In this document: one piece after another, positions 1-39,035 of the stretch
How positions within the stretch are numbered: position 1 is the stretch's first letter
Layout: each line of letters opens with the position of its first letter
Virus record (IMG/VR): IMGVR_UViG_3300014201_000015
Span: 1-39,035 of that record
Source: a virus
Lineage: Duplodnaviria; Caudoviricetes
Reading direction: 5' to 3' (one strand)
DNA: 39,035 nucleotides
The notes under the pieces: generated by a model
Databases searched by the model: none
What the model saw: only the letters and a program-made list of their open reading frames with translations
What the model was told of the DNA's origin: nothing
Translations under genes and position numbers: made by a program

Positions 1-104
1 CGAAAGGCGAAACAGAATTACACAGAAAACAACTGTTGCTATAACAGTCATCGTTGCTTGGGTCATCTCTCTCACTTTTTCTTAGGAGTTTTAAGTCCTT
101 TTTT
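1..104. repeat. 104-bp exact direct repeat, copy 1
   Basis: Identical to 38673-38776; first mismatch at 105 (c) vs 38777 (t); clearly divergent after about 113. Confidence 0.95.
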
Positions 105-251
105 CCTAGCCTCAGATAAAGCAATGGCAACAGCTTGTTTTTGTGAAGTAACAGAGGGACCTTTTTTCGATCCAGAATGTAATTTTCCCTCTTTCCATTC
201 ATGCATTACTTTTTTGACTTTCTCTTGTGCTTTCTTAGATTCTTTCGCCAT
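72..251 (-). CDS. Small basic DUF6496-like protein, allele A (59 aa, not in ORF track)
   Basis: Manual translation MAKESKKAQEKVKKVMHEWKEGKLHSGSKKGPSVTSQKQAVAIALSEARKKGLKTPKKK; AAGGA upstream; homologous to 38744-38926. Confidence 0.85.
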   Translation of the reverse strand: MAKESKKAQEKVKKVMHEWKEGKLHSGSKKGPSVTSQKQAVAIALSEARKKGLKTPKKK

Positions 252-258
252 ATATCCT

Positions 259-1059
259 TTACACTACATATTCTGTAATAATAATCACCCCGCCAGCTCC
301 AGCTTGACCAGCTTTAGCCGCTGTACTTTGCCCACTCGCTGGTCCAGACGCTCCTCCACCATAAGATTGGCCTGGTAATCCGCCTGTAACTTGCGCATTA
401 GGAGCACCACCTCCGTAAAAACAAGAACCTCCAAATCCGGCCACGTTAATCACAAGTGTATAATTTAATGAAGAGCCGCCACCTTCTCCTACGGTCTGAA
501 AACTTCCTCCGCTGCCAGCTCCACCAGCTCCACCAGGAGAAGAACCACCACCAGGATTAGAGGGACCCCCTTGACCTCCAGCACCGCCTGTAGCAGAAAT
601 TAACGCTCCTAGACTTGTGGTGCCTCCAGTCCCTCCGGTATTATTTCCAGCGGTTGCGGCCAGCCCTCCGGCTCCAATAGTTACAACTTGAGAAGTTCCA
701 ATAGTAGCTGCAGAGAAAAATCCAGCTGCATAACCGCCTCCTCCACCCCCTCCTGCTGATGCTCCTTGCCCAGCTGCTGTGGCGGCAGTTCCCCCGCTGC
801 CTCCTCCACCTCCCACTACTTCAACATAGCAGTTAGCCATCCCCGCTGTAGGAGTGTAAGTGCCGCTAGAGGTAAAAACTTGAATGTTAGTAGGAATTCC
901 GAGAAAAGGGGTTTGAAAAGTAGGTTGAGAAGATGACCCGTTACTGGTTAAAACCTGACCGGATGTTCCTGGAGAGACATTATTGATCTGCCCATTTGCT
1001 CCACCGGTAATGGTGTTATATTGAACCGGAGAATAATCACATGAATTAATTGTAGGCAT
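259..1059 (-). CDS. Glycine-rich tail fibre/adhesin paralogue 1
   Basis: QVFTSSGTYTP, VVGGGGGSGG and terminal GVIIITEY motifs of phage glycine-rich domain. Confidence 0.8.
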   Translation of the reverse strand: MPTINSCDYSPVQYNTITGGANGQINNVSPGTSGQVLTSNGSSSQPTFQTPFLGIPTNIQVFTSSGTYTPTAGMANCYVEVVGGGGGSGGTAATAAGQGASAGGGGGGGYAAGFFSAATIGTSQVVTIGAGGLAATAGNNTGGTGGTTSLGALISATGGAGGQGGPSNPGGGSSPGGAGGAGSGGSFQTVGEGGGSSLNYTLVINVAGFGGSCFYGGGAPNAQVTGGLPGQSYGGGASGPASGQSTAAKAGQAGAGGVIIITEYVV

Positions 1060-1069
1060 TCCATTTTCC

Positions 1070-1882
1070 TTAAGTGATAAATTCCGTGATTACAATAATT
1101 CCAGGAAATCCAGCTTGTCCAGCTCGAGCTCCTGTACTGATTCCACTATAGGGACCGGCTGCGCCACCTCCATAGGATTGGCCCGCTGTTCCAGCATTAT
1201 TTTGAGCAGCACCGCCTCCTCCACCGAAGAAAGAAGAACCCCCAAATCCTCCAGTGTCGAAAATAAATCCAATGTAAGCAGAAGCTCCTCCTCCTGCTCC
1301 CTTCGTCTGAAAACTTCCGCCACTACCTGCTCCGCCGACTCCGCCAGGCGCTGCATTTCCTTGAAGAGGACTGCTAGTAGCCGCTCCTCCTCCGGCTCCT
1401 CCAATGCCTCCTGTAGCAGAAATTAACGCTCCTAGACTTGTAGTACCACCTGTACCCCCGGTATTGGCTCCAGCTGTTGCAGCTAATCCACCCGCTCCGA
1501 TAGTTACAACCTGAGAAGCTCCAATGGTCGCTGCAGAGAATAGACCTCTGGCATAACCACCAGCCCCTCCTCCAGCGGCCGCGGCTCCTTGTCCAGCATT
1601 TGTCGCAGCAGTGCCACCACTTCCTCCCCCTCCTCCCACTACTTCAACAATACAGTAAGACATTCCCGCTGTAGGAGTATAAGTGCCGCTAGAGGTGAAA
1701 GTTTGCGTATTAACTGTAGTTAATGCTGCGAGAGTCTTAAAAGTGGGTTGAGAAGTTGGCCCATTACTGGTTAAAACTTGGCCGGAAGTTCCAGGAGAAA
1801 CGTTAGTAATAGTACCATTCGCACCACCGGTCAGAGTGTTGTACTGAACTGGAGCATAATCACATGAGTTGATTGTCGACAT
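1070..1882 (-). CDS. Glycine-rich tail fibre/adhesin paralogue 2
   Basis: Collinear paralogue of 259-1059 and 1893-2702. Confidence 0.8.
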   Translation of the reverse strand: MSTINSCDYAPVQYNTLTGGANGTITNVSPGTSGQVLTSNGPTSQPTFKTLAALTTVNTQTFTSSGTYTPTAGMSYCIVEVVGGGGGSGGTAATNAGQGAAAAGGGAGGYARGLFSAATIGASQVVTIGAGGLAATAGANTGGTGGTTSLGALISATGGIGGAGGGAATSSPLQGNAAPGGVGGAGSGGSFQTKGAGGGASAYIGFIFDTGGFGGSSFFGGGGGAAQNNAGTAGQSYGGGAAGPYSGISTGARAGQAGFPGIIVITEFIT

Positions 1883-1892
1883 TTCATTTCCC

Positions 1893-2702
1893 TTAAGTGA
1901 TGTATTCCGTAATCACTACAATCCCGGCAAATCCTGCTTGACCCGGTTTTGCTGCAGCACTGGCTCCGCTAAATGGGGCAGAAGCTCCTCCTCCATAAGA
2001 TTGGCCCGCTGTTCCAGCATTAGTCTGATTAGCAGCAGCTCCTCCACCAAAAAATGAACAACCTCCAAATCCCCCAATCCCAAAATTTCCAGAATAAACA
2101 TAAGAGGGACCGCCGGCTCCTCCATCTGTTTGGAAATCTCCCCCGGTCCCAACGCCTCCGGCACCCCCTGCCGACCCTCCTCCGCTTCCAGCGGCAAAGG
2201 CAGCTGCTCCTTGGCCTCCACCACCACCTGTGGCAGAAATAAGAGCTCCTAGACTTGTAGTGCCGCCACTACCTCCAGCATTATTTCCACTAGTTCCAGC
2301 CAATCCAGCGGCTCCGATAGTTACACTTTGAGAAGCTCCAATCGTTGCCGCAGAGAATAGACCTCTGGCATATCCACCGGCACCACCTGCTCCTGAAGCA
2401 GTATTTTGTCCTGCCCCGGTAGCAGCAGTGCCACCGCTTCCTCCGCCACCACCTACGACTTGCACAACACAGTAAGCCATTCCAGATGTGGGGGTATAAG
2501 TACCACTAGAAGTAAATGTTTGAACATTAACGGCAGTTAGTGCAGTGGGTGGAGTCTGAAAAGTAGGTTGAGAAGAGGCTCCATTGCTTGTTAAAACCTG
2601 ACCAGAAGTGCCAGGAGAAACATTATTGATCGTACCACTCGAGCCACCGGTGATGATGTTGTATTGAACCGGAACATAATCGCAGCAATTGATCGTTCCC
2701 AT
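1893..2702 (-). CDS. Glycine-rich tail fibre/adhesin paralogue 3
   Basis: Same N-terminal DYxPVQYN...SPGTSGQVLTSNG module and Gly-rich C-terminus. Confidence 0.8.
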   Translation of the reverse strand: MGTINCCDYVPVQYNIITGGSSGTINNVSPGTSGQVLTSNGASSQPTFQTPPTALTAVNVQTFTSSGTYTPTSGMAYCVVQVVGGGGGSGGTAATGAGQNTASGAGGAGGYARGLFSAATIGASQSVTIGAAGLAGTSGNNAGGSGGTTSLGALISATGGGGGQGAAAFAAGSGGGSAGGAGGVGTGGDFQTDGGAGGPSYVYSGNFGIGGFGGCSFFGGGAAANQTNAGTAGQSYGGGASAPFSGASAAAKPGQAGFAGIVVITEYIT

Positions 2703-2705
2703 TTC

Positions 2706-3776
2706 CTATACTACTGTTAAGTTTCCGATAAATCCACTTACCGCAATCCAAGTTGTATTTGCTACTGAACATACGAGACGAACTGCATCACCTTGAGCAG
2801 TAGAAGTCAATGATCCTCCCGCGCCAATAGTCGTATGAGTGTTAGCGATAAAAATCTCTTGTCCAGCTGCCTGTGTAATCTGCCAGGATGTCGCTCCATT
2901 AAGGACTACTTCAATGATATTGCCAACAGCAGATGTGGCAGGCAATGCTAATGCTAAAGCGCCTCCAGGAGACACACAAATGTAACCATTATTGACCGCA
3001 AGAGTTTGACTAGCCGAAATTACATTCCATACAGTTCCTCCTGAAGAAGGGGCCTGAAAAGAAGGAGTTGCAGATCCGTTACTGGTAAGTACAAAACCAG
3101 AAGTGCCAGATGAAATAGGTGTTAAATTCCCCGTATTATCACAGAGAACGACCTGAGGTGTATTACCAGAAACAGGAGTTGCTCCAGTGATTCCAGCAAT
3201 ATAGCAAATATTCTGTTCGCCGGCTCCCGATCCTTGTGTACCAATTCTGAGTACATTTGATTCGCCGAGCACACCTACGTTAGAAATAACTATGTTATTC
3301 GATTCGGAGCCTGTATAAGCGGTGCCAGAGTTATATCCTACAGCGCAGTTAAAATCCCCAGTCGCGTCAATGAGGGAATTCCCTCCCAGACCAGTGGAAT
3401 GAGATCCTGATATAGTCGTAGCTAAAGCCCCGTAGCCCAATGCAGTATTTTGAGTACCCGAAGAATTAGCAGCCAAAGCGGCAAATCCCACGGCTGTATT
3501 GTTGTCGTTGTTATTATTGGTTAATGCTGAGTAGCCAACAGCTACGTTCGAATTTCCGCTCACATTATTGATCATCGCTTCGTGGCCAACAGCGGTATTA
3601 TTTCCCCCGATCGTCGTACTATCTAACGCGCCAGCCCCAACTCCGGTGTTGTGTTGGCCGCTGGTAATATGACTGCCAGCACTGTCTCCCAGGAAGGTAG
3701 AAAGAGGACCCACAGCCAAAGTAATAATCGAGTTATTGACGACTTGCTGGTTGATTGAATTTTGGTTCTGAGGCAT
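2706..3776 (-). CDS. Tail fibre with YadA/trimeric-adhesin-like NTAVG beta-roll repeats (356 aa; start reassigned to ATG 3776)
   Basis: 14-residue-spaced NTGVG/NTAVG/NVAVG/NTALG repeats; TAATG overlap with upstream ORF; C-terminal domain shared with the two upstream fibre genes. Confidence 0.75.
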   Translation of the reverse strand: MPQNQNSINQQVVNNSIITLAVGPLSTFLGDSAGSHITSGQHNTGVGAGALDSTTIGGNNTAVGHEAMINNVSGNSNVAVGYSALTNNNNDNNTAVGFAALAANSSGTQNTALGYGALATTISGSHSTGLGGNSLIDATGDFNCAVGYNSGTAYTGSESNNIVISNVGVLGESNVLRIGTQGSGAGEQNICYIAGITGATPVSGNTPQVVLCDNTGNLTPISSGTSGFVLTSNGSATPSFQAPSSGGTVWNVISASQTLAVNNGYICVSPGGALALALPATSAVGNIIEVVLNGATSWQITQAAGQEIFIANTHTTIGAGGSLTSTAQGDAVRLVCSVANTTWIAVSGFIGNLTVV

Positions 3777-3967
3777 TAAACTGGCTCCAATGATTCTACT
3801 ACAGATTGGAAAGCAGGAAGAGAAAGAGTAGTAGAGGCGGTTTCGTTCCCTATCAGTTGACCATTTACATAATACATGGTTTGGACAATCTGAACGCAAT
3901 TTGTAACCAATCCATCATTATTGCAATAGGCTGAGTAAGTTGTGTGAGTTGAGGATGTAACGCTCAT
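3776..3967 (-). CDS. Small hypothetical protein in fibre block (63 aa)
   Basis: AAGGA-type SD; stop coupled to next start (TAATG). Confidence 0.6.
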   Translation of the reverse strand: MSVTSSTHTTYSAYCNNDGLVTNCVQIVQTMYYVNGQLIGNETASTTLSLPAFQSVVESLEPV

Positions 3968-3982
3968 GTTTCTTTTCCTTCT

Positions 3983-4537
3983 TTAAGTGATCGACAAATT
4001 ACCTACAGAGCTGAGTACTAACCATGTTGTACTTGCTCCTCCGACCGCTGCTATCATTTCTACTGTATCAAATTGATTCGTAGATGCAAGAGAACCGCCT
4101 ACACCAACAGTTGTACTGGGTCCAGAACCGAATTGAATCGATTGTCCCGCGTTTTGAGCGATAGACCACCCACCGACGCCAAAACCTGCCACTCGAATCA
4201 CAGAAAATTGAGCCGCTGTGGCTGGCAACGTCAATGTAACAATAGAAGCTCCAGTGGTGAGATATCCATTGTCAGGGGACATTCCTGTCGAAGCAGGAGC
4301 CGCATTCCATACTACACCGCCTGCTTCTGTAGCGCTAATCGTTATAGAACCCGCTCCGTTGGTAATGCTGACGCCTGTTCCTCCTGTAAGTGTCGTAGCG
4401 ACCGGCGCTGCAGCTGTACTTCCGACCAGAAGTTGACCATTGGTCAATAGAGTTGAAGTTAATGTTCCTGAAGCCCCTCCGACCTGGACACCATACTGTA
4501 CTGGACTGTAATCTGCTGCGTTGTTGTATGAAACCAT
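3983..4537 (-). CDS. Short tail fibre/adapter protein
   Basis: N-terminal DYSPVQY motif shared with Gly-rich paralogues; C-terminal TLTLPA...GSLAST...GNLSIT domain shared with neighbours. Confidence 0.7.
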   Translation of the reverse strand: MVSYNNAADYSPVQYGVQVGGASGTLTSTLLTNGQLLVGSTAAAPVATTLTGGTGVSITNGAGSITISATEAGGVVWNAAPASTGMSPDNGYLTTGASIVTLTLPATAAQFSVIRVAGFGVGGWSIAQNAGQSIQFGSGPSTTVGVGGSLASTNQFDTVEMIAAVGGASTTWLVLSSVGNLSIT

Positions 4538-4546
4538 AGTTATTCC

Positions 4547-5380
4547 TTATGTGATTGCTAAATTTCCCTGCACGGCTCTCGTCGCGAATGTAGTATTGGC
4601 CGTCACGCAAGTGATCGTCACACTATCCCATTGGTTGGTCGACGCGACATTTCCTGTACTAATCGTAGTTGGATGATTGCCCACGTTGATCACCTGTCCT
4701 GCTCCGACATTTACTTGCCAGCCTCCGGATGATTTTCCCTGGATGATATAGGTATCCCCAATAGTAGCTACCGCGGGCAATGTAAACGTAACGAGTCCGG
4801 CTCCATTGTCGACCACATAACCTGTATTAGCAGCAAGCAATTGAGCTCCACTCATCACATCGACCCAAGCTACTCCTCCCCCCGAGGTAGCAAGATTTAC
4901 CGTACCTCCAAGAGAAACAGGAGAGCCGGTTACTGCGATGCTACCGTTAGTACTCGTAACAGTGATTGAAGAATTCGCTAGAGAAGAATTGGGAATCGAT
5001 CCAAGTTCTATCGTGAGAGTATTCGCGGCCAATGTCCCATTTGTAGTGACACCAGTTGATCCAGATCCTACAACATTGATCGCGCCTCCAGCTGTAGGGA
5101 AGACAGAATTTCCCAAATTATCTTTAAGCTGCGTGAGCGTTCCTCCTCCAGAATTGAGAAGTACCCAGTTGGCTTGGATAAATCCGCCTGTACTGGTGTA
5201 GTTGAGAAGAAAATACTCTTCATTGTTTTGAGAGTTAATCCAACGTTGAGTAACCGGAAATCCCGTATCTGAAGAAGTAGGAGCGCCAACCCTGATGATC
5301 GTGATGAATGGACTCGTAGAAGTGGTCCCGACTGCTACTCCATATACATTGGCTGGAACTGGACTATTTGGTGCTGTCAT
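4547..5380 (-). CDS. Tail fibre/adapter protein (start probably ATG 5380)
   Basis: N-terminal APTSSD...QRWIN...YFL module like tailspike N-termini; C-terminal TFTLPA domain; TAGGA SD. Confidence 0.7.
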   Translation of the reverse strand: MTAPNSPVPANVYGVAVGTTSTSPFITIIRVGAPTSSDTGFPVTQRWINSQNNEEYFLLNYTSTGGFIQANWVLLNSGGGTLTQLKDNLGNSVFPTAGGAINVVGSGSTGVTTNGTLAANTLTIELGSIPNSSLANSSITVTSTNGSIAVTGSPVSLGGTVNLATSGGGVAWVDVMSGAQLLAANTGYVVDNGAGLVTFTLPAVATIGDTYIIQGKSSGGWQVNVGAGQVINVGNHPTTISTGNVASTNQWDSVTITCVTANTTFATRAVQGNLAIT

Positions 5381-5387
5381 TTGTTTC

Positions 5388-5741
5388 CTAAGCAACTACT
5401 GGGTTAGAGATATTTCCATAGTAACAACTGATGTAGAACAAACCGGTACCGGCAGTTCCCATCACATAAAATTGGGTATTCCATCGCACTTCAAAGAAGT
5501 CGGACGACACTTCTCGATTCGCAGAGACATTCAACGTAAAATCAGAGCCTGGTCGCACCACTTCGTTTGCATTGATTCCGTCCCATGAAATAGTCACCAG
5601 AACAGTAGAATTATTCACAAATCGTACAATGCGAGCTCCATGTAAAAGAGGAGTTCCAACTGCCTGATAAGTTCCAGTGAATGTAGCACTATCGATACTT
5701 CTTAAAGTATCTGGAATAATAAATGTCGATTGAGCTCCCAT
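5388..5741 (-). CDS. Small beta-rich virion protein
   Basis: GAGGA SD; co-oriented within structural block. Confidence 0.6.
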   Translation of the reverse strand: MGAQSTFIIPDTLRSIDSATFTGTYQAVGTPLLHGARIVRFVNNSTVLVTISWDGINANEVVRPGSDFTLNVSANREVSSDFFEVRWNTQFYVMGTAGTGLFYISCYYGNISNPVVA

Positions 5742-5754
5742 TTCTTCCTCTATG

Positions 5755-8682
5755 TTAATTTACAATCCACCATCCAATAGTACTAGTATCCAAAGCACTA
5801 CTAGAATTGATCACAAAACTTGTTCCAGCAGTTACGGTTCCTACAGCTGGGAAACCAGGAGTTCCAGAAGCATTTTGCGGCGTCAGGAAAATAATGCTAC
5901 TAGAAGTAACTGCAGTCGTCATAACAGTCGCTGTTCCCCCTACAAGAGCAATTGCTCCTATTGAAGCATTCGAACCAGTCGCAATCGTGATTTTACTACC
6001 GGCAGTTGGAAAAGTAAGATTTCCATCTACTTGAGTGTTTCCATTGACTTCGATATTGCCAAAAAATAGAGCTGGACCGCTCTTAGAGCTTCCCCATGTC
6101 ACATTCGTTGCTGTTCCAGCGATGACTGCATTGTCTGGGAATTGAGCATCTGTAAAGGTGATGAAAGGCGCTCCTGTAAGTTGGATCGCCGGATTGTTAT
6201 CTGTAAAAAATGTACAACCAGCAAATTCAGAAACTTGAGCATCAGAGGCAGAGAAAGTCAATGCTGGAACACCACTTCCCTCATCATAAAACTGACAGTC
6301 ATAGAAATGTCCATAGGTAGTAGTTCCCGTAATGATGACCTGTTCTCCGAAGAAAACGTCTTTACAAAGACTGAAACGCGCATTGATGGTCGTGGGACAT
6401 GCTATGGTAGAAGCGATGGCATCCATATTGCCGATGTTAAAAATATTCGATCCATAGCCCATGCCTGGACAATAATACAATGCTACCTCGGAATTAGGAG
6501 AGTTCATGATTCCATCGCTGCCCGAACCTATAGAAAGTGAAGTCTGACATTGAATGAAAGTAGTGTTAATCGTCATCCAATTAGGGAGATTGAGAGTGTA
6601 CCCATTGCCTGCGTACAGAGCGACGTTGTTGAAATAGAAATCAGCAGTTCCTGCTGCTGAACTCGAGATGATGCTCCCCGAAGGATATTGCAATTCTAAT
6701 GACTGGAATCCCATGAGCATTCCAGATCCTGTAACAGGAGTATGAGTTCCTACGATAACGACATCTTGACTTGGCACTACTCCGGATCCTATCAATAGTA
6801 CGTTGTTCGCTAGAGTGAGATTTTCAGTGTAAGTACCAGGTTGTATCCAAACCGTCCCTCCACCAACTGCATTGGCAGCGTTAATAGCAGATTGGATGGT
6901 AGAATAGGGAGATTGGCTAGTTAATCCCACTATATAAGGAGAAACTGGAAAGCGCGATGCCAAAGCTGAATCTGCATCTGACACCCATCTCTCGTTTGCA
7001 TCATAAGTCAAATCCATAACTCCATAAGCAACTGAGATGGTCTGAGTAGTACTAGAGACGCCTCCTGATACAATAGGGCTGCTATTTCCATTTACTGTAA
7101 TATTATTAGTCGCTGAGTTCCCATCAGCATCTTCAATAATGATGTGACGTCCTATAACAGAATTTGCAAAAGCAGGAAGAATAATTGTGATTGCACCACC
7201 AAACGATTTAACGGAAATATAGAAATCATTCGCTGCAACAGTATAGGGAGACATTCCGAAAGTAACTTCTGTGACTTTTCCAGTTTGAGAACCTTCGATT
7301 AATGTATTTCCAGTATCCGAGGAGCCCCATGAGATATTAGTAATTGAACTTGAGATAACAGCGGTATTCGGAAACATTCCGTCGGTTATTTGTAAGACTG
7401 CGGTTCCAGTTCCAGCAAGAGCTGTCGAAGAAGTGGTCGATAAATTACATGCGATCAGAGAACTGTTCGATCCAGCAGTGCTATTAAAAGTAAAAGGAGC
7501 CGATGCCGCTAATTGGAAAGTACAAAAATTGCAAATTGCATTCGCTGTGGCCGACACGGTAAATCCGCCGAGGAAAGTGCTATGAAGGCAAGTAGAAGAT
7601 CCACTGATAACTACAGGACATCTAAAAAATGAATCAGATGCCTGAAAAGAACCTACCGTCAAGCTAGCACTAGAGGTACTACCTACGTTCCCTTCACTAC
7701 AATTAGTGAAAGAACAGCCAGCATTAGGGGCATTAATGACAGCATCGCCAGTGCCACTACTTTGAAAATTATCGAATCCGAAATTACCGGTCCAATTAGC
7801 AAGATTCAATGTATAACCGCTTCCGCCTCCTGAAAAAGGATTCGAAACGACATTACGCAATAAAATGTCGCCAGTGCCAGCAGCCGCGCTAGAAAAAATA
7901 TGAGAGGTGCTAGCAAAGTTTATATTCTCAAAAGAAATCAACCCTGTCGTAGGAGGAGTATGAGTGCCGATTATATTAATCGGATCAACATATTCATTAG
8001 ATGTTCCGACGACTGCTATAGATGGATAAAGAATTAAATTCTCAGTATAAGTCCCTGGCTGAACATAAACTGCACCACCACCCGCTGTATTGGCTGCGTT
8101 GATCGCAGATTGAATTGTCTGATACCCAGCTTGACCTACAGGACCAACAACGTAAGGGGTGATCGGATAGAGATTTGGTGCTGTAGAGCTACTAATAGTG
8201 AGAGTAGAACCTGCTCCTGCGACAGAAATCGATCCAGATCCAATGACATTGATGTTTCCAGCTGTTGGAGAAATCGCTCCTCCGCTATTTCCTGTCAGAG
8301 TTTCAACGCCAGAGCTTCCAGTTGCAGTAATAGTCAAAGTGCTTCCAGATCCCGAGGTAACGATTCCTGTTCCTCCAAGAATATCTACAGCTCCACTGAG
8401 TGACGGACCAGAATTGCCTGTGATCGAATTAACGCCGGACCCTCCACCGCCAGTAGATGTCCAATCTGCACTTAAAGTTCCTCCGATCGTACTGAGAGAA
8501 GTGAGAATATACGAAGTATTGGCAGCTGTATTGACCCAGATTTGACCAATTTTCAGCGTTCCACCAGAACCAGTCACATCTGTGGAAGTAGGATTTCTGG
8601 TTTCTACAATCGGCATGACTCCAGCCGAGGCTAAGGAAGTCGCACTAGCACCTATTCCATAAAGACTTGCATTTGATGTCAT
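5755..8682 (-). CDS. Large tailspike-like protein A with two pectin-lyase-like beta-helix domains
   Basis: Two copies of Y[QS]TIQSAINAA...QPGTYTENL cap motif; N- and C-termini paralogous to 8692-12144. Confidence 0.75.
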   Translation of the reverse strand: MTSNASLYGIGASATSLASAGVMPIVETRNPTSTDVTGSGGTLKIGQIWVNTAANTSYILTSLSTIGGTLSADWTSTGGGGSGVNSITGNSGPSLSGAVDILGGTGIVTSGSGSTLTITATGSSGVETLTGNSGGAISPTAGNINVIGSGSISVAGAGSTLTISSSTAPNLYPITPYVVGPVGQAGYQTIQSAINAANTAGGGAVYVQPGTYTENLILYPSIAVVGTSNEYVDPINIIGTHTPPTTGLISFENINFASTSHIFSSAAAGTGDILLRNVVSNPFSGGGSGYTLNLANWTGNFGFDNFQSSGTGDAVINAPNAGCSFTNCSEGNVGSTSSASLTVGSFQASDSFFRCPVVISGSSTCLHSTFLGGFTVSATANAICNFCTFQLAASAPFTFNSTAGSNSSLIACNLSTTSSTALAGTGTAVLQITDGMFPNTAVISSSITNISWGSSDTGNTLIEGSQTGKVTEVTFGMSPYTVAANDFYISVKSFGGAITIILPAFANSVIGRHIIIEDADGNSATNNITVNGNSSPIVSGGVSSTTQTISVAYGVMDLTYDANERWVSDADSALASRFPVSPYIVGLTSQSPYSTIQSAINAANAVGGGTVWIQPGTYTENLTLANNVLLIGSGVVPSQDVVIVGTHTPVTGSGMLMGFQSLELQYPSGSIISSSAAGTADFYFNNVALYAGNGYTLNLPNWMTINTTFIQCQTSLSIGSGSDGIMNSPNSEVALYYCPGMGYGSNIFNIGNMDAIASTIACPTTINARFSLCKDVFFGEQVIITGTTTYGHFYDCQFYDEGSGVPALTFSASDAQVSEFAGCTFFTDNNPAIQLTGAPFITFTDAQFPDNAVIAGTATNVTWGSSKSGPALFFGNIEVNGNTQVDGNLTFPTAGSKITIATGSNASIGAIALVGGTATVMTTAVTSSSIIFLTPQNASGTPGFPAVGTVTAGTSFVINSSSALDTSTIGWWIVN

Positions 8683-8691
8683 TTCTATCTT

Positions 8692-11600
8692 CTAGTTAAT
8701 GATTAACCAATTTACGTTCGAATTATCCCCGACATTGTCGGAAGTAATCGTGAAACTTACTCCTGCAGTGATCGTTCCTACAGAAAGATTTCCTAAAGTA
8801 CCTGAAGCTGCCGCACGGGAAAGAAAAATGTTGGACAATGCCGTCACCGCAGTAGTGGGAACAGTTACTGATCCACCAGCTAAAGGTGCGCTTGTTCCGA
8901 TAGAGGCATTGCTTCCAGTTGCTATCTCCAATTTCGATCCAGCCTGCATCAACTGCACATTTCCCTCTGCAGCAATCATGCCACTGATGGTCGTTCCCCA
9001 TGTGAGATTGGTAAGAGTGCCGCCAAAAGTCGCGTTATCCGGGAATTCCCCTCCTGTAACTTCGACAGGAGCCGATCCGCTGATTTCGAAAACGATAGAA
9101 TTAGAAGTATTAAAAACACAGTTGGCGAACGTGATCGGATTTGAGCCTGAACTTGATATCACAACAGTTGGACTAGGAGTTGCTGTGAAAAAATTGGAAT
9201 CATAGACATTAGAATAGGACGTTCCAGCTACTGTAAATCCCGCTCCGAAATAACTACCCGAAACGAAAGAGAATCCTTGGGATTGAGAAACAGGAGCGAT
9301 TATGACTGACGATTGTATTTCCGAGTTTCCTAGGGTCAATACATTCGCTGTTCCGTAACCTACATCTGCGCAATGATGAAAAAGACAGCTAGCTCCGGAT
9401 CCGGTGAAGAATCCGTCTGCCATTCCTCCTGAAGGAAGAATACTTCCACAATTTTCGAAGTCGACTGTACCTGATGTCCAATTAGGAATACTGAGCAGAT
9501 AGCCATTCGTGACCTCACTGAGCACATTTATGAATGCCATATTTGCCGTTCCAGCGGCTGTGCTAGAAATAGCATTCCCAGAAGTAGCCGTAAATTGAAT
9601 ATTGCCAAACATCATGGGTCCAGTAGAAGCGGCGGTATGATTTCCTATGATATTCACAGAGGATTGCGTTGCAGTTCCCCCTAATATTCTAACAAGATTT
9701 CCAGAACCTATGAGAGCTACGTTAGCAGCTAAAGTAAGATTTTCTGTATATGTTCCTGGCTGGATCCAAACAGTTCCTCCACCAGCTCCACTCGCGGCAG
9801 TAATAGCGGACTGAATTGTCTGATAGCCGGCTTGACCTACAGGACCTACAATGTAAGGAGATACGGGGAAAGCTCCAGCAGTTGGGGTAATGGTAAGAGT
9901 ACTACCACTTCCAACTACATTGTAAAGATCTCCTAATCCCTTGAGATTGATATTTCCAGCAGTCGGAGAAATAGCACCTCCGGAATCTCCAGTAATCGTA
10001 GTGACCCCTGCACCTGATGCGGAAGTAAATTGTTCAGCAATCCATATTGTTCCATTAAATGTGAGGTCCAATAAACCATAATTCGTGGTGATGAGTTGTG
10101 TAGCGGCAGAAGATCCATAAGCTGCAATATTATTGCCATTACCGCTGACTGTTATGTTGTTGGTTCCAGCATTTCCACTAGCGTCGGCTATTATGAGATG
10201 CGATCCTTTAGTAGCAAGAGCAGGAAGTGTAATCGTGATCGCGCCACCAGAACTATTGACTGCCAGGTAAAAATCAGTAGCCGAGACGGAATAAGGAGAA
10301 GCAGCAAAATTGACAGAAGTGTTTACGAATCCAGTTTGTGAACCGATAATCGTGGTATTTCCTGTTTTTGAAGATCCCCATGTGAGATTAGTTTGAGCCC
10401 CTACAATCGATGCATTGCTCGTGAATTCCGCACCGGTAATATTTAAATATGGAGTTCCCGTTAAAGAAATACATGCTGATCCAGGAGGAGCATTGAATTC
10501 ACAGTTTACAAATTGAGCAGCTGTTACGTTGGAAGAATTGTAATTTAGCGCTGGAAGAGCAGAAGGATTAGCAAAATGACAATTATAAAAAGTTCCGGTA
10601 GCAGTCGTATTTACAGTTAAGGAGTAACTAAATAATGTATCCTGTACTGAAGAAGCTCCAGAATTGATCGCAACCGGCACGCCAAATAAAGTTCCAAGAC
10701 AAAGAGATAGATTGGCAACAGAAAACGAATTTCCCGAATTTCCTCCATATCCTAAAGATATACAAGAATCTAAATAAACGGATGCATTGATCGCATTGAC
10801 CACTCCATCCGTAGTTCCTCCGCTAGCTGGAGTAGATACGCAATTCAAGAAAATGAATGTACTTCCAGAAGTCCAGTTGGGAAGATTTAACGTATATCCA
10901 TTGAAAGCTGATAAAATTACTGTATCAAACGTGAAATTGGATGAACCAGCTGCAGCACTCGTAAAAATGCTTCCGGAAGAGGAAGTCAGTACTAGATCCT
11001 TAAAGGCCATGTATGAGCCAGAAGCGGTCAGAGGAGTATGAGTTCCACTGATAATCACAGAACCTTCAGGAGAAGATCCCGAACCAATCAATGTCACGTT
11101 ATTTGAGAAGGTGAGATTTTCTGTATATGTTCCCGGCTGAATCCAGATTGTAGCTCCGGCTTCTGCGGCAGCCGCTGTAATCGCTGATTGAATAGTTTGA
11201 TATCCTGCCTGTCCAACTGGCCCAACTATATAGGGAGAAACGGGGAAAGCACCTGGAGTCGGAGTAATTGTAAGAGTATTACCGCTTCCAACTACACTGT
11301 AGAGATCTCCCAGACCTTTGATATTGATTGCACCTGAAACAGGAGTCGCTGTTCCACTGTCTCCGTTGAAAGTAGTCGCTGTTGAACCAGAACTAGTCAA
11401 AGTGAGCGTGCCCGTGGTTCCAACGAAAGTATAGCCGCTTGTTCCTCCAGAGATGTCAATATTTCCTGAAACAGGAGAAATGGCTCCTCCTGAATCTCCC
11501 GTCAAAGTATCGATAGCGGGAGATGCAGTACTAGAAATCGTTAAAGTAGAGCCAGCACCAGCTACCGCAATAGAACCCGATCCTACAACGTTAATATTTC

Positions 11601-12144
11601 CAGCGGATGGAGAAAGAGGACCTCCAGTATTTCCTGTTAAGGTATCAACTCCTGTATTGTTGATCGTAACAGTAGAGCCAGTAGCAGTCGTAGAAATCCC
11701 TGTTCCTCCTAATATATTGATATTACCACCAGATTCTGTCGCGACTCCTGAATTCCCGGTGAACGTATTGGCTCCTGAACCGGTATTAGTAATCGTTAGA
11801 GTACTGCCGGCACCAGAAGTAGTGATGCCCGTTCCACCTACGATATCTACAGCACCGCTCAATGGAGGTCCGGAATTACCTGTAATCGAATTGACACCAG
11901 AACCACCACCACCAGTAGAGGTCCAATCTGCAGCTAAAGTTCCGCCGATAGTGCTCAGTGATGTCAGAATATAAGAAGTATTGGCAGCTGTATTGACCCA
12001 GATCTGGCCGATTTTCAGTGTTCCCGCTGGTCCGGATACATCAGTGGAAGTTGGATTTCTGGTCTCTACAATGGTAAGGACGCCTGCAGAAGCTAATGAA
12101 GTAGCACTCGCTCCTATTCCATATAGACTGGCATTTGATGACAT
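8692..12144 (-). CDS. Large tailspike-like protein B with two beta-helix domains and longer repeat stalk
   Basis: Two YQTIQSAITAA...QPGTYTENL motifs; multiple TxTG[ND]SG..SP..GNINxxG repeats; AGGAG SD. Confidence 0.75.
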   Translation of the reverse strand: MSSNASLYGIGASATSLASAGVLTIVETRNPTSTDVSGPAGTLKIGQIWVNTAANTSYILTSLSTIGGTLAADWTSTGGGGSGVNSITGNSGPPLSGAVDIVGGTGITTSGAGSTLTITNTGSGANTFTGNSGVATESGGNINILGGTGISTTATGSTVTINNTGVDTLTGNTGGPLSPSAGNINVVGSGSIAVAGAGSTLTISSTASPAIDTLTGDSGGAISPVSGNIDISGGTSGYTFVGTTGTLTLTSSGSTATTFNGDSGTATPVSGAINIKGLGDLYSVVGSGNTLTITPTPGAFPVSPYIVGPVGQAGYQTIQSAITAAAAEAGATIWIQPGTYTENLTFSNNVTLIGSGSSPEGSVIISGTHTPLTASGSYMAFKDLVLTSSSGSIFTSAAAGSSNFTFDTVILSAFNGYTLNLPNWTSGSTFIFLNCVSTPASGGTTDGVVNAINASVYLDSCISLGYGGNSGNSFSVANLSLCLGTLFGVPVAINSGASSVQDTLFSYSLTVNTTATGTFYNCHFANPSALPALNYNSSNVTAAQFVNCEFNAPPGSACISLTGTPYLNITGAEFTSNASIVGAQTNLTWGSSKTGNTTIIGSQTGFVNTSVNFAASPYSVSATDFYLAVNSSGGAITITLPALATKGSHLIIADASGNAGTNNITVSGNGNNIAAYGSSAATQLITTNYGLLDLTFNGTIWIAEQFTSASGAGVTTITGDSGGAISPTAGNINLKGLGDLYNVVGSGSTLTITPTAGAFPVSPYIVGPVGQAGYQTIQSAITAASGAGGGTVWIQPGTYTENLTLAANVALIGSGNLVRILGGTATQSSVNIIGNHTAASTGPMMFGNIQFTATSGNAISSTAAGTANMAFINVLSEVTNGYLLSIPNWTSGTVDFENCGSILPSGGMADGFFTGSGASCLFHHCADVGYGTANVLTLGNSEIQSSVIIAPVSQSQGFSFVSGSYFGAGFTVAGTSYSNVYDSNFFTATPSPTVVISSSGSNPITFANCVFNTSNSIVFEISGSAPVEVTGGEFPDNATFGGTLTNLTWGTTISGMIAAEGNVQLMQAGSKLEIATGSNASIGTSAPLAGGSVTVPTTAVTALSNIFLSRAAASGTLGNLSVGTITAGVSFTITSDNVGDNSNVNWLIIN

Positions 12145-12304
12145 TTTCTGCTCCTGAGAGGTTGTCTTATATATTAAAAAATTTAGTTGGTGAAGGAAAT
12201 TAGCGCAAACGAAATGTGTTGATTTTTTAAAGTAATTTTTCCGACTTACTTAAAAACTGCTATTTATGTCATAATGAATGTAAATTTAAGGTAATTTGGC
12301 TGTC

Positions 12305-12439
12305 ATGAATATCATAGATTTTCTAACATACAAGTCTTGGTGGGCTCAAATCTTCTTATACAACATGAAAAAGGAAGATGCGCGTAGACTCTACTCAGAT
12401 TGGAAAATGTATGAAGAACTATGCCGATTAGATGGATAG
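12305..12439 (+). CDS. Hypothetical microprotein (44 aa, not in ORF track)
   Basis: MNIIDFLTYKSWWAQIFLYNMKKEDARRLYSDWKMYEELCRLDG; downstream of TGn-CATAAT; weak SD. Confidence 0.4.
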   Translation: MNIIDFLTYKSWWAQIFLYNMKKEDARRLYSDWKMYEELCRLDG

Positions 12440-12549
12440 TCGTCTTTTGGATATGTATTTTCGCACTGATGATCGCACTGTCTTTCTATCAGTGGAAACA
12501 TCCAGAGAGTGGTCCATGGAAAGATATGCAAAATGTGATGAGGGATTGA
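12421..12549 (+). CDS. Single-TM microprotein (42 aa, not in ORF track)
   Basis: MPIRWIVVFWICIFALMIALSFYQWKHPESGPWKDMQNVMRD. Confidence 0.55.
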   Translation: MPIRWIVVFWICIFALMIALSFYQWKHPESGPWKDMQNVMRD

Positions 12550-12553
12550 AAGA

Positions 12554-12766
12554 ATGGATTGGATTCAAGTCATTGTAATGGTATTTGGCAATGCTGCATG
12601 GATTCTTCCTATGTTCTTTTGGGTAAGATCTGAGTCCAGAGCTGATATTCGTCATATGGACACTAAATTAGACGCAATTCGTGAATTGACTTTCGCGATT
12701 CATATGGAAGTGAAAGATTTCCATTCTAGACTTTATGAGCTAGAAAACAAGAAAAATAAAGAATGA
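12554..12766 (+). CDS. Membrane-anchored coiled-coil protein (70 aa)
   Basis: Hydrophobic N-terminus then heptad-like region ending MEVKDFHSRLYELE. Confidence 0.75.
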   Translation: MDWIQVIVMVFGNAAWILPMFFWVRSESRADIRHMDTKLDAIRELTFAIHMEVKDFHSRLYELENKKNKE

Positions 12767-12780
12767 ATGAGGAGTAAGAT

Positions 12781-12837
12781 ATGTGGTGGTGTTTTGGCGT
12801 TCTTTTAATATTATTCGCGACATGGTTACAGGATTAA
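12781..12837 (+). CDS. 18-aa hydrophobic micropeptide (not in ORF track)
   Basis: MWWCFGVLLILFATWLQD preceded by strong GAGGAG SD. Confidence 0.5.
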   Translation: MWWCFGVLLILFATWLQD

Positions 12838-12905
12838 TCTTCTTCAGTCTTTTTTATAATCTATAGTTAGTAGTTCGATAACTTTGTTAATTTATTGAGG
12901 AAGAT

Positions 12906-13058
12906 ATGGTCTATTTATGCGTATTTTTGGCCTTTTGTCTAGGAGTAGCTATTTCTGAAAAAGAAGAAAAAATTGATTCGATTAATGATTACGATGATTA
13001 CGATTTCGACATGGAAAAATATTTAGAAGAAAAAGAACATATTGAGAAAGGAATGTAA
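12906..13058 (+). CDS. Single-TM microprotein with acidic tail (50 aa, not in ORF track)
   Basis: MVYLCVFLAFCLGVAISEKEEKIDSINDYDDYDFDMEKYLEEKEHIEKGM; GAGGA SD. Confidence 0.6.
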   Translation: MVYLCVFLAFCLGVAISEKEEKIDSINDYDDYDFDMEKYLEEKEHIEKGM

Positions 13059-13059
13059 G

Positions 13060-13173
13060 ATGGGCGAGATGATAGTAATTTTTTTATTCATGATTGTGTG
13101 GCCAATCTTTATGGAATATGGAGAAAATAAATATGACGAGGATGAAGAAGCTTGGAACGATTGCAGATGGTAA
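13060..13173 (+). CDS. Single-TM microprotein with acidic tail (37 aa, not in ORF track)
   Basis: MGEMIVIFLFMIVWPIFMEYGENKYDEDEEAWNDCRW; AAGGA SD; stops 3 nt from convergent gene. Confidence 0.6.
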   Translation: MGEMIVIFLFMIVWPIFMEYGENKYDEDEEAWNDCRW

Positions 13174-13176
13174 TTC

Positions 13177-14517
13177 TTATTCAGGCCATTCGATCTGTTC
13201 GTATTCTTCAGGCAGATCTTTTCTAACTTTTTCTTTCAAACTCTGTAAAATGGCAGCTGAAGCTTTATATTTTCCATTTTTGACGGAAGTGAAAATTTTT
13301 CCATGAATATTCTGCCATTTGGGATCAGTTAGCAATTTAGTAGCTATCTTACTGAGTGCTTTTTTCCCTGCGGCACCGAGTGCAAGTTTCGAAGACAAAC
13401 CGAAATTTCCAGTCAAAAGAGATCCTAAAAATGCTGTTCCTGCACCGTAATTAATGAAATCATAGATCTTATTGGCGCCTAAAGTTTTTTGTATAGATTT
13501 GACATGAGAATAGAGCCTGTTTGTATCTTCGAAATCCTTGGCTAATGTCGGAGAACTTTCTTTTAAAGCATCTTTAACAAAAGATTTCATCTCAGCAAGA
13601 TACTTTTTGCCTCCATGGACAGCTTTCCAATTGATTGTCTTATTTATATCTTGATAAAAATTGATCAATTCTTCTGGAGTAGCTCCAAAATTCATTAACT
13701 GATCCTCTGCCTTTTCGATGAATGAAATGGCTGATTGTTTCTCTGCAGAAGGAGCCAACGTTTTTTGCAAACTATTACTCATTTTCGACAAATTGACCCT
13801 CAGTTTCTCTTCCACTTTTGAAGGAATCTGTTCTAGCGAAGCTCCTCTGGTTTTTAAAGAGTCATATATACCAGACACAGCATCTTCTGAAAGTTTAAGG
13901 TTACGGGCAGCCTCTTCTGATTTTTTGGCTAAAGTCGCTAATACATCCTTTGATATTTTCCCATGCAATAAAGGAGTCAGATCCTTTTCTGCCATTCCTA
14001 ATCTTTTGCCTGCTTGGTAGATAGCTTTGGCCTTTCTAGGATCTACTGCTTTAGCTTTGCCTAAGGGAATAGGAGTCACAAGCGATGTTAAAAGTCCTAA
14101 ATTATCTTCCCATTCTCTTTCTTTGGCTGTCTTCGGCTTGGTAGAAGGAAAAATATTCTCGATTCCTTCTATAAATTTCTGAGAAGTGAAAGGATTCTCT
14201 GTGATTTCTTTTAATTCTTCTTCCGATTTAGGAGATCCTCCAGGAACATGTTTTGCCAACCAATTGAGTCCAGTCCCTGAAGATCCAACAATATCTCCTG
14301 GCAATCCAGCAATTGTAGATCCAATCACTTTGCCACTTCTTCCGGCCAATCTTTTCATTTCTGGGACTTTAGATGGTCCCTTTACTTTTTTCCCCATGCC
14401 TAATTTCGGAAAGGTTAATGAGGAATCTTCTTCCAAATCAGAAAAAAATCCTCCCGAAGGCGTCAACTCGGAATCATTTTGTGGAGAAATTTGATCCAAA
14501 TCAGAAAAAAATGGCAT
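13177..14517 (-). CDS. Putative DNA ejection/internal virion protein (446 aa)
   Basis: Helical, Lys-rich, FFSDL N-terminal repeats, Gly/Ala hydrophobic segment near C-terminus; position of P22 ejection genes. Confidence 0.6.
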   Translation of the reverse strand: MPFFSDLDQISPQNDSELTPSGGFFSDLEEDSSLTFPKLGMGKKVKGPSKVPEMKRLAGRSGKVIGSTIAGLPGDIVGSSGTGLNWLAKHVPGGSPKSEEELKEITENPFTSQKFIEGIENIFPSTKPKTAKEREWEDNLGLLTSLVTPIPLGKAKAVDPRKAKAIYQAGKRLGMAEKDLTPLLHGKISKDVLATLAKKSEEAARNLKLSEDAVSGIYDSLKTRGASLEQIPSKVEEKLRVNLSKMSNSLQKTLAPSAEKQSAISFIEKAEDQLMNFGATPEELINFYQDINKTINWKAVHGGKKYLAEMKSFVKDALKESSPTLAKDFEDTNRLYSHVKSIQKTLGANKIYDFINYGAGTAFLGSLLTGNFGLSSKLALGAAGKKALSKIATKLLTDPKWQNIHGKIFTSVKNGKYKASAAILQSLKEKVRKDLPEEYEQIEWPE

Positions 14518-15212
14518 TACTCTTCTCTAAAATGTTTGGATAATTCTTGTATCACTTTTTTTCTATCATTCTTGAATTTCTTCATCAAAGCATCTCTAGT
14601 TTTCTTATGCGAAGGATTGGAGATATCAAAAACAGGTTTTTCTGATTCCTGGAAAGATTCTGTCCCTCCCGATTGCTCGAGCGATCTTCCAAACAAATCT
14701 TCTAGGCCATTTAGAGCACCTTCCAATTGAGAGGGACTGGAACTTGGATCGGTAATGATTTTGCGATATTCATCAAATTCTCTTTGGTTTCTGACGGGAA
14801 CACCTGCTGCTACCAAGGGAATGAGACTTCTGCCCAACGATTCCAATTCTGCACGTTGTTTTTGTGTTTCTCCTGGCACAAGAGACTTTAATTTTGTTAA
14901 AGGAGATGAAGTCCAGCCGCCGACCGAAGACATCAGTTCGCGCATTTTATTTATTGTTCCAAGACCAAGTTGCAATGCATTTTCTTTCTCTAATTGCTTC
15001 TGAGCTTTCCCAGTAACATGAGTTTTGATGAATTCTCTCTTAAGATCAGGAGATAATCCGGAGAGATCCTGTCCAATAAGATGTTTAATTGCTTCATTTT
15101 CGGCATATTGACCAGCTAATCCTGGAATCTGTTGTCCCATATTGCCAAAAGCTTCTGCAAATCTTTCGCCAGTAGATGGATTTCTGGGAGGTCTATCTAA
15201 AATCTGTACCAT
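14517..15212 (-). CDS. Putative DNA ejection/internal virion protein (231 aa)
   Basis: Helical protein; TAATG-coupled to next gene; synteny. Confidence 0.55.
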   Translation of the reverse strand: MVQILDRPPRNPSTGERFAEAFGNMGQQIPGLAGQYAENEAIKHLIGQDLSGLSPDLKREFIKTHVTGKAQKQLEKENALQLGLGTINKMRELMSSVGGWTSSPLTKLKSLVPGETQKQRAELESLGRSLIPLVAAGVPVRNQREFDEYRKIITDPSSSPSQLEGALNGLEDLFGRSLEQSGGTESFQESEKPVFDISNPSHKKTRDALMKKFKNDRKKVIQELSKHFREE

Positions 15213-15221
15213 AAATTTTCC

Positions 15222-15812
15222 TTATAAAAATGAACGTCCAGCTCCAGCACCCAATTGTCCTCCTAAGAGAGCTCCTGCTGGCCCTCCAAAAAGTCCTCCT
15301 AATCCAGCTCCAGCTCCAGGAAGTATCCCTCCTAATAGTTTTTGCCAAATATTAGGTTTACGTTGTCTTTCAGTCAGCATCATCTCATAAGGATCGTTAT
15401 GCATGAGATCTCCGTAGATTCCCAACAACCTATCAATCGCACTTTGTTGTAACCCAAGTCTCTGAGATTGAAGTCTTTCTGATAGATCGGTTGCTGCTCC
15501 AGTTGCAGCATTTTGGAATCCGCTGGAATGACGAGCTCCAGATCCCATACCAGAGAAACGAGAAGCTAAATTTCCTTGCAGTGCATTAAATTGGCGAAGT
15601 GCCGGCGCCTCGAGAGCTGCAAAATGACTTTGATCACCTCTTGCTAAATCAGAGAGATGCCCTAATCCGGCTTCCACACCGCCTTGACTTCCTCCCATAA
15701 GTTGCTCCCATAAGGCGCGTACTTGTGGAGACATTCTCGGCGTCTGAACTACATCATAACCAGACTGTTTAGGAGAGAGAGCCCCTGTTGGTCCATAACC
15801 TGACATTGCCAT
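15222..15812 (-). CDS. Putative ejection protein (P22 gp7-like position)
   Basis: Gly/Ala/Gln-rich with C-terminal glycine-zipper GAGAGLGGLFGGPAGALLGG; GAGGT SD. Confidence 0.6.
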   Translation of the reverse strand: MAMSGYGPTGALSPKQSGYDVVQTPRMSPQVRALWEQLMGGSQGGVEAGLGHLSDLARGDQSHFAALEAPALRQFNALQGNLASRFSGMGSGARHSSGFQNAATGAATDLSERLQSQRLGLQQSAIDRLLGIYGDLMHNDPYEMMLTERQRKPNIWQKLLGGILPGAGAGLGGLFGGPAGALLGGQLGAGAGRSFL

Positions 15813-15853
15813 ATATACCTCGTTTTCCCGAGGATATCACTAAAAGAAATTGT

Positions 15854-16063
15854 TTACACTTTCTTGTCAGCATATTTAATGTCAAGAGGTGGTAATAGAG
15901 GTTCTCTAGGTTTTAAATGACTAAGAATCCCTGGAGGAGCTTCAATAACTCGAGGCGTGGGAACTTTTTCCTGAGTAAAAGGACTTAAATCAGCAAAAGC
16001 TTCATCAAGAGCAATCCGAAGAATTTCTGGACTCTGATTTGGGGAATTGCATGGTGTAATCAT
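15854..16063 (-). CDS. Pro-rich hypothetical (moron)
   Basis: AGGA SD; inserted between tail and ejection genes. Confidence 0.5.
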   Translation of the reverse strand: MITPCNSPNQSPEILRIALDEAFADLSPFTQEKVPTPRVIEAPPGILSHLKPREPLLPPLDIKYADKKV

Positions 16064-16177
16064 ATTTTCCTAGGTTGATTGTCAAAAAGTCGATGATGCT
16101 ACACCGAACACAAAAAATAGAGAACTAAATTAAGTCCTTGATATAGGATCGTCTCTCTCATTTTACGGGGAGTTATT

Positions 16178-16468
16178 GTGGAATCGCCGATCAATCCTGA
16201 ACCTCCAGTTCTTTCATTCTGGAGCGAAACTTTTGGCTCATGGGCACCAGTAGATCAGTTGGGAATGGGTCGAGTATCAAAAGCGACATCTGAAGTGCGT
16301 TCTAGCTGGAATCAAGCTTGGGAAAGGCACTGGTATTACAGATCAATGGAATCCAGATGTTACCAAAGTGTAGGAATGGTTCCTCTTTTTCCTACTATCC
16401 TCAGTATTTTGCCATGTTACATGACGGGAGGGACTTGCCGTGCAACCGCTCGTCTCATGGGAGCTTAA
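16178..16468 (+). CDS. Hypothetical protein with C-terminal hydrophobic segment (moron)
   Basis: GGGGAG SD before GTG; opposite strand to structural genes. Confidence 0.55.
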   Translation: MESPINPEPPVLSFWSETFGSWAPVDQLGMGRVSKATSEVRSSWNQAWERHWYYRSMESRCYQSVGMVPLFPTILSILPCYMTGGTCRATARLMGA

Positions 16469-16469
16469 A

Positions 16470-16907
16470 ATGGATAATAAAGTCACAGTATGCGTTCACA
16501 CTAATTCATTTTTCCCTTTGCAAATCATTCAGGATAAAGTCTCGGAGACGGTAAAAAAAGTTCAGACATATATGGATCGTTTTGGAGAGAGAATCGGCAA
16601 AGAACTCTGTGGTTTAGGAATTCTTGCCGCAGCTCATGGGAATTCTATTCCTCTTTCTTTTGAAGAAGTGACATTGCGATATGGATTACAGCACTTACTC
16701 TTAAAAACTGGACTGCAACAGGGCTGTAAGAAACTAGGATGGGAAAGAACAGCTTCTTTCTTAGATTCTAAAGTATGGACTGCCACTCGAATAGGAATTG
16801 CTTCAGCGATTTTTTCGTTAGTGCATTCGAACAATAAGGTTTCTCTGATGACTCACGGTCTTTTGATTGGAACTCTTTTTGAAACAGCCCGAAAAGGACC
16901 ATTTTAA
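16470..16907 (+). CDS. CPBP (CAAX protease/Abi) family intramembrane protease-like, C-terminally short
   Basis: EExxxR (FEEVTLR) and FxxxH (FSLVH) motifs; GGGAG SD before ATG 16470; final HxxxN motif not seen. Confidence 0.65.
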   Translation: MDNKVTVCVHTNSFFPLQIIQDKVSETVKKVQTYMDRFGERIGKELCGLGILAAAHGNSIPLSFEEVTLRYGLQHLLLKTGLQQGCKKLGWERTASFLDSKVWTATRIGIASAIFSLVHSNNKVSLMTHGLLIGTLFETARKGPF

Positions 16908-17374
16908 ACCTGACTTAACCACTCGACCACAATAATTCCTGAATTAATCGCAGGAGCACTGGTTCCTTTTGTGACAATAATTTGTGTCATATTTATGGTG
17001 ACAGTAATTTGGTTCGTAATCGATACCACATCGACCCAAGGAAGCGGATGCCATAGAGTTCCATCGAAGAAAGTTCCCCAAATTCGGGTGAAATAAGTAA
17101 TTCCTGTGAGATTGATGCCATGAGTAATCACTAACATCGCATCGCTGAACTGAAAAGCCTTTCTTAACGACTGTTGCCTGTCAGAAGAGCCATTGAAATA
17201 CCATGATTCACCAGTAAGAGTCGTAGAATCTCCATAAATGCCACTGGTGCGACTATTGACCTGCGAGGCTATATCGACATAGCTTTTGCTCAATTCGACC
17301 GTCAGAGCTTGAATATCGCTAGGAAAATTTCTACTCGTTCGTAAAAAGTTACCCGGATTAGCTACGCTGCTCAT
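16904..17374 (-). CDS. Tail-associated structural protein
   Basis: ATGA-coupled to nozzle gene; beta-rich C-terminus. Confidence 0.55.
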   Translation of the reverse strand: MSSVANPGNFLRTSRNFPSDIQALTVELSKSYVDIASQVNSRTSGIYGDSTTLTGESWYFNGSSDRQQSLRKAFQFSDAMLVITHGINLTGITYFTRIWGTFFDGTLWHPLPWVDVVSITNQITVTINMTQIIVTKGTSAPAINSGIIVVEWLSQV

Positions 17375-20088
17375 GCTAATACCATGGATGGTGAGACATC
17401 CAGGATAAATCCATGAATTTCTATTTCAGAGAATTGATTGCTGAGCGTGATATCTCGCATTTGCGCATCTGAAAGAGTAAATCCAATTTGAACCGTATCA
17501 CCCAACAAACTCGTATTCATTCTATGCCATATCTGATTCTGTTGAGAAGCGGTGAGCATTTGCAAGTTAGTATTCGCCGGTGTTAAACCCAAGTTCGAGC
17601 TCTCAGGACAGGTATAGAGAATAGCGCTATAGACCAGAGTATTATTGATCGAACCTGGAGCTGGGACAATAGGGCCAAAGTTATAAGGACCTGCATCATT
17701 TTGGCTTAAGAAGATATCGAGAGTGATCTGGCCATTGTTAGTAGCAGTTAAGAGATACTGTTGTGGCCCTAATCGTGTCTTTCTAGCCATTCCCCATTCG
17801 ACGGGAAATTGTTTTGTCTGGATATAAGGAACATACATTCTCTGAATCAACCCTCCTCCTTCATAAGTGCCACCAGGAATAGAGGGATTGAGCACAAATG
17901 TATTGGTAGTCGCCAAACTCACGGAGAAAATATTGCCATTGACTTGAGAAGCCACTGTCCCTAACGCCTCATTAATGATGATGTAGTCACCGTTATTGAG
18001 ACAGTGATTAGGAGCTGTTACTACATTGCCCACGATATTTTGGATAAATAATGAGTTAGCTTCTGAAGTACCTGAATCGCGGAAGAGAACAAATCCTTGC
18101 TGATTCCCTCCAATGACTTTTGGCATGAATAAGGTGGAAGATCCAGAATCCCATGGTTCATTCCACCCGCTCCATGTACCAAATGTGTCTCCGATCGTGG
18201 CCCATGTATTTCCTGTCACCTGACGAAAAAGACCATAAGTGGTAAAGGACTCATTGAAAACTGCCCACGAATTATCCCGATAATTAAACTGTAAAGTTTG
18301 ATTAGGATAGTTATAAGTTACTTCGTTGGAGAGATATGTGAAATAGATCCATTCATTGATGTAATCTTTCTGACTACAAACTCTCTCAGCTCCATTATCG
18401 GTATAATTGAACTCAAATACTTGATCAGGGATATCCAAATCGACTCTTTGCGCGGCTACTTGGGAAGTCAAAGCAATCCCATAATTCCCGATCGAAATGA
18501 CTCCGCGATCTAAGATGACGGAGGAAAAAGTACTTCCTGCCCCTAATTCTGAGTTGATGATGTAGAACAGGAAAGGACTAAGATCATTACCAGTATAAAT
18601 AAAGCGAGCGAAACGATCTGTAAAACCAATAATAAGCACGTCTTCATTGCGTCCTACCGTAATTATGGGTTGAGCATATCCTGCAGAAATATAGCCGCCA
18701 AATCCCGTCTGATCTTCCCAATAGGCACTCGGAGATGCATTCTGATTAGGGGGTGTGAGGATAGGTTGATAAATAGTGGTAGCTGAAGGAGGACCAGCGA
18801 AAGAAGCGGTATAAAATGGGGTGCCATTCTGGCTATAAATCACTGTGTCTTGGAGATAGATTTGCGAATTAGCCGCCGATGTCTGAATCACTGGACCAAA
18901 GAAAAGGAGTCTATCTTTGAATGGAACAACTATTCTGGCGCCTACTAAGTAGTATTGGTTGGGAGTCTGATCATCGATTGAGAATGTAGAAGTAGGTCCC
19001 GAGATCAGAGGAGGAGCGAAATTTACCCATCCCAATCCAGTGGAGGGAAAAGGAGGAGTTCCTCCAGTAGGGTCTCCGTCATACCAACGTAAGCAATCCT
19101 TAGTGGGATCAGAGCGATTTGTAAGATATTGGGCAATTCCTCCAGATGTATAGGTTCCGGATAGAACAGCACGGGGTAACTCAACGTTGAAAGTGGTTGG
19201 ATTGGTGACCGCAATGATATATCCCGTTTGAAAGTTAAGACTAGGAGCAATTGTGCCTACAATCTCATTGAAGAAAAGAAAATCTCCCACGACCAATTCA
19301 GGGGAGGCCACTGTCAAAGTGATGGTAATGATCGCGGGAGGGCCTGCTGAGACGATGGCAATCGCTGAAATAAATCGATATTGCATTCCTATATTTGTGA
19401 CGACAAAAGGAACATTGATTCCGTTCGTAGCCCAAAAAGCATTCTGGTAATTTGCGGTCCAAAATTGCTGGTAATCTTCTCCATTCCAAGAAGTAGGTGT
19501 CCATGTCGTTTTCTGCACATATCCAGGTAAAGAAGCAGAAGCAGGGGGATTTTTATAAAAACTGACGTCATAGATCGAATAAGGAGCAGTAGTACTCAAA
19601 TTATAGGAATAAGTCGTATCAAATCCTAAAGTGCCGGGATACTGTAGAGCGGTGAGATTCAAATCTTCCAATCCCATCACAGGCAATCCAGGAAAATATT
19701 CGATCGCAGTATTAGCTTGAGAGCCTGTAATCGTCAGAACGCCAGTTGTTCTATTGAGAACTCCTGTTCCAGCACTATTGGTAAGAAGAGTTACTGGATT
19801 GGGAACAGTACCCGGATCAACAAAGATATCTGTTCCCACGGTGAATTGAGATAAGCCAATCTCGATAGGAGCAGGAGAGATCGTAACTGTTGCATCACCT
19901 GAGCCGTCAGTGGTTGCAATATAGCGACTGAGACGTCCAAGAATAGAGGTTCCCCTCTTTCTTTTAATGCGACCGCGCCATTGATAAGCATTCAACAAAT
20001 ACGGAAAGGAATCGTTGTCTATGACAAAAGGAGTGCGATCGGTATTTAATCCTTTATTGATTGGACCTACGACGATCTTTTCTCCCAT
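17371..20088 (-). CDS. Tail nozzle/DNA stabilisation protein (P22 gp10/T7 gp12-like)
   Basis: 905 aa beta-rich; N-terminal GLNTD...LLNAYQWRGRIKRKRG pattern; position after adaptor. Confidence 0.7.
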   Translation of the reverse strand: MGEKIVVGPINKGLNTDRTPFVIDNDSFPYLLNAYQWRGRIKRKRGTSILGRLSRYIATTDGSGDATVTISPAPIEIGLSQFTVGTDIFVDPGTVPNPVTLLTNSAGTGVLNRTTGVLTITGSQANTAIEYFPGLPVMGLEDLNLTALQYPGTLGFDTTYSYNLSTTAPYSIYDVSFYKNPPASASLPGYVQKTTWTPTSWNGEDYQQFWTANYQNAFWATNGINVPFVVTNIGMQYRFISAIAIVSAGPPAIITITLTVASPELVVGDFLFFNEIVGTIAPSLNFQTGYIIAVTNPTTFNVELPRAVLSGTYTSGGIAQYLTNRSDPTKDCLRWYDGDPTGGTPPFPSTGLGWVNFAPPLISGPTSTFSIDDQTPNQYYLVGARIVVPFKDRLLFFGPVIQTSAANSQIYLQDTVIYSQNGTPFYTASFAGPPSATTIYQPILTPPNQNASPSAYWEDQTGFGGYISAGYAQPIITVGRNEDVLIIGFTDRFARFIYTGNDLSPFLFYIINSELGAGSTFSSVILDRGVISIGNYGIALTSQVAAQRVDLDIPDQVFEFNYTDNGAERVCSQKDYINEWIYFTYLSNEVTYNYPNQTLQFNYRDNSWAVFNESFTTYGLFRQVTGNTWATIGDTFGTWSGWNEPWDSGSSTLFMPKVIGGNQQGFVLFRDSGTSEANSLFIQNIVGNVVTAPNHCLNNGDYIIINEALGTVASQVNGNIFSVSLATTNTFVLNPSIPGGTYEGGGLIQRMYVPYIQTKQFPVEWGMARKTRLGPQQYLLTATNNGQITLDIFLSQNDAGPYNFGPIVPAPGSINNTLVYSAILYTCPESSNLGLTPANTNLQMLTASQQNQIWHRMNTSLLGDTVQIGFTLSDAQMRDITLSNQFSEIEIHGFILDVSPSMVLA

Positions 20089-20670
20089 TTAGTATCCTAT
20101 AGCTAACCACAAGAAACTCGAGGCTCCTCCTCCTGGCGTGGCAACAGAGATTGAAGTTTGCGTGACATTTGTGACATTGAATTGATTTCCAGTAGCATAA
20201 GGACAGACGAAGCCCATGGCTCCATTCGTAGGAAAAGCTGTGAGTCCTACAGCAGTAAATGTCACCGTATTCGATCCAGGACCTGTTAAGGAGCCGCTGC
20301 CCCATTTTAATTGAAATCCCCCTGGAAGAAATGTTTGACCGGCTGAAGGAAAAGGAGCTCCAGCTTTTGTCGTTCCGGACGTCAATTGAATGGCTGTTCC
20401 AGAAGGACGCTGGAGAAAAAGTTCCAATAGAGTATTGACTGTAGCTGAATACACAACATCTGCGCCGGTAACAGCTCCAGGAGGAGAAGATGTTTGATCG
20501 ACATATGTACTTTTCTGATGATAGCCACTATTGTTGCCAGGATCATTGAATCCAACTAAATCTACACTCACAATACTGGCCACAGCATTGCAATTGATCA
20601 ATAAATTAGGTTGAGAAGCAGAAGGATTATCAGATCCCAATGGGATATCTGGTACATAGTTAATGTTCAT
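20089..20670 (-). CDS. Short tail protein with gp53-like C-terminal domain
   Basis: TFLPGGFQLKWG...VTF...FPT...WLAIGY motif. Confidence 0.6.
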   Translation of the reverse strand: MNINYVPDIPLGSDNPSASQPNLLINCNAVASIVSVDLVGFNDPGNNSGYHQKSTYVDQTSSPPGAVTGADVVYSATVNTLLELFLQRPSGTAIQLTSGTTKAGAPFPSAGQTFLPGGFQLKWGSGSLTGPGSNTVTFTAVGLTAFPTNGAMGFVCPYATGNQFNVTNVTQTSISVATPGGGASSFLWLAIGY

Positions 20671-21929
20671 TAAGTTGCTCCTTGTCCTACTCCAGAATTA
20701 AAGCTCTGACTTCCTTGTAGTTCCGAGAAAATCGTTCCGGTGCGAGTAGAAGTAAATTGACGTTGGCTTCTCTTCCAAACTAGTGTTTCCTGTTCTTTGA
20801 ATAGAGGCTCATAGAAAGCAAACTGTTCTACGTCCCCTGTATCGCTCAGAATCTTTCGAGCTGCTCCTCTAGCAACATATTCTGACATATAGGCAAATGG
20901 AATCGCTTGAGTGGTGCTAAGAAAGGCTGCTGGCGTGAGATAAGCATCCAGTTCAATGAGATATTGTGTATCTGGAGGAGGACGAATCGTCAGACAGTTA
21001 TTCCAGAATAAAACTGCTCGAGGAATGCCTTGCTCAAAGAAATAACATTGAGCTTGAATTGGGGTGCCAGCGCCAGGAGGATTTGGAAAGGTGATATTCA
21101 CGACCCCGCTATTGTAATTCACAGTGTTCTGTGTCGTCGAATAAGTCCCTCCTGGATTGAGCGCAGTAACACCAAGAGGAAGATTGCCGAATGGAGGATT
21201 CCCTGGCTGCATGAGAAGTCCATAAAGTTGATTTCCAGTTCCTGAGAGTAGAAATTGTCCACTATCTGAAATAGTCGTATTACTACCATTTTCATTCGTG
21301 TAATTGATATAAACTGCAGGAAAAAAGCTTGTCGAAGGAATAGCAATCTGTCCATCTCGTGGATCTGGAGAAGCAAAAACAGAAAATTCATTGGCAAAAA
21401 TAGGATCTGCTGTATTTCCAGTCGCTTGAATGCCTACCATATCGATATGACCTGGGATAGCTGGAAAATAGGGTAATGAGAACTGAAAAGTAGTCGTTGT
21501 ACCATCTCCAGTAGCCACTTGAGAGAGTTCTTGAATATAGTTAGGCCATAGATTCCAATAGCCTTGACGTTGTGTATAAAAAGGAATCTGAATTCCATCG
21601 ACTGCAGCCGGTCCAAAAAATCCTTGATAAACTGGTAAAGGACTAATCGTATCTTGCAATGGTGGAGATGGATTGGGCGAAGATGTTTGAGAGGAATACA
21701 AAGGCATATTGTAATCGCTAATCCCTGGAATCGTCTGAAATTGATATTTCGTCTTTAAATCGAAAAGCTGAATACGTGCATCAACGTCTAGAATCCAAAA
21801 GCGATTAATGTAATCGACAATTAGGTTGTCCGTCAGAAGGGCATTGGATGGTGCCTTAACTATTCGGCGTATGTAAGTTATAATATCGGATAACAAATTG
21901 ATAAAGCACCCAATGATTAAAAAAATCAA
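20670..21929 (-). CDS. Head-tail adaptor/tail tubular A-like protein (start uncertain)
   Basis: N-terminal helix LSDIITYIRR..IVDYIN and C-terminal IRPPPD..Y.I...YVARGAA pattern. Confidence 0.65.
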   Translation of the reverse strand: MIFLIIGCFINLLSDIITYIRRIVKAPSNALLTDNLIVDYINRFWILDVDARIQLFDLKTKYQFQTIPGISDYNMPLYSSQTSSPNPSPPLQDTISPLPVYQGFFGPAAVDGIQIPFYTQRQGYWNLWPNYIQELSQVATGDGTTTTFQFSLPYFPAIPGHIDMVGIQATGNTADPIFANEFSVFASPDPRDGQIAIPSTSFFPAVYINYTNENGSNTTISDSGQFLLSGTGNQLYGLLMQPGNPPFGNLPLGVTALNPGGTYSTTQNTVNYNSGVVNITFPNPPGAGTPIQAQCYFFEQGIPRAVLFWNNCLTIRPPPDTQYLIELDAYLTPAAFLSTTQAIPFAYMSEYVARGAARKILSDTGDVEQFAFYEPLFKEQETLVWKRSQRQFTSTRTGTIFSELQGSQSFNSGVGQGAT

Positions 21930-21943
21930 TATACACTAATTCG

Positions 21944-22501
21944 TCAGTCGAACAAAGAAGAACCGACAGTACGGCAACTTAATCTCGGCTTCACTTGATC
22001 AACCACTACAGCTCCGGTATAACTCCCTATTCCATCAGAACTTGTAATCTGATCTTCACGCATGGTCAATCGATTGTAGAAACATTGACTAATCTGTTTA
22101 GCTAAAAGGCGTGGCACATACACAGGTTTATTGACAGGAACTTTCCAAAAATGAGCTGGATCTCCAGGAAATCTTTTGGTCCATGTCGAAATCTCTTCAC
22201 CGATTATTTCATGATTTTCGAAAACGCATTTGATATATTCCCAAGCTTTTTTATGAGCCTCTCGCTGTTTTTCATCAAAAGGTTCTTTAGAATTGATAGA
22301 TCTAATCGGTTTTATATAAGGAGCATCTGCATTCTTTACCTCCCGACTCGATAATTTTGTCTGTGGTTCAGTTTCTGGAACTACTCTCATAGAATCCCGA
22401 TCTGAAACTAATCCTTTGATATTCTCTTCAAAAGCAGAGATCTGAGCTTCAGCTTTATCGAGTTCTCTTTGTCCTGCGCTGTTGACTTTAGGTGTTGCCA
22501 T
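21944..22501 (-). CDS. Hypothetical protein of head module
   Basis: AGGA SD; operon position. Confidence 0.65.
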   Translation of the reverse strand: MATPKVNSAGQRELDKAEAQISAFEENIKGLVSDRDSMRVVPETEPQTKLSSREVKNADAPYIKPIRSINSKEPFDEKQREAHKKAWEYIKCVFENHEIIGEEISTWTKRFPGDPAHFWKVPVNKPVYVPRLLAKQISQCFYNRLTMREDQITSSDGIGSYTGAVVVDQVKPRLSCRTVGSSLFD

Positions 22502-22511
22502 AAAAAATCCT

Positions 22512-22964
22512 TTACCCGGCTTCTACGGGTGAAATGTTAATGAAAGCTCCTGGAACAGTTGTTGTTGGCACTGATCTTCCAGTCGAAGAGATAATTCCCG
22601 AACTCGTATCACCAATCGCTACAATTTGAGGAGGAGTAGGTCCATATGCTGGAGTTGGCACGAAAATATTGTAATTTCTGGAATCTATATTCACTGTCAC
22701 TTGATTCACCCCGGGAATTCCAACCACCAGAGCTGTCTGTCCATTCAGTTGTTGAATCCCATAAGTAGGCGGAATTAAAAAGCGCACCTCTTGACCGAGC
22801 ACATAATTATTATTCACATTGCCATATGCAGGAACAGTAGTCACCATCGTGACCACACCTCTGGTAATAGCAGAAATGGTGAATACAGAAGGTTGGAAGT
22901 TTTGAGGTTCTATCGGTGGATTGCGCTCTGGAGCAACTGGTGCTTGATCTGGAGGAAAAGTCAT
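22512..22964 (-). CDS. Virion protein with FCCH-like beta domain
   Basis: ISAITRG..TMVTT...GQEVRFLIP...QLNG...VTVNIDS motif, also in 23081-24160. Confidence 0.6.
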   Translation of the reverse strand: MTFPPDQAPVAPERNPPIEPQNFQPSVFTISAITRGVVTMVTTVPAYGNVNNNYVLGQEVRFLIPPTYGIQQLNGQTALVVGIPGVNQVTVNIDSRNYNIFVPTPAYGPTPPQIVAIGDTSSGIISSTGRSVPTTTVPGAFINISPVEAG

Positions 22965-23025
22965 AGGTCTAAGTGCTTTTAGACCACTATACTGATTAAA
23001 TATTTTAGTTTATAGAGAAGCGAAT

Positions 23026-23050
23026 AAAAAACCCCCTATTTCTAGGGGGT
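23026..23050 (-). terminator. Intrinsic terminator after capsid/decoration genes
   Basis: 8-bp stem ACCCCCTA/TAGGGGGT, 4-nt loop, U-tract on minus strand. Confidence 0.85.
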
Positions 23051-23080
23051 CACATAAACTGCAAAAGATTAACGTTTCAA

Positions 23081-24160
23081 TTAAACACTATAGTCCAAAA
23101 AGATAGCTTCCCAATCAATAATGTCACCAGTAGTTCCACTAATTGCAGAACCAATGATGAATCCTTGACTTGTGTTGTTGCAGAAAGCTCCCGCAACAGC
23201 AGGTCCATTGATGGACGGAGTCAAAGTTTGCGAAGTTCCATTGTAGAAACTTGGCGCAACAAAATTGGGTAACAACGATCCAGAATTTGCATCGCCAACA
23301 GCATAAACCAATGGGAAAGACAGCCCGATAGCTTGCGCTACGGTGGGGTTCGTATTGAACGCTGTATATCCTGTGGAGTTGATATTGACAGTGAAAGTCA
23401 GAGGATTGCTAAAGCCGGTAACAAACCCATAGACCGGAGATCCAGGAGTAATGTTGTTAGGCAGCGGATTTAGCTGTGTTGTTCCCCATATTGCTGGGAT
23501 ACTAAATGCCACTTCTTGACCTACTACAAAGTTAGACGGAGCTGCCGTCGTCACTGTAGTTGTAGAACCAAGAGTCAATGCAGATACTACAGACACACCG
23601 GGCGCATACAGTACAGGGTAAAGTATTTGCCTTACATAAGCACCTGCTGGAGAGCCAGAAAGAGCTGTGTAATTGGACTGGTTAGTATTCCAGTTGATTG
23701 TGAATGTAGTGGCACTTGTCACAGTTACAGCAAATGGAATAGTCGCAATCTGCGGCATTCCAGTCGTTGGGGACTGATAGAGTCCTTGCAAGATAACAAA
23801 GTTACCTGACACAAGACCATGTGGTGTCGCTGTCGTTACTACAGCTGGACTTGCTTTCGTGATACTTGCAATCTGAACCTGTGGTCCATATTGGAGAGCA
23901 AGTGCGCCCTGAAACGTGCTAAAGCCACCTGTGGTGACATAAGTCGTTGTAGGAACGCCTGCAGTGAGCGTATTCAAATACGCAGCAGCAGCACCATCGT
24001 CTTTATACCACCAAGCTTCCGATACACCGGTTCCCGCTAAAACACGAGTCTGGTTCGAAATCCTGATGAGTTGTGGCACAAATGGTAATACAACAGTTGT
24101 AGGGCCACCTGTTAGAGTAGAAACTACTTGACCTGTCGCTAATTTTGAATATTCAGCCAT
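23081..24160 (-). CDS. Capsid decoration/cement-like protein with two FCCH-like domains
   Basis: IASITKASPAVVTTATPHGL and second repeat; directly after MCP; GAGGTG SD. Confidence 0.65.
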   Translation of the reverse strand: MAEYSKLATGQVVSTLTGGPTTVVLPFVPQLIRISNQTRVLAGTGVSEAWWYKDDGAAAAYLNTLTAGVPTTTYVTTGGFSTFQGALALQYGPQVQIASITKASPAVVTTATPHGLVSGNFVILQGLYQSPTTGMPQIATIPFAVTVTSATTFTINWNTNQSNYTALSGSPAGAYVRQILYPVLYAPGVSVVSALTLGSTTTVTTAAPSNFVVGQEVAFSIPAIWGTTQLNPLPNNITPGSPVYGFVTGFSNPLTFTVNINSTGYTAFNTNPTVAQAIGLSFPLVYAVGDANSGSLLPNFVAPSFYNGTSQTLTPSINGPAVAGAFCNNTSQGFIIGSAISGTTGDIIDWEAIFLDYSV

Positions 24161-24170
24161 GATTCACCTC

Positions 24171-25130
24171 TTAGTTGCCAGCACGAGTGCTGAGAAGGTT
24201 TCTGATAGCTGTATCCTGTGTGATCGCTTGCGCTTGAGCAAATTTAACTGCCAAAGTCGCGTTTTGAGCGAGCATTCCAGAATAGTACGGATCGCGATAA
24301 ATCAAGTTCATTGAATACCCGTCCTGGTTGATATGTGTGATCGCTTGTTTCCCGACGACGGTATTGTAATACACATCACGGCCATTAAGGGACGCACCAC
24401 GAGCAACTGGAGCTTCGGAGCTAACCAAGATACGAATGTTATACACGTTGCCGTATTCAGCGGGCAGTGCAGATGCATTCGTTGGATAGTTCCATTGAGC
24501 CAAGAATCCTGAGCCAGTCAACGCATCGAAATCGGGCTGCAGTTCAGTAGAAGACAGCATGAAATAGCTGCTACGTACTGGACCTGTTCCGAATCGATCC
24601 ATACCCTCAACGCCAGACATAAATTTGTAGGCATTATTGGTATCGAGTGTCGCTGCAACCAATGAGAAGTCAGAAACTCCCAAATTGGTTGGATTGTCAC
24701 CGTTGCTTCCGCCAGCTGCATTGATCTGCGATGCCGCAGATACAACATAGTCGCGGAGGATCAAGTCTTCAGCTTGGCGCATAGCAACCGCAAGTCTCTC
24801 AGAGACCCAAGCGAGAACGCCTTCCTGGTCTTGCAGAATTACTTGTTCGTTGATAATACAGCCAGTTCCGAAAAACGCCATTTGCGCATCAATAATATCA
24901 CGTTGTGGCACTTGGGCAGGCGGATCGATGCCGCTATTGCCCAACTGGATAGTTGGAGGTGTCAAGGCTCTGGGACGCATGAAACGGCAAGTTGTACCGC
25001 CGTTAGCAGGCATAGAGACTTTGTCACACACCAAAATATAATTCATGGTAGGCGTAGGCACATAGAGCATCGCAGGCGCAAGCGACTGCAGAATCATAGG
25101 GCCTAAGTTACCGGTAGTAGTAATAGACAT
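24171..25130 (-). CDS. Major capsid protein, N4-gp56 family (start probably ATG 25130)
   Basis: MPANGGTTCRFMR, AEDLILRD, EYGNVYNIRILVSS motifs; follows scaffold. Confidence 0.85.
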   Translation of the reverse strand: MSITTTGNLGPMILQSLAPAMLYVPTPTMNYILVCDKVSMPANGGTTCRFMRPRALTPPTIQLGNSGIDPPAQVPQRDIIDAQMAFFGTGCIINEQVILQDQEGVLAWVSERLAVAMRQAEDLILRDYVVSAASQINAAGGSNGDNPTNLGVSDFSLVAATLDTNNAYKFMSGVEGMDRFGTGPVRSSYFMLSSTELQPDFDALTGSGFLAQWNYPTNASALPAEYGNVYNIRILVSSEAPVARGASLNGRDVYYNTVVGKQAITHINQDGYSMNLIYRDPYYSGMLAQNATLAVKFAQAQAITQDTAIRNLLSTRAGN

Positions 25131-25158
25131 AGTCAAACCCATGTTTAGTTACATAGTT

Positions 25159-25346
25159 TTGACCTTGGCGAGAGGACAATTACGCCCGATGTACCTTATT
25201 TGGCCGAATTAGATACATGTTTTGGAAAATGTCTCTAAAATCAACGCTTTCTCCAAATACGTTGAAGAAATGTGATTTTTTCATCACTTTCCGACCTTTG
25301 CGAGAGGCAATACGCAATGCACATAACGTAGTGCGAACGTACTTCG
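25159..25346 (-). ncRNA. Structured leader RNA of capsid gene
   Basis: Two covarying pseudoknot-like repeats plus three hairpins; G-U pairs favour the minus (sense) strand. Confidence 0.55.
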
Positions 25347-25402
25347 AATAGTAAATATCTATTGAATTAAAATAAAGATTACTTGTTCTTTTGCATATCG
25401 CA

Positions 25403-26083
25403 TTACAGCCTTAACTTGCTTTTAAGTTCTTGTAACTTAGCATAGGCATTCTTTTGCCCGGACTCGGAAAAATCTCCCGCTGCTGCATAGGGAGCACTGC
25501 TGACTCCAGAAGGTTGATAGTAGGGACTTCTCTTATTCTGTTCGATGACCTGCTGAATGGATGGTTTATTTTCTTCTTTTTTATGTAACCCAATTGCTTT
25601 GATCGCATGATAAACGAGCTTTTGTCTAGCGAATCCTTCGGGCATCTCCAAAATTGTTTCAGCCAGTTCGGGATCTTTATCGATCAGTTTCTGCATCATT
25701 TCAGGTTGCATGATCTCATTAAAATCGTTCTTCTGCTTGAGATAACTGGTCTGACGCTCTTGTTGGACCATAGCTCTAGCTTTTTCTTCAGCTTTCTTCT
25801 CAATCCTTTGATCGAGATTAGCCTCGAACTTCTTAAATTTCTTATCCAAAGCGCGGTGATCTACATAGGGTTCATCTGAAGGAGCATCATCATCGTCATG
25901 TGATTTAGAAAACTCTTGTCTTTCCCGTTCTAATCGAGAAGCTCTCTCTTCAGCTTGTTGCCTAGCTGCTCTTTCATTGTCGAGTTGCTTTCTAAGTTGC
26001 GTGAAATTAAATTCCTTCGCACTTTGTTCTTTGCTGTCTACTGGAACAGCTGAGTTAGGAGTTTCTTGAGATGGTGTTGTCAT
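25403..26083 (-). CDS. Capsid scaffolding protein
   Basis: KEFNFTQLRKQL coiled coil, acidic linker, position before MCP. Confidence 0.75.
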   Translation of the reverse strand: MTTPSQETPNSAVPVDSKEQSAKEFNFTQLRKQLDNERAARQQAEERASRLERERQEFSKSHDDDDAPSDEPYVDHRALDKKFKKFEANLDQRIEKKAEEKARAMVQQERQTSYLKQKNDFNEIMQPEMMQKLIDKDPELAETILEMPEGFARQKLVYHAIKAIGLHKKEENKPSIQQVIEQNKRSPYYQPSGVSSAPYAAAGDFSESGQKNAYAKLQELKSKLRL

Positions 26084-26123
26084 TAAGCCTCATAGCATTG
26101 ACGCCTGCCAGCGGGGTTATGGG

Positions 26124-26330
26124 TTGTATGACACTTTAACTAAATATTTTAATTGGTACAAGATGATAGAAAGATACATACAGATTTCAGAACACGATTA
26201 CGAACGAATTACGACTTGGTGTCACGACAGTTTAGAGTTGACTAGCGATCAAGGTGACGAATTAAAAACTCTCATTCAAATGATAGCTACCATCCTGGAA
26301 ATAGATATGACTAAGGAAGAAGATCGATGA
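26124..26330 (+). CDS. Hypothetical protein (start uncertain)
   Basis: ATGA-coupled to 26327. Confidence 0.45.
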   Translation: MYDTLTKYFNWYKMIERYIQISEHDYERITTWCHDSLELTSDQGDELKTLIQMIATILEIDMTKEEDR

Positions 26331-26803
26331 AACTAGATCCTTTGGATGCACATGATCGGTTACTACATCTACACAAAGAACAGTCCAATACAATCGCACA
26401 AGGAGCTTCGGATTGCCTAAAGACAAATCCCCTCTCTTTGGCGCTCCAAGAGCATTCACCCTATGTCTATATTTTTGGACATCCTCGTACTGAGCCGGAT
26501 GGATCTACAAAAAGAATGTTATGGCAGCCTAGACTCACAAAACCAGAAGCACAGACCAATTCCTATCTATTTAGAGCAATTTCTAAGACAGATTTGCTAG
26601 AAATCATATGGATTCTTCCTCCTAGAGAATTGTGGTCCCAATATGAAGAGGGAAAAGTGTGTGCTTCGGAAGAAGTCAGAACGAGCATCAATAACTTTCT
26701 TCATTATCGAGCAGAACTGAATCAACCTCATCCAGAAGATTTATCTGATGATCAAATACTTAAGATTAGACAGACAATTGCTATGACTTTAGGAATGAGA
26801 TAA
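26327..26803 (+). CDS. Hypothetical phage protein on opposite strand inside head module
   Basis: AAGGA SD; globular composition (WQPRLTKP, WILPP). Confidence 0.7.
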   Translation: MKLDPLDAHDRLLHLHKEQSNTIAQGASDCLKTNPLSLALQEHSPYVYIFGHPRTEPDGSTKRMLWQPRLTKPEAQTNSYLFRAISKTDLLEIIWILPPRELWSQYEEGKVCASEEVRTSINNFLHYRAELNQPHPEDLSDDQILKIRQTIAMTLGMR

Positions 26804-26805
26804 CA

Positions 26806-27012
26806 CTAAGCGACAGATTTGGGAGGCGTTCCCATCTGTTTACGACTCACAGGACGATAACCGACTGAAGAATCTCTCATGCGACCCATTTTATTCTTAG
26901 CGCCTGTGCCATAATAATCACCCATTCCAGTTTTAACCGGAGCAGTATGGGCTTCTACTTTCTTAGCGCGATTACCTGGAATCTTTACATCACTTGGTCG
27001 CAGGGGAAACAT
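26806..27012 (-). CDS. Small basic Gly/Lys/Met-rich protein
   Basis: GMGDYYGTG motif resembles AGDDYGVG of neighbour. Confidence 0.6.
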   Translation of the reverse strand: MFPLRPSDVKIPGNRAKKVEAHTAPVKTGMGDYYGTGAKNKMGRMRDSSVGYRPVSRKQMGTPPKSVA

Positions 27013-27236
27013 TTGCTCTCCTGAGGAATAGGTCCTGATGCCATGCTCGAAGCTTTTTCTTTGCCGACGGGTGTACGAAAACCTACACCGTAATCATCAC
27101 CAGCAGCCATAAAGCGTCCTGTTGTGGCTTCTTCTTTGGTAGGAGCGCGAAAAGGCCATGGCTTTGGAACATCTGCTTCAGGAGCTGTGCGCTTTTCAGC
27201 AGAAATCGGATCATTAAATGCTTTCTTCTTAGCCAT
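26985..27236 (-). CDS. Small basic protein
   Basis: AAGGT SD; MAKKK start. Confidence 0.65.
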   Translation of the reverse strand: MAKKKAFNDPISAEKRTAPEADVPKPWPFRAPTKEEATTGRFMAAGDDYGVGFRTPVGKEKASSMASGPIPQESKCFPCDQVM

Positions 27237-27339
27237 ATTTACCTTATATAAAACGCGTTTGGCTCGGGCTACCTCTCAGATCAACGCGGCAATCTCTGTT
27301 TGAGGTGGAAGAGGGGTAGGAAATCTTCCATCTGCCCGA

Positions 27340-27555
27340 TTAGTAACGATCACCATCTTTCATAGGACGCCCTTTGATCTTGCGATCGCCGTGCTCCTGA
27401 TCTCTCTTAATCATTTCAGTTGTATCGGGATACTTTTCACCGATATGTCCTGAACCTTCTGCAGAATGGTATTCTTTAGTATGGGTTTTACTCTTCATGG
27501 CCATGTCGCTTGTATGCGGCATTCCACCCATATCAGTAATTTTACGTCCGGACAT
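27340..27555 (-). CDS. Small basic protein
   Basis: GAGGTG SD before ATG 27555; TATAAT upstream. Confidence 0.65.
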   Translation of the reverse strand: MSGRKITDMGGMPHTSDMAMKSKTHTKEYHSAEGSGHIGEKYPDTTEMIKRDQEHGDRKIKGRPMKDGDRY

Positions 27556-27631
27556 ATGCACCTCGCGAGTTGTCTAGATTTAAGGCCATTATAGGGAGCA
27601 ACTATTTTTTTGAAAGCATGAATCGCAATTT

Positions 27632-27832
27632 TCAGATGTTCTCCTTATCTTTTCTAGCAGATGTATGGCGTGGTTTCCATGCAATCATAAAATCTAAAAC
27701 AATACCGCGCCTCCATGTCATTGCATGAGACTGTCCATATGCCCAAATCCATATCTCTTGATTATGTACAGGGCATTGTTCGGTGAATGGAATCCACCCC
27801 TCATTTCCAGGAGGTAAAAGAGAAAGAGTCAT
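27632..27832 (-). CDS. DUF551-like small protein
   Basis: WIPFTEQCP...IAWKP motif; GAGGT SD. Confidence 0.55.
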   Translation of the reverse strand: MTLSLLPPGNEGWIPFTEQCPVHNQEIWIWAYGQSHAMTWRRGIVLDFMIAWKPRHTSARKDKENI

Positions 27833-27880
27833 TGTTTCTACCTCTATTCCATTTCCTGAATATTTATCGACTGAAATCTT

Positions 27881-29974
27881 TTAGACAGCTTTCTGGCTGA
27901 TAGAGCCCATCATTTTTGCTAGCAGTTCATTAGCTGAAGATTGATTTCTGGCTTGATGTTTTTCTTGAGCTTGTTTTACATCCTCTTGATAATCATAGGA
28001 TTCCAAGTTCGCTGCCTGTAAAGCGGTTTCGAGTTCACCATATTTCTGGATCGCTTCTAGAAGTTTAGTAAGAGCATCCATTTTTTCTCGCAAGGAGATC
28101 GCTTCGTTCTTCCTTAGTTCACTCAGACGTTCTTCAAATAGACCAACGTTAGCATCCGATCTGCTTTGTCTCTCTCTCGCTGTAGAAATAGAGTTTGCAG
28201 CTTTTGCATACAATTCTTTTACTTTTGCCTCTTCCAGAATGTGAGCCACGTTTTGAGTGTGCTCAGCTTGGGCAGCTTGCATTTGCTCTTGACGAGCCAA
28301 GATTTCAACCAATTCATTTTTCCCCTGAATAACCGCGCGCTTAGCAATTTCAGAAGGTGGGATGATACCGCCAAGCGCTTGGTTAAGATCCATCCACTGT
28401 GAAAACTCTTGTTGTTTTTGAGTAGCCGTATTCAGCCCTTCTTCAACAATCACTTGATATTTAGCGAAGATATGCGAATAAAAATGAGGAGTGGGTTCTT
28501 CCCCGATGAGGAGGCCTACTTTAGCAGCGTTCCAATTATTCAGAACGATGTTGAGTAACTTATCTCCAAGTAGTTTGAGAGAATAATCCCACTGATCAAA
28601 ATACTTCTGCAATACCATCAGATTAGCCCCTTGCTTCAGCAAGAGCGTAAGACCAGACATCTGCTTTTGATCATCCCCAGCCCATGATTCTAGATTGACA
28701 CCAGAAGTGCTGAAGATGAGATTTTGTAACTGATCGGCTAGAGCCATATCAGATTGAGGGACAGCTGAAGGGATGATCTTCTCGACATCCATCATATCGT
28801 AACCCTCGTTGACGATCACATCCCAACCTTGACCAGACTTCTTCAGATTGTCTTCATTAGCTACTGCTCCGACCTTTCGTTTCCAGCCGGCATTGATCGT
28901 TGCTTCTGAGATATCGTGGTTAATGATGATACGGCGATTCATCAGAAACTGAGGATCGCGCATCGTGCGCACAAGAGATCGAACTCTTAAATCGTAATAA
29001 TTGATATGTGGTTCGTAATTCCAAAATACTGGCACAAAAGGGCAAGTATCAAAGCCAAGAGGATTGTCACCTTGGAACATAAGCTGATCGTTAAGAACCA
29101 CGGCGAGCTTCCAACAAGGTAATTCAACTTCTACGACCTCCATATCAGGAATGGCGTATAGAATTTGATCTAGATTAGCGTGTTTCTCTGAGAAATCGAA
29201 GAACTGATTTCGTGTCCTAGAGTAAAGTCTCTTTTTCTTCCGCTTCCATTTATACCAGACATAACTCAAGACCATAAGGTCGTTTCTGGCCATATTGTAG
29301 TTTTCGGGCAAGAAGTAGAAAGAACCGTATCTCTGAGGGGTTCCTGCCATGGGAGAGATGTTCTCGATCTTGTCTGGGAAGCGATTTTCAGCTTCCTGTT
29401 TGCTAATGTATTCCTGGCACCAGACGAATTGGGCATCCGACATATCCGGCGAACGAAAATAAGGGTCAACGAGGAAGGCATTGTATTCCCATATTTTAAG
29501 TTTTAAGCAGCCTTGCGCTGGATCTTCGCCTGTATAATCCAGGTAAGGTTGAGCCAATACCATTCCTGATACAGCGGCTAGTTCACATGCTTTCGAGTAC
29601 TGTTCATTAAGCCCTTCCGAATTGCAGATATGTGTCATCAAACGGGTGTATTGGTCAGTGGTTTGCGGATCAGCACCCTCAGAAGGAATGTAATTGATTG
29701 ATTTACGATGCTGCCGCTGATAGCCAGTCACCATGTTGATCGGTTGCTGAATCAAGTTGAAATAAAACTGCTGATAACTCGTTGTCGGAGCATAGTTAAA
29801 GTACCGATTGATGAAAGTTTGTGAGCCGGCATAGAAAAGCGTGTCTATATTGGACTGATTCCATCGGGCCTGCTCTATGGGCTGAAATTTACTATAGAGG
29901 TTATCCAACCACTGGCGCACATTGCCTTGGTTGGGCTCTGTATTATTATTCCAGGGCGGGTAGTAGAAAGTCAT
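27881..29974 (-). CDS. Portal protein (P22-like)
   Basis: FNLIQQPINMVTGYQRQ, CPFVP, SLVRTMRDPQ motifs; long C-terminal helical barrel. Confidence 0.88.
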   Translation of the reverse strand: MTFYYPPWNNNTEPNQGNVRQWLDNLYSKFQPIEQARWNQSNIDTLFYAGSQTFINRYFNYAPTTSYQQFYFNLIQQPINMVTGYQRQHRKSINYIPSEGADPQTTDQYTRLMTHICNSEGLNEQYSKACELAAVSGMVLAQPYLDYTGEDPAQGCLKLKIWEYNAFLVDPYFRSPDMSDAQFVWCQEYISKQEAENRFPDKIENISPMAGTPQRYGSFYFLPENYNMARNDLMVLSYVWYKWKRKKKRLYSRTRNQFFDFSEKHANLDQILYAIPDMEVVEVELPCWKLAVVLNDQLMFQGDNPLGFDTCPFVPVFWNYEPHINYYDLRVRSLVRTMRDPQFLMNRRIIINHDISEATINAGWKRKVGAVANEDNLKKSGQGWDVIVNEGYDMMDVEKIIPSAVPQSDMALADQLQNLIFSTSGVNLESWAGDDQKQMSGLTLLLKQGANLMVLQKYFDQWDYSLKLLGDKLLNIVLNNWNAAKVGLLIGEEPTPHFYSHIFAKYQVIVEEGLNTATQKQQEFSQWMDLNQALGGIIPPSEIAKRAVIQGKNELVEILARQEQMQAAQAEHTQNVAHILEEAKVKELYAKAANSISTARERQSRSDANVGLFEERLSELRKNEAISLREKMDALTKLLEAIQKYGELETALQAANLESYDYQEDVKQAQEKHQARNQSSANELLAKMMGSISQKAV

Positions 29975-29980
29975 TAACTA

Positions 29981-30520
29981 TCAATCACTTAAGTTGTATT
30001 CCTCTAAGAAGTTTAACTTTTCTTTTCGCCCGTATTTCATGTATTTAATTCTGTCATGATTACGAGCCGCATCTACCTCAGAGGTATGTCTCCCAATATC
30101 TATCAACTTTTTATTTAAGTAAATGTAGGAAATCCAATTTTTTCTCGTCTTATCCCAGCGCACACCATTGTATTTGGAAGCTGTCTCACATGTATAGTGG
30201 CGAGTATTTTTTCTATCTATTTCATCTTTCACATTATCCATTTGAGTTCCTGAATAAAGGTGATCAGGATTAACACATTTGCGATTATGGCATTTATGAA
30301 GAATAAATAAATTTTCTGGAATTTTTCCATGCTTGATTGCGTAAGAGACGCGATGAGCCGTTCGATTTATCCCATCAATTTTGATAACACCATATCCTGA
30401 GCAATTTGCGGGACTTTTCCATATCCAACAGGATTCAGTCTTTTCTACTTTTTCCCAGAAACGTTTTTCTACTTTATGAGTGATCCGGATAGGTTGATCG
30501 GTTTTTGGTTTGTTTGGCAT
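29981..30520 (-). CDS. HNH endonuclease with AP2 domain
   Basis: CWIW..GYG..AHRVSY..LHKCHNRKCVNPDHL..N; SKYNGVRW..AARNHD. Confidence 0.92.
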   Translation of the reverse strand: MPNKPKTDQPIRITHKVEKRFWEKVEKTESCWIWKSPANCSGYGVIKIDGINRTAHRVSYAIKHGKIPENLFILHKCHNRKCVNPDHLYSGTQMDNVKDEIDRKNTRHYTCETASKYNGVRWDKTRKNWISYIYLNKKLIDIGRHTSEVDAARNHDRIKYMKYGRKEKLNFLEEYNLSD

Positions 30521-30788
30521 ATATTCTTGGAAGAGTATACACCAAAGGGGAACAAAATCAAATCCTTCGCATTATCCCGAAATCTTTACAAAGATCAGGT
30601 TAAGGATTTATGGTAAAAATTATTTCACTTTACATAAGTAGAATTATCAGACCAAGAATCGGTCCAATTCTGTTCAAATATTTACTACCTATTTTCTTTA
30701 CAATCACAAGTTGCGGATTGCTGATCATACATTTTCATTTCCCACGCGATTGTTTATCATGCTAACCTAAGGAAAGCCGGAGGTTTTT

Positions 30789-31016
30789 ATGGCTTCTTCA
30801 TCAAATCCGTTAGGTTCTTCCCAATGTCCAACAACTCATTCCCCAACTGATCTCTTTCCGTCTGCTCGCTCCGCTTTTATGAGAGTGAAGGGAGAGAAAA
30901 AATCAGTTTCTGTAGGTACAGGCGGTTCATCTGCCCCTTTACCTGTTCCTTTATTAGCTATTCCACCAAGATCGGCTCCAATTGATGTCCCAGCTCCAAG
31001 AAAAGAATCAATATAG
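30789..31016 (+). CDS. Ser/Pro-rich disordered protein (moron)
   Basis: GGAGG SD; own AT-rich upstream region; opposite strand. Confidence 0.6.
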   Translation: MASSSNPLGSSQCPTTHSPTDLFPSARSAFMRVKGEKKSVSVGTGGSSAPLPVPLLAIPPRSAPIDVPAPRKESI

Positions 31017-31028
31017 GGATAATATATT

Positions 31029-31268
31029 TCAAACGTGGTCTTGCACAGGATCATCTTTCCAACTCTCTTCTAAAAAAGCTCGGCGTACTTTCATGGTCAG
31101 AAATTTAATATCCGAGGTATCCAAAAAAGAATCCAAATTTCTATCGCCCTCTTTTTCGTGAAGTTGTTCCATTTTTTGAAGAAGTTCCCATGCTTGATCA
31201 TTGGTCAACTTTGGATTGAGTACAGCCGCTTTCATAGCCACAGCTAACGCTTTTAACTCCCTACTCAT
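31029..31268 (-). CDS. Hypothetical protein (start probably ATG 31268)
   Basis: ATGA overlap with upstream stop. Confidence 0.55.
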   Translation of the reverse strand: MSRELKALAVAMKAAVLNPKLTNDQAWELLQKMEQLHEKEGDRNLDSFLDTSDIKFLTMKVRRAFLEESWKDDPVQDHV

Positions 31269-31702
31269 GCTTCTGTATACTCTGGGATATCTGGTAATGG
31301 CATCCAATGCGTGACGAACATCCTATATGGTATAGTAGGGATATAGAAACCAGGAGCAAAGGGCAGATCTTCATACGTGCCCACGAAGGGAAGTCTAGTA
31401 TTCTGACCTGCATCACAGAGTAGAACATTTTGCTCATCCTCAGGAAGTCGATCCTCAATACTGATCCATTCTCCCTCGATAATTTCCGGCAACGGCATCC
31501 AATGAGTTATTTTTATCGAACTGAAATGTTCTTCTCGGCAATTTCTGATCTCCCATTGATACCCTGAATTTTCCTTAATCTCCTCTTCAGTATCATTTGG
31601 ATAATATGTAGCCAAAAAATCGCGGCGTTTGCCCTCGATTTTGATCTTAACTAAGATGTCTCGTTCAGGAAGTCTATCCTTAACACTTATCCATTCATTC
31701 AT
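31265..31702 (-). CDS. Tandem DUF551 domain protein
   Basis: Two EWIS[VI][KE]DRLPE...THWMPLP units. Confidence 0.85.
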   Translation of the reverse strand: MNEWISVKDRLPERDILVKIKIEGKRRDFLATYYPNDTEEEIKENSGYQWEIRNCREEHFSSIKITHWMPLPEIIEGEWISIEDRLPEDEQNVLLCDAGQNTRLPFVGTYEDLPFAPGFYIPTIPYRMFVTHWMPLPDIPEYTEA

Positions 31703-32979
31703 ATCATATACCTCCCTGGTGGTGGGCCCGATGAATCCATTCTTTTAGGAACTTTATGCGTAAAAACGGCATAACGCAAAGCATCGCAAGCGTGATCGTC
31801 TTTTTTAAGCGGAGCGTCCTCTCCTTTCTCTGCCCTTTTCTCATCCCACACATAAGCTTCGATTTCGCGAATGAGGTTACGGCAATTATCCTTAATACTC
31901 AAAACACCTTCAGACATCAGACTCGCTACAGTCTGAATACCATCTAAAACTTCATTATTGGCATCGATAACATGAAAGCCGGCTCTCTGCATCTCCAATT
32001 TAAATGCAGCAGCACTCGGATCTATATAGATACCTCTAGGAGCATACTCACCTAAGAATGTCTGCATATCTCTCACATAATCGGCATTTGTCTTTTGTCT
32101 ATTGGTCTCTTTCACATTCCAGTAATATTCTTTTTCGACACGCATCTTCTTCCCAGTTTGAGTCGAACGCCCAGTGGATACAGCAATAAGAACACAAGCG
32201 AATACAAGACTAGTACCATAATCAATACCAGCAATGTAATACTCATTCCCACTAAGCGGATAAGGAGAAACATGTATCTTCCGGTCAAAGAAATCGTAGA
32301 CCGCTCCTTCGGCCATGCACCATAAGCCAAGATAATTTCTCTTATAGAAAAGACCAGTAAGATTATCCCTCAGATTGTCTTTATACGCAGCTGGAAGAAA
32401 TATATTATCGTCGATGACAAAATGTAGCGAATAATAGAGAGGATTGCTTTCAGCCGACTTGTCAATCCATTGCTTAATCTTATGATCTGGTTGTTTGGGG
32501 TTCATAGAGGCAAAGATTTTAGAATGGTCTCTGGAAAGCCGTGTGTCGATCATATCGATCACGTTGATCGGATATAAGGTCATCTCATCGCAATAACAGA
32601 GATCAATTGTCAGACCTTGAATAATGCCCAACGCTCCTTCATCTCCCGCTCCAAGACATTTGATTTTCTTACTTCCAAACAAGAGTGTCGAATCAGCTTT
32701 GGACCAGGTGCATAAAGGAGCGAATAGGTTTTTTAATTCTTCAGAATCGAAAAGCAGGGAAACAACGTTCCTATAAATAGTGCTAAGGGAATATCCAATG
32801 ATAAAGATGGAATTTCCCGGACAAATGATAGCTTCTTGCATGAAGCGATATAAAGTAGCGACTGTTTTCCCAGAACGCACTGCTCCATGAGCTAGATTGT
32901 ATTTTTTCTTTGCATTGAGTATGAATTCCCTCTGTTTAGGAGAGAAAGGAACTTTTTCCATGAATGAGGATCTTATCAA
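31699..32979 (-). CDS. terL: Terminase large subunit (PBSX-like; start may be 32961)
   Basis: GAVRSGKT Walker A, CYCDE Walker B, SMNP, GIDYG, DPSA, DDHACDALRY. Confidence 0.95.
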   Translation of the reverse strand: MIRSSFMEKVPFSPKQREFILNAKKKYNLAHGAVRSGKTVATLYRFMQEAIICPGNSIFIIGYSLSTIYRNVVSLLFDSEELKNLFAPLCTWSKADSTLLFGSKKIKCLGAGDEGALGIIQGLTIDLCYCDEMTLYPINVIDMIDTRLSRDHSKIFASMNPKQPDHKIKQWIDKSAESNPLYYSLHFVIDDNIFLPAAYKDNLRDNLTGLFYKRNYLGLWCMAEGAVYDFFDRKIHVSPYPLSGNEYYIAGIDYGTSLVFACVLIAVSTGRSTQTGKKMRVEKEYYWNVKETNRQKTNADYVRDMQTFLGEYAPRGIYIDPSAAAFKLEMQRAGFHVIDANNEVLDGIQTVASLMSEGVLSIKDNCRNLIREIEAYVWDEKRAEKGEDAPLKKDDHACDALRYAVFTHKVPKRMDSSGPPPGRYMI

Positions 32980-33026
32980 GGAACTAGAAATGTTTGTAGC
33001 AGAATTAGAGGGAAAATCGCAGGAAT

Positions 33027-33455
33027 TTATGCTTCAGGGATTGACTCATTATGATTTATTACGCCTTCTATATCTTCAACTGGGGCTGGCGAAATCCCAG
33101 TTACCAAGAAAGCATTTGTCCGAGCCATCTCAACAAGAGCCTTATTAATCGCTTCCTGGCTCGTGTTCTTCTCTTGCTCAATATAGCCTCTCCTTTTGCC
33201 AATCGTTTTCAAGGAATAGATCGTAGCTCCTAAATCTTTGTCGAGAACGAGTTGACGCAACGAATTCTCTGCGTCATCGATATGCAACTCCCGAGCAGCT
33301 TCAATTACTTGTTGAAGATCAGGATCATCTTTCACTCTCAAAGAAATAGTAGCATGAGAACAGCCTAACATTCGGGCAGCATGACTCATTAAACCGCCAG
33401 AAGCAATTAATGCTTTTTTAATCTCAGCTGTAGGAAATAAATCAAAAGCAGGCAT
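33027..33455 (-). CDS. terS: Terminase small subunit
   Basis: N-terminal HTH (AARMLGCSHATIS), ATIYSLKT..KRRGY; upstream of terL. Confidence 0.75.
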   Translation of the reverse strand: MPAFDLFPTAEIKKALIASGGLMSHAARMLGCSHATISLRVKDDPDLQQVIEAARELHIDDAENSLRQLVLDKDLGATIYSLKTIGKRRGYIEQEKNTSQEAINKALVEMARTNAFLVTGISPAPVEDIEGVINHNESIPEA

Positions 33456-33521
33456 GGCTTTCCTTGTTAGAAAGTTAAAAATAGGGGTAAAATGACTATG
33501 ATTTCAAGTATTATTTTGAAA

Positions 33522-33713
33522 TCACCAAACGAATTTAATCTTGACAAGACATTCATCCACTGAACCAGCAAAGTTAGTCATCGTCTCTTTCACCATTTGT
33601 CCCAGAATGGGATCATCGCGACTTAATTTCGGAGCTTCCTCTTCTTTTTCTAGACCAAATCTTTGAGTGTACGTTTGCTCTTCATTAGATACTTTGATGC
33701 AGATCTCGATCAT
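33522..33713 (-). CDS. Hypothetical protein
   Basis: ATGA-coupled to upstream ORF. Confidence 0.55.
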   Translation of the reverse strand: MIEICIKVSNEEQTYTQRFGLEKEEEAPKLSRDDPILGQMVKETMTNFAGSVDECLVKIKFVW

Positions 33714-33868
33714 TTCTTCTTTTTCATGGTAGCTTTACACTTGGCAATCATAGGATCGCGAACCTTCTCGTCATAATCAGCAAGTTTGTCATTTTTCTTT
33801 GCTGCCTTCTCTATCACGCGCTCTCCTTTTCGAAGTTCGCGTGATACTTTTCGCATCTTCTTATCCAT
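33710..33868 (-). CDS. Small basic protein (52 aa, not in ORF track)
   Basis: MDKKMRKVSRELRKGERVIEKAAKKNDKLADYDEKVRDPMIAKCKATMKKKK; coupled on both sides. Confidence 0.7.
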   Translation of the reverse strand: MDKKMRKVSRELRKGERVIEKAAKKNDKLADYDEKVRDPMIAKCKATMKKKK

Positions 33869-34059
33869 TATTTTCCCTTATGCATTTTTTTAAGGGTTTC
33901 AGCAAGACGAGCTCTTTTTGCTGTCGTGGGATTTTTAGAATGTTCCGCTTTTTTCAACTTGCTCGCTGGGATTTTTTCGCCTTCTTTTACATGAAGAGTT
34001 TTTCGTAAGGCTCCAGGATGTTTTATGGCTCCGGAAATCCATTTCTTTTTCTCAGCCAT
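33868..34059 (-). CDS. Small basic phage protein (KKWISGAIKHPGALR type)
   Basis: Lys-rich; RARLAETLKK; TAATG coupling. Confidence 0.8.
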   Translation of the reverse strand: MAEKKKWISGAIKHPGALRKTLHVKEGEKIPASKLKKAEHSKNPTTAKRARLAETLKKMHKGK

Positions 34060-34214
34060 TATTTACTCGCATGATGATGTTCTTTATGATGAGCTTTGCT
34101 TTTCTTATGAGCTTCTTTCATATGATGCATAGCATGCTTCATATGCTCATGATGATCCATACCTTCATGCTTTTTCGATTCTTCTTTCATGTGTGCTTTT
34201 TTTTTGTGGGCCAT
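34059..34214 (-). CDS. His/Lys/Met-rich microprotein (51 aa, not in ORF track)
   Basis: MAHKKKAHMKEESKKHEGMDHHEHMKHAMHHMKEAHKKSKAHHKEHHHASK; GAGGAG SD; TAATG coupling. Confidence 0.8.
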   Translation of the reverse strand: MAHKKKAHMKEESKKHEGMDHHEHMKHAMHHMKEAHKKSKAHHKEHHHASK

Positions 34215-34257
34215 AACTCCTCATGGGTTGAAAAAAGTAGTAAAACATTTTTTAACC

Positions 34258-34449
34258 TCAACCACAAGTCTTTTTCAATTCAAATATATCTTTTTGCTCT
34301 TGCTCTTTTTCCTTCCTGAGTTCTTTTACCTCTTGCACCAATTCATAAGATTGTTTGAGAACCCATAATCTTTTCTCTAGGCGAGCAATCCATTTCTCTG
34401 TCCCCCCTAGTTGTCTTTCTATGCTGTCTTCAAAAAGATCCAGTTGCAT
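34258..34449 (-). CDS. Coiled-coil hypothetical (start probably ATG 34449, MQLDLF)
   Basis: GAGGG SD. Confidence 0.55.
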   Translation of the reverse strand: MQLDLFEDSIERQLGGTEKWIARLEKRLWVLKQSYELVQEVKELRKEKEQEQKDIFELKKTCG

Positions 34450-34526
34450 ATAAATTTCCCTCAATTTTTTAAAAATATTGCATTTAGAAGGCTGAAAATT
34501 ATAAGACAATTACCATTGAATGAAAA

Positions 34527-34967
34527 CTAAAGAATTTGTTTCACCATGGGCAGAAAAAAAGGAATATGTCCTGTAGGCAAAAGGAGAATAGAGATAGAAG
34601 AACGTGGATTATCTGAGTATCCTTTATGAGCAATCAGCTGACAGACTTGATTGTCGTCTGCAATGATAATTCCTTTGAGAGCATCTTCTAAAAATTTCAC
34701 ACAATTGCTTAAATCCGGACGCTTAACATGTTGGAGATTGCCAGAAATCATCTTCTCGCGCATTTTCTTTGATGTTCCTGTAGGAATTGGAAACCAAAAG
34801 AAGTAAGACGTGCTCACGGGGACATTAATGATGTCCCCTTTGTACGTACTACGAATATAGGATTGAGCTCTTTTTTTCTCTTCTCTCCTGGGATTATATG
34901 CTCTCTTTCCTAAGCCTTGATGAGCAGCCCACGGAACAGGATCTCCAGGAATTTCTAATAGAATCAT
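34527..34967 (-). CDS. rusA: RusA-family Holliday junction resolvase
   Basis: IPGDPVP, KRPDLSNCVKFLEDAL, DDNQV, KGYSDNPR. Confidence 0.92.
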   Translation of the reverse strand: MILLEIPGDPVPWAAHQGLGKRAYNPRREEKKRAQSYIRSTYKGDIINVPVSTSYFFWFPIPTGTSKKMREKMISGNLQHVKRPDLSNCVKFLEDALKGIIIADDNQVCQLIAHKGYSDNPRSSISILLLPTGHIPFFLPMVKQIL

Positions 34968-35317
34968 GGATTTGGAAGAGTTGGAATATCTTCTAAATTG
35001 AGCTTATTTTTACTAGCACGCACTACTTTTCTCGCTATATCGATCCTAACCGGAATTCCGTTTACTAATTTAGCAACTGTAGCCATCGCAATGATTGTTC
35101 TACGGCTAAATTCATAAGCAGTTTCTGATCTCTCATCGAGATATTCTTTAAATTTCGTTTTAGAGAGTCCAGGATCGTTGATTTCAGGGATTTCCTTGCT
35201 TCCCTTACTGAGTTCTTTGACAGCCATCATAGATTTTCTTTTAAATTCACGATAGGCCGCTTCTTCGCCATCGAAATATTCTTTAACTCCAGCTTCTTCA
35301 TCAAATTGGGACTTCAA
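34964..35317 (-). CDS. XRE-like HTH regulator
   Basis: C-terminal FKEYL..AYEFSRRT.IAMATVAKLVNG pattern. Confidence 0.55.
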   Translation of the reverse strand: MKSQFDEEAGVKEYFDGEEAAYREFKRKSMMAVKELSKGSKEIPEINDPGLSKTKFKEYLDERSETAYEFSRRTIIAMATVAKLVNGIPVRIDIARKVVRASKNKLNLEDIPTLPNP

Positions 35318-35330
35318 AATTTACCTGTAA

Positions 35331-35385
35331 TTGCGGGTTAAATTAACCGAAAGATATAGTAATCCACAAAAAATAAAGGTGTCAA
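35331..35385. promoter_or_regulatory. Overlapping divergent sigma70-type promoters with palindromic operator
   Basis: Minus TTGACA-18-TACTAT; plus TTGCGG-18-TATAGT; palindrome GGTTAAATTAACC at 35336-35348. Confidence 0.55.
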
Positions 35386-35391
35386 CTGAAA

Positions 35392-35973
35392 ATGGAAGAA
35401 ATTAGGGAAGGATATCATCGCGTTACGGACATTGTGAGCATCTATCAAAGCTTCGCGCATATTCCCAAAGCAATCTTGAAAAGGGCTTGCGAGATAGGAA
35501 ATGATGTCCATGAAGCGATCGAAGCTCATTTAAATGGGAAATGGCTCCCTTTAGCGGAGAATAAAGAAGGCTATTTTCATTCCTTTCTGGAATGGAATCG
35601 AACTGTTTCTTTCACTCCCTTCTGGATAGAGAATCGTCTGTATGATGACGTTCTAAAGGTTACGGGCAAGCCAGATCTGATTTGTAAAATGGGCGATGAA
35701 GCTGTTCTTGTAGATTTCAAAACTGGATCCATCCCTAAACCAGAAATATGGCATTTACAGGGAACTTTCTATCGATACCTTCTCAAAATGAATAAATTTG
35801 ATCTCATCCCCAACAAGTTTATCTTTGTCAATCTTCAGAAAGATGGATCTTTTCCAGTCCTCTATGAAATGGAATACCAGCAAAAAGCATGGGAAGTATG
35901 CGATGCAGCCCTTAAGGCGTATGAGTACTTCAGAACTTACATTTGCATTAAAATCACTCCCAAATTAACATAA
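35392..35973 (+). CDS. PD-(D/E)XK exonuclease
   Basis: RVTDI, GNDVHEAIE, GKPDL, VDFKT, HLQ..FY. Confidence 0.88.
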   Translation: MEEIREGYHRVTDIVSIYQSFAHIPKAILKRACEIGNDVHEAIEAHLNGKWLPLAENKEGYFHSFLEWNRTVSFTPFWIENRLYDDVLKVTGKPDLICKMGDEAVLVDFKTGSIPKPEIWHLQGTFYRYLLKMNKFDLIPNKFIFVNLQKDGSFPVLYEMEYQQKAWEVCDAALKAYEYFRTYICIKITPKLT

Positions 35974-35974
35974 A

Positions 35975-36160
35975 ATGAGAACAAAAAACGGAGAGCACAT
36001 GGAGCGAGAATTTTTTCGAGGAGATATTCCTAATCTCGCGCCGAGAATCCGTGAATTACCGATGTCCTGGTTTGAACCTCCAGTTGAGGAAGAGGAATTA
36101 CCAGAACTAGATTTTGATCCAAATTTTGAGGGGGAAATAGAGTATGACAAGAACTTCTGA
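35975..36160 (+). CDS. Small acidic hypothetical
   Basis: Fills gap between exonuclease and Erf; GGAG before second ATG. Confidence 0.5.
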   Translation: MRTKNGEHMEREFFRGDIPNLAPRIRELPMSWFEPPVEEEELPELDFDPNFEGEIEYDKNF

Positions 36161-36788
36161 GCAGTTGAACGAATTATTTACTGCATTATCAAAAGCTCAA
36201 GGACAAATTAGAAGCGCTATCAAAGACAGTCAAAACTCTTTCTTTAAGAGTTCTGGAGGATATGCTTCTTTAGATTCTTGCTGGGAAGCGTGTAGAGGAC
36301 CGTTATTCGCCAATAATCTCACGATCGTCCAGACAATGGAAGAAAACGAAGGGAAGATCTTTTTGTGCACCATTTTAGGCCATTCTAGCGGTCAATTTAT
36401 AGAATCTAGAGTTCCCTTGCTTTTGGCTAAACAAGACCCTCAGGCCATTGGCAGTGCTTTGACATACATGCGTCGTTATTGCCTCTGTGCGATCGTTGGA
36501 GTAACTCCAGGAGATGATGATGATGGAGAGAAAGCGATGGTTCAATATCGAAAGCCAGAAAAAATGGAACCAGAAGAGATTTCTTCTTCGTCGCTCAGAT
36601 CAATGCTGGGAAAAGCAATTCCAAATCATGATCTAACAGGAGTGGAAAAATATCTTGACGAAGTATGCAAGAAAAATCCTACGAAACAGTTGAGTCCGAG
36701 CGAAATCATCAAGACTTTAGTAAAAAGTCCAGAAAGAATGGAAAGATTTCTAAAGGAATTTGAAGACTGGAAGGTCAGTTCACCTTAA
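36144..36788 (+). CDS. erf: ERF-family ssDNA annealing protein
   Basis: ALSKAQ, YASL, HSSGQ, QAIGSALTYMRRY, DDDG. Confidence 0.93.
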   Translation: MTRTSEQLNELFTALSKAQGQIRSAIKDSQNSFFKSSGGYASLDSCWEACRGPLFANNLTIVQTMEENEGKIFLCTILGHSSGQFIESRVPLLLAKQDPQAIGSALTYMRRYCLCAIVGVTPGDDDDGEKAMVQYRKPEKMEPEEISSSSLRSMLGKAIPNHDLTGVEKYLDEVCKKNPTKQLSPSEIIKTLVKSPERMERFLKEFEDWKVSSP

Positions 36789-37092
36789 GTGAAGGATTGG
36801 GAGCACTGAGAAGTAAATGTACTACTGCTTCGTGCTTCTTTAACATCACCGTAAGAAAAGTAACACATCTTAATAAAATATTGATCTTTTCTTCTTTAGA
36901 AAATTGCTCAAAATTCTCAACTTTTTTTGAAACATAATCTCCAATATCTCTCATGGATCCTAAACAGCTGAGAGCATCTTTGGCCGAGACATTATCAAAA
37001 ATCCAATTGGTCACTTCTTGGATATTGCAGGAAGCTCTTTCCGTATTCTCATCGATTTGGTCGATCTGTTTGAAAAACTCCTCAATTCCCAT
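36775..37092 (-). CDS. Hypothetical protein
   Basis: AAGGA SD; helical. Confidence 0.55.
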   Translation of the reverse strand: MGIEEFFKQIDQIDENTERASCNIQEVTNWIFDNVSAKDALSCLGSMRDIGDYVSKKVENFEQFSKEEKINILLRCVTFLTVMLKKHEAVVHLLLSAPNPSLKVN

Positions 37093-37372
37093 TTGAGTCC
37101 TTAATTTGGACCAAAGGTTCTAATAGAATCCTGACTTTCTTGTCGAATTCTTCTCTCTTTTCTTTTCCAAAAGAAAAATAGGGATAAAAATCTTTTCCCT
37201 CTGAAGTTTCTTTGGAAAAAGTAGGAAAGGCAACGAACCATCCTCCCTTCTTTTTCATGATTACCTTGAATTCAGAGAGAGTCAAATCATGTTGGCCGAT
37301 GTACACATCAAAGAGAGCAATCACAGCTTCCGGTGAATTCTTGTAGGGAGGTCGGTAGTTGATGACTTTCAT
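37082..37372 (-). CDS. SpoVG-like nucleic-acid-binding protein
   Basis: IALFDV...LTLSEFKVI..KKGGWFVAFP..Y pattern; GAGGT SD. Confidence 0.65.
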   Translation of the reverse strand: MKVINYRPPYKNSPEAVIALFDVYIGQHDLTLSEFKVIMKKKGGWFVAFPTFSKETSEGKDFYPYFSFGKEKREEFDKKVRILLEPLVQIKDSNGN

Positions 37373-37485
37373 AAAACCTCTTTAAATGCCCTGTAATCGA
37401 TTTTTTAGTTGAATGGCTACGAACATACTAATCGACCATCGATCGTTGATTGTAGAGCATTTTAGATGCCTTCCTGAACATTCTC

Positions 37486-38280
37486 TTATCGTTTATCAGT
37501 TTCATTTTTCTGGGATCCGTTAAGTGGAGCTGTTTTCTCATCCCATTGCTCATCTGAGTATAGGATTGATTTGCAAAAACTTCCATAAGTGAGTTCTAAC
37601 CCTTCTTCCGTGACAAATACGTTCCACTGATTCAATTTTTTCCCATCCCATTTCTTCGCTTGTTGTTTCCTTTTTTCTAATTCTTTTCCCTTTCCTTCAG
37701 AATCTCTAATGGATTGCATCACTGCAATCAACCAATCTCTTATATTTTTCACATGCCCTTGAGGAGTGACTTCAAATCTCTTCCAGGCTTCATCGAATTC
37801 TTTTTCTTTCCATCCAAGAGAAATCATCTTCTTCTTCATTTGGACCAAATCTTGGGGTTCATCTGATTTTTTTGGAACCTGAGGAGGAGGATCTTCTTTA
37901 TTTATTATCTCTTTTCTTACTATACCCTCATGGGTAAGGGTTCGAGCCCTCGTGGGCGAGGGTTCGTAAACATTATTTGAATTTACCCGTGCATGAGTGA
38001 TAAAAATCTTTCGATCCCAACGTAATCCGTTCTTTTTGGTTTCACGCTTTATGTACCCTATTTCTTCCAACTTCAGCAGCCAGCGTTCGATCGTTTGATG
38101 ACTGATTTTCATTCTTTCCGCCAAATATTTATCACTGGCAAAACAATATCCTGTGTTGTTCGCAAGTCCAGATAGCAATGCATAAAACATTATTTCTGAA
38201 TATTCTAAACGATCATCCTCAAAAACTTGAGATGGAATGACGTAGAAAGCGCCTAAGTGGTGCGATTCTTTAGTTGACAT
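37486..38280 (-). CDS. Replication initiator with N-terminal winged HTH
   Basis: YVIPSQV..D.RL...YALLS..GYCFASDKYLAE..TIERWLLKLEEIGYI; AAGGAG SD. Confidence 0.82.
   Translation of the reverse strand: MSTKESHHLGAFYVIPSQVFEDDRLEYSEIMFYALLSGLANNTGYCFASDKYLAERMKISHQTIERWLLKLEEIGYIKRETKKNGLRWDRKIFITHARVNSNNVYEPSPTRARTLTHEGIVRKEIINKEDPPPQVPKKSDEPQDLVQMKKKMISLGWKEKEFDEAWKRFEVTPQGHVKNIRDWLIAVMQSIRDSEGKGKELEKRKQQAKKWDGKKLNQWNVFVTEEGLELTYGSFCKSILYSDEQWDEKTAPLNGSQKNETDKR
37925..37966. repeat. Putative origin iterons inside initiator gene
   Basis: CCCTCATGGGTAAGGGTTCG and CCCTCGTGGGCGAGGGTTCG at 22-bp period, next to AT-rich DNA. Confidence 0.65.
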
Positions 38281-38344
38281 AGAGTTCTCCTTTTTGTTGA
38301 GAACCCCGTTACGACCCTGAGATTTGTCAATAAATTTCTTGTGA

Positions 38345-38383
38345 TTGCTTTAATTGCAACTTCAAGTAAAATTGGCGTATAAC
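38345..38383 (+). promoter_or_regulatory. Promoter(s) for countertranscript
   Basis: TTGCTT-16-TAAAAT and TTGCAA-18-TATAAC. Confidence 0.55.
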
Positions 38384-38384
38384 A

Positions 38385-38465
38385 TCGTTCGCCTTTTTTA
38401 TTTGTCTCGGGGTCGTATCCGGGGCTTATTCTTGCCTCGGGGTCTTATTCCGGGGCTTTTTTTTT
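38385..38465 (+). ncRNA. Putative countertranscript (antisense) RNA of rep leader; 5' end approximate
   Basis: Promoter, two tandem GC hairpins with plus-strand G-U pairs, terminal U9 tract, no ORF. Confidence 0.6.
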
Positions 38466-38469
38466 GATC

Positions 38470-38498
38470 AAAGTAATCGTTCACTGAAAATTTGTCTA
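38470..38498 (-). promoter_or_regulatory. Promoter of replication initiator
   Basis: TAGACA-17-TACTTT on minus strand. Confidence 0.6.
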
Positions 38499-38614
38499 AG
38501 ATAAAGTAAAATTTCTCTATGAAAAGCTCTTTTATATTGCAATAAATCACTCGTCAAATAGAATGAAAAACAGCAAGTGCACTGATCACGCAGTTGACCT
38601 CTAAATGTTTTACT

Positions 38615-38641
38615 AGCCCTTGGATGTTCCAGGGGCTTTTT
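38615..38641 (+). terminator. Intrinsic terminator-like hairpin
   Basis: AGCCCTTGGA-TGT-TCCAGGGGCT followed by T-run. Confidence 0.7.
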
Positions 38642-38672
38642 CCTGGTTGGGTCTCTATTTTTAGAGATCTTT

Positions 38673-38776
38673 CGAAAGGCGAAACAGAATTACACAGAAA
38701 ACAACTGTTGCTATAACAGTCATCGTTGCTTGGGTCATCTCTCTCACTTTTTCTTAGGAGTTTTAAGTCCTTTTTT
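38673..38776. repeat. 104-bp exact direct repeat, copy 2
   Basis: Identical to 1-104. Confidence 0.95.
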
Positions 38777-38926
38777 TCTAGCCTCTGAAAGACTTATAGC
38801 AATCGCTTGTTTCGGGTTCGTAACGGTTGGACCGGTGCCTTTAGTCCGTGAATGCATATGACCTTCTTTAAAAGTATGCATGCGTTTTTCGATAAATTTT
38901 TTAGCTTTCTTAGATTCTTTCGCCAT
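38744..38926 (-). CDS. Small basic DUF6496-like protein, allele B
   Basis: MHTFKEGHMHS...VTNPKQAIAISLSEARK. Confidence 0.85.
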   Translation of the reverse strand: MAKESKKAKKFIEKRMHTFKEGHMHSRTKGTGPTVTNPKQAIAISLSEARKKGLKTPKKK

Positions 38927-38933
38927 ATCTCTC

Positions 38934-39035
38934 TCAACTTATGAATTCTGTAATAACAATGACTCCAGAGACGCCATTTCCCCCAGAGGCATTCGCGGCA
39001 TTTGCAGCTACTCCACCACCAGCTCCTCCTCCTCC
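38934..39035 (-). CDS. C-terminal fragment of a fourth glycine-rich fibre variant (truncated by window end)
   Basis: GGGGAGGGVAANAANASGGNGVSGVIVITEFIS*, matching the end motif of paralogues 1-3 but identical to none. Confidence 0.8.
   Translation of the reverse strand, partial: GGGGAGGGVAANAANASGGNGVSGVIVITEFIS

Follow-up and report, generated by a model that had tools for sequence, protein, structure and literature searches.

The analysed stretch of DNA, hereafter the window, is a whole virus record of 39,035 bp with an estimated completeness of 99%. Pfam and PHROGs searches revealed genes for a P22-like portal, a terminase, a major head protein and tail proteins, along with ERF, a PD-(D/E)XK exonuclease and RusA. 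The phage structural and packaging genes that belong to the definition of a phage-plasmid are hence present, and no tRNA genes were found in the window. On the minus strand a gene for a replication initiator (rep, 37486..38280) encodes a protein of 264 aa with an N-terminal winged helix of the HTH_36 family (PF13730, E 7.6e-11), which is its only Pfam domain; RepA_N is absent. The protein matches the PHROGs category 'replication initiation protein' (E 6e-19), and its structure model shows a confident winged helix (pLDDT 83). A fold search placed the N-domains of Rep initiators and of DnaD, as weak hits (E ~1e-3), amid generic winged helices, a search of PDB sequences with the initiator profile gave 0 matches, and homologues of the window's initiator are distant (28-64%).

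Within the linker of rep we identified two 20-nt direct repeats with a period of 22 bp and 85% identity (37925..37966, strand unassigned). They sit at 40% of the gene, a central position like that of the origin repeats in pSK41-type initiator genes. Similar repeats, counted without a shuffle control, occur in 43 of 47 related initiators, in 39 of these at 25-55% of gene length. Such mid-gene repeats fit an origin inside the gene, and the repeats at 37925..37966 are likely its iterons.

Elements and predicted folds of the rep leader

The rep gene starts with an ATG at 38280, preceded by the SD AAGGAG (38292-38287, minus strand). An earlier note on this DNA had placed a minus-strand promoter upstream, and the hexamers TAGACA (38498-38493) and TACTTT (38475-38470) with their 17-nt spacer are indeed there (38470..38498); the site is the best of its segment, but it is not significant (p 0.26) and is retained as a candidate. 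From its predicted start near 38463 the leader measures 183 nt, in agreement with the roughly 180 nt proposed. TAGAC-type hexamers recur at the rep-promoter place in four relatives (L403, L407, L084 and L107), while sense-promoter enrichment across the family was not significant (combined p 0.32). These scans used sigma-70-like weights; a strict promoter scanner lists neither this candidate nor the antisense promoter described below.

The hairpin suggested to trap part of the SD could be confirmed. It joins 38307-38299 with 38289-38281 by 9 bp around a 9-nt loop (38281..38307, minus), sequesters the last three SD bases (GAG of AAGGAG) and represents the predicted OFF state, which forms when the antisense span is blocked. 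The upstream segment said to compete with this hairpin was recovered as an inverted repeat of 19 nt with 84% identity (38304-38322 / 38405-38423), the top one of those listed in 37400-39035. In the predicted ON state a downstream arm that includes the anti-SD (38299..38323, minus) pairs with an upstream arm, of which the window holds two copies. Copy 1 (38404..38426, minus), the anti-anti-SD, is used by the lowest-energy ON fold; copy 2 (38432..38456, minus) is a redundant anti-anti-SD and forms a terminator stem on the plus strand. Read on the plus strand the two copies appear as hairpins at 38404-38425 and 38434-38456, which constitute a 30-nt direct repeat (73%), and either copy can serve as the anti-anti-SD arm.

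The leader folds with a z of -4.95 (none of 200 shuffles is equally stable), and the long-range helix makes up its fold of lowest energy. The duplex between arm and anti-SD reaches -34.1 kcal/mol (z -4.67, p 0.01), and against natural non-cognate leaders the cognate duplex ranks 1/49. In the swap control of site opening two foreign upstream segments opened the window site as well as its own segment did, which ranked 3/49. The check that the earlier note had proposed, folding the leader with and without the antisense RNA, came out as expected: the site is predicted to be open in the leader alone and closed when the antisense span is occupied. Opening the 22-nt ribosome site costs a predicted 2.35 kcal/mol in the free leader and 7.9-8.3 with the antisense span blocked, and the shift on blocking amounts to 4-7.6 kcal/mol across five leader lengths. 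With only one repeat copy blocked the site stays open (2.3-2.6 kcal/mol). Blocking bases in the folding model presumes a complete duplex and leaves out kinetics. A co-fold of antisense RNA and leader gave the full duplex plus the SD hairpin, together with an additional OFF-state helix, predicted at this single locus, that pairs 38334-38325 with 38279-38269 (38269..38334, minus) and covers the UG of the start codon. It counts against the switch that the ON state retains a 4-bp hairpin and that only three SD bases pair in the OFF hairpin. Leaders starting below 38404 are predicted to be closed, with a local opening cost of 8.8 kcal/mol. According to prefix folding the open helix would already be in place when transcription reaches the SD. 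The antisense RNA would thus need to bind at an early moment or else to displace this helix. The long-range pairing amounts to -34.1 kcal/mol on the mRNA strand versus -38.0 on its complement; over the leaders compared it is likewise no stronger on the mRNA strand (17/26), and strand bias therefore does not single out RNA. The minus strand also holds a 50-codon GTG frame (38398-38550) that runs across both arms.

On the plus strand the likely antisense promoter is TTGCTT-16-TAAAAT (38345..38372), the best-scoring site, with p 0.20 when taken alone and a start near 38379; an alternative, TTGCAA-18-TATAAC, would start near 38390. One relative (L113) carries identical antisense-promoter hexamers and spacing. 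From the likely start an RNA of about 88 nt is predicted (38379..38466, plus), with an unstructured 5' tail of about 25 nt and a structured 3' part that ends in an intrinsic-terminator-like hairpin and T9 (38434..38465; the T run covers 38457-38465). The earlier note had described a plus-strand RNA of about 80 nt with two tandem hairpins and without an ORF. The hairpins, the T9 run and the antisense match to the upstream arm are present, but the promoter is not significant by itself, the predicted length is about 88 nt, and the lowest fold of the free RNA is one nested hairpin (-28.6 kcal/mol) rather than the two-hairpin form (-26.3). The RNA lacks an ORF only above 37 codons on the plus strand, since a TTG frame of that length lies at 38354-38467. 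Rfam gave no match for this region of the window (best E 0.53), nor for 14 related loci.

A second candidate small RNA of about 70 nt lies nearby (38537-38645, plus), with the promoter-like TTGCAA-16-TAGAAT and a terminator at 38615-38637 that resembles the leader repeat (72% over 25 nt). It converges on an ORF for a hydrophobic peptide of 25 aa (38738-38661, minus). We rejected a reading of this ORF as a type I toxin, given that it has no Pfam match and that such ORFs occur in just 3/47 loci.

Recurrence among related phages

The phage family was defined by terminase and capsid homology (capsid 84-94% identity, 263 loci), so that leaders were not chosen by leader. The viral collection holds these 263 capsid relatives, the 90% capsid cluster has 714 members, and no capsid match was found among deposited phages or plasmids. 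In eight relatives (L490-L497) the capsid matches are longer, at about 1,160-1,200 bp against about 960, which is consistent with introns. Initiators were found by profile in 18/30, 10/30 and 2/5 records and at 3/9 loci, giving 33 leaders; these counts cover profile-positive records. A leader passed the switch test when its best duplex between -260..-55 and -50..-17 reached p<=0.02 against dinucleotide shuffles and when presence of the upstream part lowered the cost of opening its ribosome site by 2 kcal/mol or more. Two sets served as controls: other genes of related phages whose non-coding leader measures 130 nt or more (143 of 271 were analysed), and distant HTH_36 initiators (41 of 109 kept; 68 were removed as duplicates or for a short or masked flank). 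One locus (L518) was dropped as a second piece of genome G422, and L110, a near-duplicate of L107, was dropped from the swap and strand comparisons. A further 16 initiator-homology loci had been picked by eye, and their pass rate of 6/16 was not used as a test.

Of the 33 family leaders 11 passed at the rep start and 22 failed; 13/33 passed when two upstream-ORF starts were included. None of the 143 other phage genes and none of the 41 distant initiators did (Fisher 2e-9 and 5e-5). This recurrence in the family versus both controls supports the switch logic of the earlier note. In an all-against-all swap the cognate arm came first of 49 in 18/49 leaders, 14/33 in the family. The 21 positive leaders have at most three 11-mers in common, which means that the design recurs without sequence conservation. 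Family leaders do not align, and three with a common promoter block align poorly in the arms. These three (L084, L406 and L407) share one antisense-promoter block while their arms and initiators differ, and a motif scan with the block pattern matched only these three places in the viral collection.

The flanking signals are enriched on one strand. Antisense terminators (<= -12 kcal/mol) occur in 22/33 family leaders versus 9/143 controls, while terminators in sense direction are not enriched (4/33 versus 9/143). Antisense promoters lie between the arms in 10/22 leaders at p<=0.1 (combined 9e-8), as compared to 1/22 on the opposite strand (combined 0.47) and 6/60 in controls (0.54). All positive leaders have a downstream copy that overlaps the anti-SD, and in 17/21 the upstream copy is located in or beside the antisense terminator. 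With the antisense span blocked the site is predicted to close by 2.9-12.3 kcal/mol in 21/21 positive leaders, a set that was pre-selected and in which six starts were set by hand. The switch stands before HTH_36 proteins, before Phage_rep_O proteins (L407, L506) and before proteins without a Pfam match (L403, L406, L419). For 21 of the 33 initiators of the family a Cro-like gene lies no more than 1 kb ahead, which is a lambdoid layout; presence of the switch was not significantly associated with absence of such an upstream gene (7/13 versus 5/20, p 0.14). At two loci (L508, 959-1018, plus strand; L528, reverse strand from 1007) the ribosome site opened by the switch belongs to a short upstream ORF. 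The stop codon of this ORF overlaps or directly adjoins the start of the initiator gene, a layout that suggests translational coupling.

Proposed mechanism, alternative readings and known systems

Our preferred reading, which we regard as probable, is that the rep leader is a two-state translational switch closed by a likely antisense RNA of about 88 nt, similar to pSK41. In the leader alone either upstream arm copy would pair with the anti-SD and keep the ribosome site almost unpaired. Binding of the antisense RNA would mask the two arm copies, which lie about 100-185 nt ahead of the start codon. The anti-SD, now released, would pair with the SD, the start codon may be shut in by an extra helix, and the initiator would no longer be made although transcription would not be terminated. 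We infer that both RNAs are made and that they pair in vivo. As the dose of antisense RNA would track genome copy number, the outcome would be negative feedback on replication from the iteron-like origin in rep. Transcription attenuation was considered and rejected, there being no U-run after the SD hairpin in the window and a U-run in only 2/26 leaders.

It is conceivable that the antisense promoter matters and not its RNA, by convergent interference, tuning of origin activation or RNase III cutting of the duplex, with the pairings being secondary. Lambda offers a precedent, since in the passages concerned pO acts on replication by its activity and OOP RNA leaves O-P mRNA stability unchanged (PMC3985674), and the lambdoid position of many family initiators behind a Cro-like gene and antisense terminators twice as frequent as the full switch point the same way. 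We nevertheless consider this explanation improbable, as it does not account for the cognate pairing of arm and anti-SD within the antisense span, nor for the duplicated arm of the window. Somewhat less probable again is a two-state leader that is flipped by a protein, by a ribosome on an upstream ORF or by the transcript start point, armless transcripts being closed. The short ORFs ending at or near the rep start at L508 and L528, the 50-codon frame across both window arms and the predicted closure of transcripts from below 38404 are in line with such triggers, but antisense promoter and terminator signals bracket the arm family-wide, and the 50-codon frame begins upstream of the candidate promoter.

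That the repeats act as DNA, be it as operators for Rep or a repressor, as a cruciform or as ends of a small inserted element, would agree with three related copies of one motif in the window and with a pairing energy without strand bias. We rate this as very improbable, because the copies keep their places at the anti-SD and the antisense terminator while their letters are wholly different between phages, and because the likely binding repeats of the initiator lie inside rep and have another sequence. Chance complementarity between a G/C-rich terminator patch and an SD hairpin in an A/T-rich region can hardly be the explanation: G/C runs do pair readily, and the best foreign leader reaches -26.2 kcal/mol with the window anti-SD, but neither control set yielded a single pass where a third of the family leaders did.

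Antisense control of initiator translation is a textbook plasmid device, and the immunity RNAs P4 CI and P1 C4 are same-strand processed RNAs that act on two leader targets; the window RNA has no Rfam match. The closest counterpart is pSK41, a staphylococcal RepA_N plasmid, together with the hybrid replicons pPR9 and pUSA03. RNAI of pSK41 is described as an RNA of about 83 nt, located about 100 nt upstream of the translation start, which makes a stem-loop form that shuts off the ribosome site with no attenuation involved, and the origin repeats lie in rep; pPR9 has a PF13730 N-domain under a pSK41 control region (passages on these plasmids in PMC5703833). The predicted geometry of the window equals this description, with a predicted 88 nt and a 5' end about 99 nt upstream (PMC5703833, same passages). 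Both would hide the ribosome site rather than terminate, in the window as judged by folding and by the missing U-run. Where RNAI is described with two stem-loops and a 5' tail, the window RNA has a predicted tail and its nested hairpin is favoured over two hairpins. The earlier note's comparison with pSK41 is thus supported by folding and by family-wide recurrence versus controls. Differences concern the replicon, which in the window is a tailed phage equipped with genes for portal, terminase and capsid, as opposed to pSK41, pPR9 and pUSA03; the initiator, which is HTH_36 and not RepA_N; the duplicated arm; and the several initiator families behind the switch in the phage family. No sequence relation to RNAI was found for the window RNA in Rfam. 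The window switch, as modelled, works like that of pSK41 but is not a member of this group, as initiator family and replicon type differ.

In pT181, as described in the relevant passages, a pre-emptor pairs with the 5' arm of the ribosome-site hairpin until an 87-nt antisense RNA frees this arm (PMC5703833). The window likewise has a predicted upstream pre-emptor, but pT181, a rolling-circle plasmid and not a phage, terminates at the hairpin, whereas the window hairpin has no U-run. The match to the repABC plasmids of Alphaproteobacteria claimed in the earlier note holds in layout and in the logic of a free site, but not in the terminator. According to the sections on ctRNA, in its absence the SD and the start codon stay accessible beside a large stem-loop, and ctRNA, when present, induces an intrinsic terminator (PMC3155836). 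An antisense gene just upstream of the initiator and an origin inside the initiator gene are shared, in the window as predictions (PMC3155836, same sections), while the window encodes neither repA/repB nor RepC and gave no Rfam ctRNA match. Lambda OOP/pO is alike in having a short antisense transcript, in the window a predicted one, upstream of a phage initiator gene that holds its own origin. In the passages concerned OOP targets cII mRNA and not O, and O-P mRNA stability is unaltered (PMC3985674, PMC12197685). In the window, by comparison, the target span is without a gene, and it is the ribosome site of the initiator itself that is predicted to be affected; no recognisable gene lies between promoter and rep as in a cII-like arrangement, and the family profile detected no Cro-like match. 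Among other systems, the excerpts state that some chlamydial plasmids bear phage gene sets and that Inc of ColIb-P9 blocks an activating pseudoknot (PMC7846284, PMC8383071).

We found no description of an antisense switch on a tailed-phage initiator in the open-licence PMC and bioRxiv literature. A plasmid-style replication brake likely operates in a large phage family mostly without recognisable integrases and repressors. If real, it would offer a testable account of replication control, and perhaps of persistence, in lambdoid-looking phages that have neither integrase nor CI repressor. Since they are cognate-specific, the arm pairs would moreover make up a natural collection of orthogonal riboregulators.

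Lifestyle, host and possible purpose

As stated in the earlier note, the window has no recognisable integrase: PF00589 and PF00239 are absent in six frames, and ParA, resolvase and S24/CI-type repressors were not found in the window either. We extended the search to 60 related records, 59 of them related by capsid or terminase and one by initiator. S24 (CI-type) repressors occurred in 0/60, tyrosine recombinases in 2/60, small serine recombinases in 3/60 and ParA over the cut-off in 3/60; altogether only 8/60 encode maintenance genes of any such kind, and PF00589/PF00239 are absent from 55/60. The two tyrosine recombinases are of the chlamydial-plasmid Pgp7/8 type and XerD-like, and neither is a typical prophage integrase. 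The former (L551, G403:C1 5804-6748) adjoins the terminase of a switch-positive relative, and its best matches among those listed are Pgp7/8-type integrases of chlamydial plasmids (38-40% over 92-98% of the length). Switch-positive phages with maintenance genes are this one (G403) and G413, which encodes ParA. The sporadic plasmid-type genes (L531 759-1635, L553 1594-2232, L529 1444-2316, and L545-L547) comprise genes for short ParA proteins, one of which has a ribbon-helix-helix gene behind it, as well as for a XerD-like recombinase and for small serine recombinases.

This gene pattern, with integrase and repressor rare or absent, fits plasmid-like persistence. Purely lytic phages also lack integrase, repressor and partition genes, and a partition system is absent from most family members. 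Model phage-plasmids are expected to encode partition systems in the passages that treat them (PMC7969092). Extrachromosomal prophages are likewise described, in the sections concerned, as having no integrase but parABS and an RNA near the replication functions, and the non-RepA ones among those of mycobacteriophages rely on a non-coding RNA instead of an initiator (PMC7157519). The absent integrase and an RNA near the replication functions, in the window a predicted one, are common to both, whereas the window has no counterpart to the partition system described for them. Persistence of the window phage as an episome, that is as a phage-plasmid, is plausible.

As to the purpose of the switch, we infer that copy control of a non-integrated carrier state has close to an even chance; damping of early lytic replication seems doubtful, and that it mainly serves to keep out like phages seems rather unlikely. 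The host may well be a chlamydia. This is suggested by an initiator with the same leader layout (L204) in a bin titled uncultured Chlamydiae, which passes the switch test with a trimmed leader and fails in the fixed window, by related phage contigs in 6/400 Chlamydiota genomes (the search was confined to Chlamydiota), and by the Pgp7/8 link. The ParA, resolvase and XerD-like proteins show homologies that point to no single taxon. Two initiators from Chlamydiota genomes, L319 and L321 (the latter on a contig of 137 kb that also has distant phage genes), do not pass the switch test (n=2). Distant relatives with capsids of 22-45% occur in Chlamydiota bins (G150:C102, G396:C145, G286:C1 and G172:C4), two on phage-sized contigs and two within contigs of 137 kb and 223 kb. 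On a wider view one might speculate, tentatively and with the odds against it, that a large and so far undescribed group of tailed phages, whose hosts are probably environmental chlamydiae, lives on inside these intracellular hosts as plasmids without integrase or CI repressor and uses a swappable antisense switch for copy control and immunity or incompatibility, with an own arm sequence for each phage and a cassette recombined freely among initiator families.

Some further observations concern the record itself. Bases 1-104 of the window recur exactly at 38673, beyond which the ends (to 39035) diverge to 73% identity over 365 columns and hold two alleles of a DUF6496 gene and a glycine-rich tail gene. 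The likely reason is a circular genome of 38,672 bp with a variant segment, or else a fourth paralogue. One contig of DNA run X1 extends about 3.8 kb past window position 1, and contigs from two DNA runs contained 0 leader variants. According to Pfam the ranges 259-2702 and 5755-12144 contain three Gly_rich_2 paralogues in tandem and two large proteins that end in a K1-lyase C-terminal domain. An ORF of 158 aa (26327-26803, plus), opposite to the late genes, has no match in Pfam or PHROGs and gave a weak lead in an Atlas look-up; it is kept at 33-61% in 8/9 terminase-defined relatives. Small ORFs for very basic, Lys/His-rich proteins cluster at 33710-34214, 38744-38926 and 72-251. One of them weakly resembles Fusellovirus VP2 (E 0.008), ORF homologues occur in several relatives, and these proteins are possibly DNA-condensing components of the virion.
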